A stretch of 64,000 nucleotides of DNA from Acidimicrobiales bacterium (GTDB taxonomy: Bacteria > Actinomycetota > Acidimicrobiia > Acidimicrobiales > CAIXPF01). Every line of letters starts with the position of its first letter. Position 1 is the stretch's first letter. The notes under the pieces are model-generated. The model saw only the letters and a program-made list of their open reading frames with translations. It made no database searches and was not told the DNA's origin. This document shows, one piece after another, positions 1-64,000 of the stretch. A program made the translations under genes and the position numbers. Location: positions 17,153-81,152 of the forward strand of contig JBBSLP010000017.1 in NCBI GenBank assembly GCA_038255145.1, given 5' to 3'.

Positions 1-602
1 AAGGCCCTGCCGCTGATCTCGGACGTGTCCGACCTGGGGGCGGTGCAGACCCTGGCCGACCAGGTGCTGGCCGAGCTGGGCCGGGTCGACATCGTGGTGA
101 ACAACGCCGGTGCCGCCCGGGGCGAGGACCGCAAGCCCGTCGTCGACCTCGAGGTGGCCGACTGGCGCACCGTGCTCGACGTGAACCTGACGGGCACGTT
201 CCTCATGTCCAAGGTGTTCGGCCGGGCCATCGTGGACGCCGGCAACGGCGGCAGCATCGTCAACATCAGCTCCATCGCCGGCAAGCTGTTCTCGCCCAAC
301 ACCGCGGCCTACGCCGCGTCCAAGGCCGGCATCCAGGCCCTGACCGCGGTCATGTCGGGCGAGGTGGCCCGGGCCGGTGTGCGGGTCAACGCCATCTGCC
401 CCGGCATCATCGACACGTTCCGCATGGACGACATCGGCCGCGGGCCGAGTGGGACGAGTTCGTCGACACCCGCATCCCCCTGGGCCGTGCCGGCTCGGGC
501 GAGGACATCGCCAACATGGTGGTGTTCCTGTGCTCCGACGAGGGCGCGTGGATCACCGGCCAGTCCTACAACGTGGACGGCGGCACCGTCGTCCAGCACT
601 GA
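1..602 (+). CDS. SDR family oxidoreductase (5' partial; apparent frameshift near 441-446)
   Basis: VVNNAG, SIVNISS, YAASK and VRVNAICPG motifs in frame 1. The canonical C-terminus (IPLGRAGSGEDIANMVVFLCSDEGAWITGQSYNVDGG) continues in another frame to TGA at 600-602. Confidence 0.85.
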   Translation, partial: GPAADLGRVRPGGGADPGRPGAGRAGPGRHRGEQRRCRPGRGPQARRRPRGGRLAHRARREPDGHVPHVQGVRPGHRGRRQRRQHRQHQLHRRQAVLAQHRGLRRVQGRHPGPDRGHVGRGGPGRCAGQRHLPRHHRHVPHGRHRPRAEWDEFVDTRIPLGRAGSGEDIANMVVFLCSDEGAWITGQSYNVDGGTVVQH

Positions 603-608
603 GATCGG

Positions 609-1478
609 TCAGGTGGCGGCGTCGCCGGCCAGCTCGGGGTCGAGCGTGGCCAGCGGTGCCGCCACCGCGGTCTGGCGGCGACGGTGCTGGAGGAGGCGGG
701 CCACCCGGGACAAGGCGTAGTTGATGACGATGTAGATGGCGGCCACCACGATCAGCGTCTGGAGCTGGTTGCGGTAGAACTCGCCCAGCGAACGCCCCCG
801 GCTCAGCAGGTCGTCGGTGGGGGGGAAGAGCACCACCGCCCCCAACGACGTGTCCTTCAGCAGGGTGACGAGCTGGTTGACCAGGGCGGGCAGCATGTTG
901 CGGGCCGCCTGGGGGAACAGTATGCGCCACTGCACCTGGAACTCGGACAGCCCGATGGCCAGGCCCGCCTCGCGCTGGCCCCGGCCCAGGGCGGCGATGC
1001 CGGCCCTGAACACCTCGGCGATGACGGCCCCGTTGTACAGGGCCAGACCGGTGACCAGGTACCAGAACGGGCTGAGGTCGAACAGGTAGCGCGAGATGAA
1101 GACGAACGAGAAGTAGATCATCAGCACCAGCGGGGTGGCCCGCAGGAGCTCGACGAGCACGGTGGCGACGACCCGGACCGGGCGGATGGGGGAGAGGCGC
1201 CCGAAGGTGCCCAGCGGCCCCAGCACCAGGGCCAGGGCCATGGCCACGAGCGCGGCCTTGAGGGTGACGAGCAGGCCGTCGAACAGGAAGTGGCCCGACT
1301 TCTCCCAGGAGAAGAGCATGCTCCAGCGGTCCCAGTCGAGCTGGCCCTTGGCCTGGAAGCGGCGCACGATCACGAAGGCCAGCGCGGCCAGCAACACCAG
1401 GGAGACGGCGGTGGCGATGCGGACGCGGCGGCGGCCCCGGGGGCCCAGTTCATCGGCGAGGACCAGTCCGTCGCTCAT
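609..1478 (-). CDS. gluD: Polar amino-acid (glutamate) ABC transporter permease
   Basis: Multiple TM segments, LRATPL, EAA loop (AEVFRAGIAALGRGQREAGLAIG), LKDTSL; last gene of a 4-gene ABC operon. Confidence 0.88.
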   Translation of the reverse strand: MSDGLVLADELGPRGRRRVRIATAVSLVLLAALAFVIVRRFQAKGQLDWDRWSMLFSWEKSGHFLFDGLLVTLKAALVAMALALVLGPLGTFGRLSPIRPVRVVATVLVELLRATPLVLMIYFSFVFISRYLFDLSPFWYLVTGLALYNGAVIAEVFRAGIAALGRGQREAGLAIGLSEFQVQWRILFPQAARNMLPALVNQLVTLLKDTSLGAVVLFPPTDDLLSRGRSLGEFYRNQLQTLIVVAAIYIVINYALSRVARLLQHRRRQTAVAAPLATLDPELAGDAAT

Positions 1479-1503
1479 GACGCCCCACCCAGGGGAGCTG
1501 CGC

Positions 1504-2148
1504 TCATCGGGCGATCCTCTGGCGGTTGTCGAGGGCGTTGATGGCGAAGGCCAGGGGGATGGTGATGACGTAGTACGCCATGGCCGCCCCGATGAGCACG
1601 GGGATGGGCTGAGCCGTCAGTACCGAGAGCCGGTCGGCCCGGCCCATGATGTCGAGCACGGAGATCACGTAGGCCACGGCCGAGTTCCGCACCAGGGCCG
1701 ACAGCAGCGAGCCCAGGGGAGCGACGGTGGCCCGCAGCGCCTGGGGCAGCACCACCAGCCGCAACGTCGAGGTGAAGGGCAGGCCGATGGCCCGGGCCGC
1801 CTCGACCTGGCCCTGGCCCACGGTGTTGATGCCCGAGCGCACCGTCTCGGCCACGAACGCGCCGGTGTAGATGCCCAGGGCGATGACCGCGGTGGTGAAC
1901 GGGCCCAGGAGGATGCCCAGCTTGGGCAATCCGAACAGCAGGAGGATGAGGTGCACCGTCAGCGGGGTGTTGCGGACGATGTTCACGTAGGTGGTGGCGA
2001 ACGCCCGCAGCGGCACCACCGGGCTGACCTTGCACGAGGCCACGACGACGCCGATGGCCAGGGCCAGCATGAACGAGTACGCCGTCAGGCTGACCGTGGT
2101 GCGGAAGCCGGCCCAGTAGATGTCGAGGTTGTCGAAGACGACGCTCAC
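1504..2148 (-). CDS. gluC: Polar amino-acid (glutamate) ABC transporter permease
   Basis: RNTPL, EAA loop (AETVRSGINTVGQGQVEAARAIG), hydrophobic helices. Confidence 0.88.
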   Translation of the reverse strand: MSVVFDNLDIYWAGFRTTVSLTAYSFMLALAIGVVVASCKVSPVVPLRAFATTYVNIVRNTPLTVHLILLLFGLPKLGILLGPFTTAVIALGIYTGAFVAETVRSGINTVGQGQVEAARAIGLPFTSTLRLVVLPQALRATVAPLGSLLSALVRNSAVAYVISVLDIMGRADRLSVLTAQPIPVLIGAAMAYYVITIPLAFAINALDNRQRIAR

Positions 2149-2201
2149 GGCGCCTCTCGCTGGCTCACCCCGGCCCGGTGGGGGCGGGCGGCCAGGGGGG
2201 T

Positions 2202-2226
2202 GGGGCCGGGCGGTGCGCCCGGCCCC
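2202..2226. terminator. GC-rich hairpin between binding-protein and permease genes
   Basis: ggggccgggcg-gtg-cgcccggcccc, a perfect 11-bp stem directly after the gluB stop; no U-tract. Confidence 0.45.
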
Positions 2227-2239
2227 GGTCGGCCCTCTG

Positions 2240-3157
2240 TCACGCGGCGATGGGCGGCGGCGTGGGCGCCGGCTCCCCGGTCACACCGGCGGTGTCGTCC
2301 CAGGCCTCGGCGTAGGAGCCATCATCCTCGATGGTCTTCAACCGCTCGTTGACCCACGTCTTGAAGGCGGTGTCGCCCTTCTTCAGGCCGATGCCGTAGG
2401 GCTCGGTGGTGAAGGGCTTGCCCACCAGCTTGACCTCGTCGGGGTAGGTGTCGACGAAGCCCAGCAGGATGACGTTGTCCGTGGTCACGGCCTCGACCCG
2501 GCCATCGAGGAGGGCCTCGACGCACAGGGAGTACTTGTCGAAGGTGATGGACAGATCAGCCTGGGGCGCCTTGGTCTGCACGTTGGTCAGCGACGTGGAG
2601 CCCTGGACGCTGCACACCTTCTTGCCGTTGAGGCTGTCGACCCCGGTGATGCTGTCGTCGTCCTCCTTGACCAGGATGTCCTGGCCGGCCACGTAGTAGG
2701 GCCCGGCGAAGTCGACGACCTGCTTGCGGGCGTCGTTAATGGTGTACGTGGCGATGACCAGGTCGACCTGGCCGTCGGTGATGGCCGTCTCCCGGACCTT
2801 TGACGGCGTCTCGATGAACTCGATGTGGCTGTCGATGTCGTCGTCCCCGAAGATGCCCTCGGCGATCAGGCGGCCGATCGATGCGTCGAAGCCCTCGATC
2901 TCGTTGTTGGTGGGGTTGCGCACCCCGAACAGCGGCTGATCGAACTTGGTGCCGATCTTGATCTTGCCGGCGGCCTGGATCTTGGCCATGGTCGTGCCGG
3001 CGGCGAACGTGGACTCGGTCGTGGCCTCGGTCGTCGTGGCGCCGCCGCCGGCGGTCGTTGTCGCCGCCGCGTCGTCATCGTCACTTCCACCACAGGCGCT
3101 GGCCATCAACCCCAGTGCGAGGAAGGGCACCAACAACTTCCAACTCGGGTTTCTCAT
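2240..3157 (-). CDS. gluB: Glutamate ABC transporter substrate-binding lipoprotein
   Basis: Lipobox MASAC, Thr-rich linker, GTKFDQPLFG, IATYTINDARKQVVDFAGPYY, EPYGIG. Confidence 0.9.
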   Translation of the reverse strand: MRNPSWKLLVPFLALGLMASACGGSDDDDAAATTTAGGGATTTEATTESTFAAGTTMAKIQAAGKIKIGTKFDQPLFGVRNPTNNEIEGFDASIGRLIAEGIFGDDDIDSHIEFIETPSKVRETAITDGQVDLVIATYTINDARKQVVDFAGPYYVAGQDILVKEDDDSITGVDSLNGKKVCSVQGSTSLTNVQTKAPQADLSITFDKYSLCVEALLDGRVEAVTTDNVILLGFVDTYPDEVKLVGKPFTTEPYGIGLKKGDTAFKTWVNERLKTIEDDGSYAEAWDDTAGVTGEPAPTPPPIAA

Positions 3158-3286
3158 CGCGCCTCCAGGCGTCGGCTCGTCAATCGACTGGTCATCAGTT
3201 GATCAAGGTTTCAGTAGGTCACAGGGTTCAGATGGAACAGGACCCGGGGGACAGCGGCACGGCGCACCGCGGCTCGCGGTTCGCGG

Positions 3287-4027
3287 TCAGTGGGCGAGGA
3301 TCTTGGAGAGGAAGTCCTGGGCCCGGTGCGAGGTGGGGGCACTGAAGAAGGTGGCAGGTTCGCCCGTCTCGACGATGCGACCCTCGTCCATGAACACCAC
3401 CCGGTGGGCGGCCGAACGGGCGAAGCCCATCTCGTGGGTGACCACCAGCATGGTCGTCCCGTCGTTGGCCAGGTCCTTCATGACGTCGACGACCTCGGAG
3501 ATCATCTCGGGGTCGAGAGCCGAGGTGGGCTCGTCGAAGAGCATGATCTTGGGGTCCATGGCCAGAGCGCGGGCGATGGCCACCCGCTGCTGCTGCCCGC
3601 CGGACAGCTGGGCCGGGTAGGCGTCGACCTTCTCCGAGATGCCCACCCGGGCGAGCAGTTCCTCGGCGCGGGCCTTGGCCTTGGCCTTGGAGATCTTTCG
3701 GGTGTGGATCGGCCCCAGGGTGACGTTCTCGAGGACCGTCTTGTGGGCGAAGAGGTTGAACTGCTGGAAGACCATCCCCACCTCGGCCCGCAGGCGGGCC
3801 AGGGCCTTGCCTTCTTCGGGCTGGGGCTGGCCGTTCACCAGGATGGTGCCCGAGTCGATGTGCTCGAGGCGGTTGATCGTGCGACACAGGGTCGACTTGC
3901 CCGAACCCGATGGTCCGAGGATGACGACGACCTCGCCGGGATCGACGGTGAGATCGATGTCGATGAGCGCGGCATGACCGCCGAAGGACTTGTTCACGCC
4001 CCGCATCTCGACCACAGGGCTCGACAT
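3287..4027 (-). CDS. gluA: Amino-acid ABC transporter ATP-binding protein
   Basis: Walker A GPSGSGKST, LSGGQQQRVAIARAL, FDEPTSALD, VTHEM; start taken at MSSPVVEM. Confidence 0.93.
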   Translation of the reverse strand: MSSPVVEMRGVNKSFGGHAALIDIDLTVDPGEVVVILGPSGSGKSTLCRTINRLEHIDSGTILVNGQPQPEEGKALARLRAEVGMVFQQFNLFAHKTVLENVTLGPIHTRKISKAKAKARAEELLARVGISEKVDAYPAQLSGGQQQRVAIARALAMDPKIMLFDEPTSALDPEMISEVVDVMKDLANDGTTMLVVTHEMGFARSAAHRVVFMDEGRIVETGEPATFFSAPTSHRAQDFLSKILAH

Positions 4028-4144
4028 GCCCGATGACCATAGCAAAGGAGATTTCCCTGGTCCTGACCGTACGACGAGTTCGCCAGGTTCAGGCCCTGCG
4101 GGGGCGTCGCCGGTTCCCCCGGGGACCCGTGGGAGGATCGGTCC

Positions 4145-5758
4145 ATGGAGATGCACTTCGCCACCATCTGGGAGTCGATCGCCGACGTCGTACCCGACCA
4201 CCTGGCGGTCGTGCAGGGTGATCGGCGGATCACCTGGGGCGCCTACGACCAGCGGGCGGCCCGTCTGGCCAGCGCGTTCAGCGCCGCCGGGCTCGGTCCC
4301 GACTCGAAGATCGCCCTGTTCCTGTACAACTGCCCGGAGTACTGCGAGGCGAACTACGCCGGCCTGAAGATGCGGGCCGTCCCCGTCAACGTCAACTACC
4401 GCTACCTCGACGACGAGCTGCGCTACCTGCTCGACAACGCCGACGCCGAGGCGATCGTCTACCACACCTCCCTGGCGGCGCGGATCGAGCGGGTGCGGGG
4501 TGACCTGCCCCTGCTCAAGCTGCTGGTCGAGGTGGACGACGGGCCCGGTCACGTCGACGGCGCCGTGGCCTACGACGAGCTGCTGGCCACGCACGAGCCC
4601 ATGGCCCGCATCACCAGGGACGAACGCGACCTGCACATCCTCTACACCGGCGGCACCACGGGCATGCCCAAGGGCACCATGTACGAGCTGGGCCCCTTCA
4701 CCGGCGGCTACCTCGCCCTGGCCCCGCCCCTGCTGGGCCTGCCCGCCATCACCGACCCCGACGCCGTGGCCCCCCTGGTCGCCTCGCTGGTGGCCGAGGG
4801 CAAGAGCGGCATCGCCGCCCCCGCCTGCCCGCTCATGCACGCCACCGGCATCTGGGCCGGGGTCATGGTGCCCCACCTGCTGGGGGCGACCGTGGTCCTC
4901 TTCGCCAGCCGGTCCCTCGACGTGGACGAGGTGTGGGCGACGGCGGAGCGCGAGGGCGTCACCCAGCTGGTGATCGTCGGGGACGCCTTCGCCCGTCCCC
5001 TGCTGCGAGGGCTCGAGGAGGCTCGGGCTGCGGGTCGGACCTACGAGCTCGACCGGCTGGGCCTGATGGTGTCGACGGGGGCCATGTTCTCCAAAGAGGT
5101 CAAGGAGGGGCTCTTCGAGTTCCTGCCCCACCTGTTCATCATCGACATCCTCGGCGCCACCGAGGGCAACATGGCCATGCAATTCTATACGAAGGACCTG
5201 GTCAGCGACACGGCCAAGTTCAGCCCCGGGGCCGGGGTGAAGGTGATCACCGACGACGGGCGGGTGGTCGAGCCCGGCTCGGGCGAGATCGGCATGGTGG
5301 CCACCACGGGGTCCATCCCCGTCGGGTACTACAAGGATCCCGACAAGTCGGCCCGCACCTTCCGCGAGATCGACGGCGTGCGGTACTCGTTCCCCGGGGA
5401 CTACGCAACCATCGAGGCGGACGGCTCCATCACCCTGTTGGGCCGGGGCTCCAACGTCATCACCACGGGCGGTGAGAAGGTCTTCCCCGAAGAGGTCGAG
5501 GAGGCGCTGAAGACCCACCCCGCCGTGTTCGACGCCCTCGTCTTCGGCGTCCCCGACGACCGATTCGGCAGCCGCATCGTGGGCGTGGTCTCCTTCGAGG
5601 ACGGTCACACGACCACGTCCGACGAGCTGATCGCCCACGTGAAGGCCCACCTGGCCAGCTTCAAGGCCCCCAAGGAGGTCCACATCGTGGACCGGGTGCC
5701 CCGGGCGTCCAACGGCAAGGCCGACTACGCCTCGGCCAAGGCGGCCGCCGGCCGCTGA
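4145..5758 (+). CDS. Acyl-CoA synthetase (FadD19-like AMP-binding protein)
   Basis: YTGGTTGMPKG, PVNVNYRY, GYYKDP, GGEKVFPEEVE, NGKADY. Confidence 0.88.
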   Translation: MEMHFATIWESIADVVPDHLAVVQGDRRITWGAYDQRAARLASAFSAAGLGPDSKIALFLYNCPEYCEANYAGLKMRAVPVNVNYRYLDDELRYLLDNADAEAIVYHTSLAARIERVRGDLPLLKLLVEVDDGPGHVDGAVAYDELLATHEPMARITRDERDLHILYTGGTTGMPKGTMYELGPFTGGYLALAPPLLGLPAITDPDAVAPLVASLVAEGKSGIAAPACPLMHATGIWAGVMVPHLLGATVVLFASRSLDVDEVWATAEREGVTQLVIVGDAFARPLLRGLEEARAAGRTYELDRLGLMVSTGAMFSKEVKEGLFEFLPHLFIIDILGATEGNMAMQFYTKDLVSDTAKFSPGAGVKVITDDGRVVEPGSGEIGMVATTGSIPVGYYKDPDKSARTFREIDGVRYSFPGDYATIEADGSITLLGRGSNVITTGGEKVFPEEVEEALKTHPAVFDALVFGVPDDRFGSRIVGVVSFEDGHTTTSDELIAHVKAHLASFKAPKEVHIVDRVPRASNGKADYASAKAAAGR

Positions 5759-5798
5759 GCTCGCGGCGGGCGACGCCCTGCGCCGGTCGGCTCCCCGG

Positions 5799-6230
5799 TC
5801 AGCGCAGGGCGTACACCTCGTAGGTGACCGAGCCCTTGACCGACACCCCGATGCCCACGGCCTGGACGTCGTTGAGCCAGGCGTAGCGCTCGTCGCCCGT
5901 CTCGAACAGCGGCGCGGTGCGCACGGCGTTGCTGCCGTCGCCGTTGGGCGTGCCGATGCCCTTGTACTGCATGAGCAGGCTGGCCCCGTCGTCGGTGACG
6001 AGCAGGAGGCGCACGTCGAGCTGGAGGGTGCCGTTGGCCCGCATCGTCACCCAGTCCCCGCCCGGCGTCGCCACCGTGCCTGTCAGCCGGGGTCCGGCGA
6101 AGGTGCCCCCGGTGACGTCGGCCGCGACCCTGGTGCCCTGGGGCCCACCGACCAGGCGGGCGTGGCGGGGGACGGCCACCTGGGCCGTCAGCGTGAACAG
6201 GAACTCGACGTCGAGGGCGGTGGCGGTCAT
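5799..6230 (-). CDS. DUF3237 family protein
   Basis: GGTFAGPRLTG, GGDW, LDVRLLLVTDDGA, FETGDERYAWLN pattern. Confidence 0.8.
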   Translation of the reverse strand: MTATALDVEFLFTLTAQVAVPRHARLVGGPQGTRVAADVTGGTFAGPRLTGTVATPGGDWVTMRANGTLQLDVRLLLVTDDGASLLMQYKGIGTPNGDGSNAVRTAPLFETGDERYAWLNDVQAVGIGVSVKGSVTYEVYALR

Positions 6231-6251
6231 GGCCGGGGACGGTAGCTGGCC

Positions 6252-7049
6252 CTAGACGGCGCCACCGTAGAGGTCCAGCGTGGAGGCCATGCCACCGTCC
6301 ACGGGGATGGTGACGCCGGTGACGAAGCGGGCCCCGTCCGACGCCAGGAAGGTGACCACGTCGGCCACCTCGGCGGGATCGCCCCAGCGGCGCAGGGCGG
6401 TCTGGGCCTCGACCTGCTCGACGACCCCGGGCACCTCGCGGTTGCGGGTCCACAGGTCGGTGACGATGCAGCCGGGGGCGACGGCGTTGACCCGAACCCC
6501 CCGGGGCCCGAACTCCATGGCCAGGGAGCGGGTGGCCGCGTCGACCGCCCCCTTGGTGGCGGCGTAGGCGGCCCGCCGTGGCGTGCCCACCAGGCCCGAG
6601 ATGGACGACAGGTTGACCACCGAACCCCGGCCCGAGGCCACGAGCGTGGGCAGCAAGGCCGTGGTCAGCAGCAGGAGCTGGCGCACGTTGAGGTGGTAGA
6701 GCCGGTCGATGGTGGCCCCGTCGAGCTCGAGGGAGTCGAGCCTGGCCGCCACCGCGGCGTTGTTGACGAGCACGTCCAGCCCGCCCAGGGCGGTGACGGC
6801 CCTCGCCGCCAGCTCGGCCGGAGCACCCTCCTCGGCCAGGTCGCACACCAGCACCACAGGATCGTTGGCCAGCGTGGCCGCCACCGCGGCCAGGGCGTCG
6901 ACGTCACGGGCGACCAGCGCCACCCGGGCCCCGGCGGCATCGAGGGCGCGGGCGCAGGCCGCGCCTATGCCCCGTGAGGCGCCGGTGACCACGGCGGTGC
7001 GCCCGGCCAGCGGATCGGCTGTAGGGGTGGGCGGCGGGGACGCCGTCAC
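6252..7049 (-). CDS. SDR family oxidoreductase
   Basis: VTGASRGIG, VNNAA, YAATK, VRVNAVAPG; GTG start overlaps the ACAD stop. Confidence 0.88.
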   Translation of the reverse strand: MTASPPPTPTADPLAGRTAVVTGASRGIGAACARALDAAGARVALVARDVDALAAVAATLANDPVVLVCDLAEEGAPAELAARAVTALGGLDVLVNNAAVAARLDSLELDGATIDRLYHLNVRQLLLLTTALLPTLVASGRGSVVNLSSISGLVGTPRRAAYAATKGAVDAATRSLAMEFGPRGVRVNAVAPGCIVTDLWTRNREVPGVVEQVEAQTALRRWGDPAEVADVVTFLASDGARFVTGVTIPVDGGMASTLDLYGGAV

Positions 7050-8209
7050 CGCGCCGCCCGGTTGAGCAGGTCGCGGGCCACGATGATGCGCTGCACCTCG
7101 GACGGGCCCTCGCCGATGCGGCGGATGCGCAGCTCGCGGTACCAACGTTCGAGGGGCAGGTCCTTGGTGACGCCGATGCCGCCGTGGATCTGGATGGCCC
7201 GGTCCACCACCCGGCTGGAGGCTTCGGACGCCACCAGCTTGGCCAGGGCGGCCTCGGTGCGGAAGGGCTCGTTGCGGTCCGCCTTCTGGGCCGCTTCCAG
7301 GGTCAGCCAGCGCGACGTGCGCAGGTCGACCTCGTTGTCGACGAGCATCCACTGGATGGCCTGGCGGCTGGCCAGCACGTCGCCGAAGGTCTCGCGGTGC
7401 TTGGACCACTCGATGGCCATCTCGTGGGCGGCGACCGCCACCCCGATGCACCCCGCGGCGTAGGGGATGCGCTGGCGGCTCAGGCGGTCGTTGGCGATGC
7501 CGAAGCCCTTGTGCAGCTCGCCGAGGATGTTGCCCTCGGGGACCCGCAGGTCCTCCATCTGGATCTCGGTCGCGTAGCGGGCCGAGCGCAGCGTGTGCAC
7601 GATGCGGCGCACGTGGAAGCCGGGCCACGCCGTCTCCACGATGAAGGCGGTGACCCCCTCGCGCCCCGGGCCCCCGGTGCGGGCGAAGATCAGCCCGTAG
7701 TCGGCCACATCGGCGCCGGAGATGTAGAGCTTGGCCCCGTTGAGCACCCACTCGGCCCCGTCCTTGACGGCCCGGGTCTGGATGGCCCGCCCGGGATCGG
7801 AGCCGCCCGAGGGTTCGGTCAGCCCGAAGAAGCCCTTCTTCTCCCCCCGCAGGGTGGGGTAGAGGTACTGCTCCTTCTGCTCGGCGGTGGCCTCGTAGAG
7901 CTGGGCCAGCCCGGCCCCGCCGAAGGTGTCGTAGCAGGGCACGTAGAGCCCGGCGTTGTGCTGGGCCATCTCGATGGCCATGAGGGTGCGGGTGGTCAGG
8001 TCGATGCCGGGGCCGCCGTACTCGGCAGGGATGTCGATCCCGTAGAAGCCCATGGCCTTGACCTTGGCCACCAGCCGTTCCTTGTCGGCGGGGGCGAGCT
8101 CGCCGGCGTCGGGGTCGAGGTCGGCCTCGAGGGGCCGGATCTCCTCCCGCACGAAGCGGCGCACGGTGTCGACGATGAGGCGTTGCTCGTCGGAGGGCAG
8201 CAGGTCCAT
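7046..8209 (-). CDS. Acyl-CoA dehydrogenase
   Basis: FGLTEPSGGSD, LNGAKLYISG, AIQIHGGIG, RIGEGPSEVQR. Confidence 0.92.
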   Translation of the reverse strand: MDLLPSDEQRLIVDTVRRFVREEIRPLEADLDPDAGELAPADKERLVAKVKAMGFYGIDIPAEYGGPGIDLTTRTLMAIEMAQHNAGLYVPCYDTFGGAGLAQLYEATAEQKEQYLYPTLRGEKKGFFGLTEPSGGSDPGRAIQTRAVKDGAEWVLNGAKLYISGADVADYGLIFARTGGPGREGVTAFIVETAWPGFHVRRIVHTLRSARYATEIQMEDLRVPEGNILGELHKGFGIANDRLSRQRIPYAAGCIGVAVAAHEMAIEWSKHRETFGDVLASRQAIQWMLVDNEVDLRTSRWLTLEAAQKADRNEPFRTEAALAKLVASEASSRVVDRAIQIHGGIGVTKDLPLERWYRELRIRRIGEGPSEVQRIIVARDLLNRAAR

Positions 8210-8232
8210 GGTCGTGGCTCCTCGGCCTGGGG

Positions 8233-8580
8233 TCAGGACAGGGGGGAGAGGCGGCCGAGGCGCACCCCGGGGTCGGGCTGTTCCGGCGGCAGGTGGCCGT
8301 GGTCGGCCAGGTGGACCATGAGCAGCTCCCGCCACCGGGTCGTGTACTGCTGGTTCACCTCGACGCGGAACGAGGTCGCCGCGCTGTCGGGGGCCCGATC
8401 ACGCAGCTCGTCGCCCACGGCGGTGCGCAGCCCGAAGGCGGTGCGTCCCCCGGCGTAGCCGATGCGCAGCACCGTGCCCGAGGCGTCACCGAGCTCGTAG
8501 ACGCCCAGCTGTCCGGGGAGCTGGGCCACAGCTTCCGCGGTCAGCGCCAGCCAGGACTTGTCCAGTCGCAGACCCCTCAT
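8233..8580 (-). CDS. Small hypothetical protein with a GIY-YIG-like N-terminal pattern
   Basis: LPGQLGVYELGDASGTVLRIGYAG resembles the GVY...(Y/I)IG beta-hairpin of GIY-YIG domains; start inferred at MRGLRL. Confidence 0.6.
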   Translation of the reverse strand: MRGLRLDKSWLALTAEAVAQLPGQLGVYELGDASGTVLRIGYAGGRTAFGLRTAVGDELRDRAPDSAATSFRVEVNQQYTTRWRELLMVHLADHGHLPPEQPDPGVRLGRLSPLS

Positions 8581-8734
8581 GGCCACACCCCCTGTCGACG
8601 ACGGACCGTAGCCGCGCCACCGACCGGGGGATGCCCAACCACTCGTAGACAATGATCGGTGGGTCTACTGCTGCTGATCGGGCTCTGGGGACGAATCGTC
8701 CCGGAGAGGGTGGGACGATCCGTCCCGAGAGCGC

Positions 8735-11446
8735 TCAGTGGGTGGTGCTGCTCCAGGGATCGTCGAGGTCGACGTCGATGCCGTAGGTGGCGATGGCCTT
8801 GGCCACCTCCTCCTGGGAGATGCGGCCGTTGTTGGCCAGCTGGTGGAGCACGCCGACCACCAGGTGGGCCACGTCGATCTCGAAGTGGCGGCGCAGGGCG
8901 GCCCGGGTGTCGGAGCGGCCGAAGCCGTCGGTGCCCAGGGACAGGTACCAGTTGGACGGCACCCAGCGGGCGATCTGGTCGGGCACGGCCCGCATGAAGT
9001 CGGTGACGGCCACGATGGGCCCGTCGACCTGGCCCAGGCGCTCGGTCACGAGCGGGGTGCGGGGAGCCTCCTCGGGGTGGAGGCGGTTCCAGCGCTCGAC
9101 CGACATGGCGTCCTCGCGCAGCTTCTTGTACGAGGTCGCCGACCACAGCTCGGCGCCGACGCCCCAGTTGGTGGCCAGCTCCTCGGCCGCCTGTTCGGCC
9201 AGGTGCCAGGCCGAGCCCGAGAACACCAGGGCCGCCTTGTGGGGGTGCTCACCCTCGGGGGCGGCCCGGAACCGGTACAGGCCGGCCAGCAGCCCGTCGC
9301 GGTCGAGGTCGGGAGCGGCGGGGGGCATGACGTAGTTCTCGTTGTACGTGGTCAGGTAGTAGAAGACGTCCTCGTTGTCCACGTACATGCGCCGGATGCC
9401 GTCCTGGATGATCAGGGCCAGCTCGTAGGCGAAGGCGGGGTCGTAGGCCTGGCACGGGGGCACGGTCGAGGCCAGCAGGGGCGAGTGGCCGTCCTGGTGC
9501 TGGAGGCCCTCGCCCAACAACGTCGTGCGACCGGCGGTGGCGCCCATGAGGAATCCCCGGCCCCGGGCGTCGCCCAGGGCCCAGATGAGGTCACCCACCC
9601 GCTGGAAGCCGAACATGGAGTAGAAGATGAAGAAGGGCACCATGGGCACGCCCCGGGTGGCGTAGCTGGTGGCGGCGGCGGTGAAGCTGGACAGCGATCC
9701 CGCCTCGGTGATGCCCTCTTCCAGCAGCTGGCCGTCCTTGGCCTCGCGGTAGGAGAGCTGCAGGTTGTAGTCCACGGGCTCGTAGCGCTGGCCCTGGCTG
9801 GCGTAGATGCCCACCTCGCGGAACAGCGAGTCCATGCCGAAGGTGCGGGCCTCGTCGGGGATGATGGGCACCACCCGACGGCCGAAGCCCTCCTCGCGCA
9901 GTAGGGAGCGCAGCAGGCGGGTGAAGGCCATGGTGGTGGACACCGACTGGGCCCCCGAACCGGCCTGGAGCTCGTCGAAGGGGTGGGTCGACACCTCGGG
10001 CAGGGGGCGGCGCACCCGGGTCGAGCGTGAGGGCAGGGAACCGTCGAGGGCCCGACGCCGCTCGGTCAGGTACTGGTGCTCGGGGGAGCCGTCGGCCGGC
10101 CGGTAGTACGGCGGGTCGTTGGCGTCGAAGTCCTCGGGGATCTCGTCCTGCAGGTACAGCCGCTCGCGGATGAGCCCGAGCTGGGCCTTGGTCAGCTTCT
10201 TGATCTGGTGGGTGGCGTTGCGGCCCTCGAGGTCGGGGCCCAGCGTCCACCCCTTGACCGTCTTGGCCAGGATGACGGTGGGCCGGCCCTTGTGGCTGAC
10301 CGCGGCCTTGTACGCGGCGTACAGCTTGCGGTAGTCGTGCCCGCCCCGGGGCAGGGCCCGCAGCTCCTCGTCGGTCATGTCGGCCACCAACGCCCGCAGG
10401 CGGGGGTCGGGACCGAAGAAGTGCTCGCGGATGTAGGCGCCGGATTCGATGGTGTAGCGCTGGTACTCGCCGTCGAGGGTGGTGTTCATCTTGTCGACGA
10501 GGACGCCGCTGGTGTCCTTGGCCAGCAGCTCGTCCCACTTCGAGCCCCAGATGACCTTGATGACGTTCCAGCCCGCACCGCGGAAGACGCCTTCGAGCTC
10601 CTGGATGATCTTGCTGTTGCCCCGCACCGGTCCGTCGAGGCGCTGCAGGTTGCAGTTGACGATGAAGACGAGGTTGTCGAGGCGTTCCCGGCCGGCCAGG
10701 TGCAGGGCACCGAGCGACTCGGGCTCGTCGCACTCGCCGTCGCCCAGGAAGCACCACACCCGTGACGCCGAGGTGTCGTCGATGCGGCGGTCGTGCAGGT
10801 AGCGGTTGAAGCGGGCCTGGTAGATGGCGTTGATCGGGCCCAGGCCCATGGACACGGTGGGGTACTCCCAGAACTCGGGCATGAGCCGGGGGTGGGGGTA
10901 GCTGGACAGGCCCGTGCGGCCGATCTCGCGGCGAAAGTGGTCGAGGTCGTCCTCGTCCAGGCGGCCCTCGAGGTAGGCCCGCCCGTACACACCGGGGGCA
11001 GCGTGGCCCTGGATGTAGATGGCGTCGCCGGGCTCGCCGTCGGCCTTCCCCCGCCAGAACCAGTTGAGGCCCACGTCGTAGAGGGCGGCCGAGGAGGCGA
11101 AGGTCGACAGGTGCCCGCCGATGCCGTCGGCCACCTTGTTGGCGTTGGACACCATGACGGCGGCGTTCCACCGGGTGAAGGCCCGGATGCGCCGCTCGAC
11201 GTGCTCGTCACCGGGGAACCAGGGCTCGTCCTCGGGGGCGATGGTGTTGACGTAGTCCGTCTCCACCTGCTGGGGGAGGCCGACCTCGCGTGCAGCTCCG
11301 TGCCTGAGGAGGCGCTCGAGCAGGAAGCGGGCCCGGCGGGGTCCATGGGCGTCGATCACGGCATCGAGGGACTCGACCCACTCCAGGGTCTCGTCGGGAT
11401 CGGAGTCCGGGATCAGGTGGTGCGGCTCGTCGAACGTGCGGCTCAC
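8735..11446 (-). CDS. aceE: Pyruvate dehydrogenase E1 component, homodimeric type
   Basis: GGHLSTFAS, SSYPHP, PTVSMGLG, ThDP motif GDGE...NCNLQRLDG, GEGLQHQDG, GTDGFGRSD. Confidence 0.96.
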   Translation of the reverse strand: MSRTFDEPHHLIPDSDPDETLEWVESLDAVIDAHGPRRARFLLERLLRHGAAREVGLPQQVETDYVNTIAPEDEPWFPGDEHVERRIRAFTRWNAAVMVSNANKVADGIGGHLSTFASSAALYDVGLNWFWRGKADGEPGDAIYIQGHAAPGVYGRAYLEGRLDEDDLDHFRREIGRTGLSSYPHPRLMPEFWEYPTVSMGLGPINAIYQARFNRYLHDRRIDDTSASRVWCFLGDGECDEPESLGALHLAGRERLDNLVFIVNCNLQRLDGPVRGNSKIIQELEGVFRGAGWNVIKVIWGSKWDELLAKDTSGVLVDKMNTTLDGEYQRYTIESGAYIREHFFGPDPRLRALVADMTDEELRALPRGGHDYRKLYAAYKAAVSHKGRPTVILAKTVKGWTLGPDLEGRNATHQIKKLTKAQLGLIRERLYLQDEIPEDFDANDPPYYRPADGSPEHQYLTERRRALDGSLPSRSTRVRRPLPEVSTHPFDELQAGSGAQSVSTTMAFTRLLRSLLREEGFGRRVVPIIPDEARTFGMDSLFREVGIYASQGQRYEPVDYNLQLSYREAKDGQLLEEGITEAGSLSSFTAAATSYATRGVPMVPFFIFYSMFGFQRVGDLIWALGDARGRGFLMGATAGRTTLLGEGLQHQDGHSPLLASTVPPCQAYDPAFAYELALIIQDGIRRMYVDNEDVFYYLTTYNENYVMPPAAPDLDRDGLLAGLYRFRAAPEGEHPHKAALVFSGSAWHLAEQAAEELATNWGVGAELWSATSYKKLREDAMSVERWNRLHPEEAPRTPLVTERLGQVDGPIVAVTDFMRAVPDQIARWVPSNWYLSLGTDGFGRSDTRAALRRHFEIDVAHLVVGVLHQLANNGRISQEEVAKAIATYGIDVDLDDPWSSTTH

Positions 11447-11692
11447 GCTGGCTCCTTCGCAGGGCTGGACTGCTTCGATGCTACGGCCCCGCTGGGCCTC
11501 TGACCGGCTCGGGCAGGGGTTGGACGGCCTCCTGTCCAGGATGCTCCTGCGCCCGAACGGTGCTGCTCACGGGATTGAACAGCGCGCGACCGGCTCGAAC
11601 GCCGACATGGACGATCAACCCATGGCACCCGGGATGCGAACCGGCGTTCCCTGCTTAGCCTGAGCGCTTCGGCGGAGCAGAAGAGAGAACGA

Positions 11693-14236
11693 GTGCGGAG
11701 ATCACGAGCTTTGCTGGCCCTGACGGCCACGGCCGCGGGCCTGCTCATAGGCGTCACCCAGGCGAAGGCAGACGTCGACACGACGTTCCGCACGAACGGG
11801 CGTCTGGTCATGGAAGGCATCGACCGTGTCTACCCCGCGGTGCGACCGAACGGGACGGTACTGGCGGTCGGCATCGGTTACGCCCCCGACGCTCCCCCCG
11901 GTGACCACGGCAACAAGCGCACGGTGCTGCGGGTCGAGAGCATGGGGGCCGACGGCGGGGCCACCCCGGGCTTCGGCACGGCGGGCACGACGTTGCTCGA
12001 CGTACGCACGTTGGCGGACTTCGACGAACTGGTCGAGCCGGCCGGCGTCGTCGTCGAGCCCAGCGGTCGCCTGGTCGTGCAGTCGCCGTCGTCGGTGGGC
12101 AACCACCTCATCGGGGTGAGCGCGTCGGGGACCCTGGACACCACGTTCGGCGCCGGCGGGATGAGGGCGAACAGCTTCCAGGCCTGTGGCACCCCCCACG
12201 ATCTGGCCTACAACCCCGTCACCGCCCAGCTGGTCAGCGTCGCCCCCGAGACGAACAACAAGCGGTTCGCCGAGGGCGGCGACATCGACAACATCTGCTT
12301 CGGCACCACCGTGCGGGCGTACACCGCCGACGGGACCCGCGTCGCCCCCTACGGCAACGCCGGTGCCGATGGCACCACGCTCATCAAGGACCTCTTCGCC
12401 GGGTCCATCGCCGTGGACAGCACCGGCCGCACCCTCGTGGCCGGCTCCGGCAGCAACGGCTTCGGCGTGGGGCGCCTGAACATCGACGGCACCCCCGACG
12501 CCTCGTTCGGTACCAACGGCGTGGCCAGCTTCGCCCCTTCGGCTGTGGCCTACGAGGGCTACAACAGCTCGGACTACGCCGGCTTCCCCCGCTTCATGGG
12601 CAACAACTACGCCGCCGATGTGGCCACCGACAGCGCCGGGCGGGTCATCGTCGTCGGCGGTAGCCGGCGGACCGCGGGCGGCAGCGTCGACGTGTGGGTG
12701 GCCCGGTTGACGGCCACCGGAGCGCTGGACACCACCTTCGGCACCGCCGGCATGGCCTGGGTCGACCTGGCCGGTGGCGACGACTGGGGCCTGGGTGTGG
12801 CCCTCGACAGCCAGGGCCGCATCGTGGTCAGCGGCTCGTCGCGGGCCACGTCGACGGCACCGGGCGTGGTCAACGCCAGCCCCCGCCGCCAGTTCACCGT
12901 CCGCCTCAGCAGCGCCGGGGTGCAGGACGCCGCTGCGGGCACCAACGTGAGCCAGTACGGCACCAGCGCCGACACCGTGGCCCACGACATGGTGCTGGCC
13001 GGGGATACCCGGGCCTACGTGGGTGGCCTCTTCAACGACCCCTACTCGATCGGCTACATGGGAGCGGTCAACCTGACCGCGTCGACCACCGCGTCGACCA
13101 CCACCTCGACCACCACCCCGACCACCACCTCGACCACGCCCACCACCCAGCCCCCCACGGGCAACGGTGGCGGCGGTGGCGAGTTCACCCCCATCTCGCC
13201 GTCCCGGGTGCTCGACACCCGCCTGGCGAACCTGGGGGCACCGGCCATCGACGCCGGGGCCGACCGCACGGTCTCCCTGGCTTCCGTGGTGCCGGCCGAG
13301 GCCGTGGCCGTGGCCGTCAACATGACCGTCACCGATCCCACGGCTGACGCCTTCGCCTCGGTGTACCCCGCGGGCTCGGCCTGGCCCGGCACCTCGGTGG
13401 TCAACTACAAGCCCGGCCAGACCATCGCCAACAGCGTGGTGGTGAGCCTGGGTACGGCCCGCAGCCTGGCCGTCCGCGTCGGCGCCGGTTCGGCCAACGT
13501 CGTCCTCGACGTGCAGGGCTGGTACACCGGGGCCGGCTTCCAGGCCATCTCCCCCAGCCGCCAGTTCGACACCCGCACCGGCGGTAGCGGTCCCCTGGCC
13601 ACCGCTGCGGTGGACGTGTCCCTGCAAGGTGTGCCCGCCGGCGCCACCGCGGTGGCGGTCAACCTGACCGTGACCGGGGCCAGCGCTCCCAGCTACCTGT
13701 CGGCATGGCCGGCCGGGGCGGCCGAGCCCCCCACCTCCCTGCTCAACTACGGCCCCGGAACCACCATCGCCAACGGCGTCATCGTGCCGCTGGGCGCCGG
13801 GGGCAAGGTCACTCTGCGCAACGCCGCGGGGTCGGCCGAGGCCGTGGTCGACGTCATGGGCTGGGTCATCGGTGGGCAGTACCACGCCGTGCAGCCCCAG
13901 CGGGTCACCGACACCCGCTACGGGCTCGGGGGCGGGATCCTGGGCCAGGGTGAGGTGCGCACGCTCAACGTCACCCCCACCGGGGTGGACCCGGCGACCG
14001 TGGGGGCCGTGGCCGTCAACGTGACGGTGACCGAGCCCTCCTCGGGCACGTTCCTCACCGCGTGGCCGGCCGGGGCGGCCCAGCCGGGCTCGTCCATCAT
14101 CAACGCCACCGCGGGCCAGACCATCGCCAACGGCCTCGTGCTCGGCGTGGAGGGCGGGCAGCTGAAGGTGTACAACAACCTCGGCAACGTCCACGTCGTC
14201 ATCGACGTCCTCGGTTGGTACCCCGCCGCGGCCTGA
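11693..14236 (+). CDS. Secreted surface protein: delta-60-type beta-propeller repeats, Thr-rich linker and three C-terminal 'RxxDTR' repeats
   Basis: Signal peptide (..AKA-D); repeated GxLDTTFGxxG; TTTP linker; three ~95-aa units PSRVLDTR / PSRQFDTR / PQRVTDTR ending DVxGW. Confidence 0.78.
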   Translation: MRRSRALLALTATAAGLLIGVTQAKADVDTTFRTNGRLVMEGIDRVYPAVRPNGTVLAVGIGYAPDAPPGDHGNKRTVLRVESMGADGGATPGFGTAGTTLLDVRTLADFDELVEPAGVVVEPSGRLVVQSPSSVGNHLIGVSASGTLDTTFGAGGMRANSFQACGTPHDLAYNPVTAQLVSVAPETNNKRFAEGGDIDNICFGTTVRAYTADGTRVAPYGNAGADGTTLIKDLFAGSIAVDSTGRTLVAGSGSNGFGVGRLNIDGTPDASFGTNGVASFAPSAVAYEGYNSSDYAGFPRFMGNNYAADVATDSAGRVIVVGGSRRTAGGSVDVWVARLTATGALDTTFGTAGMAWVDLAGGDDWGLGVALDSQGRIVVSGSSRATSTAPGVVNASPRRQFTVRLSSAGVQDAAAGTNVSQYGTSADTVAHDMVLAGDTRAYVGGLFNDPYSIGYMGAVNLTASTTASTTTSTTTPTTTSTTPTTQPPTGNGGGGGEFTPISPSRVLDTRLANLGAPAIDAGADRTVSLASVVPAEAVAVAVNMTVTDPTADAFASVYPAGSAWPGTSVVNYKPGQTIANSVVVSLGTARSLAVRVGAGSANVVLDVQGWYTGAGFQAISPSRQFDTRTGGSGPLATAAVDVSLQGVPAGATAVAVNLTVTGASAPSYLSAWPAGAAEPPTSLLNYGPGTTIANGVIVPLGAGGKVTLRNAAGSAEAVVDVMGWVIGGQYHAVQPQRVTDTRYGLGGGILGQGEVRTLNVTPTGVDPATVGAVAVNVTVTEPSSGTFLTAWPAGAAQPGSSIINATAGQTIANGLVLGVEGGQLKVYNNLGNVHVVIDVLGWYPAAA

Positions 14237-14237
14237 G

Positions 14238-14277
14238 CCGGGTGGTCACCGCCTGATCCGGGTCGTCACCGCCTGAT
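14238..14277. repeat. 20-bp tandem direct repeat (2 copies)
   Basis: ccgggtggtcaccgcctgat / ccgggtcgtcaccgcctgat, one mismatch. Confidence 0.8.
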
Positions 14278-14296
14278 ACCGGCGGTCCCAGAGGTC

Positions 14297-14330
14297 CACG
14301 GGGCCGGCTCCTACGGGGGCCGGCCCCGTG
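14297..14330 (+). terminator. Stable hairpin with cUACGg tetraloop, probable terminator
   Basis: cacggggccggctcc-tacg-ggggccggccccgtg, a 15-bp stem with one G-U pair, downstream of the surface-protein gene. Confidence 0.6.
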
Positions 14331-14634
14331 TCGCGCCCTCCGAGTGGTCCCGACAGCGCGGTCACCGAGCGGTGTCGGGCCGTCGGCGCGAGCCACGCAG
14401 GGTGACTTCACCCAGGCCTGAACAGGCAGAACCGCAGGTTCGGAGGCCGTACGCGGGGGAACCCGGGTCATCCGGCACTAGGTTTTCTGCCGGAGCTTGC
14501 AGTCGGCGGACGGTACGGCGTACCGCGGCGGAGAGCGACAGGAACGTCTCGCAGGGCGAAGAGAAGGCGGTCTTGTGAAGGAATCGACGGCGTCACTCGG
14601 GACGGCCCGGCGGCCTGATCCTGGCGAAAGTGCC

Positions 14635-15618
14635 ATGGATGCCCGGAGTGACAACACGGCGAAGCGGGCCACCCGTTTCGCCCAGAACTTCGAGTCGTTG
14701 TTGGACAACGTGAGCAAGGTGGTCCGAGGGAAGAAGAACGTGGTGCGCATGGCGCTCACGTCGCTCTTCGCCGAAGGCCACCTGCTCATCGAGGATGTGC
14801 CCGGCACGGGCAAGACCACACTGGCCAAGGCGATGGCGCAGTCCATCGACGGCACGTGGCAGCGCATCCAGTTCACCCCGGACCTCCTGCCCACCGACGT
14901 GACCGGTGTGCAGATCTTCAACCGGCAGACCAACCAGTTCGACTTCCACCCCGGCGGCGTGTTCGCCAACGTGGTCATCGCCGATGAGATCAACCGCGCC
15001 TCCCCCAAGACGCAGTCCGCCCTCCTCGAGGTCATGGAGGAGCACCAGGTCACGGTGGACTCGACCCCCTTCCTGGTGCCCCGGCCCTTCATCGTGATCG
15101 CCACCCAGAACCCGGTGGAGCACGACGGCACCTACGACCTGCCCGAGGCCCAGATCGACCGCTTCATGATGAAGCTGTCGGTGGGCTACCCGGCCATCGA
15201 GGACGAGGTCGACATCATCGCCAACGACGCCGGGGGCACCCGGGTCGAGGACCTGGCGTCGGTGGTCAGCGCCCCCGAGGTGCGGCGGATGATCGCCCTG
15301 ACCGACCGCATCTACGTGGCCCCCAAGCTGCAGCACTACATCGTGCAGGTGACCTCGGCCACCCGGACCCTGAGCGAGCTGCGCCTCGGCGTCAGCCCCC
15401 GAGGCAGCGTGGCCCTGGCCCGGGCCTCACGAGCCTACGCCGCCGCCAACGGGCGCTCGTTCGTCACCGCGGACGACGTCAAGGAGCTGGCTCCCCTGGT
15501 GCTGGCCCACCGCATGATCCTCACCCCCGAGGGTGAGATGGCGGGGAACCGGGCGGTCGACCTGTTGGATCACATCCTCGACGCCATCCCGGTCCCCCAG
15601 GAGCGCGTGGAGCTCTAG
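14635..15618 (+). CDS. moxR: MoxR family AAA+ ATPase
   Basis: EDVPGTGKT, RIQFTPDLLPTD, ADEINRASPKTQSALLE, ATQNP, LPEAQIDRF, SPRGS. Confidence 0.95.
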   Translation: MDARSDNTAKRATRFAQNFESLLDNVSKVVRGKKNVVRMALTSLFAEGHLLIEDVPGTGKTTLAKAMAQSIDGTWQRIQFTPDLLPTDVTGVQIFNRQTNQFDFHPGGVFANVVIADEINRASPKTQSALLEVMEEHQVTVDSTPFLVPRPFIVIATQNPVEHDGTYDLPEAQIDRFMMKLSVGYPAIEDEVDIIANDAGGTRVEDLASVVSAPEVRRMIALTDRIYVAPKLQHYIVQVTSATRTLSELRLGVSPRGSVALARASRAYAAANGRSFVTADDVKELAPLVLAHRMILTPEGEMAGNRAVDLLDHILDAIPVPQERVEL

Positions 15619-15621
15619 GGC

Positions 15622-16764
15622 GTGGTCACCACCAACGGTCGCACGTTCCTCGGCCTGGCCGCGGCCCTCATCGTCATCGGGCTCATCTCGGGCTACGCCG
15701 AGCTGGTCATCATCGGCGTGGCCCTGGCCCTGGTGGGCATCCTGGCCTTCGCCTGGCTGCTCTTCCGGCCCCAGCTGTCGGCCGAGCGCGAGATCCGCCC
15801 CAACCGGGTGGTCGAGGGCAACCCGGCCCAGGCCGTGCTCACCGTGACCAACACGTCGCGGCGGCGCAGCCCGCAGATGGTGGTACTGGAGAACTTCGGG
15901 CGCTCGGTGGTGCCCGTGACCGTGCCCAGCATGGCCCGGGGCGCCTCCCACACCCGCCCCTACGCCCTGCCCACCGAGCGGCGGGGGGTGTTCCAGGTCG
16001 GACCCATGACCGTCAGCCGCTCGGACCCCTTCCAGGTGGTGCGGACCGGCCAGCAGCAGCGCTCGACGGAGACGCTGTGGGTCCACCCCTCCACCCACGA
16101 CGTGGCCCCGTTCCCCAACGGCCGCACCCGCGACCTCGAAGGGCCCACCTCGGGCGAGGCCCCCCAGGGCGGCATCGCCTTCCACACCCTGCGCCCCTAC
16201 GTCGTCGGCGACGACCTGCGCCTCATCCACTGGAAGTCCTCGGCCCGCACCGGGGACCTGATGGTGCGCCACAACGTGGACACCTTCCAGCCCCGTTCGC
16301 TGATCCTGTTGGACGTCAACGAGTCCGTGCACACCGAAGAGGGCTTCGAGCACGCCATCCGGGTGGTGGCCTCCCTGCTGCTGGCTTCGATCCGCAACAA
16401 CTTCCCCGTGCGCCTGCGCACCTCGGCCGGCCTGGTCATCAGCTCGGAGACGGGGGAGCGCATCGACCGCATGCTCGATCAGCTCGCCGCGCTGGAGCCG
16501 GTGCCCGACGCCGGTCTGATGAAGCTGTCCCAGCAGGTGCGCAGCGAACAGGGCGGCTTCTCCCTGGCCGTGATCACCGGTCAGTCCAACGCCAAGGACC
16601 TGGCCCTCGTGGGACCTCTGCGGGGCCGCTTCCAGAACATCACCATCGCCCGCATGGGCGTCAGCGGGCGCAGCACGGTCTACGAACTGCCGGGCGCCGT
16701 GCTCATCAACGCCAGCACCAGCACGGAGTTCGCCCAAGCCTGGAACCGGCGGCTGCGCCGGTGA
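15622..16764 (+). CDS. DUF58 domain protein (membrane-anchored)
   Basis: N-terminal TM pair, RRGVF, LRPYVVGDDLRLIHWKSSAR; follows moxR. Confidence 0.9.
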   Translation: MVTTNGRTFLGLAAALIVIGLISGYAELVIIGVALALVGILAFAWLLFRPQLSAEREIRPNRVVEGNPAQAVLTVTNTSRRRSPQMVVLENFGRSVVPVTVPSMARGASHTRPYALPTERRGVFQVGPMTVSRSDPFQVVRTGQQQRSTETLWVHPSTHDVAPFPNGRTRDLEGPTSGEAPQGGIAFHTLRPYVVGDDLRLIHWKSSARTGDLMVRHNVDTFQPRSLILLDVNESVHTEEGFEHAIRVVASLLLASIRNNFPVRLRTSAGLVISSETGERIDRMLDQLAALEPVPDAGLMKLSQQVRSEQGGFSLAVITGQSNAKDLALVGPLRGRFQNITIARMGVSGRSTVYELPGAVLINASTSTEFAQAWNRRLRR

Positions 16765-16891
16765 GCCCGTCGGAACGGGGGGACGGACCGGAGGCTGCGC
16801 CGGTGATCGCGCCCCGCAGGTCGCCCGGGCGGGCGAGGATCTGTGTCTTGAGCAACAGCGAGGGCCTCGGCGGGCCGGGCGGAGGTGGCGG

Positions 16892-19150
16892 ATGAGGCGG
16901 TTCCTGGTCGTCGAGCTGGCGCTCGTCGCCGCGCTGTCCCTGGCCGCCGCCCAGGGATTCCACCGGGTCTTCGTGGGCACGGGCTTCCTCGGCCTGATCG
17001 CCGGCGCCGCCCTGCTGCCCGTGGTGGTCACCGTGTTGTGCGGGGCCCGGCGCATGTCGCTGTCGGGCGCCATCCTGGCCAGCGCCGTGGTCTTCGTGCT
17101 GTTCGCCCTTTTCGTGCCCCTGGCCGGGCTGACATCGAACCCCATGCCCACGCTGGTCACCATGCAGGAGCTGGGCAAGGGCCTGGTCAGCGGGTGGGCC
17201 GAGCTGCGCACCGTGAGCCTGCCCACCGAGGCCGACCCCCGACTGCTCGTCACCGCCGCGGCCGTCGTGTGGCTGGGGGCCACGCTGGGTGCCGAGATGG
17301 CGGCTCGCAGTCGCACCCCCGTCGCCCCCGTGATCGGCCCCCTGGCCGCCTACGCCGCTTCGCTGCTGTTCGCCGCCGGCCAGCCCCGCTCCCCGGTGCT
17401 GCTGCCCCTGGTCATCACCGCCGGCTGCCTGCTCGTCATCCTGCTGCATGCCAACCGCTGGGCCACCCTCGAGCCCGGGGGCCGGCGCCTGTCGGCCCCA
17501 CCCGCGGCCGACGGGCGACCCCAGGCGGCCACGGCGGTGAACCCGGTGCGCCGGGTCGTCACCGGGGTGCCTGTCATCGGCGTGGCCCTGTTGGTGGCGG
17601 CCCTGGTCGGCTCCCTGGTCAACTCCCAGCCCGAGCGCGCCGCCTTCGAGCCCCGGCCGCTGCGTTCGGCCAACGTCGACAGCCGTTCGCTCCTCAACCC
17701 GTTGGCCGGGCTCCGCCAAGAGCTGGAAGACCCCCCGGTCGTGGTGTTCAAGGTCGAGACCGACCGGCTGAGCGACGCGCTGAGCGTGCCCCGGGCCCGG
17801 TTGGCCACCTTCGACGTCTTCGACGGCACCACCTGGTCGTCCAACGGCGAGTTCGCCAAGAGCGGCACCGTGCTGGCCGAGGTCCCCGAGGGTTCGACCG
17901 TCACCCGCCGCCAGGTGACCCAGCGCTACACCCTGGGCGCGCTGATGGGGCCGTGGCTCCCGGTGACCGCCTTCCCCGTGGGCATCGAGCTCCAGAACCG
18001 ACCCGTGGACCTGGAGTTCGACCCCTCTTCTGGCACCCTCATCACCGACGATGTCGCCCTCGACGGGCTGCGCTACCAACTGCAGTCCTCGATACCCGAG
18101 TACACCGAGCAGGAGCTGACCGGGGCGGACCTCGCCACGGGGGACGAGGCTCGCTCGGATGAGGAGCTGCCCGGTGTGGTGCCCGAGGCCATCACCAGCC
18201 TGGCCACCGAGCTCACCTCCAGTGCCATCACGCCGTACCAGAAGCTCAAGGCCCTCGAGGAGGGTCTGAGCTCGGGCTTCGGCTACAGCCAGGAGGTGGC
18301 GCCCGGGCACAGCTACGGCCACATCGTCAACTTCCTGACCGAGGCCCGCGTGGGCTACGCCGAGCAGTTCGCCGGCTCCTTCGCGGTGATGGCCCGCAGC
18401 CTGGGCTTCCCCACCCGCCTGGCCGTGGGCTACCTGACCGTGGAGCCCAACGACACCGACGGCCAGCTCGAGGCGCTGCAGGAGGTCACCACCCACCAGG
18501 CCCATGTGTGGCCTGAGGTGTACTTCGACAAGTTGGGGTGGGTGCCCTTCGAGCCCACGCCGGCCGACCGGACCTCGTCCCCTGCGCCGCCGCCCCGGGC
18601 CGAGCAACCCGCGGTGAGCGAGGGTGGGCTGGTCGAGGAGCAGTCCCCGCCGGCCGGCTCCAGCGACGAGGTGTCGCCCGAGTCCCTCGACACGCCCGAT
18701 GCCCTCGACAGCGGCGTCATCATCCTGCTCGGTCTGCTGGCGTTGGCCGCGGGTGCGGTGACCGGCCTGCTGGCGGCCAAGGCGCTGGTGCGCGGTCGCC
18801 GTCGCCGCCGGGCACACACCCCCTCCCAGCAGGTGCTGGGCGCCTGGGCCGAGGTGATCGACCGCCTCCTGGAGGTGGGGGTCGACGTCGACCGTTCCAT
18901 GACGGCGCGCCAGGTGGTGGAGTTGTCCAACGGGCAGATCTCCGACCGGGCCCAGGAGTCCCTCGAAGCCATGGTCCCCATCGTGAGCTACGCCGTGTAC
19001 GCCCCCATCGAGCCCTCCGACGAGTGGGTCTCCCAGATGCGGGTCCTCGCCGACGACTTCAACCACGCCGTGGTAGCCGGTCGACCCCTGCCCCAGCGGG
19101 CCATGGCTGCCCTCAGCCCCCGCCCCCTGCTCTACAGCGCCCGTCGCTGA
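16892..19150 (+). CDS. Membrane transglutaminase-like (TgpA/DUF3488) protein
   Basis: Multi-TM N-terminus; core GYAEQFA..MARSLGFPTRLAVGY..HVWPEVYF..GWVPFEPTP; C-terminal TM. Confidence 0.85.
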   Translation: MRRFLVVELALVAALSLAAAQGFHRVFVGTGFLGLIAGAALLPVVVTVLCGARRMSLSGAILASAVVFVLFALFVPLAGLTSNPMPTLVTMQELGKGLVSGWAELRTVSLPTEADPRLLVTAAAVVWLGATLGAEMAARSRTPVAPVIGPLAAYAASLLFAAGQPRSPVLLPLVITAGCLLVILLHANRWATLEPGGRRLSAPPAADGRPQAATAVNPVRRVVTGVPVIGVALLVAALVGSLVNSQPERAAFEPRPLRSANVDSRSLLNPLAGLRQELEDPPVVVFKVETDRLSDALSVPRARLATFDVFDGTTWSSNGEFAKSGTVLAEVPEGSTVTRRQVTQRYTLGALMGPWLPVTAFPVGIELQNRPVDLEFDPSSGTLITDDVALDGLRYQLQSSIPEYTEQELTGADLATGDEARSDEELPGVVPEAITSLATELTSSAITPYQKLKALEEGLSSGFGYSQEVAPGHSYGHIVNFLTEARVGYAEQFAGSFAVMARSLGFPTRLAVGYLTVEPNDTDGQLEALQEVTTHQAHVWPEVYFDKLGWVPFEPTPADRTSSPAPPPRAEQPAVSEGGLVEEQSPPAGSSDEVSPESLDTPDALDSGVIILLGLLALAAGAVTGLLAAKALVRGRRRRRAHTPSQQVLGAWAEVIDRLLEVGVDVDRSMTARQVVELSNGQISDRAQESLEAMVPIVSYAVYAPIEPSDEWVSQMRVLADDFNHAVVAGRPLPQRAMAALSPRPLLYSARR

Positions 19151-19700
19151 CACCACCGTGGGGCGTCAGCCCGCTCGGTTGCGAAGCACAAGTGGTGGGC
19201 CGCTGGCGTCTCTGGCCACTTCTGGCCGGAGACCGGCACCTCGTCTGGGCATTCGCAAAGGACCCTGAACCTGGGCGGTACGCCATCGTCGCTAAAGACC
19301 TGGTGGCGGGCCTTGGGAAGCCGGCTCAGCGCCCTGAGTGGGCCCTGGCTCGGCAGATGGGCGGCAGTGCGGCAGTCATCACCGGGGCAGGGGTGGATGC
19401 TGCACTGTTGCGTAGGCGGTGGCGTCACTGCGGTCGCCCGGCGCTGTCAGCTCAAACCGGCTGCGAGCCCACCGAGCTGCGCCGTGAACGATCCCGCACC
19501 GCGGCGGTTCACGATCGTGCACAGCTCGCCTGGGACGACCTGCTCCCATCCGCAAGCGACAGCAGCCGGCCAGGACGGCTACACCCTGCGGGCCGCCCTG
19601 CGGGCTGAGGTCGGGGCCGGGACGCGGCACGGGCCGGTGCGGGGAGCACCGGCCCGTGGGCACGCTCAGCGGCCGCCTCGGAGAGGGGCCGCCAACGGGA

Positions 19701-22700
19701 TCAGGTGACGACGATGCTCACCTGCTGGGTCGCTCCGTTGCCGGCGGGGTTGGCCGACTGCAGGCGCACGGGGTACACACCCGGCGCGAACGCCCGCTGC
19801 ACGGTGCGGGCGGCGACGGGCACGGGGTCGGTCCCGAACGTCCACTGCCAGCTGGTCAGCGGCGCCGGTGCGGTGGGCTCGACGGTGTCGGTGAACGTGA
19901 GGGTGGCCCCGGCCGTGGCCGTGTAGTTGCCCTCGCTGACCAGGGTGGCCCCGGTCACACCGATCTTGGGCGTCGGCACCGAGAGGGCCTGGATGGTGAT
20001 GGTCTTGGTCACCGGGTCGCTGGGGCCGAACTCGTTGGTGACCGTGAGGGAGACCTGGAACGGCCCGGCCGTGGCGTACACGTGCTTGGGCGACGCTTCG
20101 GTGCTCGTGTTGCCGTCACCAAAGTTCCACTGGTAGCTGGTGGCCCCGGTGGACCCGTCGACGAAGCTGACCTCGGCGTACTGGAAGTAGGCGTCGGGGG
20201 CGGTGAAGGCCGCCGTGGGCGGGGTGGGCACCACCACCCGCAGGACCTTGGCCGACTCGGCCACGACGCCGGCCGAGTTCCTGGCCACCAGGCGCACGGT
20301 GACGTCACCGCCCTGATCGAAGTTGTGGCTCACCGACTGCCCGGTGGCCGCCAGCCCGTCGATGGTCCACGTGTAGGTGTTGGTCCCCGGCCCCGAGGCG
20401 GTGAAGGTGATGTCCGTACCGGCCCGCACCGTCTGGGGATCGCCGTTGGCGTGGACGGGACTGACGGTGAACGACGCGTTCGGAGGCTGGGCCGCGGGCT
20501 GCACGTTCAGGGTCCGCGCCGCCGCGGTGGCGCAGTTGCCGGGATCGTCGGCCCAGCACACCTTCATCGTCACCGTCAGGGGCCCGGGCGCCGTCGGGGT
20601 GTACGTCACCTGCTGGGACCCGGCCCCGGGTGTCTGGTCGCCACCGGGGCTGAAGGTGAACACGGGAGCGGAGACCGCGCCAGGGGTGGTGTTCACGAAG
20701 GTGATCGGCTTGCCCGCCACCCACTGGTCGTCCGGTTCCGACACCTGGAAGGCCGCGGCCGGCGGAGCCTTGGCCTGGGCGCTGACCACGATGTTCTGGG
20801 TACGGGGGGCCGACTGGGTGCCACCGCGTGCCACGATCAGGGTGACCTGGTAGGTGCCGGCGCTCGCGAACACGTGCACCGGGCTGGCTGTGGGGCCCAG
20901 GACGGGATCAGTGCTGTCACCAAAGTCCCACCGGTAGGCGTTGGGCCTGTTCTGGGACAAGTTGGTGAACTGCACCGCCTGGCCGGCCACAGGCTGGTTC
21001 GGGTTCCATGAGAAGTCGGCCTGGGGGACGTCGGCCTCCCTGACCACGAGGAGGTGGGGCTGGGCCACGCTGCCGATGCCGGCCGCATCGTACGCGGCCA
21101 TGTTCACCACCTTGAGGCCCGCCGACGCGTAGGCGTGGGTCGGGTTCTGGCCCTGACCCGTTACGCCGTCACCGAAGTCCCACTCCCAGCGGACGGCCGG
21201 ACCGCCCTTGGTGGTGTCGGTGAACTGAACCGCCTGGCCCACCCCAACTGCGTCCCCGAGGCTGCCGCTGGGCTTGGAGGTGAAGCCGGCGTCGAGGCGC
21301 TCGCCCGGTTGCTTGGCCCGCACCACGATGCGGGTCACGTAGGGCGCTGACGAGCCCTGCGGGTTGCGGGCCACAGCCTTGGACTCGTAGATCCCCGGCG
21401 CCGACCACGAGTGGGCCACCCGCGACGTGACGGTGTCGTTGTTGGTCTGCAGTGGGGTGCCGTCGCCGTAGTCCCACACCCAACTGGTGGGTCCGCTGTC
21501 GGCGGAGGCCGACAGCGCCGTGAGCTCGCCAACCTCGGGGCTGAACGGTGCCACCCCGCCGCTGGTGATCGAGGGTGCCCTGCTCGCGGCGGCCACGACG
21601 ACGACGGTGGTGGTGTTGTCGCTGCCCTTGGCGTTTTTCACGGTCAGCTTGACCGGGTAGGCGCCGGCCTTGGCAAAGGTGGTGGTGAACAGGGCTGCTT
21701 CGGGCTGGGCCCCGTCGACCGACCACTGGCGCTCGGACACGCCACCTTCGGAGGTGTCCTTGAAGGTCACCGTCTGGCCCTCGACGGGGTTCTTGGGCGT
21801 GACCGAGAAGCTGGCCACCGGCTTGAGCACCTCGGGCACGACCACGACCCGCCGGGTGACTGTGCCGGGGGAGGCCGAGTTGAAGGCGGTGAGGATGACC
21901 GTGTACTCACCGGGCTTGGCGTAGGTGTGCGACGTCGCCTTGCCCGTCTGCACGGCCGTACCGTCGCCGAAGTCCCAGCGCCACTCGGTCACGGGGCAGC
22001 AGTTGGGGGGTGGCACCGTGGTGTCGCCGTCGAAGCCGATCTTCTGGCCCACCTCGGGGTTGACGGGGGAGAAGGAGAACTCGGGCACCGGGGGGCTGGG
22101 CACGCTGCGGTCGACGACCTGGATGCTGGTGGCCGCACTGGTGGCCGTCTCGGCGCCGTTGGACACCGTCAGGCGCACCAGGAAGGAACCGGCCGTGGCG
22201 AAGACGTGCTGGAGGTCACTCGTCGTCGCCGCCGGGGAGCCGTCACCGAAGTCCCACGTCCACGAGGTGACCGCCGGCTTGCCCGCAGGTACCTGGGAGG
22301 TGTCGATGAAGCGGACCTGCTGACCGATCTGGGGGACCTTGACGTCGAAGGTGAACGACGGGGTGAGCCGCTGCGGCGGGGTGGTGTCGGGGGTCTGGCC
22401 CGGGCTGGGCAGCGGCTTCTGGGTGCCGCTGTTGTCGCCACCGCTCGGCCCCACGGGCAGGGGCTTGAGGGTGGAGCCCCCGCTGATGGGGCCCGAGCCC
22501 GCCCCACTGGGCCCGCTGGGCAGGGGAGCCGGCGCGGCGTTGGGACCGGTGCCGGCCAGGGGGTCCGAGGGCAGGATCTGTATCTGGGCCGCCTTGGGGG
22601 CCGTGGCCGTGGCATCGAGCCCGTCGAGGCCCTCGGGGCCCGTGTCCGAGCCGTCGGCGCCCGTGCCGGTTCCGGTGCCCGTGCCGCCCTCGCCCTCGGC

Positions 22701-23936
22701 GGGGCGATCGGTGCTGATCTTGCCGGTGGCGGCGTCGACGTCGACGCCCTCACCCTTCTCGGCGTCGAGGCCGAGGACCGAGGCGCTGTCGCCGGTGCCG
22801 TCGGCGCCCTGCTCGCCGTACTTGCTCACGATGTTCTTGATGCCGTTGCGGTCGAGCACCCCGGCCTCAGGGGTGGTCAGGCTGTTGAACCACACGTTGC
22901 CGTCATCGACGAGGAGCTCGAAGCGGGTGCCCTTGACGAGGACGACCTTGGTCGTCTGCAGGGTCCTGTTCTCGGCCAGGTCGACGATCAGCACCTCGCC
23001 CCTGTCGAGGACGGGGATGTAGGCCACGTCGCCCGCCGTCACGGGTTCGCCGTAGGCCACGGGCAGTTGCTGACCAGCGCTGGTCAGCTGCAGTCCCACG
23101 CAGGCGTCGGCTTCGAGGTCGGCGGTGGCCAGCTGGCCGGTGCCGGGATCCGCAGCCACGGCCAAGGCCCGGGAGCCGTCACCGCTGCCGGTGGCCACGA
23201 CCTCGTCACCGGAGTCGACGCCCAGGCAGCTGTCGGCCCCGGGCTTGGCCGAGCCCTGGTCGATGGCCACCACACGGCCGTTGAGCGGGTTGATCACGTA
23301 GGGCTGGTCGCCCACCAGCACCAGGGAGCTGTTGCCCTCGGCCGGCGCGGCACCGGCCTGGGCGGTGTGGCCGTCGGGGTCGATGCGCACGACGGTGCCC
23401 GTGGCCTGGGCCAGCATCCACAGCTTGCCGGCGGGATCGATGCGCATCTGGGCCCGGCCCTGGGGCACGGTCACCTCGTGCAGGACGCGGCGGTCGGCGG
23501 GGTCGAGCACGAGCACGGTGCCCCGGCCCGAATCGAGCACGTAGGCGCCGAGCTGGTTGCCCACCATCTGCAGGCTGCCCGTGGGCCCGTCCACGATGGG
23601 GTCCCCGGTGAAGTCCAGGGTGGCGCCGTCGATGCGGCCCAACTGGCCCGACGAGCGGTCGAGGACCAGGGCCGAGTGCCCGGCCTGGGAGACGGTCAGC
23701 TCGTTGCCGGGCTCGGCCACCTTGACGGTGGACAGCACCTGGTCGGAGGCGGCGTTCACCTGCATGACCATCCCCATGGGAGGTGAGGCCAACCACACCG
23801 AGCCGTCCTGCACGTCGATGCGCGCCACCGCCGTTCCCGTGGCCCGCAACCCGAAGGTGACGAGCAGCACCGCCATCAGGCCGAGCAGGCCCCTCTTGCC
23901 CCAGGTCAGGGCGGTGGCGTTCGAGTCCATCCGCAT
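19701..23936 (-). CDS. Large secreted/anchored protein with an N-terminal propeller-like region and about 10 PKD-type repeats
   Basis: N-terminal hydrophobic segment, Gly/Pro linker, repeated WxWDFGDG...HxFxxxGxYxVxL units. Confidence 0.85.
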   Translation of the reverse strand: MRMDSNATALTWGKRGLLGLMAVLLVTFGLRATGTAVARIDVQDGSVWLASPPMGMVMQVNAASDQVLSTVKVAEPGNELTVSQAGHSALVLDRSSGQLGRIDGATLDFTGDPIVDGPTGSLQMVGNQLGAYVLDSGRGTVLVLDPADRRVLHEVTVPQGRAQMRIDPAGKLWMLAQATGTVVRIDPDGHTAQAGAAPAEGNSSLVLVGDQPYVINPLNGRVVAIDQGSAKPGADSCLGVDSGDEVVATGSGDGSRALAVAADPGTGQLATADLEADACVGLQLTSAGQQLPVAYGEPVTAGDVAYIPVLDRGEVLIVDLAENRTLQTTKVVLVKGTRFELLVDDGNVWFNSLTTPEAGVLDRNGIKNIVSKYGEQGADGTGDSASVLGLDAEKGEGVDVDAATGKISTDRPAEGEGGTGTGTGTGADGSDTGPEGLDGLDATATAPKAAQIQILPSDPLAGTGPNAAPAPLPSGPSGAGSGPISGGSTLKPLPVGPSGGDNSGTQKPLPSPGQTPDTTPPQRLTPSFTFDVKVPQIGQQVRFIDTSQVPAGKPAVTSWTWDFGDGSPAATTSDLQHVFATAGSFLVRLTVSNGAETATSAATSIQVVDRSVPSPPVPEFSFSPVNPEVGQKIGFDGDTTVPPPNCCPVTEWRWDFGDGTAVQTGKATSHTYAKPGEYTVILTAFNSASPGTVTRRVVVVPEVLKPVASFSVTPKNPVEGQTVTFKDTSEGGVSERQWSVDGAQPEAALFTTTFAKAGAYPVKLTVKNAKGSDNTTTVVVVAAASRAPSITSGGVAPFSPEVGELTALSASADSGPTSWVWDYGDGTPLQTNNDTVTSRVAHSWSAPGIYESKAVARNPQGSSAPYVTRIVVRAKQPGERLDAGFTSKPSGSLGDAVGVGQAVQFTDTTKGGPAVRWEWDFGDGVTGQGQNPTHAYASAGLKVVNMAAYDAAGIGSVAQPHLLVVREADVPQADFSWNPNQPVAGQAVQFTNLSQNRPNAYRWDFGDSTDPVLGPTASPVHVFASAGTYQVTLIVARGGTQSAPRTQNIVVSAQAKAPPAAAFQVSEPDDQWVAGKPITFVNTTPGAVSAPVFTFSPGGDQTPGAGSQQVTYTPTAPGPLTVTMKVCWADDPGNCATAAARTLNVQPAAQPPNASFTVSPVHANGDPQTVRAGTDITFTASGPGTNTYTWTIDGLAATGQSVSHNFDQGGDVTVRLVARNSAGVVAESAKVLRVVVPTPPTAAFTAPDAYFQYAEVSFVDGSTGATSYQWNFGDGNTSTEASPKHVYATAGPFQVSLTVTNEFGPSDPVTKTITIQALSVPTPKIGVTGATLVSEGNYTATAGATLTFTDTVEPTAPAPLTSWQWTFGTDPVPVAARTVQRAFAPGVYPVRLQSANPAGNGATQQVSIVVT

Positions 23937-24146
23937 ACCTCGTCCGTCCGCGTGCCGTCTTCCGCTTCCACCTGCGGACCCCCACCACCACGCAGGGCGC
24001 GGCCGAGGGGGCGAGACGACCTCCCCATCCTAGGGGAGGACCCTGGTCCTCCCCCCGCGGGCCGCGCCGTGCGGCCGGGCGGGCGGGCGGGCGGGCGGGT
24101 GCAGGGAGGAGGACACGTCGGCGCTAGAGCTGATCCAGAGGCCGAT

Positions 24147-25622
24147 CTAGAGGTGGGCGACCCCGTCGGCGTCGATGTCGAGGGGCTTGCCGATGGGCTC
24201 CTCGCCCATCATCGACGCCATGGTGGCGGCGTCGGTCGACCGGGTCCACGTGCGCTGGCCGTCGGGCGTCAGCGCGGCGATGAGGGCAACCTCGGGCCCT
24301 TCGGCACCGTGCATGACCGTGTAGCTCTCGACGGTGGCCGGGCCCCGGTGGTCGGCGGAGACCTCACGGGTGGGGAAGGTGTCGACCACGTCCTGGACGT
24401 CGGCGTGGCGGAAGGGCTGGGGCGGGGGCTCGGTCGAGTAGATGCCCATGGCGTGCTTGGTCACGTAGCCGCCGTTGGCCGAGTTGTAGCCGATCGACCC
24501 CGGGTCGGCCCGCAGCACGTCGGCCATGGCCGCGATGCCGTGGGTGACGTAGTTGTTCAGAGGCCCGCCGGCGAAGGGCAGGCCACCGGTCACCGTGAGC
24601 TGGCGGGACTGGTCGAAGCCGATCTCCTTGGCCGCGATCTGCACGGCCGAGGGGAAGCACGAGTACAGGTCGATGTGGCCGATGTCGTCGGGGCCCAGGC
24701 CGGTTAGCTCGAACACCTTGGCCCCCGCGGTGCGGATGGCCGGCGAGCTGTACAGGTTGTCCCGGTTGGACACGAGCAGGGTGTCATGGGCATCGGTGCC
24801 GGCCCAGGGGAAGACCCAGCGGTCGCGGGGCACGCCCATGGCCTCGGCCGTCCCCGCCGCGCACAGCAGCAGGGCGGCGGCCTGGTCCAGGTCCCAGTTC
24901 GAGTTCATGGACTTGGTGTAGGGCCAGCCCACCATGCGGTTCTGCGCCGTGGGCGTGCGGATCTCCTCGGCCGTCAAGGGCGTGCGCACCCAGGCGTAGG
25001 GGTTCTGCACGGCCACGGCGTTGAACGTGGCCCACAGTTCGGACACCCGCTCGATGTGGGCGTCGATGGCCTCGCCCTGCGATGCCCGCAGGGCGTTCTC
25101 GAAGATGGGGTAGAGGTTGATGGGCTGCTCGACCCCCCGCTCGGCCTCGAGGCGCGAGCTCATCTGCAGGTCCTTGCCCAGCACCTCGGCGGGGGCGACG
25201 CCGGCGTCGTCGGTGTAGGGGATGCGCTGGCCGGCCCGCTTGGCCCGGCGCCGGCTCCAGATGCCCTCGGCCCCCACGATGACCACGGTGTCGAGCTTGC
25301 CGGCGAGGATGTCGAGGCAGCTGCGGTTGACCAGGGACTGCGGCGTGTTGCCGCCGTCGGTGGACAGCGCCGTCTGCACCGGGTTGGCCCCCACGGCCTC
25401 GGCCACGATGCGGCCCGGGTCCAGGTAGGGCCACGCGCCCTTGACCACCCGCACGGCGTCGAGCTTGGCCAGGAGCGAGGGGGCGCCGGCATCGGCCGCG
25501 GCCCGGCGCACGACCTCGATCATCATGGCTGCCGGCTCGAGGGCCTCGGTGGGGTCAGCGGGCTTCTGCTTGAACTGGCCCACACCGACGAGGACGGGGG
25601 TGCGGGGATCGATCGACGACAT
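24147..25622 (-). CDS. Thiolase-like (acetyl-CoA acetyltransferase-like) protein
   Basis: PVLVGVGQ, GGNTPQ, NRMVGWPYTK, DLYSCF, TVTGGLPFAGGP. Confidence 0.8.
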   Translation of the reverse strand: MSSIDPRTPVLVGVGQFKQKPADPTEALEPAAMMIEVVRRAAADAGAPSLLAKLDAVRVVKGAWPYLDPGRIVAEAVGANPVQTALSTDGGNTPQSLVNRSCLDILAGKLDTVVIVGAEGIWSRRRAKRAGQRIPYTDDAGVAPAEVLGKDLQMSSRLEAERGVEQPINLYPIFENALRASQGEAIDAHIERVSELWATFNAVAVQNPYAWVRTPLTAEEIRTPTAQNRMVGWPYTKSMNSNWDLDQAAALLLCAAGTAEAMGVPRDRWVFPWAGTDAHDTLLVSNRDNLYSSPAIRTAGAKVFELTGLGPDDIGHIDLYSCFPSAVQIAAKEIGFDQSRQLTVTGGLPFAGGPLNNYVTHGIAAMADVLRADPGSIGYNSANGGYVTKHAMGIYSTEPPPQPFRHADVQDVVDTFPTREVSADHRGPATVESYTVMHGAEGPEVALIAALTPDGQRTWTRSTDAATMASMMGEEPIGKPLDIDADGVAHL

Positions 25623-25685
25623 GGGGTGTGCTCCGTGGTGCTGGCGTGGGCTTCGGTCAGGTGCAGGACAGGGCGAACAGGGGGG

Positions 25686-26717
25686 TCACAGGCAGAGCTC
25701 GGCCATGAGCCGCATCACGGAGGGCGGGCCGGAGACCATGAGGGTGGTCACGCACGACGCTTCCCACCGGGCCAGGTCGTCGCGGATCTTCTCCTTGGGG
25801 CCGACGAGGGCCACGTCCTGCACCATGTCCAGCGACACGAGGGCCTCGGCCTCCTGCTTGCGCCCGGCCAGGTACAGCTCCTGGATCTTGACGCACAGGT
25901 CCTCGTAGCCCATGCGGGCGAAGACCTCGAAGTGGAAGTTGGCCCCCCGTGCCCCCATGCCCCCGATGTACAGGGCCAGGTTGGGGCGCACCTTGTCCGC
26001 CGCGGCCTCGATGTCGTCCATGGGCACGACGGTGACGGGGCACACGACCTCGAAGGTGTCGGCCGTGCCCCGGGCGCCGGGACGGCTGAAGCCCTCGTCG
26101 AGGGCGGCCCGGTAGAAGCCGTCGACCTGGTCCTTGGGCGAGAAGAACAGGGGCAGCCAGCCGTCGCAGATCTCGGCCGACAGGGCCACGTTCCTGGGGC
26201 CCTCGGCGCCCAGGTAGATGGGGATGTCGGCCCGCAGCGGGTGCACGGTGGGCTTGAGGGCCTTGCCCAGGCCGGTGCCGCTGGTGGCGGGCAGGTCGTA
26301 GAAGTCGCCGTGGAACTCGACGGGCTTCTCCCGGGCGAAGACGGCCCTGATGATCTCGACGTACTCCCGGGTGCGCTGCAGCGGCTTCGGGTAGGGCTGG
26401 CCGTACCAGCCCTCGACGACCTGGGGCCCGGACACGCCGAGGCCGAGGATGAAGCGGCCGCCGGACAGGTGGTCCATGGTCAGCGCGGCCATGGCCGTGG
26501 CCGTGGGGGTGCGGGCCGACAGCTGGATGATGCCCGTGCCCAGCTTGATGCGCTCGGTGCTCGCCCCCCACCAGGCCAGGGGGGTGAGGGCGTCCGAGCC
26601 GTAGGCCTCGGCCGTCCAGAACGAGTCGTAGCCCAACCGCTCGGCTTCGAGCAGCGTGTCGAGCGCCCCCGCCGGTGGGCCGGCGCTCCAGTACCCAGCT
26701 CCCGTGGCCAGCTTCAT
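25686..26717 (-). CDS. LLM class F420-dependent oxidoreductase
   Basis: WTAEAYGSDA, RTPTATAMAA, GLGVSGPQVVEGW, GAEGPRN, YIGGMG. Confidence 0.88.
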   Translation of the reverse strand: MKLATGAGYWSAGPPAGALDTLLEAERLGYDSFWTAEAYGSDALTPLAWWGASTERIKLGTGIIQLSARTPTATAMAALTMDHLSGGRFILGLGVSGPQVVEGWYGQPYPKPLQRTREYVEIIRAVFAREKPVEFHGDFYDLPATSGTGLGKALKPTVHPLRADIPIYLGAEGPRNVALSAEICDGWLPLFFSPKDQVDGFYRAALDEGFSRPGARGTADTFEVVCPVTVVPMDDIEAAADKVRPNLALYIGGMGARGANFHFEVFARMGYEDLCVKIQELYLAGRKQEAEALVSLDMVQDVALVGPKEKIRDDLARWEASCVTTLMVSGPPSVMRLMAELCL

Positions 26718-26969
26718 GTGCCCTCCCAGGGCTCGGCGGTGGCGCCCGTGATGACGTGTCGACCGCGAGCCCCGAAGTGATCACCGAGGTGATGTCGGGG
26801 GCGGTCTCGACGACGGCGTCAGGTTAGCCACCGACCCGTGACGGTCGCCCCGGAGACGGCCTCCGACACGGGCGACCCCTGGGGCGCGGGTTGACTCCAC
26901 GGGTCCGAAGGTGGTCGCCGACGGAGATGCCGACAGAGGTGAGGTGGCGAGGGTGAACCGGCCGGTTCC

Positions 26970-27197
26970 GTGGCCCTGACGCTCCTGGGCTGGGGGATCG
27001 GCCAGGGGGTGACCTGGGAGACGCTGCGGGTGCTGGGTCGGGCCTCGGTGCCGCTGCTGGGCATCGTGTTCAACCTCATCGGCTTCGGGGCCCTCGTGGC
27101 CGTGGCCCTGGTGCGCCTGGGGGTGATGGACGGCAAGACGGCCTTCCTGGCCTCGTGCCCCGGTGCCCTGTCCCAGATGGCCGGGCCCAGCCCGTGA
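26970..27197 (+). pseudogene. Fragment of an AbrB-family membrane protein
   Basis: GWGIG..hydrophobic helix..TAFLASCPGALSQMA matches the AbrB repeat motif; only 75 aa, with an in-frame stop just upstream (26940). Confidence 0.5.
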
Positions 27198-27225
27198 CGA
27201 GCGGGCCGTCGTGCCAGAGTGCGGG

Positions 27226-28317
27226 ATGACCACGGTGCCCCGGGCGCCACATCGTCGGGTGCTGCTCGTCTCCACCCCCATCGGCACCCTGGGCTCCGGT
27301 CGGGGTGGCGGGGTCGAGCTCACGCTGGGCAACGTGGCCCGGGCCCTGGCCCGCCGTGGCCACCACATCGACGTGTTGGCGCCGGCGGGTTCGTACCTCG
27401 ACGGCCAGCACGTCATCGAGGTGCCCGGGGTGGCCCCACCCTCGGCCCAGCACGAGGCCCGCGACGCGCCGACCGTGCTGCCCCCCGACAGCCTGGTGGC
27501 CAACCTCTTCGCCGCGGCCCGGGCCCTCCAGGACGACTACGACGTGCTCGTCAGCTTCGCCTACGACTGGCTGGGCCTGTACCTGACCCCCTTCTTCACC
27601 ACGCCGCTGGCCCACGTGGTGGGCATGGGCTCCCTGCTCGACGTGGTCGACGAGGCGGCCGCTGCGGTGGTGGCCGCGTTCCCCGGGCGCATCGCCGTGC
27701 ACACCCGGTCCCAGGCCGCCACCTACGCCTTCGCCGACGGGCTCCACGTGCTGGGCAGCGGCTTCGACCTCGACGGCTACGACTTCGTGGGCCGGGTGGC
27801 CGCCGATGCCCCCTTGGCCTGGGTGGGGCGAATCTCCCCCGAGAAGGGCCTGGGTGACGCCGTGGCCGCAGCGAGCGCGTGCGGTCGGGCCCTCGAGGTC
27901 TTCGGGGTGGTCGAGGACGAGGTCCACTGGGACGAGGTGCGCCGTCGGGCCCGGCCGGGCGTCATCGTCCCCCGCGGCTTCCTGGCCACGGCCGAGCTCC
28001 AGGCCGCCCTCGGTCGTTGCCGGGCCCTGCTGGTCACCCCCAAGTGGGAGGAGGCCTTCGGCAACGTGGTGGTGGAGGCGCTGGCCTGTGGCGTCCCCGT
28101 GGTCACCTACGACCGGGGTGGGCCCGCCGAGCTGGTGGAGCACGGGGTGACGGGCTGGGTGGTGGCGCCCGACTCGGTCGATGCCCTGGTGGCGGCGGTG
28201 GGTCGGGTGGACGAGATCGACCGGGCCACGTGCCGGGCCCGCGCCGAAGCCCGCTTCTCCCTGGACGCCCTCGGTGAGGGGCTCGAACGCTGGCTCGAGC
28301 CCGTCATCGAGGGTTGA
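27226..28317 (+). CDS. Glycosyltransferase family 4, resembling cyanobacterial UDP-glucose:tetrahydrobiopterin glucosyltransferase
   Basis: STPIGTLGSGRGGGVELTL, FAYDWL.LYLTPFF, GRISPEKG, PKWEEAFGNVVVEALACGVPV. Confidence 0.8.
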   Translation: MTTVPRAPHRRVLLVSTPIGTLGSGRGGGVELTLGNVARALARRGHHIDVLAPAGSYLDGQHVIEVPGVAPPSAQHEARDAPTVLPPDSLVANLFAAARALQDDYDVLVSFAYDWLGLYLTPFFTTPLAHVVGMGSLLDVVDEAAAAVVAAFPGRIAVHTRSQAATYAFADGLHVLGSGFDLDGYDFVGRVAADAPLAWVGRISPEKGLGDAVAAASACGRALEVFGVVEDEVHWDEVRRRARPGVIVPRGFLATAELQAALGRCRALLVTPKWEEAFGNVVVEALACGVPVVTYDRGGPAELVEHGVTGWVVAPDSVDALVAAVGRVDEIDRATCRARAEARFSLDALGEGLERWLEPVIEG

Positions 28318-28324
28318 CGGTCGG

Positions 28325-28927
28325 TCAGGCCGCGGTGGTGGTGGGCGCGGCCGCCGCCGTGGTCGCCGTGGCCGCCGCTGTGGTGGCCGGGGCGGTGGTG
28401 GGTGTCGCTGGTGCCGTGGTCGCGGCCCGGCCCGACAGGGTGGTGGTGGTCCCCGACTGGGGATCGCGGCCGTTGCGGGTGGCGCAGATGGGGTCGAGGG
28501 CGTCGAACAGGGGGGGCAGCACGACGTCGATGGTGGGTTCGGCGGGGTCCGGCGCCTTGCTGTCGTCGATGGGACGCGAGCGCAACACCTTCATCTCGGC
28601 CAGTGCGGCGCGGGCGTCGGCGGGCACGTCCTCGGTCAGGCTGGCCTCGAGGCGCTCCAGGCGGGCCAGGCGGGGGTCGGTGCGGGGGGCGGCCGTGGTG
28701 GTGGGCCCGGACTGGTCGAGGTTGGTGACCGGGGCACGGGGCTGGCCGGCATCCTCCTGGTCGGCGTAGGCCTGCATGGCCTCGCACATCTGCTCGCGGG
28801 CGAGCGCCTGCTGGTCGATCGAGGTCGTCGTGACGGCGATGTCGTTGTCGCCGCCCGAGCATCCCGCGAGCGCGCCAACCGCCAGCGCGAACAGTGTCAG
28901 GCCAGGGACGAAGGTGGTCTTCCGCAC
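28325..28927 (-). CDS. Hypothetical lipoprotein with Thr/Ala-rich tail
   Basis: Lipobox LAGC, two further Cys, low-complexity C-terminus. Confidence 0.65.
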
Positions 28928-29139
28928 CGGCTACCTGTCGGCGCGCCGACCCCGGCCTTGAGAGATGTCACGCACCTGGAAGACGAAGCCGGCCGAGGTG
29001 GTCGACCGATCGCGCCAGCTTGCGCGCCGGTCGTGGCCCGCTGACCCCGCAGGGTCCCGGGCCGAGGTGGCCATCGGTGCGGACCCGGTCGCAGGCGCTG
29101 GCTACGCTGAGGGACCTCTGCAACCGAGGGGTGCGCACC

Positions 29140-30774
<1,635 letters not shown>

Positions 30775-30855
30775 GGGCCACGCAGGGATTGTCCGAGGGC
30801 CACCGCGCGGCGGACATATCGATCACGCTCGTCTGACGTATCCGCGTCGCCGGCC

Positions 30856-30882
30856 TCATCCCGGGGGTCGCCCTGCCGAACT
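30856..30882 (+). promoter_or_regulatory. Putative sigma28 (FliA/WhiG) promoter upstream of flgN
   Basis: TCAT-N15-GCCGAACT versus the consensus TAAA-N15-GCCGATAA; 7 nt before the GTG at 30890, suggesting a leaderless transcript. Confidence 0.5.
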
Positions 30883-30889
30883 CTCCTGC

Positions 30890-31372
30890 GTGACGACGGC
30901 TGATCTTCCTGCCCGCCTGGGTGCGCTCGCCCACACGCTGTGGCGCGAACGGCACCTGCTCGAGGCCTGCCTCTACCGGGTGGAGTGCCAGCAGCTGATG
31001 GCCGAGGTGGGCCGCTCGCGCTGGCGGGAGCGGGCCGCCTTCGATGTCGAGGTGGCCTTCGACCGCCTCCGCGAGCACGGTCTGGTCCGAGACGTCCAGG
31101 TGAGCGCCCTGGCCGCCGACCTGGGTCTGGCCGGGGATGCCTGCCTTTCCGAGCTGGCTGCCCACGCCCCCGAGCCCTGGCCCGCCATCCTCGCCGACCA
31201 CCGCCGGGCGCTCGAGGCTCTGCTGGGTCGCCTGGACGTGCTGCCCGAGGGCAGCCGGGAGCTGGCCCGGCGCTCGGTGGCCCTGGTCCGCCCCTTCGTC
31301 GGCGGTTCCGCCGACGCTGGCATCCCCGTTCACCACGCTGCGCTCCTGGCCCCGCCCGTCGCTGCGGGCTGA
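30890..31372 (+). CDS. flgN: FlgN-like flagellar export chaperone (actinobacterial type)
   Basis: LWRERHLLE..L..QQL...GRSRW...EL.A.APEPW..IL.DHR pattern; adjacent to a FliA-like sigma factor. Confidence 0.72.
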   Translation: MTTADLPARLGALAHTLWRERHLLEACLYRVECQQLMAEVGRSRWRERAAFDVEVAFDRLREHGLVRDVQVSALAADLGLAGDACLSELAAHAPEPWPAILADHRRALEALLGRLDVLPEGSRELARRSVALVRPFVGGSADAGIPVHHAALLAPPVAAG

Positions 31373-31428
31373 ACGCGGTTCCAGCACATCTACCCACCTC
31401 CAAGGGGGGCATTGGGTGGGACCACCCG

Positions 31429-31456
31429 TCAAGGGGGCCCCGCTGTCGGTCGATCA
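31429..31456 (+). promoter_or_regulatory. Putative sigma28 promoter upstream of fliA
   Basis: TCAA-N16-GTCGATCA, followed by RBS aaggag and ATG at 31481. Confidence 0.4.
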
Positions 31457-31480
31457 CTGGTCGAACGACAAGGAGCGGGG

Positions 31481-32356
31481 ATGTACGCAAGGCGGACACA
31501 GGGGCACCGTGGCCATGGGATCAGCGGCGGCGACCTCGACGAGTTGATCGAGCGGCACCTGCCCCTGGTGGAGCACCAGGTGCTGCGGCTGTCGAGCGGC
31601 TTCCCCCGCTACGTGGACCGCAACGAGCTCATCTCCGCCGGCACCCTGGGCCTGGTCGAGGCGGCCCGGCGCTACGACCCCGCCACCGGCGTGCCCTTCG
31701 CCAACTTCGCCTCCCGACGCATCCGGGGCGCCATCCTCGACCTCGTCCGCTCCCACGACTGGGCCCCCCGGTCGGTGCGCTCGCTCAACCGACGGGTGGA
31801 GGCGGCCGAGCAGGTCCTGGCCAGCCGCCATGGGGTGCGACCCGACGACGAGGCCGTGGCCCTCGAGGCCGGCATCGACGTCGACCGCCTCGTGGAGCTC
31901 CGGGGCCGGGTGCGTCGCAGCGTGCTCGTGGCCCTCGACCACTCCTCCGGTGACCTCGATGGCGGGGGTGTGGCCAGCCGGCTGGCCGACCGGGCCGCCG
32001 CCACCCCTGACGAGGGGGTCGAGGCGGCCGAGCTGCGGGGCTACGTACGTGATGCACTACGCCAACTGCCCGAGCGCCACCGCATCGTCGCCGCCGGCCT
32101 GTACCTGGAAGGGTGCTCGTTCGACGAGCTGGCCGAGCTGCTGGACGTGACCCCGTCCCGGGTGTCCCAGCTGCGATCCGAGGCCGTGGAGATGATGCGC
32201 GACGGGGTCGCCGCCCAGTACCGCATGGCCCCGGCCGCCGCTCCCGTCGGTCGGGTGGCCCGCCGCAAGGCCAGCTACGCCGCCGCCATCGCCCGCTCGT
32301 CCACGTGGCGCGACCGCCTGTCCGACGACCCGGACCGCGTCCTCCGCTCGGCGTAG
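31481..32356 (+). CDS. fliA: FliA/WhiG family RNA polymerase sigma factor
   Basis: HLPLV, ELISAGTLGLVEAA.RYD, RIRGAILD..RSHDWAPRSVR, region 4 VTPSRVSQL. Confidence 0.88.
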   Translation: MYARRTQGHRGHGISGGDLDELIERHLPLVEHQVLRLSSGFPRYVDRNELISAGTLGLVEAARRYDPATGVPFANFASRRIRGAILDLVRSHDWAPRSVRSLNRRVEAAEQVLASRHGVRPDDEAVALEAGIDVDRLVELRGRVRRSVLVALDHSSGDLDGGGVASRLADRAAATPDEGVEAAELRGYVRDALRQLPERHRIVAAGLYLEGCSFDELAELLDVTPSRVSQLRSEAVEMMRDGVAAQYRMAPAAAPVGRVARRKASYAAAIARSSTWRDRLSDDPDRVLRSA

Positions 32357-32450
32357 CACCGCCCCCGGCCGACCCTGGCCGACGTCGTGAGGGCTGCGAC
32401 CAACGTCACCTAGGGTGGGGCCACACACCTCGAGAGGGAGTTGGGGAACG

Positions 32451-34082
32451 ATGGAGCTCTCCCACGTCGTCGGACCGGACGTCCCTGCGCTGCTGGAGGA
32501 GACGATCGGGCAGAACCTGGCCCGCACCGTGGCCCGCTTCGGAGAGCGAGAGGCCCTGGTCTCCTGCCACCAGGACATCCGCTGGACCTACACCGAGCTC
32601 GACGAGCGGGTGGACCAGCTGGCCCGGGCCTTCCTCCACCTCGGCCTCGAACAGGGCGACCGGGTGGGCATCTGGGCCCCCAACTACGCCGAGTGGGTGC
32701 TGGTGCAGTTCGCCACCGCCCGCATCGGCGTCATCCTCGTCAACGTCAACCCCGCCTACCGGACCCACGAGCTGGCCTACGCCCTCGAGCAGTCGGGCTG
32801 TCGGCTGCTTGTGGCCGCCCCCGCCTTCAAGGGCTCGGACTACCGGGCCATGGTCGACGAGGTGCGCGACGGCCTGAAGGCCCTCGAGCAGGTCATCTAC
32901 CTGTGGTCCCCGGAGTGGGAGGCGCTGTGGCGTCCCCAGAACCAGGCCTCCGCCGAGGCCGTCACCGCCCGGGCCGCCGGCCTGGTGGCCACCGACCCCA
33001 TCAACATCCAGTACACGTCGGGCACCACGGGACGGCCCAAGGGCGCCACCCTGACCCACCGCAACATCCTCAACAACGGCTTCCTGGTCGGTGAGGGCTG
33101 CGGCTACACCGAGGTCGACCGGGTGTGCATCCCCGTGCCCTTCTACCACTGCTTCGGCATGGTCATGGGCAACCTCGGCTGCGTCACCCACGGCGCCACC
33201 ATGGTCATCCCCGGCGACGCCTTCGACCCCGTGGCCGTGCTCGAGGCCGTGCAGGGTGAGCGCTGCACCTCGCTGTACGGCGTGCCCACCATGTTCATCG
33301 CCGAGTTGGGCCACCCCGACTTCGACAGCTACGACCTGAGCTCGTTGCGCACGGGGATCATGGCCGGCTCGCCCTGCCCGGTCGAGGTCATGAAGCAGTG
33401 CGTCGACCGCATGCACATGGCCGAGGTGACCATCTGCTACGGCATGACCGAGACGTCCCCGGTGTCGACCCAGACGGCGGCCTCGGACAGCCTGGACCGG
33501 CGCACGTCGACCGTGGGTCGGGTCCACCCCCACGTCGAGGTCAAGGTGGTCGACGCCGAGAGCGGTGAGACCGTGGCCCCCCGCGTGGCCGGCGAGTTCT
33601 GCACCCGGGGCTACTCGGTCATGTCGGGCTACTGGAACGAGCCCGAACGGACGGCGGAGGCCATCGACGCCGAGGGCTTCATGCACACCGGTGACCTGGC
33701 CACCATGGACGACGAGGGCTACCTCAACATCGTCGGCCGCATCAAGGACCTGGTCATCCGAGGTGGCGAGAACATCTACCCCCGGGAGGTCGAGGAGTTC
33801 CTCTACGGCCACCCCGACATCGCCGACGTCCAGGTGGTGGGGGTGCCCGACCCCCGCTACGGCGAGGAGCTCATGGCCTGGGTCGTCCTGCGCCCCGGCG
33901 CCACCCTGTCCGAGGACGAGGTACGGGAGTTCTGCCGGGGTCGGATCGCCCACTACAAGGTGCCCCGCTACGTGAAGTTCGTCGACGGCTTCCCCCTGAC
34001 GGTGACGGGCAAGGTGCAGAAGTTCCTCATGCGCCGGCAGGCCACCGAGGAGCTGGGCCTGGCCGAGGCCGAGACGGCCTGA
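32451..34082 (+). CDS. AMP-binding acyl-CoA synthetase
   Basis: [50 protein letters not shown]. Confidence 0.92.
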
Positions 34083-34237
34083 GCGGTGTCGGCCCATGTG
34101 GCCGAAAGCCCTGACGGGGGTACGGGACGGGGATGCGCAACAAGCTCGGCGGCCTCCTCAGCTCACCGTCCCGCCCACGGACCGTGACGGACTCGGAGCC
34201 GTTCCCCTCCACGGGGTGGCGGCGCGATGGTGGGTCC

Positions 34238-35461
34238 GTGCCCAGACGACGCAAGCTCGCTCCCACCCTGCTCGCCTCCTCGATGGCGCTGGCCCTCGTC
34301 ACCTCGTGCGCTGACGGTGGCGCGGGGACCGGCCCCACCACCAGCACCGCCGTCGACCCCCCGACCTCGACGACCGCCCCCACGACGACGGGCCCGACCA
34401 CCCCCACCACGGGGCCGACGACCACGGCGCCGGCCACCACGGCCCCCGCCCCCACCACGACGGTGCCCGCCGGACCTCAGCAGTACGACGTGACCACCGT
34501 GGCCTCGGGCCTCGAGGTGCCCTGGGGCATCGCCTTCCTCGGCGACGGACGGGCCGTGGTCTCCCAGCGCAAGTCGGGCCAGGTCGTGGCCATCACCCCC
34601 GACGGCACCATCAGCCCCGTGCTCACCCTGCCCTCGGTCGACCAGGGGGAAGGCGGGGCCCTGGGCCTGGCCATCGCGCCCGGCGACACCGGAGCCAACC
34701 CCACCGTGTACGCCTACATCACCACGGCCGGGGACAACCGGGTGGTGAAGTTCACCCTGGGCAGCGACACGGTGACCCCGGTGCTGACCGGCATCCCCGC
34801 GGCGTCCAACCACAACGGTGGGCGCATCGCCTTCGGCCCCGACGGCTTCCTGTACGTGGCCACCGGCGACGCCACCGTGCGTCCCGACGCCCAGGACCAG
34901 ACGTCCCTGGCCGGCAAGATCCTGAGGATCACCACCGACGGGCAGCCCGCCCCCGGCAACCCCTTCCCCGGTAGCCCGGTGTGGAGCCTGGGCCACCGCA
35001 ACGTCCAGGGCCTGACCTGGGACGCCGAGGGTCGTCTGTACGAGTCCGAGCTGGGCCAGGACACCTACGACGAGGTCAACATCATCGTGGCCGGGGCCAA
35101 CTACGGCTGGCCCGAGGTCGAGGGCGTGGGCGGCGATCCCACCTACGTCGACCCCATCTCGGTGTGGACCACCGACGAGAGCTCACCCAGTGGTGCCCTC
35201 ATCGCCAAGGACAGCGCGCTCGTGGCCTGGAACGGCGACCTGTTCGTGGCCGGCCTTCGCGGCGCCCGCCTGTGGCGCCTGGACCTGAACCCCGACGGCA
35301 CCGTGGCCGGACGGGAGGCCCTGCTCACCGGCGAGTACGGCCGCCTGCGCACCGTCGTGCAGGCCCCGGACGGCAGCATCTGGGTGGCCACCTCCAACCG
35401 CGACGGCCGGGGGGACCCCGCCAGCGGTGACGACCGCATCCTGCGCATCAGCCCCAAGTGA
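34238..35461 (+). CDS. PQQ-dependent sugar dehydrogenase (glucose/sorbosone dehydrogenase family) lipoprotein
   Basis: Lipobox LVTSC, Pro/Thr linker, GLEVPWG, HNGGRIAFGPDG, GHRNVQG, NYGWP, YGRLR. Confidence 0.88.
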   Translation: MPRRRKLAPTLLASSMALALVTSCADGGAGTGPTTSTAVDPPTSTTAPTTTGPTTPTTGPTTTAPATTAPAPTTTVPAGPQQYDVTTVASGLEVPWGIAFLGDGRAVVSQRKSGQVVAITPDGTISPVLTLPSVDQGEGGALGLAIAPGDTGANPTVYAYITTAGDNRVVKFTLGSDTVTPVLTGIPAASNHNGGRIAFGPDGFLYVATGDATVRPDAQDQTSLAGKILRITTDGQPAPGNPFPGSPVWSLGHRNVQGLTWDAEGRLYESELGQDTYDEVNIIVAGANYGWPEVEGVGGDPTYVDPISVWTTDESSPSGALIAKDSALVAWNGDLFVAGLRGARLWRLDLNPDGTVAGREALLTGEYGRLRTVVQAPDGSIWVATSNRDGRGDPASGDDRILRISPK

Positions 35462-35507
35462 GCTGATCCGCTGACCTGCTGATCGACCAACAGGTAGGTG
35501 TCGTCCG

Positions 35508-35534
35508 GCCCCGCCCGGTCCGTCCGGGTGGGGC
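35508..35534. terminator. Hairpin between convergent genes
   Basis: gccccgcccgg-tccgt-ccgggtggggc. Confidence 0.4.
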
Positions 35535-35564
35535 GGGACCGCGTTCAGCCCCGTGCAGCCGGGT

Positions 35565-36005
35565 TCAGCCGCCGACCACGTAGGTGGCCGTGGTCTGGGC
35601 CACCAGGCGACCGGGGTTCGACTCCTCGTAGACGTCGGCCAGCCCGTAGGCCACCTTGCGCCCCCGCTTGATGATGCGGGCCCGGCACAGCACGTCCTGG
35701 CCGCTGGCCGCGGGGCGCAGGAAGGTCGTCTTCAGCTCGTTGGTCAGGGCCAGGGGGACGATGCCCCCCCGGGTGAACACGGCGAAGTACACGGCGGCGT
35801 CGGCCAGGGCCATCATCACCGGGCCGCACACGAAGTCCACGGGTCGGGTCCAGCGGCGGTCGAACACCCAGCGGACGACGGCCTCGTCGGCGGCCAGCGC
35901 ATCGCAGCGCATGCCGAACTGGCCGAAGAAGGGCAGCTCGGCGGCGGCGAAGGCGTTCACCTCGTCGACGGACACGTCGCTGGCGCTGACCTGGCTGTCG
36001 TTCAT
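35565..36005 (-). CDS. PaaI family thioesterase (hotdog fold)
   Basis: RP..FVCGPVMMALAD, LKTTFLRPA, IIKRGRKVA. Confidence 0.82.
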   Translation of the reverse strand: MNDSQVSASDVSVDEVNAFAAAELPFFGQFGMRCDALAADEAVVRWVFDRRWTRPVDFVCGPVMMALADAAVYFAVFTRGGIVPLALTNELKTTFLRPAASGQDVLCRARIIKRGRKVAYGLADVYEESNPGRLVAQTTATYVVGG

Positions 36006-36059
36006 GTGCCCTCCGACCTGTCGTCCGGCCGGGGACGTTACGTCAGTCGGTGGGCGGGA

Positions 36060-37079
36060 TCAGCGGTGGGGCAGGTCCGGCGGACGGGCCGGAGGGGCGC
36101 CGGGGGGCGCCGGTCCCGTCACCGGCGGGTAGCCCTGTGGCGGTCCCGGCGGTGGGTCCACGGGCCAGGCCGCCGGGGGAGCGGTGGGGTCGACGGGCAC
36201 GGGGGTGGCGCCGGCGCCACCGTCGGGAGGGGGGAGGTCGCGCGACGCCCACCCGGGCGAAGCGGTCTCCGGCGGCGTGGCCGGCCACGGCTCCAGCCCG
36301 TCGCCACCCGCGCCTCGGGGCCCGTCGCCCGCCGAGCTCAGGATGGGTCGCCGGGAGGGCCGGCGCCGCTCGTCGAGCATGATCCAGCCGAAGGCGCCGG
36401 CCACGGCCACCAGACCCAGGCCCAACGACAGCAGCCCCCACGGCGGTCTGGAACCACCCACGGTGGTGGTCTCGGCCACCAGGCGCTGGCGGCGGTCACC
36501 GACGGTCAGGTTCCAGGCGAAGCGGCCGCCGTCGACGCGATCGGCGTTGTGCTGCAGGGCCTGGCCCGGCAGTTGCACGCTCACCTTGACGTGGAGGCCG
36601 TCGGCCGCGGCCCGGGTCGCCGGGGGCAGCTCGGCCGTTGCCGGCAGCATGGCCGCGGCCTCGAAGTACCAACCCGTGGGCGTGCGGGCCACAGCGAACT
36701 GGTCGAGGGACAACCGGGCTCCGGTGTCGCCCAGGGAGCCCTCGGCGGCGTCGGCCATGTCGGCCAGCACCCCGTCGAAATCCTCCATGCGCTCGGCCAA
36801 CTGATCGAGGTCCTCGAAGCGGGCCCGGAGCTCGGTGCCCACGAACCCGGCGTTCCGGTAGGGCTCCGCGGTCATGCCCGGGGGCAGGTCGCGGGGGACG
36901 AGCAGGGTGGCGCCCTGGTCCTCGGTGTCGATCAGCGCCAGCGTGGATTCATCGACCGCTTCGAGTATGCGCAGCTCACCGCTACCGTCGCGCTTCACCT
37001 CGAGGTCGACCTGGCCGCGCAGGCAGCCGCTCGTCAGCAGGACGAGGCAGCCCAGCAGCAGGACGAACCGGTGGCGCAC
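36060..37079 (-). CDS. LppM/DUF3153-like lipoprotein with C-terminal TM and Pro-rich tail
   Basis: Lipobox LTSGC, V.RDGSG, V.LPG...HNAD, TM helix, Pro-rich tail. Confidence 0.65.
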   Translation of the reverse strand: MRHRFVLLLGCLVLLTSGCLRGQVDLEVKRDGSGELRILEAVDESTLALIDTEDQGATLLVPRDLPPGMTAEPYRNAGFVGTELRARFEDLDQLAERMEDFDGVLADMADAAEGSLGDTGARLSLDQFAVARTPTGWYFEAAAMLPATAELPPATRAAADGLHVKVSVQLPGQALQHNADRVDGGRFAWNLTVGDRRQRLVAETTTVGGSRPPWGLLSLGLGLVAVAGAFGWIMLDERRRPSRRPILSSAGDGPRGAGGDGLEPWPATPPETASPGWASRDLPPPDGGAGATPVPVDPTAPPAAWPVDPPPGPPQGYPPVTGPAPPGAPPARPPDLPHR

Positions 37080-37194
37080 GGCACAAGTCTGCCCGAGTGG
37101 CGGCCTTCTGGGCGCCGAAGGCAGCGATAGCGTTCCGATCGATGTCGGCGAGGCCTGCTGCTGCCCGCCGGACGAAGGGGGAAGGGGAACGGCA

Positions 37195-37785
37195 ATGGGA
37201 ACGCAGAACACCGAGTTCGAGCTGTCCGGGGTCAACCACATCGCACTGGTCAGCCGGGACATGGCCCGCACCACCGAGTTCTATCGGGACGTGCTCGGCA
37301 TGCCCCTGACCAAGACGCTGAACATCCCCAACGGGGGCCAGCACTTCTTCTTCGACATGGGCAACAACGACAGCCTGGCCTTCTTCTGGTTCCCCCATGC
37401 CCCGGCCGGCCAGCCCGGGGTGTCCTCGCCTGGGGCCATGCCCGGCGGCGGTGACATCGTCAGCGCCCACGGCTCCATGAACCACCTGTCCTTCAACGTG
37501 CCCCTCGAGCGCTTCGAGGAGTACCACGCCAAGCTGGCGGCCAAGGGCGTGCCCGTGTCCCGCATCCTCGACCACGACGACAGCCCGTCGACCGTGGCCC
37601 GCGAGTTCCACCCCGGCGTGTTCGTGCGCTCGTTCTACTTCCAGGGCCCCGATGGTGAACTGCTCGAGTTCGCCGCCTGGACCCGGGCCATGAACGAATC
37701 AGACGTCAACGTCGACCCCGTCGATGCCACCGGCACCCCGGTGCCCATGATCACCGGTGCGGCCGCGGTGGCCGGCGGCGCCTGA
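37195..37785 (+). CDS. VOC (glyoxalase) family protein
   Basis: GVNHIALVSRDM..T.EFY..VLG, QHFFFD, MNHLSF, SFYFQGPDG.LLE. Confidence 0.85.
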   Translation: MGTQNTEFELSGVNHIALVSRDMARTTEFYRDVLGMPLTKTLNIPNGGQHFFFDMGNNDSLAFFWFPHAPAGQPGVSSPGAMPGGGDIVSAHGSMNHLSFNVPLERFEEYHAKLAAKGVPVSRILDHDDSPSTVAREFHPGVFVRSFYFQGPDGELLEFAAWTRAMNESDVNVDPVDATGTPVPMITGAAAVAGGA

Positions 37786-37863
37786 GCCCTCAGCTGCGCT
37801 TCCCCGTGGCGCCCGACCGACCGTCGGGTTGCCCGGGGGGCCGCCACCGGCGATGCTCGGTGG

Positions 37864-38193
37864 GTGACCGTCGTGAAGATCAACGCCATCACCGTGCCCG
37901 AAGGTTCGGGGGACGAGCTGGCCAACCGGTTCGCCGCCCGGGCCGGAGCCGTCGACGACCGTGAGGGCTTCGAGGGCTTCGAGCTGCTCAAGCCCACGGA
38001 CGGCCGCAACGTCTGGCTGGTGGTGACCCGCTGGAAGGACGAGGACTCGTTCAACGCCTGGGTCAGCTCGCCCGCCTTCGGCCACGGTCACCAGGGGGCC
38101 GGCCGCCCCGCCGCCCATGGGGGCCCCGTGTCCGTCAGCTCCGAGGTGTGGGGCTACGAGACCACCGTCACCTCGCCGGGCAACAACGGCTGA
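37864..38193 (+). CDS. Antibiotic-biosynthesis-monooxygenase family protein, MhuD-like heme-degrading enzyme
   Basis: VVKINAI.VP.G.G.EL..RFA.RA.AV...GF.GF.LL.P; Asn, Trp and His positions resemble M. tuberculosis MhuD. Confidence 0.78.
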   Translation: MTVVKINAITVPEGSGDELANRFAARAGAVDDREGFEGFELLKPTDGRNVWLVVTRWKDEDSFNAWVSSPAFGHGHQGAGRPAAHGGPVSVSSEVWGYETTVTSPGNNG

Positions 38194-38292
38194 CGTCGCC
38201 GGGCGAGCACCGCTGACACCGTCGACAGGGGGTCACGCCGGCGTCACCCCCTGTTGGCATCGTCGTCACCCGTCCCGGGTACCTTCGCCGTC

Positions 38293-39132
38293 GTGCGCAT
38301 ACTCGTGACGAACGACGACGGGATCGATTCGGTCGGGCTCCACGCCCTCGCCGCGGCCATGGGCCAGCACGGCGAGGTGGTGATCGTGGCCCCCGACACC
38401 GAGTACTCCGGAGCGGGGGCCGCCATCGGTGCCCTCAGCGTGATCCAGCCCGAGGTCAAGCGGGTGGCGGTGAACGCCCCCGGCCTCGAGGGTGTGGCGG
38501 CGTGGACGGTCAGTGGCCCCCCGGCCCTGTGCATCTACTTCGCCAAGCTGGGCGCCTTCGGCGCCCTGCCCGACCTGGTGGTCTCGGGCATCAACCCCGG
38601 GGCCAACGTGGGCCGGTCCATCTACCACTCGGGCACGGTGGGGGCCTGCCTCACCGCCCGCACCGGGGGCATCCCCTCCGTCGCGGTGAGCCAGGAGGTC
38701 TCGGCCACGGCCGAGGTCGAGGGTCAGGGCTTCGAGGAGGCCCTCGGTGACCAGCTGTGGGACAGCGCGGCCACCGTCGCCGCCCACATCGTGGGCGGGC
38801 TGCTGGCCCAGCCCCCGGTGGGCGACGTGCCCGTGCTCAACATCAACGTGCCCAACCTTCCCCTCGACGAGATCAAGGGGTGGCGGTTCTGCGAGGTGGG
38901 CTCGACCCCGCCCCGGGCCCTGTCCTCGGTCACCCTCGAGGAGCGGCCGGGCAAAGAGGGCTCGTTCCGGGTTGTCATGGCCTACGGCGCCCGCAACGTG
39001 CTGCCCCCCGAGGTCGACGGCGGCGCCGTGGACGACGGCTACGTGGCCCTCAGCTGGCTGAGCCGGATCGAGCACCGGGACGCCGGGGCCAGCGGTCTCG
39101 ACGCGGCCCTCGACGCCCTGCTGCTGCGCTGA
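38293..39132 (+). CDS. surE: 5'/3'-nucleotidase SurE
   Basis: RILVTNDDG, VVSGINPGANVG, HSGTVGA, LNINVP. Confidence 0.9.
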   Translation: MRILVTNDDGIDSVGLHALAAAMGQHGEVVIVAPDTEYSGAGAAIGALSVIQPEVKRVAVNAPGLEGVAAWTVSGPPALCIYFAKLGAFGALPDLVVSGINPGANVGRSIYHSGTVGACLTARTGGIPSVAVSQEVSATAEVEGQGFEEALGDQLWDSAATVAAHIVGGLLAQPPVGDVPVLNINVPNLPLDEIKGWRFCEVGSTPPRALSSVTLEERPGKEGSFRVVMAYGARNVLPPEVDGGAVDDGYVALSWLSRIEHRDAGASGLDAALDALLLR

Positions 39133-39133
39133 T

Positions 39134-39973
39134 CTATCGGTCGAGCTTGGTGAAGGCCTTGCGGGTGGCCCGCATGCCGTCGACGGCCTTGGGCACGCCG
39201 GCGTAGATGCACATCATGGTCATGGTCTCCTCGATCTCGGTCCGGCTCAGCCCGTGGTTGAGCCCGGCCGGCACGTGGAAGGCCAGCTCCTCGACCTGGC
39301 CGAGGGCGGCCAGCATGGAGATGACGACCAGGGAGCGGTCCCGGCGCGAGAGCTGGGGCCGGCTCCACACCTCGCCGAAGGCCCAGTGGAAGGCGATGGT
39401 GCCCACCGCGCCCAGGGCTTCTTCCATGGCAGCCAGGTCGGCGTCGGGATCGGGGTTCGAGCGGCCCCCGGTCAGGGTGCGGCGGACGTCGGCGGCGTCG
39501 ATGCGGCGCTGCTCGTCGCTCTTGCGCTCGGCCGGCGGGCGTCCCTCGACCCGGGTGGTGCCGTCCTTGCGGTTCCACACCGCGTCGATGTGGCGGCTCG
39601 AGGCCATGGCCGCGGGGAACCCGCCGTAGACGGCGCAGTGCAGCAGCACCTCCTCGATCTCCTCCCGGCTGAGGCCGATGTCGAGGGCGATCTCGGTGTG
39701 GGCCTCGAGCTCTTCGCCCCGGGCGTGGACCATGAGGGCGGACAGGCGGATGAAGGCCTGGTCACGAGGGGGGAGCACGGCCCGGCCCCACAGGTCACCC
39801 ATGACCGTGTCCACGGCGAAGCTGCCCAGGGCACCGTGGCGGCGCTCCAGCCAGTTGGTGGCCCGCACGGCGTCGGCCTGTTCGCCCCGGGCGGCCCGGT
39901 AGGCGCCCAGCGCCCGCTCCCGTCGTGCTTCCCAGCTGCCCTCGTCCGTGCTCGCGCCCGTGTCCTCGGCCAT
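39134..39973 (-). CDS. Carboxymuconolactone decarboxylase (CMD) family protein with two tandem domains
   Basis: Two repeats: GDLWGR..L.PRD..EIEEVLLH.AVYGGFP and GEVWSRPQLSRRDRS..EIEE....IYAGVP. Confidence 0.82.
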   Translation of the reverse strand: MAEDTGASTDEGSWEARRERALGAYRAARGEQADAVRATNWLERRHGALGSFAVDTVMGDLWGRAVLPPRDQAFIRLSALMVHARGEELEAHTEIALDIGLSREEIEEVLLHCAVYGGFPAAMASSRHIDAVWNRKDGTTRVEGRPPAERKSDEQRRIDAADVRRTLTGGRSNPDPDADLAAMEEALGAVGTIAFHWAFGEVWSRPQLSRRDRSLVVISMLAALGQVEELAFHVPAGLNHGLSRTEIEETMTMMCIYAGVPKAVDGMRATRKAFTKLDR

Positions 39974-40132
39974 GGTCGTCTCCTCCGGTGGCTGGTCCCC
40001 ACCCCGGTCGGCCTGGCGCCGGCCGGGGGTCGCTGGCGACCGTAGCCGCTGCCGTCGGGCCGACCGGGCGGATCCGGGGCCCCATCCTGACGGTGGGGTC
40101 AACTTGGGCGCCAGGGGTGTGGATGGGGCAGG

Positions 40133-41059
40133 ATGCGACCCATGGAGTGGGGGATTCACCTGCCGCACCTGGGACGCCAGGCGTCCCGGGAGGCGCTCAT
40201 CACGTTCGCCCAGAAGGCCGAGGCCCTGGGCTTCCACTCCGGATGGGTCAGCGACCATGTCGTCTGGCCCCGCGACATCACGTCGAAGTACCCCTACACC
40301 GACGACGGGTCCTTCCCGGCCACCCCGGACATGGCCTGGCTCGACCCCATCGGCACCATGTTCTTCGTGGCCGCCGTCACCGAGCGCATCAAGCTCGCCC
40401 CCACCGTGCTCGTGCTGGGCTACCGGCCCCCGATCCTGACGGCCAAGGCCATCGCCTCGCTCGACGTGCTGTCGGGTGGGCGGGTCATCTTCGGCGTCGG
40501 CGTGGGCTGGATGCGCGAGGAGTTCGACGTCATCGGCATGCCCTTCGACCACCGCGGCGCCCGGGCCGACGAGCAGCTCGAGCTGTTCCAGGTGCTGGTC
40601 TCCCAGGAGAACCCCAGCTTCGACGGCCGCTACTACTCCATCCCCGAGGTCGGCTTCGAGCCCAAGCCCGTGCAGGACCACATCCCCATCTGGGTGGGTG
40701 GGTCCAGCGAGCCCGCGTTCAAGCGCGTCGTGCGCTTCGGTGACGCCTTCCACGCCGCCTTCGAGCCGGTGGAGACGGTGAAGGCGAGCTGGGCCCGCAT
40801 AGGCGAGCTGTGTGACGAGGCCGGCCGCAGCCGCGACGAGCTCACCCTGTCCATCCGGCTCTACCTCGACCCCGCCTCGATCATGACGGCGTCCAAGTCG
40901 GTGGCCGGCTCACCGGCCCAGATGCTCGACACCATCGGCGCCTGGCGTGACATCGGGGTGACCAACATCGTGTTGGACCCGGTGACCCGGGGTGGCATCC
41001 CCGGTCGCATGGAGGCCATCGAGGCGTTCATGGATCAGGTGGGTTCCCAGGCGGACTGA
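40133..41059 (+). CDS. LLM class F420-dependent oxidoreductase
   Basis: WVSDHVV, ASLDVLSGGR, GVGVGWMREEF, PIWVGG. Confidence 0.88.
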   Translation: MRPMEWGIHLPHLGRQASREALITFAQKAEALGFHSGWVSDHVVWPRDITSKYPYTDDGSFPATPDMAWLDPIGTMFFVAAVTERIKLAPTVLVLGYRPPILTAKAIASLDVLSGGRVIFGVGVGWMREEFDVIGMPFDHRGARADEQLELFQVLVSQENPSFDGRYYSIPEVGFEPKPVQDHIPIWVGGSSEPAFKRVVRFGDAFHAAFEPVETVKASWARIGELCDEAGRSRDELTLSIRLYLDPASIMTASKSVAGSPAQMLDTIGAWRDIGVTNIVLDPVTRGGIPGRMEAIEAFMDQVGSQAD

Positions 41060-41060
41060 C

Positions 41061-42413
41061 ATGACCTCCATCAGGCGGGTGCCCGGACGTGTCCCGCCGG
41101 CGGCCCGGTTCCTGCCCACGCGGGTCTTCTACGGCTGGTACGTCGTCGCCGGGTGCCTGATCATGATGTGGGTCACCGTGGGGGTGGGCTACTACGGCCT
41201 GTCCATCTTCCTGCGTCCCCTGCAGGACGAGCACGACTGGTCCGCCGCCGTGGTGTCGGGAGCCACGGGCCTCTACTTCGCCGTGTCGGGGGTCTCCGCC
41301 TTCTTCGTCGGCCCCTTCATCGACCGCAAGGGCCCCCTCAAGGCCATGGCCCTGGGCATCGTCCTCACTGCGGCCAGCGCCGCCGCCGTGGGCTTCGTGC
41401 ACAGCGTCTGGCAGCTCTACCTGGCCTACGCGGTCATGGCCGGCGCCTTCGGCATGGGGGCCTCGGTGTCGGTGGGCTCGATCATGTCCAAGTGGTTCAT
41501 CCACCACCGGGCCAAGGCCATCTCGGCCTCCTCCACGGGGGTGTCCCTGGGCGGCGCCACCCTGGTGCCCCTGGGCACGTACCTGATCGAGCGGGGCGGG
41601 CTGCACCTGGGGGCGCCCGTGCTCGGCGCCCTGGTGGCGCTGGTGGCCCTGCCCGTCCTCTACCTGGTCATCTGCCCCGACCCTGCCGACATGGGCCTGC
41701 GGGCCGACGGGTACGGCGGTCCCGAGGGGGTGAGCCCGCGGCACCGCTCCCGGGTGCAGCTGTCGTCCCAGTACCGCCAGTGGACCCGGAGCCAGGCCTT
41801 CCACACGAGTTCGTTCTGGGCCATCCTCATCGGCTTCGCCCTGGCCCTGGCCACCCAGACCGCGGTGCTGATCCACCAGCTGTCGTTCCTGCAGGACCCC
41901 GACAAGCTGGGTTCGCGCTCCGCCGCGGCCCTGGCCGTGACCACGACCACCATCGGCTCCATCGTGGCTCGCCTGGTGGTGGGCCAGTTCTTCGCCGACA
42001 AGGCCGACAAGCGGGTCATGTCGGTGGTGCTGTTCTTCCTCCAGGCCGTGGCCGTGGCCCTCTACACCGTGGTCGGCGGCACCCTGGCCATCTACGCCGT
42101 GGCCCTGCTGTTCGGCTTCACCATCGGCAACGTCTACATGATGCAGTCGCTGCTGACGTCGGAGATCTTCGGCATGTTGTCCTTCGGCACCGTCTACGGC
42201 GTGGTCTCGCTGTCGGGCCAGATCGGTAGCGGCGTCGGGCTGGTGTTCATGGGCTGGGCCCACGACTGGAGCGGCGGCTACCGCATGCCCTTCCTGGTCC
42301 TGGCGGCCGGGAACGTCGTCGCCGCCGTGGCCATCGCCTTCGCCCGCCCTGTGACGGCCGACACCGCTAGCGTGAGGGCCAGCGCCGACGTGGGGGCACC
42401 TGTCGGCGGATAG
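41061..42413 (+). CDS. MFS transporter
   Basis: About 12 hydrophobic helices, FYGWYVV, motif A GPFIDRKG; starts 1 nt after the LLM stop. Confidence 0.9.
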   Translation: MTSIRRVPGRVPPAARFLPTRVFYGWYVVAGCLIMMWVTVGVGYYGLSIFLRPLQDEHDWSAAVVSGATGLYFAVSGVSAFFVGPFIDRKGPLKAMALGIVLTAASAAAVGFVHSVWQLYLAYAVMAGAFGMGASVSVGSIMSKWFIHHRAKAISASSTGVSLGGATLVPLGTYLIERGGLHLGAPVLGALVALVALPVLYLVICPDPADMGLRADGYGGPEGVSPRHRSRVQLSSQYRQWTRSQAFHTSSFWAILIGFALALATQTAVLIHQLSFLQDPDKLGSRSAAALAVTTTTIGSIVARLVVGQFFADKADKRVMSVVLFFLQAVAVALYTVVGGTLAIYAVALLFGFTIGNVYMMQSLLTSEIFGMLSFGTVYGVVSLSGQIGSGVGLVFMGWAHDWSGGYRMPFLVLAAGNVVAAVAIAFARPVTADTASVRASADVGAPVGG

Positions 42414-42421
42414 GGGGTGTC

Positions 42422-43393
42422 GTGATGACGCTTGTTCACGACCTGGCGGCGGCCGATGCGGCCAACCTGGAGTCGACGGACCTGGCGGGGATGGGTTCGG
42501 TCGACATTGACCAGGTCATCGCCTACGTGCACGTGGGCACGGCCAAGCTGCCGGGCTACCTGGAGCTGTACCGGCGCTACCTGCGCCAGCGCTGGGACGT
42601 CTACGACCTCGACTTCGAGCGGGACCGCAGTGACTGGGCGGCCATGGCGCCGGAGGCCAGGAGCACGTTCCTGGCCATCGCTTCGGGCTTCCACCACGGT
42701 GAGCGCCAGGTCGAGGTCGAGCTGGGCCCCTTGTTCATGGGCATCCCCGAGGACTACAAGATCTTCCTCACCTCGCACCTGGAGGACGAGGCCCGCCACA
42801 CGGTGTTCTTCGACCGCTTCTACCGCGAGGTGGTGGGCGTTCCCGGCGAGACCATCCTCGACGTGCTCGACGGCTCCTACCAGTGGATCTCCGAGACGTT
42901 CGTGGGTCCGTTCGGGCTGCTCAGCTACCTGACTGACCAGCTGCGCCGGGACCCCTACAACCCGACCCTGCTGATGCGCTACGCCACCACGTACATGCTG
43001 TGGATCGAAGGCGTGCTCGCTCTGTCGGTGATGAAGATCACCCTGGGCTACGCCCGGGACCAGAAGGTGCTGCCCGGCTACTACGCCGGGTTCACCGCCA
43101 CCTGCCGGGACGAGGCCCGCCACGTCCAGGGGGGCATGCGCTACATCCGTGAGCTGCTCGACCAGGACCCCCGCCTGGTGTCCGAGCTCCACGAGACGTT
43201 GCGCACCCTGCTGGCGCTGTCGTCGACGTCGTCGCGCTACGTGCTCTACGAGCCGCTGGGTTGGTCCGAGGACCAGGTGCGGCATCTGATCATGGAGCAG
43301 TTCACCAAGAAGATGACCATGATCGGCGTGGACGTGCCTCCCGACATCAAGGAGATGCTGGCCAAGATCGACCCCGTGCTGGCCGGGGGCTGA
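42422..43393 (+). CDS. R2-like ligand-binding oxidase (R2lox)-type ferritin-like di-metal protein
   Basis: W...LDF.RDR.DW, GERQV, EDEARH, TY...IEG.LA, DEARH; Phe at the radical-Tyr position. Confidence 0.75.
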   Translation: MMTLVHDLAAADAANLESTDLAGMGSVDIDQVIAYVHVGTAKLPGYLELYRRYLRQRWDVYDLDFERDRSDWAAMAPEARSTFLAIASGFHHGERQVEVELGPLFMGIPEDYKIFLTSHLEDEARHTVFFDRFYREVVGVPGETILDVLDGSYQWISETFVGPFGLLSYLTDQLRRDPYNPTLLMRYATTYMLWIEGVLALSVMKITLGYARDQKVLPGYYAGFTATCRDEARHVQGGMRYIRELLDQDPRLVSELHETLRTLLALSSTSSRYVLYEPLGWSEDQVRHLIMEQFTKKMTMIGVDVPPDIKEMLAKIDPVLAGG

Positions 43394-43397
43394 GGCC

Positions 43398-43889
43398 GTG
43401 TCCACCTCCGAGGTCACCGCGGACACCGCCGTTGCCGCCCTGTTCTCCCCGGCCTGGGCCCAGGCTGCCCTCGAGGCCGTCAACCGGGGGCCGTCGCCGG
43501 CGGCCCGGGCCAAGAAGATCGACCGCTACTGGTCGTGGATCGACGAGGTCCGTCCCCGCGTCAACGCGGTGTGGGGCCTGGCCGCCCGTGACCTGGAGGG
43601 GCCCAACTGCCTGCTGCTGACCATCGAGGCCGGGGTGGTGACGCGGGCCGAGGTCGTCGACCTGGACGACGGTCGGGCCCGGGCCACCTACCTGCAGGTG
43701 GGGGACGTCGACGCCTGGCGACAGTTGGCGAACGGTTATGACGTGGGCAAGGCCGTGATGTACCGACGACTGATGCTGGAGGAGGGCGACGTGCTCCTCT
43801 TCTTCCGCACCGCCTACTTCTGGACCGAGTCCCTGGCCGCCATCCAGGAGATCCCCGCTACGGCGCCGCCAGCGGCCGTCCCCGCCTGA
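43398..43889 (+). CDS. SCP2 sterol/lipid-binding-like protein
   Basis: LFSPAW...VN, G.V.AW.QL..G.D...AVM..RL.L..GD pattern of SCP2-like folds; 4 nt after the R2lox-like gene. Confidence 0.6.
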   Translation: MSTSEVTADTAVAALFSPAWAQAALEAVNRGPSPAARAKKIDRYWSWIDEVRPRVNAVWGLAARDLEGPNCLLLTIEAGVVTRAEVVDLDDGRARATYLQVGDVDAWRQLANGYDVGKAVMYRRLMLEEGDVLLFFRTAYFWTESLAAIQEIPATAPPAAVPA

Positions 43890-44079
43890 CCCCCGGTCCG
43901 GCAAGCTGGGGGGCGGGCCGCAATCGCTTCGGTGGCGGCCTCGGGCGTCGAATCGACGTCGAATCGATGACCGGGGGGCGTCGTAGAGGGCGGTTGCTGG
44001 CTGTCCCACCCTGACCGGCCTGTTCTCGGGAAGATCGTCGACCGCTGCGGTTGACGACGGACACGGGCCACACTGGGGC

Positions 44080-44997
44080 ATGGGTGTCGCGCCGCTGGTG
44101 TTGACCAGTGCCAGCGCCGGGGGGTCGGCGTGGGAGATGGCCACCCGGGCCGCCCACCCTGCCCTGGTGCCGTGGGTGGCGCGCTACTGCGGTTACGTCG
44201 AGCGCAGCGTGGCCCCGGTGCGCCGGCTGCAGGTGCCCAACGGCTCGATCGTCCTCATCATCAGCTTCGGCGACCCCATCCACGTGACCAACGGTCTGGC
44301 CGCCATCGGCGTAGGGACCGAGGGCGGCAGGACGGTGAAGGCCCGGGAGACGTCCTTCGTGGCCGGGATGAGCGACCAGCCCACGGTTACCGAGTTCGTC
44401 GGCCCTCAGGCCGGGGTGCAGCTCGACCTCACCCCGCTGGGGGCCCGCCGCCTGCTGGGCCTGCCCATGCGCGAGGTGGCCAACGAGATCGTGGGCCTCG
44501 ACGCCCTGGGCAGCCGTCGACTGGTCGGGCTGGCCGATCGGTTGGCCGACCGGCCCGACTGGTCCGCCCGCTTCGACCTGCTCGACGAGCTGCTGCTCAG
44601 CTGGGCCGCCGACGGTCCTGTCGTCGACCCTGCCGTGGCCTGGGCGTGGTCCCAGCTCGACCGACCCGACGCGCCCGCCACCGTGTCCTCCCTGGCCCGG
44701 GAGATCGGCTGGAGCCAGCGCCACTTCGTGGCCCGCTTCCGGGACCAGATCGGCCTGCCTCCCAAGCCCACGGCCCAGGTGTTGCGCTTCAACCGGGCCG
44801 TCACCCTGCTGGGCACGCCCCCTGGTCGCCCGGACGGTCGGCCCGTCAGCCTCTCCATCAGCGAGGTGGCGGCCCGCTGCGGCTACGCCGACCACAGCCA
44901 CCTGGTGCGAGAGTTCCGTCGCCTGGCCGGCTGCACCCCCTCGGCCTACCTGGCCTCGCAGCACCCCGAGCTCAACGGCGTGGTTGCCGGGAACTGA
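44080..44997 (+). CDS. AraC family transcriptional regulator
   Basis: Double HTH: LAREIGWSQRHF..RF..QIGLPPK and VAARCGYADHSHLVREFRRLAG.TP. Confidence 0.9.
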   Translation: MGVAPLVLTSASAGGSAWEMATRAAHPALVPWVARYCGYVERSVAPVRRLQVPNGSIVLIISFGDPIHVTNGLAAIGVGTEGGRTVKARETSFVAGMSDQPTVTEFVGPQAGVQLDLTPLGARRLLGLPMREVANEIVGLDALGSRRLVGLADRLADRPDWSARFDLLDELLLSWAADGPVVDPAVAWAWSQLDRPDAPATVSSLAREIGWSQRHFVARFRDQIGLPPKPTAQVLRFNRAVTLLGTPPGRPDGRPVSLSISEVAARCGYADHSHLVREFRRLAGCTPSAYLASQHPELNGVVAGN

Positions 44998-45082
44998 CCG
45001 CCAGCGCGGCGCCAGGGTCGGCCTCGGCCGTGGTCACGTTCGTCCAAGACCGAACGGCGGTGACGGTCGTACCGTCGCCGCC

Positions 45083-45499
45083 ATGGTCACCAACGCCGCC
45101 CCCAGCATCTACCCCACCCTGCGTTACGCCGACGCCCAGGGGGCCATCGCCTTCCTGGTCGACGCCTTCGGGTTCGGCCGCCAGGAGGTCATGGAGACCC
45201 CCGACGGCGCCGTCCAGCACGGCTTGCTGAGCTGGGGCAACGGCCTCATCATGGTGAGCTCGAAGTCGGGGACGGGGGAGCCGGGGCTCTTCGACCTGGG
45301 CCCGATGTGCCTGTACCTGGTCACGGAGGACCCCGACGCCGTGCACGACCGGGCCGTGGCCGCGGGAGCGGAGATCGTCATGGGCCTGGTCGACCAGGAC
45401 TACGGCTCCCGCGAGTTCGCCGCCCGCGACGCCGAGGGCTTCGTCTGGTGCTTCGGCACCTACCAGCCCGCCGTGACCACGGCCGCGGCCCCGGCCTGA
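45083..45499 (+). CDS. VOC/bleomycin-resistance family protein
   Basis: PTLRYADA..AI.FL..AFGF, DQDYGSREF..RD.EG..W.FGTY. Confidence 0.88.
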   Translation: MVTNAAPSIYPTLRYADAQGAIAFLVDAFGFGRQEVMETPDGAVQHGLLSWGNGLIMVSSKSGTGEPGLFDLGPMCLYLVTEDPDAVHDRAVAAGAEIVMGLVDQDYGSREFAARDAEGFVWCFGTYQPAVTTAAAPA

Positions 45500-45529
45500 T
45501 GGGGTGACGGCTGCGGCCAGCGGGCCCGC

Positions 45530-46726
45530 TCAGCCGATGGCGCCCGTGCGGTGCAGGGCGGCCAGCTGGCTGGCGTCGAGACCGAGGACCTCGGCCAGCA
45601 CCTCGTCGGTGTGCTGGCCCAGGGCGGGGCTGGGCACGAGCTCACGCTGGTCCGAACCCTCGTAGCGGATGGGGGAGCGGGGCAGGGTGACGCGGCCCAG
45701 CTCGGGGTGGTCGACCTCGACCAGGTAGCCCCGCTGGTGCAGGTGCTCGTCGACCAGCACCTCGGCCAGGTCACGCACGGGGGCGGCGGGCACGTGGTGG
45801 TCCCGGCACGACGCCCACACCTCGTCGCGGTCCAGGCCCACGGTCCACGCGGCCACGGCGGCGTCGACCTCCTCCATGCGGGCGGCCCGCCGGGTGTGGT
45901 CGGCGTAGCCGGGGTCCTCGGCCAGGTCGGGCCGGCCCATGGCCACGATCAGGTTGCGCCAGTGCTGCTCGGTGGTGCAGATGATGGCCACCCAGCCGTC
46001 TCTGGTCGGGTACACGTTGTACGGGGCCATGGCCAGGCCGCCATGGCGGTTGGCCGTCCGGCCCGGCCCCTCGCCTCCGCTGGCGTGGTGCTGGGCCAGG
46101 TTGGAGGCCAGGGCGGGGAACGCAGCCTCGAGCATGGACACCTCCACGACGCGCCCGCGCCCCGTGCGCTCCCGCTCGAACAGGGCGGTCATGATGCCCC
46201 CGTAGAGGTGGGCGCCGCCGAGGAAATCGCACACCGCGGGGCCGGCCTTGACCGGGGCGTGCTCGGGCCAGCCGGTCACGCTCATGAAGCCCGATCGGGC
46301 CTGCACGGTCAGGTCCATGGCCAGGTCGTCGCGGGAGGGACCGCTGCGGCCGTAGCCCGAGGCCGAGGCGTAGACCAGGCGGGGGTTGGCGGCCAGCAGC
46401 ACGTCGGGACCGATGCCCAGGCGGGTGGTGACCGTGGGCGCGTAGTTCTCCAGCAGCACGTCGCTGTGGCGGACGAGCTCGATCAGCAGGTCACGACCGG
46501 TCTCGGACTTGAGGTCGAGGACCAGGTCCCGCTTGGTCGAGTTGAGGATGGCCAGGGGCAGCGAGGCCCCCGCCACCTTGGCCCGGCGGCGCACGGGCTC
46601 CCCGTCGGGCGGTTCGATCTTGATCACGTCGGCCCCGGCCATGGCCATCAGGAAGCCGGCGTAGGGCCCCTGGTAGATCTGGCCGAGGTCGAGCACGCGG
46701 ATGCCGACCAGCGGTAGGTCCCCCAT
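45530..46726 (-). CDS. CaiB/BaiF family III CoA transferase
   Basis: GIRVLDL, GADVIKIEPP.G, ENYAP, SASGYG..GP, MDL..QA.SG, PALGQHT. Confidence 0.92.
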   Translation of the reverse strand: MGDLPLVGIRVLDLGQIYQGPYAGFLMAMAGADVIKIEPPDGEPVRRRAKVAGASLPLAILNSTKRDLVLDLKSETGRDLLIELVRHSDVLLENYAPTVTTRLGIGPDVLLAANPRLVYASASGYGRSGPSRDDLAMDLTVQARSGFMSVTGWPEHAPVKAGPAVCDFLGGAHLYGGIMTALFERERTGRGRVVEVSMLEAAFPALASNLAQHHASGGEGPGRTANRHGGLAMAPYNVYPTRDGWVAIICTTEQHWRNLIVAMGRPDLAEDPGYADHTRRAARMEEVDAAVAAWTVGLDRDEVWASCRDHHVPAAPVRDLAEVLVDEHLHQRGYLVEVDHPELGRVTLPRSPIRYEGSDQRELVPSPALGQHTDEVLAEVLGLDASQLAALHRTGAIG

Positions 46727-46786
46727 GGCCGGCAACCTAGTGGCCGGCGTCACCACCCGGGCCCGGCGGTGCTGGCTGGCCGATGC

Positions 46787-47245
46787 TCACTCCAGGGGGG
46801 CCGACGCGGCGCGATGACGCACGAAGCCCAGGTCGGCCCGGCGGTGGGCGAAGCGCCAGCCCTCGGCGGTGCGCACGAAGCGGTCGTGGTACTCACCCAC
46901 GAACTTGGGCAGCTCGACGGGGGCGGGACCGGTGCGGGGGCCCTCCTGGTCGTGGCGGTAGTTGACCAGGTAGCACAGGCTGGTGGCCTCCTCCGACGAG
47001 GTCACGTCGACGGCCACGTTGGTGCACAGGTGGCGCGACAGCCGCCGGGTCACACCCTGGCGGCGGCTGAAGCCGGCGAGGATCTGGGCCTTCCCGTCCA
47101 TGACCAGGTCGGCGGACTCCCACACACCGTCCTCGGTGAACAGCTCGGCGATGCCCGCGGCCTCGCCGAAGTCGACGAGGCGGCAGTACTCCACGATCAG
47201 CCGCTCGCACGCCCGTTCCGCCAGCAACCGCTCGAGGTCGTCCAT
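46787..47245 (-). CDS. SnoaL/NTF2-like protein
   Basis: Y...VD, LFTEDGVW, RHLCTN, Y.D.FVRT.EGWRF..R. Confidence 0.82.
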   Translation of the reverse strand: MDDLERLLAERACERLIVEYCRLVDFGEAAGIAELFTEDGVWESADLVMDGKAQILAGFSRRQGVTRRLSRHLCTNVAVDVTSSEEATSLCYLVNYRHDQEGPRTGPAPVELPKFVGEYHDRFVRTAEGWRFAHRRADLGFVRHRAASAPLE

Positions 47246-47467
47246 GGTTCCGGACCGTAGCCGGCGCGGCTGCGGTCACCGGCCCTGGGTCCGGGCGCGG
47301 CAACGGGGTGGAGGCTGCGGCTCCCATCGCCGCCTCCACCCCGTTGCCAGACCGGATCCCCAACGACCGGCGAAGACCAGAGGATGGACCTGGTGTGCGC
47401 GCCTGGCGTGACGGGATGGCTACGGTTCGATGCCCAGCCCGCCTTCGTGTCCGAGCGGATGGCGCGC

Positions 47468-49039
47468 TCAGCCCAGGCGGGCCCCGGCCACCAGGGTGAG
47501 GAAGTCGGGCAGGTCGTGGGACAGCGCCACCTGGCGGACGACCTCGGCGGCCACGGCCAGGCGCTCGGCGTCGAGCCCGTTGGCGGCCAGGGTGTCGAGC
47601 TCGGCCCGCAGCACGTCCTCGACCAGGGCCGAGGCGACCACGGTGCCGTCCTCCAGCACCACCCCGTGGCGCACCCACTGCCAGATCTGGCTGCGGGAGA
47701 TCTCGGCCGTGGCCGCGTCCTCCATGAGGTCGTTGATGGCCACCGCGCCCCGGCCCGCCAGCCACGCCTCGAGGTACTGCAGGGCCACGCTCACGTCGTT
47801 GACCAGGCCGGCCCGGGTGGTGGACGAGCCGGGGATGGCCGTGTCGAGCAGGGCGTCGACGTCGTCCTCGAGCTCGGGCACCCGGTCGAGCTGGTTGAGC
47901 CGGTCACCCAGGGTGGCGTCGAAGACCTCGGTGGCCACGGCCACCAGGTCGGGGTGGGCCACCCAGGTGCCGTCGTAGCCCAGGCCCGCCTCGCGCTCCT
48001 TGTCGGCCCGCACCGCAGCCAGGGCCCGCTCGGTGACGTCGGGGTCGCGGCGGTTGGGGATGAAGGCGGACATGCCGCCGATGGCGTGGGCCCCGTGGCG
48101 GTGGCACACGGCGACCAGGCGGCGGGCGTAGGCGGCCATGAAGGGCACGGCCATGGTGACCTGGGCCCGGTCGGGTAGCACGTGGTCGGCGTCGGCCCCG
48201 AACTTCTTGATGATGGAGAAGATGTAGTCCCACCGGCCCGCGTTCAGCCCCGTCGAACGGGTGCGCAGGGCGTAGAGGATCTCCTCCATCTGGTAGGCGG
48301 CCAGGATGGTCTCCACCAGCACCGTCGTGCGGATGGCCCCCGCCTCCAGACCCACCCGGGCCTCGATCTCGGTCAGCGCCTCGTGCCACCACGCCGCCTC
48401 GGTCCAGTGCTCGAGCTTGGGCAGGTACAGGTAGAGGCCGCTGCCCCGATCGGTGAGCCGCCCGGCCGAGTGCAGCGCGCACAGGGCCACGTCGAACAGC
48501 GAGCCCGACACCGGCCTGCCGTCAACGTGCACGTGGGCCTCCTCGAGGTGCAGGCCCCGGGGACGAACGATGAGGGTGGCCACCGACGGCGCCAGGCGGT
48601 CGACTGAGCCGTCAGGGCGTTCGAAGCTGATGGACAGGTCCGCGGCGTCACGCACGTTGCGCTGGCCCTCGAGCACGTTGGTCCACGTCGGGGACATGGA
48701 GTCCTCGAAGTCGGTCATGAACACCCGGGCGCCCGAGTTGAGGGCGGAGACCATCATCTTGCGGTCGGTGGGACCGGTGATCTCGCAGCGGCGGTCGACG
48801 AGGTCGGCGGGGGGTGCGGCCACCGTCCAGTCCCCGGCTCGGATCTCGGCCGTCTCCGGGAGCAGGGTGGGCCGCTCGCCGGCGTGGAAGCGGGCCGTGC
48901 GGGTCACCCGCTCGGCCAGCAGGGCCCGACGCCCGGGGCCGAAGGTCCGTTCGATGTGGGCCACGAGGTCGAGGGCCTCGGCGGTGAGGACATCGTCGTA
49001 GCCGTCGGCCCGGCCGATGATCTGCGCTGGTCCGGTCAT
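47468..49039 (-). CDS. aceB: Malate synthase A
   Basis: DRRCEITGP, ALNSGA, DFEDS, VRPRG, YLPKLE, GLNAGRWDYIFS, DGTWVAHP, LMEDAATAEISR.Q. Confidence 0.95.
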   Translation of the reverse strand: MTGPAQIIGRADGYDDVLTAEALDLVAHIERTFGPGRRALLAERVTRTARFHAGERPTLLPETAEIRAGDWTVAAPPADLVDRRCEITGPTDRKMMVSALNSGARVFMTDFEDSMSPTWTNVLEGQRNVRDAADLSISFERPDGSVDRLAPSVATLIVRPRGLHLEEAHVHVDGRPVSGSLFDVALCALHSAGRLTDRGSGLYLYLPKLEHWTEAAWWHEALTEIEARVGLEAGAIRTTVLVETILAAYQMEEILYALRTRSTGLNAGRWDYIFSIIKKFGADADHVLPDRAQVTMAVPFMAAYARRLVAVCHRHGAHAIGGMSAFIPNRRDPDVTERALAAVRADKEREAGLGYDGTWVAHPDLVAVATEVFDATLGDRLNQLDRVPELEDDVDALLDTAIPGSSTTRAGLVNDVSVALQYLEAWLAGRGAVAINDLMEDAATAEISRSQIWQWVRHGVVLEDGTVVASALVEDVLRAELDTLAANGLDAERLAVAAEVVRQVALSHDLPDFLTLVAGARLG

Positions 49040-49601
49040 GGGTGCCTCCGTGGCGTCTTCTCGTACATCGTCGGCCCTGCACGGTCGAGCATGGCCCACC
49101 GGGACCGGTCGGGGCACGCCCGCCGGGCCGGGCCCCCTGCGCTGGGTGCCTGTCCCCTCCACGGAGGTCGGTGCAGATGGGCGTGACACGGCCGGCCACA
49201 ACGCGGGGACCGTCGTCGGTGGCTCCGCCATTCGTGTGGAGAAAGGACACGTCGGTACCGACCCTCTGAGGTGACTCACCCTGCGGCGCGAGGTACTCGT
49301 TCACCGGCGCGTCGCGCTCGCGACGCTTGCCATCGAGCGGTCTGACCTCCACGTCCGGCCCTGCAGCGATGCGTGATCGTCGCGAACCCGAACGTTGCGT
49401 GAGGTCGCCGGCCCGACAATCAACCCTTACGTGACAAGAGGGTGATGGCGGTATGGCTGCTGTCCCAGTAGACCATTTGCGCTCTTGACAGCGTGAAGCA
49501 CGGTGCAGTGTTGGCGATAGGGTTGACCTCCACACCGGCTCTCGGACCTGGCGGACCGAGAGCCCGAGGAGCTTCGGGATGCGGGCGCAGGGAGGCACAG
49601 C

Positions 49602-52439
49602 GTGATCGGTCGTCGCGGGTTGGTCGGCGGGCGCGTCCCCCGCCCGGCGGCGGCCCTGTGGCGCCGGCGGGTGCGGGCCGCCGCGGTCGACGACACCGCG
49701 GCCAGCTCGGCCCGGACCACCGTCGTGGTGGCCACCCGGCCCGGCGACGAGGTGCTGGGCTGCGGCGCCGTCCTGGCTCGCAAGCGGGCCTCGGGCACGA
49801 CCGTGGACCTGGTGGTGGTGACGGACGGACGCCACCTCAACCCCAGCCTGGTGCTCACCCCGTCGGCCCTGGCCGACCGGGTGGGTGTCGAGACCCTGGA
49901 GGCGGCGGCCATGTTGGGCATCGACGCCGACCACGTCCACCGCCTCGGGTTCGAAGAGGGGCGGCTGGGGGCCAGCGCCGCCGAGCTCGAAGCCGCACTG
50001 GCCTCCCTGCTGACCGAGCTCGACCCGGCCGAGGTGCTCGTCCCCTCGCCCCACGAGTTCGACGTCGACCGCCGCCACGTAGCCGCCGCGGTGGGGCGGG
50101 CGCTCGACCGGGGCGCCCGCGTCCGCCTCGTGCTGGGCTACGGGATGGACAGCTGGGTCGATCCCGTGCCTGCGCTGACGGCCAGGCCGCCGGTGCACCG
50201 CCTCGTGCGGGCCGACCGGTTCCTCCACCTGCAGCGGGCCGCCCTGGCCCGCCACCGGTCGCGCACGTCCAACCCCACCGGCGAGCTGGGCTGGCGCACG
50301 CCCGACCGGGCCACCCTGGCCCTGTTCGACACGGCCGAACAGGTCCTGGTGCCGCTGAGAGCGGCCGAGCTGGTGGCCGGCGACCCTGGTGGGCCCGGTG
50401 GGCCTGGCGACCCCGGTGGGTCCGATAGGCCCGGTGGGCCGTCGGCGGGTTCCGGCCCGGCCGCCCCCGCCCGCAACGGTCCCCCCATCGACGGCGTGGT
50501 CGATGCCTTCCACCTGCTCACCGATGACGGTGACGACGTGGCCGCCGGTGCCGTGATCGGCTCACGCGCTCCGTCGGGGGCCACCCGCCTGGGGGCCGAC
50601 GCCGAGGCGACCGTGGCCCTGACCGGCGGTCGCCTGCGCCTCGGCCACCTCGACACGCCGGGCTGGGGCCGCCAGGGCGTGGCCTACGGCCCCTTCGTGC
50701 GCCGCCCGGGCCTCACCTTCGCCGCCCGGGTCACCAACTCGCACCACAACGCCCACACCGACCCTGCGCCCCGGGGACCCCGCTCGGCCCTGGCCGCGCT
50801 GCGTCGGGACCGCGACCTCAGCGTCCTCCTGCGGCCGGCCATCGACGACAACCTGATCCTGGGCCTGCTCTCCCATCCCGTGCCCGACGGACCGCACGGA
50901 GCGGGCAACGCCTTCGTCGCGCACGCGGCGGGCCCCGTCAACGGTCAGCTGCGGGCCGCGGTGTCGGGCCGGGCCGCGCCCGTGGTCGACGGGGTGCAGG
51001 AGCTGACCCTCACCTACGTGGTCGTGCTCCGCGAACGGGGGGCCACGTACTACCTGTCGGGTCCCGAGGCCGGCGCCGGGGTGTCGCCATGGCCGTGGAT
51101 GCGTCCGGTGGCCGTCGACCTCGAGGACTCGACACCCCTGGTCTACGGCGGCATCCACCAGGCCGTGCACGACGAGTACGGCTACGAGACGGCCACCATC
51201 GTCGACAGGGTGCTGGTCGTGCCCCTCGACGCGTCCGCCGTGCCCACCCCCCGGCGCCTCGACCTGCTCGATGGTGCCGTCGGCGCCGGTCACGGCGACG
51301 GCGACGACATCGACCGGAGCGAAGCCCTCGTCGAGCTCGACGGCCCGGTAGGCCTGCTGCACGCCGTGGTGGGCACGGCCGCCGTGCTCGACGACACCAC
51401 CACGGTCGGTCTTCGCTGGCGCACCGACGCCGCCGGCCAGGACGGCTGGCGGCTCGTCGTGGGCCGCGACCGGGCCGAACTGGCCGTGGGCCACGGCGGG
51501 GTCTGGCAGGTCGTGGTCGAGGGCCGTTGCCACCTGCCCGCCGCCCACCAGGGAGCCCTGCAGGTCCTCGACGACGGGGCGAGCATCAGCGTGCACCTGG
51601 ACGGTGTGCGCCTGTTCGACGGTCCGGTGCTCGACCCTCGCCACGGCGCGTCGTGCCACGTCGGCGTGGTCGGGGGTTCGGGCGGGGCCAGGGTGCGGCG
51701 CCTCGAGGCCCATCCCCGCCAGGTGCCCGTGCCCGCAGCCCTGGGCCTGGGCGCGCCGTGGCAGGACCAGGGCACCGTCGTGGTGGCCCGGGACCACTTC
51801 GAGGGACCGGCCGGTGCGCTCGACGAGGTCGGACGACCGCACGGCCTGGGCTGGCAGCGGAGCCTGGGCACGGGCCGGTTGGAGCTCAGCGGGGCCGGGT
51901 CGCTGCGGGTGGGGGCTGACCGGGCCCGGCCCAACCCCGATCGCACCGCGTACACCGTGGCCTGGGCCCACCCCGACCTGGCCGACGTGGAGGTGGCCGT
52001 GCTGCCGCCGGGCACGGCCCGCAGCCAGGGCCACGGCAGCCGCGGCGGCCTGGTGCTGTGGCAGGACGAGGCCAACTACCTCGTCGTCAACGTGTGGCTC
52101 GACGACTCCCCCCACCACGATGGTTCGGCCGTCAGCTTCTTCTTCCACTCCGCCGGCCACGAGCGCATGGCCGACGCCCTGTGGACCAACGTCGGACGTC
52201 AGGTCACCTGGGGTCGCCGCATCACGTTGCGCCTGATCAGCGACGGTGACCACGTGACCGTCCTGCTCGATGGCGCGGCCGTGCTGCAGCGTCGGCTGAG
52301 CGACGTCCACCCCGGCGTGGCCCCCCTGCGCATCACCCGGGTCGGCATCGTCGCCAACCAGGAGTGGGGCGACGACACCGGTACCACCTTCTTCGACTTC
52401 ACCGCGCGCCACACCGCAACAGGAGCAGATCGACCGTGA
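49602..52439 (+). CDS. Degenerate PIG-L/LmbE deacetylase domain fused to a large beta-rich domain of unknown function
   Basis: VVATRPGDEVLGCG (canonical HPDDE), VVVTDG; Gly/Pro linker; C-terminal region rich in beta-strand-like, Trp/Gly segments. Confidence 0.65.
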   Translation: MIGRRGLVGGRVPRPAAALWRRRVRAAAVDDTAASSARTTVVVATRPGDEVLGCGAVLARKRASGTTVDLVVVTDGRHLNPSLVLTPSALADRVGVETLEAAAMLGIDADHVHRLGFEEGRLGASAAELEAALASLLTELDPAEVLVPSPHEFDVDRRHVAAAVGRALDRGARVRLVLGYGMDSWVDPVPALTARPPVHRLVRADRFLHLQRAALARHRSRTSNPTGELGWRTPDRATLALFDTAEQVLVPLRAAELVAGDPGGPGGPGDPGGSDRPGGPSAGSGPAAPARNGPPIDGVVDAFHLLTDDGDDVAAGAVIGSRAPSGATRLGADAEATVALTGGRLRLGHLDTPGWGRQGVAYGPFVRRPGLTFAARVTNSHHNAHTDPAPRGPRSALAALRRDRDLSVLLRPAIDDNLILGLLSHPVPDGPHGAGNAFVAHAAGPVNGQLRAAVSGRAAPVVDGVQELTLTYVVVLRERGATYYLSGPEAGAGVSPWPWMRPVAVDLEDSTPLVYGGIHQAVHDEYGYETATIVDRVLVVPLDASAVPTPRRLDLLDGAVGAGHGDGDDIDRSEALVELDGPVGLLHAVVGTAAVLDDTTTVGLRWRTDAAGQDGWRLVVGRDRAELAVGHGGVWQVVVEGRCHLPAAHQGALQVLDDGASISVHLDGVRLFDGPVLDPRHGASCHVGVVGGSGGARVRRLEAHPRQVPVPAALGLGAPWQDQGTVVVARDHFEGPAGALDEVGRPHGLGWQRSLGTGRLELSGAGSLRVGADRARPNPDRTAYTVAWAHPDLADVEVAVLPPGTARSQGHGSRGGLVLWQDEANYLVVNVWLDDSPHHDGSAVSFFFHSAGHERMADALWTNVGRQVTWGRRITLRLISDGDHVTVLLDGAAVLQRRLSDVHPGVAPLRITRVGIVANQEWGDDTGTTFFDFTARHTATGADRP

Positions 52440-53284
52440 CCACCCCTGCGACCCGCCACTCGACCGCTCCAGGCCGCCTCACCCCGTCGCTGGACCAGCT
52501 GATGCAGGTGGCCCAAGAGGGCGCCGCCGCCTACGCCTCGGCCCAGCCCTACCCCCACGCGGTGATCGACGGCCTGTTCTCCACCGAGGCCCTGAGGGCC
52601 GTGGCCACCGAGCTGCCCCCGCGCAGCGCTGCGGGGTGGACGACGTGGGACACCACCAACGAGTGGAAGCACGTCTTCGACCGGCCCGAGTTCTTCGGGC
52701 CCAACGCCCGGCGTCTGGCCGACGACCTCAACAGCTCCGAGTTCGTGCGCTTCCTCGAGCGGCTGACCGGCATCGACGCCCTGGTGCCCGACCCCCACCT
52801 GACGGCGGCGGGCTACTTCGACGTGCGCACGGGCGGGTTCCTCAACGTGCACGTGGACTTCGCCCGCAACCCCAAGCTGTCCCTGGTGCGCCGGGTCAAC
52901 GTGCTGGTGTACCTCAACGAGGGCTGGCAGGAGGACTGGGGCGGCCTGCTCGAGCTGCGGGGGCGCCTCGACGGCGGGGTGGTGCAGTCCATCCTGCCCG
53001 TGCTCAACCGCATGGTGGTGTTCTCGACCCCGGGTGCGGCCCACGGGCACCCCCGGCCGGTGGCCGCCCCCGAGGGTCGCAGTCGCCTGTGCTTCTCGGC
53101 CTACTACTTCACCAGCCCTGACCTGCCCGATTCCCCCTTCGAGCGCCACGGCGTGCTCTTCAGCGAGGCGGGTGACGAAGGCCTGTCCGGTACGGTGCGC
53201 CGCTTCGTCCCGCCCATCGCCATCGACGGGGCCAAGGCCGTCCGCCGGCGCTACCGGCGGTCCCGGGGCAGTCGGCTCAGGTGA
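52436..53284 (+). CDS. 2OG-Fe(II) oxygenase
   Basis: PYPHAVIDG, HVDF (HxD), RRVNVLVYLN, WGGLLEL, HGHP, R.CFSAYY; GTG overlaps the upstream stop. Confidence 0.85.
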   Translation: MTTPATRHSTAPGRLTPSLDQLMQVAQEGAAAYASAQPYPHAVIDGLFSTEALRAVATELPPRSAAGWTTWDTTNEWKHVFDRPEFFGPNARRLADDLNSSEFVRFLERLTGIDALVPDPHLTAAGYFDVRTGGFLNVHVDFARNPKLSLVRRVNVLVYLNEGWQEDWGGLLELRGRLDGGVVQSILPVLNRMVVFSTPGAAHGHPRPVAAPEGRSRLCFSAYYFTSPDLPDSPFERHGVLFSEAGDEGLSGTVRRFVPPIAIDGAKAVRRRYRRSRGSRLR

Positions 53285-53573
53285 GGACGATGCCGTCGTG
53301 GCCGCCGTGGCCGTTGGGCTCGAAGGCGTCGGCGTCGGTGTCGTCGAACCAGTCGCCGTTGGCGGTCACGTAGCGGAAGCGGGCCCTGGCCCCGGTGGGG
53401 AGCTCGACGACGCAGGACCGCCGCCCGTTGGCCCGCTTGCGCAGCGGGTGCCGGTTCGGCTGCCAGCCGTTGAAGTCGCCCACCACGCTGACCCGGTCGG
53501 CCGGCTCGCCGACGGGCAACGAGAAGGTGACGCGCACCTGCTGCTTCAGGGGCTTGGGGGTCTTGTTGATCAC
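53277..53573 (-). CDS. Isoamylase early-set (CBM48-like) domain protein
   Basis: VTFSLP, VSVVGDFNGW, FRYV...W..D..AD....N..GG. Confidence 0.82.
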   Translation of the reverse strand: MINKTPKPLKQQVRVTFSLPVGEPADRVSVVGDFNGWQPNRHPLRKRANGRRSCVVELPTGARARFRYVTANGDWFDDTDADAFEPNGHGGHDGIVLT

Positions 53574-53785
53574 CGGGGGGATCCCTTCGTTCGGCGGTCG
53601 TCTGCCTACGGGGCGCGATTGTCGCGTCGCCTAGCGGCGCGGACGCGGATCCCCGGCAACCCCTTGCGGGGCCGCGAACGTCGTGGGACCATGCGGCACG
53701 CGAGCCGAAGGCTCCTCGCCCGATGCAGCGTGAAGTGCTCCGCTGTGCTCCCGGACCGGTGTCCTGCGAGACCTTGAGGTGCGAG

Positions 53786-55264
<1,479 letters not shown>

Positions 55265-55804
55265 TCAACGCGGTCTGGGGGCCTCGCAGCCGGCGGCGAT
55301 GCGGTACTGGCCCCGGGCAGGGCGCTCGGCTCGGCCTTCGTCGACCTCGTGACCCAGGGCGTCGGCCAAGACCTTGACCGGGTGGGCGCCGGCCACCCCG
55401 TACCCGTGCAGGTGGAGCAGGGCGTGCAGGTCGGGCAGCGAGAGCGGTCCGCAACGCTCGAGCAGCTCCAGGCTGACGGCGCGGAGCGGTCGCCCCCACA
55501 GCCACGTGGTTCCTTCAGGCAGCGGGGGCAGGGGATCGACGAGTCGGCCAGGTCGGGGCCGGCGCCCCTGGGACCAGAGAGCGGCCGGCCACAGTTCGTC
55601 GCGCAGGGTCTCGAGCTGCTGGACGATTCGTTGGCGATCGCGAGCCCGGTCGGCCAGATCGATGTCCGCTTCTGCCAGTTCGTCGAGCAGCCGGGCGCGG
55701 TTGCCCAGGCGGGTGACCCGCACCAAGGGGTCGCGGGATCGGGCTGTCTGGCGGATGGCCACGATGGCCGGCGGGTCGGTCGGGAGAGGGATCGTCGCGT
55801 CCAT
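55265..55804 (-). CDS. Hypothetical protein with a C-terminal winged-helix-like segment
   Basis: Coiled-coil-like middle; GPLSLPDLHALL...GY.V....VK.LADAL..EV..GR..R..RG.Y resembles a wHTH; RBS agga upstream. Confidence 0.55.
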   Translation of the reverse strand: MDATIPLPTDPPAIVAIRQTARSRDPLVRVTRLGNRARLLDELAEADIDLADRARDRQRIVQQLETLRDELWPAALWSQGRRPRPGRLVDPLPPLPEGTTWLWGRPLRAVSLELLERCGPLSLPDLHALLHLHGYGVAGAHPVKVLADALGHEVDEGRAERPARGQYRIAAGCEAPRPR

Positions 55805-55867
55805 GGCCGTTCGTCCTGTGTCAGGTGCCGCAGAGCGTCGAGTAGGTCGACGCGACCGTTGCCCCCC

Positions 55868-55890
55868 ATCTTGCGCCGGGGGTGTGACAA
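55868..55890 (-). promoter_or_regulatory. RecA-NDp/PafBC-like promoter motif
   Basis: Minus strand TTGTCA-cac-N8-CAAGAT, with the spacing of the mycobacterial tTGTCRgtg-N8-TAnnnT motif. Confidence 0.4.
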
Positions 55891-55950
55891 CGAAGGGCGA
55901 GGCGTCGTGTGACCTGCGATTCCGCCAGCCAGGGGTTGTTCGTCGGGGCG

Positions 55951-55986
55951 CTGTTCAGGCGAATCGACATCGATTCGCCTGAACAG
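55951..55986. repeat. Perfect 17-bp inverted repeat with 2-nt spacer
   Basis: ctgttcaggcgaatcga-ca-tcgattcgcctgaacag. Confidence 0.9.
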
Positions 55987-56061
55987 GCGCAGACCCTGGG
56001 GGGTCCGGACGCAGGGGGGTCTGGACGATGCAGGGCGTCGGCAGGTTCGGAGGCGGCGCAT

Positions 56062-56105
56062 GTCAAGTTGAGTTGACGGCGAAGGCACTGTCAATGTACG
56101 TTGAC
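56062..56105. promoter_or_regulatory. Two GTCAA-N6-TTGAC palindromic operators upstream of an HTH gene
   Basis: gtcaa-gttgag-ttgac (56062-56077) and gtcaa-tgtacg-ttgac (56090-56105), the second ending 4 nt before the ATG. Confidence 0.65.
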
Positions 56106-56109
56106 GCTC

Positions 56110-56319
56110 ATGGATGTGGGCACCTTGACGACTGCGGTGGGGTCCGATGACCCGGCGGTGGGGCTACGGGCGGTGGTCGCCCTCCGCCGCCTCGCCGACC
56201 GCCTCGAAGCCCAACACGTGACCCGGGCCCGCACGCTGGGCTGGTCGTGGGAACAGGTCGGTGACGCCCTGGGCACCACCCGCCAAGCCGCCCACCAGAA
56301 GCACGGCAAGCGGCGATGA
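56110..56319 (+). CDS. Small helix-turn-helix protein (Clp-N-associated)
   Basis: DPAVGLRAV.ALRRL.DRLEA..V.RAR..GWSW.QVG.ALG.TRQA.HQKH. Confidence 0.8.
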   Translation: MDVGTLTTAVGSDDPAVGLRAVVALRRLADRLEAQHVTRARTLGWSWEQVGDALGTTRQAAHQKHGKRR

Positions 56320-56557
56320 AGGCCGTCCCGCGTCTGCGCCGCCGCCGTTTCGGCAACACCGTGCGCCAGGCCGTGCTGGCGGGCTCGGCCGAGGCCCGCT
56401 CCCGGGGTGATGCCCACCTGGGCACCGAGCACACCTGCTGCTGGCCGTGGCCACCGCCCCGGCGCCCGATCCCGGTGCCGACCTGCTGCGCCACCTGGGC
56501 GTCGACGCCGGACGGCTCCGGGACCGCCTGGGCCTGGGTCTGGCCGATGCCAGCTGA
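56316..56557 (+). pseudogene. Stand-alone Clp N-terminal domain protein with an apparent 2-nt frameshift
   Basis: EAR.RG...LGTEH, then an extra 'ac'; the shifted frame continues LLLAV...GADLLRHLGVD..RLRDRL to TGA at 56555-56557. ATG overlaps the HTH stop. Confidence 0.65.
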
Positions 56558-56559
56558 GC

Positions 56560-57057
56560 TCAGCCGTCGAGGAACGCGGCGATTGCCGGATCGAGGCGCA
56601 GCTCGGCCACCTCGGCCGGAGACGGCAGCTGGGGCCGGTCCCGGCGACGGTTGACCGTGCACAGGAAGCCCAGGGGCTCCTCCGCCCCGGCCCGGAACTG
56701 GTGCCAGGCCAGGGGAGGCACGCCCACCAGGTCGTGGAGGCCGACCTCGAAGACCTGGTCAGCCACCAGCGCGTGACCCGAGCCCCGCAGGATGACCACG
56801 TTGTGGACGTGCTCGTGACGCTCCAGGGTCGACCACCCACCGGGGGCGACCTCGAAGTAGCGCAGCTCGCACTCGAGCCCGGGGTCGTCGAAGAGCACCT
56901 GGCGGGTCACGTCGCGGAACGGCGCCGACCCCTCGTCCTTGTACTCGAGCAGTTCGACCTCGGCCCAGCGGTGGCCGCCCTCGTGGGCGCGGTGGGCTGA
57001 GGGCGGGACGGGCTCGGCCCGGTGGACGGCGGTGGCGGGCGTGGTGGAGGAGGCCAT
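56560..57057 (-). CDS. Cupin protein resembling methylthioxylulose-5-phosphate methylsulfurylase
   Basis: W..V.LLEYK.EGSAPFRDVTRQVLF, LRYFEVAPGGWSTLERHEHVH, WHQFRA, PLGFLC.V...RDRPQLP. Confidence 0.8.
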   Translation of the reverse strand: MASSTTPATAVHRAEPVPPSAHRAHEGGHRWAEVELLEYKDEGSAPFRDVTRQVLFDDPGLECELRYFEVAPGGWSTLERHEHVHNVVILRGSGHALVADQVFEVGLHDLVGVPPLAWHQFRAGAEEPLGFLCTVNRRRDRPQLPSPAEVAELRLDPAIAAFLDG

Positions 57058-57098
57058 GGCCAGCGGGGCTCCCGGTGCAGGGGGGACAGCGGAACGGT

Positions 57099-58217
57099 TC
57101 AGGTGGCGTGCTCGGCCACCAGACGGGTGACCTGTCGGGTGGCCTCGACCAGGCCGTCGCCGGTGGCCAACAGGGTGCCGCCCAGCACGAGCACGGTATC
57201 GGTGCCGTAGGTGTCGAGCAGTTCGGGCACCCGTTCGAGCGTCATGCCCCCCGCGGGGCCGGGCAGGGCCGGACGCAGGTGGGCCCAGGGTCGGCGGGCC
57301 TCCTCCGCCAGCCGCTCGCACTGCTCCCGGGTCCAGGCGAAGCGCCCGCCGTGGTTGGGGAAGATCACCGCATCGGTGCCGTAGAGGCGCATGAGGCGCC
57401 CGAACAGCAGGGGAGGATCGATGCGGGTGGCCCCGGAGAACGACGGGTGACCGAGCACGGCCATGCCCCGCAGGTCCTCGCGCACCAGGTCGGTGAAGGC
57501 GGGCAGGCCCACCAGCATGGGTGCCACCAGCACGACCTCGACACCGAGGTCGCGGGCCATGGCCACCTGACGCGACAGTTGGCGGGGGGTGCCCACCAGG
57601 CTGGGGGCGTAGCGCGTCGGCCGGCCGGTCTCCGCCGTGGCCCGGACCACCGCGGCCTGGCACGCGGCCACCCGCTCGGCGAACGGGGCCGCGTCCTGGT
57701 CGGCCAGGCCGTGGTCGTCCTTCACCAGGTCCACCCCGCCCAGGGCGAAGCGATGGCACAGGTCGGCCAGCTCGGCCGACGACGAGCCCTGGGGCTTGAG
57801 CACGGCGCAGGTCAGGGCCCGTTCCGGCGCCCCCACCAGGTGGCGTAGTCCGGCCACGCCCTGGGCCGGGCCGGGAAAGGATCCCAACAGCGCCGGCGGC
57901 AGCACCACGTCGACCAACTCCACGTCGTCCTGCATGGACACGTTGCCGAAGATCATGTTCAGCAGCTGGGTGGGGTCGGTGCCCACCGTCGAGGCGGCCA
58001 GCCCGATGCCCACGTGGAACCGCCCCGGGCCGGCAGGCTCGATGGAGCGGACCTGACCCACCACCTCGTCGAGGATGCGGCGGTCGGCGATGGCGCCCAC
58101 CGGCATCTCCACGCTCTGCTCGACGGCGATGGCCTGGGCCTTCGCCTCGATGGCGCTGGCCTCGACCGTGACCGCGTAGGTGACCTCGATCCGCTCCATG
58201 GCCCCAGCCTGGGTCAT
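57099..58217 (-). CDS. rlp: RuBisCO-like protein (form IV, KDDH type)
   Basis: A.AIAVEQSVEMP, QLLNMIFGNVS, PGP..G..GLR, LKPQG, GGVDLVKDDHGL, IFPNHGGRF, P.PAGGM; alternative start at 58199. Confidence 0.9.
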   Translation of the reverse strand: MTQAGAMERIEVTYAVTVEASAIEAKAQAIAVEQSVEMPVGAIADRRILDEVVGQVRSIEPAGPGRFHVGIGLAASTVGTDPTQLLNMIFGNVSMQDDVELVDVVLPPALLGSFPGPAQGVAGLRHLVGAPERALTCAVLKPQGSSSAELADLCHRFALGGVDLVKDDHGLADQDAAPFAERVAACQAAVVRATAETGRPTRYAPSLVGTPRQLSRQVAMARDLGVEVVLVAPMLVGLPAFTDLVREDLRGMAVLGHPSFSGATRIDPPLLFGRLMRLYGTDAVIFPNHGGRFAWTREQCERLAEEARRPWAHLRPALPGPAGGMTLERVPELLDTYGTDTVLVLGGTLLATGDGLVEATRQVTRLVAEHAT

Positions 58218-58236
58218 GGGCGGCGGCCAGGGCCAG

Positions 58237-59535
58237 CTACGTCCCCGTCACCATGCCGGCGCCGACGGTGGCGTTGCTGGCGTCGTCGACGAGCAGGAAG
58301 CTACCCGTGGCCCGGCACTCGGCGTAGCGGTCGACGACCACGGGCTGGGCCAGGCGCAGCCGCACGGTGGCCAGGTCGTTGAGCTCGACCTGGGCGGGGC
58401 CCGCTTCGCGCTGGAGGGTGGCCACGTCCAGTCGGTCGACCAGGCCGCTGACCAGGGCCCGGGTTGCTTTGGAGCCGTGCAGGACGGTCAGGCGGTCCCC
58501 GGGGCGCAGGGGGCGGTCGGCGAACCAGCACACCGTGGCCTCGAGCTCGGAGGTGACCGTGGCCGGGTCCGACGCCACCGACAGCACGTCGCCGCGTCCG
58601 ACGTCGATGTCCTCGGCCAGCACCACGCTGACCGCGGCCCCCGTCTCGACCACGTCGACCTCGTGTCCACCGACCTCGACGGCCACCACGGTCGTGGTGC
58701 GCCCGCCGGGCAGGACCACGACCTGGTCACCGGCGGCCAGGTGCCCTGCGGCCAGGGTGCCGGCGTAGCGACGCCGATCGTCGGCCTCGCCGACGCGGGG
58801 GCGGATGATCCACTGCACGACCACCCGGGCCCCCGTCGACGTGTCCGCCGGCGGCTCGACGGGCACGGTCTCGAGGTAGCCCAGCAGGGTGGGTCCGGCG
58901 TACCAGGCCAGCTGGGGTGAGGGCTCGACCACGTTGTCGCCCAGCAGGGCCGACAGGGGGATGGCGCTCACCTCGACGAAGGAGAAGGGGTCGGTGACCT
59001 GGGCCAGCTCGGCCACGATCTCGTCGTAGCGGTCCTCGGACCACTCGACGAGGTCCATCTTGTTGACGGCCACCACCAGGCGGGGCACGCCCAGGGTGGC
59101 GGCCACGATGGCGTGGCGTCGCGTCTGCTCGGTGACCCCCTGGCGGGCGTCGACCAGGAGCAGGACGACATCGACGGTGGAGACCCCGGTCACCATGTTG
59201 CGGGTGTACTGGTGGTGCCCGGGGGTGTCGGCGATGACGAACTCGCGCCGGGGGGTGGCGGCGTAGCGGTAGGCCACGTCGATGGTGATGCCCTGCTCCC
59301 GTTCGGCTCGCAGGCCGTCGGTGACCAGGGCCAGGTCGAAGGCGTGGTGGCCTCGACGGGCGCTGGTGGCGGCCACGGCCTCGACCTGGTCGTCGAAGAG
59401 GGCCTTGGCGTCGTGCAGCAACCGCCCGATGAGGGTGCTCTTGCCGTCGTCGACCGAGCCGGCGGTGGCGAAGCGCAACAGGCCGACCGTTGCTGGCGGC
59501 GACGCCTCGCTGGTCGTGCCGGTCGGGTACGCCAT
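58237..59535 (-). CDS. cysN: Sulfate adenylyltransferase subunit 1 (GTPase)
   Basis: TAGSVDDGKSTLIGRLL, EREQGITIDVAYRY, ADTPGH, NKMD, TGSFLLVD...N.TVGAG. Confidence 0.95.
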   Translation of the reverse strand: MAYPTGTTSEASPPATVGLLRFATAGSVDDGKSTLIGRLLHDAKALFDDQVEAVAATSARRGHHAFDLALVTDGLRAEREQGITIDVAYRYAATPRREFVIADTPGHHQYTRNMVTGVSTVDVVLLLVDARQGVTEQTRRHAIVAATLGVPRLVVAVNKMDLVEWSEDRYDEIVAELAQVTDPFSFVEVSAIPLSALLGDNVVEPSPQLAWYAGPTLLGYLETVPVEPPADTSTGARVVVQWIIRPRVGEADDRRRYAGTLAAGHLAAGDQVVVLPGGRTTTVVAVEVGGHEVDVVETGAAVSVVLAEDIDVGRGDVLSVASDPATVTSELEATVCWFADRPLRPGDRLTVLHGSKATRALVSGLVDRLDVATLQREAGPAQVELNDLATVRLRLAQPVVVDRYAECRATGSFLLVDDASNATVGAGMVTGT

Positions 59536-60473
59536 CAGAAGTACCCCTCGCGCTTGCGGTCTTCCATGGCCGCCTCCGAGAAGCGGTCGTCGGCCCGGGT
59601 CGCGCCCCGCTCGGTGACGGTGGCCGCGGCCACCTCGGCGATGATCTCGTCGAGGTCGGCGGCGGCCGAGCGCACCGCTCCCGTGCACGTCATGTCGCCC
59701 ACGGTCCGGTAGCGGACCTGCTGGGTGCTGGCCACCTCGTCGGGCCGGGGCGGGGTCCACGGGCCGGTGGCCACCAACATCCCGTCGCGCTCGACGACCT
59801 CACGCTGGTGGGTGAAGTAGATGGACGGGACCTCGAGGTCCTCCGCCGCGATGTAGCGCCAGATGTCGAGCTCGGTCCAGTCCGACAGGGGGAAGGCCCG
59901 CACGTGCTCGCCGGGGTTGATGCGCCCGTTGACCAGCTGCCAGGGCTCCGGCCGCTGGGCCCGGGGGTCCCACTGGCCGAAGGCGTCGCGGAACGAGAAC
60001 AGGCGCTCCTTGGCCCGGGCCTTGTCCTCGTCGCGGCGGGCGCCACCGATGCAGCACTGGAAGCCGTGGGCGGTGATGGCATCGAGCAGGGTGGTGGTCT
60101 GCAGGCGGTTCCGGGACCCGGTGAGGCCGGGGTCGGCCACCCGGCCGGCATCGATGGACGCCTGTACCGAGGCCACGACCATGCGCTCATCGAGCTCGTC
60201 GACCCGACGGTCGCGGAAGGCCAGCACCTCGGGGAAGTTGTGGCCGGTGTCGACGTGCATGACGGGGAAGGGGAAGGGCCCGGGGCGGAAGGCCCGCTCG
60301 GCCAGGCGCAGCAGGACGATGGAGTCCTTGCCCCCGCTGAACAGCAGGACGGGACGGTCGAACTGACCGGCGACCTCGCGCATGAGGTGGACGGCCTTGG
60401 CCTCGAGCTCGGCCAGGGGGGAGGTGCGGGGGCGGGCCCGGTCGAGGGCGCCGAGGGTGTCGAGCATGGTCAC
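59535..60473 (-). CDS. cysD: Sulfate adenylyltransferase subunit 2
   Basis: LFSGGKDS, HVDTG, GGARRDEDKARAKER, RAFPLSDWTE, MEDRKREGYF. Confidence 0.96.
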   Translation of the reverse strand: MTMLDTLGALDRARPRTSPLAELEAKAVHLMREVAGQFDRPVLLFSGGKDSIVLLRLAERAFRPGPFPFPVMHVDTGHNFPEVLAFRDRRVDELDERMVVASVQASIDAGRVADPGLTGSRNRLQTTTLLDAITAHGFQCCIGGARRDEDKARAKERLFSFRDAFGQWDPRAQRPEPWQLVNGRINPGEHVRAFPLSDWTELDIWRYIAAEDLEVPSIYFTHQREVVERDGMLVATGPWTPPRPDEVASTQQVRYRTVGDMTCTGAVRSAAADLDEIIAEVAAATVTERGATRADDRFSEAAMEDRKREGYF

Positions 60474-60561
60474 GGGGTGGGCTCCTCAGGGATGAAGGTC
60501 GCCGGGCGATCGAGGGGGGCGGTCACGTGGTGGAGGCGTCTGGGCATCGGGCACGACCGAC

Positions 60562-60594
60562 CGGTCGGGGCGGTCAGGGCGGTCGGGGCGGTCA
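60562..60594. repeat. 9-bp tandem repeat (cggtcrggg, about 3.6 copies)
   Basis: cggtcgggg cggtcaggg cggtcgggg cggtca in the cysH-cysD spacer. Confidence 0.75.
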
Positions 60595-61329
60595 CAGGTG
60601 CAGGCCGCACTCGGTCTTCTCCGAGCCCGACCAGCGGCCGGCCCGCGGGTCCTCGCCAGGGGCAACGGCCCGGGTGCAGGGCCAGCAACCCACCGAGGGG
60701 TAACCCCGGGCCACCAGGGGGTTGACGGGCACGTCGTGCTCGGCGATGTAGGCCGCGACCCGCTCGTCCGTCCACGTGGCGATGGGGTTGACCTTGACCA
60801 GGCCCCGCTTGTCCCGCTCGACGATGGCGGCCTCGCCCCGGGTGGGGGCATCGACCCGGCGCAACCCGGACAGCCACGCCGACCGCCCGGCCAGCTGCTG
60901 CTCGAGGGGGGCCACCTTGCGCTGGGCGCAGCAGGCGTCGGTGTCGGTCCGCCACAGGTCATGCGTGGGGGCCTCGGCCGACAGGACCACCAGGTTGGGG
61001 TGGTAGCGGCGGCGCACGGTCCGCACCGTGGCCAGGGTCTCGGGGAAGTGGTAGCCGGTGTCGAGGAAGACGATCTCGATGTCGGGGGCGACCCTGGTGG
61101 CCACGTCGATGAGCACGGCATCGGTCATGGACGCCGTCAGGCACAGCTGGCGGCCGAAGCGCTCGACGGCCCAGGCCACGATGGCCTCGGCCGGTTCGTG
61201 CTCGAGCCGGGCGGCGACCTCGGCCAGCTCGTCATCCGTGGGGGCCAGGGGGGAGAGGGGGGAGAGGGGGGAGAGGGGGGAGACAGGGCGGGGGGAGAGC
61301 GCGTCGGCGGGGCGCAGGTCGGTGGTCAC
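60592..61329 (-). CDS. cysH: APS/PAPS reductase (Fe-S, APS-reductase type)
   Basis: FLDTGYHFPET, CC..RKV.PL, SVGCWPCT, RAGRW, KTECGLH. Confidence 0.93.
   Translation of the reverse strand: MTTDLRPADALSPRPVSPLSPLSPLSPLAPTDDELAEVAARLEHEPAEAIVAWAVERFGRQLCLTASMTDAVLIDVATRVAPDIEIVFLDTGYHFPETLATVRTVRRRYHPNLVVLSAEAPTHDLWRTDTDACCAQRKVAPLEQQLAGRSAWLSGLRRVDAPTRGEAAIVERDKRGLVKVNPIATWTDERVAAYIAEHDVPVNPLVARGYPSVGCWPCTRAVAPGEDPRAGRWSGSEKTECGLHL
61247..61282. repeat. 9-bp tandem repeat aggggggag x4 within the cysH N-terminus
   Basis: Encodes (SPL)x4 on the minus strand. Confidence 0.85.
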
Positions 61330-61865
61330 GACGCCACCGCCTGCCACAGCACCTCGACGGCGTCGACCAGGGCCAGCTCGTGGGTGGCCACGACGACCTC
61401 GGGGGCGAGCGGGGCCTCGTAGGGATCGTCGACCCCGGTCAGGCCGGTGATCTCGCCGGCCCGCTGGCGGGCGTACAGGCCCTTGACGTCGCGCTCGGCG
61501 CACACCTCGACGGGGGTGGACACCCACACCTCGACGAAGCGGCCGTCGTGGCGGGCCCTGACCTCGTCACGGGCCTCCCGGAAGGGGGAGATGACGGCGC
61601 ACACGGCGGTGACGCCGTTGCGGGAGAGCAGGTCGGCCACCACCCCGATGCGGCGCACGTTCTCCATGCGGTCCTCCCGGCTGAAGCCGAGCTCACGGCC
61701 GAGCAGGGCCCGCAGTTCGTCACCGTCGAGCAGCTCGGCCGGGCGGCCCTCGGCCCGCAGTCGCTCGACCAACGCTCTGGCCAGGGTCGTCTTGCCGGCG
61801 GAGGGCAGCCCGGTGAGCCAGACCGTGCTCGCCGTGCGCTGCGGAGAGAGCGTGTTGCTTGGCAT
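61326..61865 (-). CDS. cysC: Adenylyl-sulfate kinase
   Basis: WLTGLPSAGKTT, LDGD.LR, LGFSREDR.EN.RRI, RDVKGLY, TGVDDPYE.P. Confidence 0.95.
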   Translation of the reverse strand: MPSNTLSPQRTASTVWLTGLPSAGKTTLARALVERLRAEGRPAELLDGDELRALLGRELGFSREDRMENVRRIGVVADLLSRNGVTAVCAVISPFREARDEVRARHDGRFVEVWVSTPVEVCAERDVKGLYARQRAGEITGLTGVDDPYEAPLAPEVVVATHELALVDAVEVLWQAVAS

Positions 61866-61895
61866 CGAGGGGCCAGGCTAGTAATTTCCGACTAC

Positions 61896-61914
61896 TCCCA
61901 TCAACTTTATCGGA
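61896..61914. promoter_or_regulatory. AT-rich imperfect palindrome in the divergent cysC/sir promoter, possibly an Rrf2/CymR-type operator
   Basis: tcccatcaactttatcgga matches its own reverse complement at 14 of 19 positions, within an unusually AT-rich patch. Confidence 0.5.
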
Positions 61915-62082
61915 TTCGTCAGGTATAGAACGGGATGCGCCGCCTCCGGACCCTCGGGACAGGCACGGAGGTGCCGGCTCCCGGCCCGGGCTCCACCCCT
62001 CCCCTGGCGTAGCCTCGGGACCGGTGGGTCCCTCGCCATCGTCGTCGCAGCACCACAGAGATCTTCCAGGACGGGAACGGGC

Positions 62083-63915
62083 ATGACCGACAACGGCACC
62101 ACCGACAGCACGGCAGCGGCCGAGGGACCAGTGCACGGAGAAGACGTCGTCGCGCGGTCCGCCGTGGAGGACATCAAGGACGCCAGCCGCTTCCTGCGGG
62201 GCACGCTCGGCGAGGAGATGGCCGATGCCAACGCCTTCTTCTCCAAGGACAGCACCAACCTGCTGAAGTTCCACGGGATCTACCAGCAGGACGACCGCGA
62301 CCAGCGCCGGGCCCGGGCCCAGAAGCGCCAGGAGCTGGCCTACAGCTGCATGGTGCGCACCTCGGTGCCCGGCGGCGTGCTCACCACCGAGCAGTACCTG
62401 GCTGCGGACGCCCTGGCCGACCGCATCGGCGACGGGGCCCTGCGCATCACCACCCGCCAGGGCCTGCAATACCACTTCGTGGCCAAGCACGACCTGCGTA
62501 CGCTCATCACCGAGCTGAACGACCACCTGGTGACCACCCGGGGGGCCTGCGGCGACGTGGTGCGCAACGTGTGCTCGTGCCCCGCCCCCCTCCACGACCG
62601 CGACCAGGCCGCGCTGCTGGCCGCCACCCAGGCCCTGGCCGACCGCTTCCGCCCCCAGACCGGGGCCTACTGGGAGCTGTTCGTCGAGGGGAAGAAGGCC
62701 GTCGAGGCCCTGGAGAAGATCGAGGCCCTGGCCGGAGACGCCGGTGAGACCGGTGAGACCGGTGAATCAGAGCCGATCTACGGAGCCACCTTCCTGCCCC
62801 GCAAGTTCAAGATCGGCTTGGCCTGGCCGGGGGACAACTGCATCGACGTCTACACCAACGACGTCGGCGTCGTGCCCCAGGCCGTCGACGGCGTGGCTGG
62901 CTACACCCTGCTGGTCGGCGGGGGGCTGGGCCTCAGCCACGACCGCGAGGACGACACCTACCCCCGCCTGGCCAGCCCCCTGTTCTGGGTCCCCGAGGCC
63001 CGCCTGGGCGAGGTCGTCGAAGCCGTCGTCACCGCCCAGCGGGACTTCGGTGACCGGTCGGATCGGGCCCGGGCCCGGCTGAAGTACACCATCGACGTGC
63101 GGGGCCTGGACTGGTTCCGTGACGAGGTGCGTCGCCGGGTCAGCGACCCCGACGACCTGACCGATCCGCCCCCCGTGCCCTCGTGGGCCGACTCCGACGA
63201 GCACCTGGGCTGGTTCGAGCAGCCCGACGGGCGCTGGTTCCTGGGGGTGCACGTGGACTCGGGCCGCATCCGCGACGAGGGCGACGCCAAGCTGCGCACC
63301 GCCCTGCGCGAGGCGGCCGCCTACACCGACGAGGTGCGCCTCACCGCCCGCCAGGACGTGTTGCTGTGCGGCGTGACCGAGACCGACCGGGCCGCGGTGG
63401 AGGACGCGTTGGTGCGCAACGGCGTGGTCCTGCACACCGAGCTGCGACCCCTGCACCGCCTGGCCGTCGCCTGTCCCGCCCTGCCCACCTGTGGCCAGGC
63501 CCTGGGCGAGGCCGAGCGGGCCATGCCCGGCCTGGTCGAGGGTCTGGGCAAGGCGCTCGAGGACCGGGGCCTGGGCCAGCTGCCCGTGCGGGTCAACGTC
63601 ACCGGCTGCCCGAACGGCTGCGCCCGGCCCTACTCGGCCGAGGTGGGCATCGTGGGACGCACCAAGACCACCTACGACCTCTACGTGGGTGGCGCCGTGG
63701 CTGGTGACCGGTTGGCCGAGCGGGTGGCCAAGGACGTCCACCTCGACGACCTGCCCGGCGCCCTGGGCCCGCTGTTCGACGCCTACAAGAGCGACGGTGC
63801 CGAGGGCGAGGCCTTCGGCGACTTCTGCGCCCGGGTGGGGACCGAGGTGCTGATCCCCCTGGTGCCCGCGTCGACCCGCAGGGTGCGCCGGGGGGCGGCC
63901 AAGAAGGACGCCTGA
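62083..63915 (+). CDS. sir: Assimilatory sulfite reductase hemoprotein (Sir/CysI)
   Basis: LKFHGIYQQDDRD, RITTRQ, ACGDVVRN, LPRKFK, siroheme/Fe-S ligands CPALPTC and TGCPNGCARP. Confidence 0.93.
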   Translation: MTDNGTTDSTAAAEGPVHGEDVVARSAVEDIKDASRFLRGTLGEEMADANAFFSKDSTNLLKFHGIYQQDDRDQRRARAQKRQELAYSCMVRTSVPGGVLTTEQYLAADALADRIGDGALRITTRQGLQYHFVAKHDLRTLITELNDHLVTTRGACGDVVRNVCSCPAPLHDRDQAALLAATQALADRFRPQTGAYWELFVEGKKAVEALEKIEALAGDAGETGETGESEPIYGATFLPRKFKIGLAWPGDNCIDVYTNDVGVVPQAVDGVAGYTLLVGGGLGLSHDREDDTYPRLASPLFWVPEARLGEVVEAVVTAQRDFGDRSDRARARLKYTIDVRGLDWFRDEVRRRVSDPDDLTDPPPVPSWADSDEHLGWFEQPDGRWFLGVHVDSGRIRDEGDAKLRTALREAAAYTDEVRLTARQDVLLCGVTETDRAAVEDALVRNGVVLHTELRPLHRLAVACPALPTCGQALGEAERAMPGLVEGLGKALEDRGLGQLPVRVNVTGCPNGCARPYSAEVGIVGRTKTTYDLYVGGAVAGDRLAERVAKDVHLDDLPGALGPLFDAYKSDGAEGEAFGDFCARVGTEVLIPLVPASTRRVRRGAAKKDA

Positions 63916-63916
63916 G

Positions 63917-64000
63917 TTGGGTGCGCCCGATGCGCCCACCGATGGCGCCCCGCTCGTGCCCGTGGCCCTGGTGGGTGCGGGCCCGGGCGACCCCGACCTG
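63917..64000 (+). CDS. cobA: Uroporphyrinogen-III C-methyltransferase (CobA/CysG-type), 3' partial
   Basis: VALVGAGPGDPDL at the window end, directly after sir; TTG start inferred. Confidence 0.75.
   Translation, partial: MGAPDAPTDGAPLVPVALVGAGPGDPDL

What the first reader, a model, noticed from the sequence alone, without database searches (positions are those of the whole stretch)
56560..61865. RuBisCO-like protein and cupin (MTA-isoprenoid shunt pair) embedded in a sulfate-assimilation operon
Seen: cysC-cysH-cysD-cysN-rlp-cupin on one strand, with only about 20 nt from cysN to rlp and 41 nt from rlp to the cupin. The RLP has KDDH rather than KDDE, and the cupin has STLERHEHVH/WHQF. Established: in Rhodospirillum rubrum a KDDH RLP isomerises methylthioribulose-1-P to methylthioxylulose-5-P, and a neighbouring cupin releases methanethiol and DXP. 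Inference: an actinobacterial sulfur-starvation unit joining de novo sulfate reduction with methylthio salvage and MEP-pathway feeding, or an RLP with a new sulfur substrate. I do not recall this arrangement being described. MTA phosphorylase, MtnA and the sulfhydrylase are not in the window.
Basis: partly seen in the sequence, partly recalled or inferred. Interest (0 to 1): 0.85.

Follow-up and report, generated by a model that had tools for sequence, protein, structure and literature searches.

The report
Methylthio-salvage gene pair joined to sulfate operon
A known two-gene module that recovers sulfur and an isoprenoid precursor from the waste product methylthioadenosine sits, in one soil actinobacterial genus only, at the tail of the sulfate-assimilation operon, which is a tidy new gene arrangement rather than a new kind of enzyme.

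Summary
On the minus strand lie cysC, cysH, cysD, cysN, a RuBisCO-like protein (RLP) and a cupin, with sulfite reductase divergent upstream. The gaps are short: cysN to rlp 19 nt, or 37 nt from the likelier Met7 start, and rlp to cupin 41 nt.

The RLP matches PDB 3qfw over its full length (E 2e-106), against 1.7e-39 for MtnW enolase. The cupin matches R. rubrum Rru_A2000 (E 3e-55), the published MTXu-5P methylsulfurylase. Catalytic motifs are invariant across relatives. MtnP, MtnA, two MetY, Dxr and Dxs lie elsewhere in the genome. No ARD or MtnB was found. The pair is therefore an orthologue of the MTA-isoprenoid shunt, not a new enzyme.

What is new is the location. RLP-cupin is a conserved module (58 of 59 metagenome loci), yet cysN lies beside it in 0 of 63 metagenome loci and 0 of 24 genome loci. 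The junction recurs only in near relatives. Co-transcription and sulfur regulation are inferred, because no RNA data exist. Interest is modest.

The parts
61326..61865 (-). cysC, adenylyl-sulfate kinase; first gene of the unit
   Evidence: Pfam APS_kinase 196.4 bits. TIGR00455 205 > 138.7. Its stop overlaps the cysH start as GTGA.
60592..61329 (-). cysH, (P)APS reductase. It carries CC, CWPC and ECGLH cysteine motifs, which I recall as the iron-sulfur APS-reductase type.
   Evidence: Pfam PAPS_reduct 142 bits. NF002537 252.5 > 154. Sequence printed. A 118-nt gap to cysD follows.
59535..60473 (-). cysD, sulfate adenylyltransferase small subunit
   Evidence: TIGR02039 415.5 > 396.6. Its stop overlaps the cysN ATG as TGATG.
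58237..59535 (-). cysN, sulfate adenylyltransferase GTPase subunit
   Evidence: TIGR02034 497.8 > 336.1. Pfam GTP_EFTU 144.5 bits.
57099..58217 (-). RuBisCO-like protein of the DeepYkr type, a predicted 5-methylthioribulose-1-P 1,3-isomerase. The likely start is Met7 at 58199 (366 aa).
   Evidence: PDB 3qfw E 2.4e-106 over the full length, against MtnW 1.7e-39. KDDH, H257, R292 and GG motifs are invariant in 47 of 47 relatives. Some homologues are named S-methyl-5-thioribulose 1-phosphate isomerase by their sources. It is the only RuBisCO_large hit in the genome.
56560..57057 (-). Cupin of the Rru_A2000 type, a predicted 1-methylthioxylulose-5-P methylsulfurylase
   Evidence: PDB 3jzv (Rru_A2000) E 3.3e-55, residues 23-165. 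Rru_A2000 is the MTXu-5P sulfurylase in PMC4958253. E79, H81, H83, H85 and H119 are invariant in 78 of 78 relatives.
61866..61925 (.). AT-rich block directly upstream of cysC, conserved between the two species of the genus; candidate promoter/operator of the unit
   Evidence: Alignment of the G000 and G001 intergenic regions. Its 16-nt and 15-nt cores occur once each in the 5.65-Mb genome. Function not tested.
62083..63915 (+). Assimilatory sulfite reductase hemoprotein, divergent from cysC
   Evidence: Pfam NIR_SIR and NIR_SIR_ferr. NF010029 636 > 457.

Best explanation
The RLP and the cupin are orthologues of the two enzymes that define the MTA-isoprenoid shunt.

Proposed pathway:
1. MtnP and MtnA, encoded elsewhere in the genome, convert 5'-methylthioadenosine to 5-methylthioribulose-1-P.
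2. The RLP isomerises this to 1-methylthioxylulose-5-P.
3. The cupin, using a low-molecular-weight thiol, removes the methylthio group. This releases methanethiol and leaves 1-deoxyxylulose-5-P.
4. Dxr takes the 1-deoxyxylulose-5-P into the MEP pathway.
5. MetY condenses methanethiol with O-acetylhomoserine to give methionine.

The thiol here is probably mycothiol rather than glutathione.

In this one actinobacterial genus the two-gene module has been moved to the 3' end of the cysC-cysH-cysD-cysN operon. It most likely rides on that operon's transcript. Sulfur recovery from MTA would then be switched on together with de novo sulfate reduction when sulfur is short.

Shown here: gene identities, pathway completeness and the uniqueness of the arrangement. 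Inferred: the enzyme activities (by orthology), co-transcription, sulfur control and the identity of the thiol.
For: Identity of the pair:
- The RLP gives 359 bits over its full length to 3qfw, against 139 bits to YkrW/MtnW and 95 bits or less to Photo-type RLPs.
- The cupin gives 190 bits to Rru_A2000.
- Published passages equate Rru_A1998/A2000 and RPA2169/2170 with MTRu-1P isomerase and MTXu-5P methylsulfurylase.
- Motif residues are invariant in 47 of 47 RLPs and 78 of 78 cupins.
- The cupin lies directly downstream of the RLP in 56 of 59 metagenome loci that have room, plus 2 more where the alignments overlap. The same holds in 19 of 24 genome loci; 3 of the other 5 are cut by a contig end.

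Pathway in the genome:
- MTAP 296.6 > 274.85 and MtnA 385 > 279.
- Two MetY over cut-off, Dxr and Dxs.
- No ARD.
- None of 3 class-II aldolases reaches the MtnB cut-off.

Operon:
- Same strand, with gaps of 19-37 nt and 41 nt.
- No terminator-like site between genes and no Rfam element.
- GC3 of rlp and cupin (0.91-0.96) matches that of the cys genes.

Conservation of the junction:
- X2 and X4 contigs bridge cysN-rlp.
- In the same-genus genome G001, one contig ends inside cysN. Another starts with the RLP's last 13 codons, followed by the cupin.

Thiol:
- GshB not found.
- MshD over cut-off.
- MshA- and MshC-like proteins are full length but just under cut-off.
Against: - No enzyme assay and no RNA data exist for this organism.
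- In R. rubrum and R. palustris the shunt genes are reported as negligibly regulated by sulfur source, that is housekeeping (PMC5893883 passages). Sulfur control is therefore not a family trait.
- The RLP is below the cut-off of every NCBIfam model and the cupin matches none. No curated model vouches for the assignment.
- I could not put Rru_A1998 itself in a tree. That 3qfw is R. palustris RLP1 is recalled, not shown by any search.
- Dxs is present, so the DXP output is not needed for isoprenoids.
- One class-II aldolase/adducin-family protein (NF004855) could be a DHAP-shunt aldolase. The RLP route may therefore not be the only fate of MTRu-1P.
- A promoter inside the 3' end of cysN cannot be excluded.
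- The scan found no sigma-70-type promoter anywhere in 55200-62300. It is therefore uninformative on this point.
Confidence: 0.62

Rival explanations
1. The pair is a working MTA-isoprenoid shunt, but its place behind cysN is a neutral by-product of a local rearrangement. It is expressed constitutively, from its own promoter or by read-through, as a housekeeping MTA-detoxifying route, as in R. rubrum. It has no sulfur-starvation logic.
For: - The literature describes the shunt as housekeeping and not regulated by sulfate.
- The cys locus of this genus is rearranged relative to its family. Relatives have cysH-cysD-cysN-sir or cysD-cysNC. Here sir is inverted upstream and cysC has been added.
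- Elsewhere the module stands alone next to unrelated genes: glgA-like GT5, Zn-ADH and a GNAT-acyl-CoA synthetase.
- It sits near mtnP in only 1 of 104 loci and near mtnA in 0 of 104. Its neighbours are therefore usually not informative.
Against: - The gaps of 19-37 nt and 41 nt leave little room for a separate promoter, and there is no terminator-like site after cysN.
- The junction is kept in relatives that differ by about 12% in DNA (X4). It is probably also kept in the second species of the genus, whose RLP is only 71% identical.
Confidence: 0.27
2. The RLP and cupin of this genus have been recruited to a different sulfur-containing sugar phosphate linked to APS/PAPS metabolism.
For: - The unusual context is unique to this genus.
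- The nearest RLP outside the small clade is only about 60% identical.
- RLPs are known for functional diversity, for example the OiaX model.
Against: [quoted passage not shown]
- The clade sits inside the family's RLPs, and an AU test of one family clade gives p 0.49.
- MtnP and MtnA would otherwise have no recognisable downstream enzyme, since there is no ARD and no MtnB.
- The cupin partner is 74% identical across the two species and about 60% identical to Rru_A2000.
Confidence: 0.07
3. The adjacency is an assembly or binning artefact of a metagenome-assembled genome.
For: The genome is in 122 contigs and the best holder is a soil metagenome run.
Against: - An independent Logan contig of 4955 nt spans the cupin, the rlp and 1 kb of cysN with no differences.
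- Contigs of two other studies bridge the same junction.
- GC3 is uniform across the junction.
Confidence: 0.02

Closest known systems
Rhodospirillum rubrum MTA-isoprenoid shunt: RLP Rru_A1998 (DeepYkr clade, MTRu-1P 1,3-isomerase) and cupin Rru_A2000 (MTXu-5P methylsulfurylase)
   Same: - Same two protein families, in the same order (RLP then cupin) and closely linked.
- The cupin is a full-length match to Rru_A2000 (E 3e-55).
- KDDH and the cupin His/Glu ligands are conserved.
- MtnP, MtnA and MetY are present as in R. rubrum.
   Different: - The host is an actinobacterium, not an alphaproteobacterium.
- The module is fused to the 3' end of a cysCHDN operon rather than standing alone.
- The published genes are described as barely regulated by sulfur source.
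- Glutathione, the published co-substrate, is probably absent here: no GshB, and MshD is present.
- In R. rubrum the two genes are separated by one locus tag (A1999). That detail comes from the locus numbering only.
Rhodopseudomonas palustris RLP1 (RPA2169) / cupin (RPA2170); PDB 3qfw is, from recall, this RLP1
   Same: - The RLP is a full-length match to 3qfw at roughly 55% identity (read by eye from the alignment, not computed) and E 2e-106.
- The genes are adjacent.
- Genetics in R. palustris show that both genes contribute to methanethiol release from MTA.
   Different: - R. palustris also has a DHAP-methanethiol shunt, and its pair is not next to cys genes.
- Here no second route was recognised, although one class-II aldolase remains unassigned.
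YkrW/MtnW RLP (2,3-diketo-5-methylthiopentyl-1-P enolase) of the canonical methionine salvage pathway
   Same: It shares the RuBisCO large-subunit fold and acts in MTA salvage. NF007095 is the best NCBIfam model for the RLP (180.8 bits).
   Different: - The score is far below the cut-off (180.8 against 409).
- MtnW has KDDE where this protein has KDDH (alignment).
- The partners MtnB and ARD were not found.
- The protein is about 40 residues shorter.
Actinobacterial sulfate-assimilation operons in the same family (cysH-cysD-cysN-sir; cysD-cysNC)
   Same: The cys genes are the same, with CysD and CysN 50-65% identical.
   Different: None of the four other operons that could be read past cysN carries rlp-cupin (in the fifth, the same-genus G001, the contig ends inside cysN). 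Here sir is divergent and cysC leads the operon.

Membership tests
DeepYkr-clade RuBisCO-like protein (MTRu-1P 1,3-isomerase) | RuBisCO large-subunit catalytic domain | tested here: met
   PF00016 66.3 bits > 30.1, covering residues 121-247 only. The alignment to RLP structure 3qfw is full length.
DeepYkr-clade RuBisCO-like protein (MTRu-1P 1,3-isomerase) | Closer to the solved DeepYkr-type RLP than to YkrW, Photo or bona fide RuBisCO | tested here: met
   3qfw 359 bits; 2oek (MtnW) 139; 1tel/1ykw 95; form I-III 110 or less. That 3qfw is R. palustris RLP1 is recalled, not given by a call.
DeepYkr-clade RuBisCO-like protein (MTRu-1P 1,3-isomerase) | KDDH in place of the KDDE metal-ligand motif, together with retained Lys/His/Gly-Gly phosphate and catalytic positions | tested here: met
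K166-D167-D168-H169, H257, R292 and G323-G324 are invariant in 47 of 47 aligned relatives. 3qfw also reads KDDH, while MtnW reads KDDE.
DeepYkr-clade RuBisCO-like protein (MTRu-1P 1,3-isomerase) | Falls in one clade with R. rubrum Rru_A1998 in a phylogeny with other RLP clades | not tested
   No tool gave me the Rru_A1998 sequence or labelled YkrW/Photo sequences. My trees hold only relatives of this protein. An alphaproteobacterial group that includes a Roseospira protein lies next to the actinobacterial clades.
DeepYkr-clade RuBisCO-like protein (MTRu-1P 1,3-isomerase) | Isomerises MTRu-1P to MTXu-5P/MTRu-5P | not testable with these tools
   Needs an enzyme assay.
Rru_A2000-type cupin (MTXu-5P methylsulfurylase) | Single cupin barrel with full-length similarity to Rru_A2000 | tested here: met
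   Cupin_2 33.7 > 27.2. 3jzv E 3.3e-55, residues 23-165 aligned to 13-155.
Rru_A2000-type cupin (MTXu-5P methylsulfurylase) | Conserved His/Glu cluster (ERHxHxH ... WHQF) | tested here: met
   E79, H81, H83, H85 and H119 in 78 of 78 cupins encoded beside RLPs. That these are the metal ligands is inferred from the general cupin motif (recall).
Rru_A2000-type cupin (MTXu-5P methylsulfurylase) | Encoded directly downstream of a DeepYkr RLP | tested here: met
   41-nt gap here. The arrangement is the same in 56 (+2) of 59 metagenome loci.
MTA-isoprenoid shunt (whole pathway) | MtnP, MtnA, O-acetylhomoserine sulfhydrylase and Dxr present in the same genome | tested here: met
   TIGR01694 296.6 > 274.85; TIGR00512 385.3 > 279; TIGR01326 625.5 and 608.6 > 495.1; TIGR00243 412.7 > 315.7.
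MTA-isoprenoid shunt (whole pathway) | Glutathione as thiol co-substrate (as published for R. rubrum) | tested here: not met
   No GshB match, in a genome that is 98% complete. MshD is over cut-off, and MshA- and MshC-like proteins are near cut-off. A review already expects the thiol to differ between organisms (PMC6302742 passage).
Canonical methionine salvage pathway (MtnB/C/D or MtnW/X) | MTRu-1P dehydratase MtnB and acireductone dioxygenase | tested here: not met
   PF03079: 0 matches. The best MtnB score is 54.9 against a cut-off of 137. MtnC was not searched.
Single cysCHDN-rlp-cupin transcription unit | Same strand, short gaps, no terminator between genes | tested here: met
   The scan is a simple consensus search and actinobacterial terminators may escape it.
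Single cysCHDN-rlp-cupin transcription unit | One RNA across the cysN-rlp junction | not testable with these tools
   No RNA run holds the stretch.

The most novel reading that the evidence does not exclude
In this genus the RLP-cupin pair is not a housekeeping MTA route. It is a sulfur-starvation-induced, mycothiol-dependent arm of the cys regulon. In the boldest version, its substrate range has shifted to another thio-sugar phosphate tied to APS/PAPS metabolism. That would make it the first sulfur-regulated, non-glutathione version of the shunt, or a new RLP reaction.
Probability: 0.1. Interest if true: 0.65.

Novelty: new member of a known kind. Interest (0 to 1): 0.33.

Why it matters
The MTA-isoprenoid shunt has been studied in two purple alphaproteobacteria, where it appears constitutive.

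This locus offers three things:
- It is a natural case in which the same two enzymes are physically wired to sulfate assimilation, in a phylum where they are rare: 3 of 400 sampled genomes outside the family carry any match, at 34-43% identity.
- It gives a simple test of whether MTA sulfur salvage can be placed under sulfur control.
- It gives a test of whether the cupin works with mycothiol.

It does not reveal a new enzyme family or a new pathway.

Tried and rejected
Assembly artefact. Rejected by the contigs laid.

Recent foreign insertion. GC3 of rlp and cupin equals that of their neighbours. The AU test does not reject one clade for all RLPs of the family (p 0.49). I named the group after seeing the quick tree, and it includes three database proteins (P0006, P0009, P0012) that nest among the family's genomes.

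A regulon defined by the conserved block upstream of cysC. Its two cores occur only once each in the genome at 0 mismatches. With up to 3 mismatches I saw nothing convincing. No regulon could be inferred.

Riboswitch or other RNA element. No Rfam match at E <= 0.1 in 55000-64000.

Promoter and terminator scan. It found 0 promoter-like sites, and 1 terminator-like site inside cysD, which is at chance level.

Expression. No RNA holder is listed for the stretch, so nothing can be said about transcripts.

Wider synteny:
- The genome-contig scan with the single protein found only 13 loci, none actinobacterial.
- The metagenome scan returned 80 loci at 48-58% identity. Whether those sit behind cysN is unknown.

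Rows dropped or limited:
- For the trees I used 29 of the roughly 117 loci, choosing long contigs and all family loci with a single HSP of 300 aa or more, plus 17 named or nearest database proteins.
- For the cupin conservation count only hits covering residues 45-135 were kept: 78 sequences including the window's.

ORFs downstream of the cupin. Translations of 56091-56558 (minus strand) and 55349-55912 (plus strand) look like wrong-frame high-GC sequence. Only 55804..55265 (minus strand) reads like a real protein. It has no Pfam hit.

Papers:
- Erb 2012 (PMC3475740), Warlick 2012 (PMC3490199) and Imker 2008 (by PubMed id) are not held. What I say about them comes from passages in PMC5893883, PMC4958253 and PMC6302742, or from recall.
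- Supplementary figure S6 of PMC4958253, which shows gene neighbourhoods of RLP/cupin homologues, could not be seen and may bear on the novelty claim.
- The claim that the arrangement is not in print rests, two full-text searches that returned 6 and 5 papers. I read passages of PMC10581226, PMC10663253, PMC6302742, PMC5893883 and PMC4958253.

Full report
**What is there**

The window has about 73% G+C. Seven WhiB-family genes mark the genome as actinobacterial; among 14 control genomes that family rings only in Corynebacterium. The genome is 5.65 Mb in 122 contigs and 98% complete.

Six genes lie on the minus strand between 61865 and 56560. Pfam and NCBIfam identify them as follows:
- cysC, APS kinase
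- cysH
- cysD
- cysN
- a RuBisCO-like protein (RLP)
- a small cupin

An assimilatory sulfite reductase lies divergent on the plus strand at 62083-63915.

The junctions are tight:
- cysC/cysH overlap as GTGA.
- cysH to cysD is 118 nt.
- cysD/cysN overlap as TGATG.
- cysN to rlp is 19 nt to the first ATG.
- rlp to cupin is 41 nt.

The database's own gene call for this protein is 366 aa, and the nearest homologues start MERIE. The true RLP start is therefore probably Met7 at 58199, which makes the cysN-rlp gap 37 nt.

GC3 periodicity is strong and uniform through all six genes. No terminator-like hairpin lies between them and no Rfam family matches.

**Is the junction real?**

A 4955-nt contig from an independent assembly of run X1 covers 56000-59292 without a single difference. 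X1 may be the source sample. Short contigs from two other studies bridge the cysN-rlp junction. X2 covers 58188-58327 with 3 differences. X4 covers 57947-58278 with 28 differences and 12 gaps.

In the only other species of the genus held (G001), the sir / cysC-cysH-cysD-cysN layout is the same, but the contig ends inside cysN. Another G001 contig begins with the last 13 codons of an RLP, followed by a cupin 74% identical to this one, and then gltD. The database protein P0005 is 71% identical to the window's RLP, and its C-terminus reads the same as that contig start by eye. The RLP therefore very probably lies in G001's assembly gap.

**What the two proteins are**

The RLP aligns over its whole length with PDB 3qfw (E 2.4e-106, 359 bits). 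The next best matches are MtnW enolases at 139 bits, Photo-type RLPs at 95 bits or less, and true RuBisCOs below about 110 bits. 3qfw also reads KDDH, whereas MtnW reads KDDE.

The cupin aligns over residues 23-165 with PDB 3jzv, 'uncharacterized protein Rru_A2000' (E 3.3e-55).

Passages in PMC4958253 state that Rru_A1998 is the DeepYkr-class RLP that isomerises MTRu-1P to MTXu-5P. They also state that Rru_A2000 is the cupin-type MTXu-5P sulfurylase that yields methanethiol and DXP. Passages in PMC5893883 show the same for R. palustris RPA2169/RPA2170 by knock-out and metabolite tracing.

Some close homologues of the RLP carry the source name 'S-methyl-5-thioribulose 1-phosphate isomerase', for example P0020 at 58% identity.

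Conservation across relatives is complete at the key positions:
- In 47 aligned RLPs, K166-D167-D168-H169, H257, R292 and G323-G324 are invariant.
- In 78 cupins, E79, H81, H83, H85 and H119 are invariant.

No NCBIfam model reaches its cut-off for the RLP, and none matches the cupin. The assignment therefore rests on pairwise homology to the characterised proteins.

**Is the pathway complete?**

Present elsewhere in the genome:
- MTA phosphorylase (TIGR01694 296.6 > 274.85)
- MTR-1-P isomerase MtnA (TIGR00512 385 > 279)
- two O-acetylhomoserine sulfhydrylases over cut-off
- Dxr
- Dxs

The RLP is the only RuBisCO-family gene in the genome. No acireductone dioxygenase was found. None of three class-II aldolase-family proteins approaches the MtnB cut-off. 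One of these is an unassigned 'class II aldolase/adducin family protein', so a DHAP-type shunt cannot be excluded.

The RLP-cupin pair is thus the only recognisable sink for MTRu-1P.

The published cupin reaction uses glutathione. Here no glutathione synthetase was found. MshD passes its cut-off, and full-length MshA- and MshC-like proteins score just below theirs. Mycothiol is therefore the likely thiol. This is an inference, in line with the remark in PMC6302742 that the thiol must differ between organisms.

**How unusual is the arrangement?**

The RLP-cupin pair is a very stable two-gene module:
- Of 80 metagenome loci at 48-58% identity, 59 have at least 500 nt downstream of the RLP.
- In 56 of these the cupin follows directly. 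In 2 more it follows with overlapping alignments.
- The cupin follows in 19 of 24 genome loci. Of the other five, three are cut by a contig end and two are outlying RLPs.

No locus other than the window's has cys genes beside the module:
- 0 of 63 metagenome loci with at least 600 nt upstream have them.
- The one weak cysN-like hit, 4 kb away on the other strand, is a GTPase match at E 1.5e-7.
- 0 of 24 genome loci have them within about 9 kb.
- mtnP is nearby in 1 of 104 loci. mtnA and a MetY-grade match are nearby in 0 of 104.

In the same family the module is flanked by a glgA-like glycosyltransferase and by a Zn-dependent dehydrogenase or a GNAT-acyl-CoA synthetase. The cys operons of those relatives read cysH-cysD-cysN-sir or cysD-cysNC, without rlp.

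Taxonomic distribution:
- The RLP occurs in 11 of 14 other genomes of the family.
- It occurs in 0 of 46 genomes representing 46 other families of the order.
- It occurs in 3 of 400 other genomes sampled across the phylum, at only 34-43% identity.

In a careful ML tree the window's RLP groups with P0003-P0005 (100/99). It is weakly sister to the main genus of the family (70/85). An AU test does not reject one clade for all the family's RLPs (p 0.49).

The simplest history is a single acquisition by the family's ancestor. A later rearrangement of the cys locus in this genus then inverted sir upstream, put cysC in the lead and placed rlp-cupin behind cysN.

**Mechanistic reading**

Steps inferred by orthology:
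1. MTA is converted by MtnP to MTR-1-P.
2. MtnA converts MTR-1-P to MTRu-1-P.
3. The RLP converts MTRu-1-P to MTXu-5-P.
4. The cupin, with a thiol, converts MTXu-5-P to DXP and a methylthio adduct that releases methanethiol.
5. MetY uses the methanethiol to make methionine.

Steps inferred from anatomy: rlp and cupin are transcribed from the cysC promoter region. MTA sulfur would then be reclaimed when the cell turns on sulfate reduction. MetY can use both sulfide and methanethiol; this last point is from PMC6302742 passages and general knowledge.

Directly upstream of cysC lies an AT-rich block of about 55 nt. It is conserved between the two species while the rest of the spacer has diverged, and its cores are unique in the genome. 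It is a candidate operator/promoter, but nothing links it to sulfur yet.

The sulfur-starvation reading faces one objection. In R. rubrum and R. palustris the shunt genes are reported as hardly regulated by sulfur source. A neutral placement is therefore a serious rival, to which I give about 0.27.

**Comparison with the known, and novelty**

The proteins are members of known, characterised families. The pathway is the known MTA-isoprenoid shunt.

Three things are new:
- the host phylum, where the module is rare;
- the attachment to a sulfate-assimilation operon, not found in the 87 loci with readable upstream flank (63 metagenome, 24 genome) nor in the papers searched;
- the probable non-glutathione thiol.

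Supplementary neighbourhood figures of the Tabita and Gerlt papers, and the Erb 2012, Warlick 2012 and Imker 2008 texts, could not be read.

I file this as a new member of a known kind with a new genomic context. Interest is about 0.33. A specialist would find it neat and testable but not surprising.

**Tools**

No earlier findings were used.

Noticed in passing
window 61866-61925: An AT-rich block of about 55 nt directly upstream of cysC, in a 73% G+C genome. It contains a TAGT-N8-ACTA palindrome. It is about 85% conserved (by eye) with the same-genus genome while the rest of the spacer has diverged. Its cores are unique in the genome.
   Followed up: partly
window 60592-61329 (cysH): CysH carries CC, CWPC and C-terminal ECGLH motifs, which I recall as the iron-sulfur APS-reductase type. 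Even so, an APS kinase (cysC) leads the operon. PAPS may therefore serve sulfation rather than assimilation.
   Followed up: no
window 55255-56090: About 835 nt present here but absent at the same place in the same-genus genome G001, where gltD is 67 nt from the next conserved block. The stretch holds a 179-aa ORF (55804..55265, minus strand) with no Pfam hit. Its DNA has 69-73% matches on two other G001 contigs. It may be a mobile or multi-copy gene.
   Followed up: partly
window 56090-56310: A 221-nt block downstream of the cupin is 84% identical to G001. It shows weak coding periodicity, has no Rfam match and no convincing ORF.
   Followed up: no
window 60474-60591: The 118-nt cysH-cysD spacer contains a direct repeat of about 15 nt, copied twice 18 nt apart, just after the cysH stop.
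   Followed up: no
L029, L031, L032, L037 (same-family genomes): In relatives, the RLP-cupin pair is repeatedly followed by a glgA-like starch/glycogen synthase (GT5). It is preceded, divergently, by a Zn-dehydrogenase or by a GNAT-CoA-ligase-type protein of about 950 aa.
   Followed up: partly
G000 contig C25: 53377-55200 and 62401-63120: dxs and the MTA phosphorylase gene lie about 7 kb apart on the same contig and on the same strand.
   Followed up: no
window 52364-55264: A 2OG-Fe(II) oxygenase (52364-53284, plus strand) and the glutamate synthase small subunit gltD (53723-55264, plus strand) lie convergent to the cys-rlp-cupin unit.
   Followed up: no
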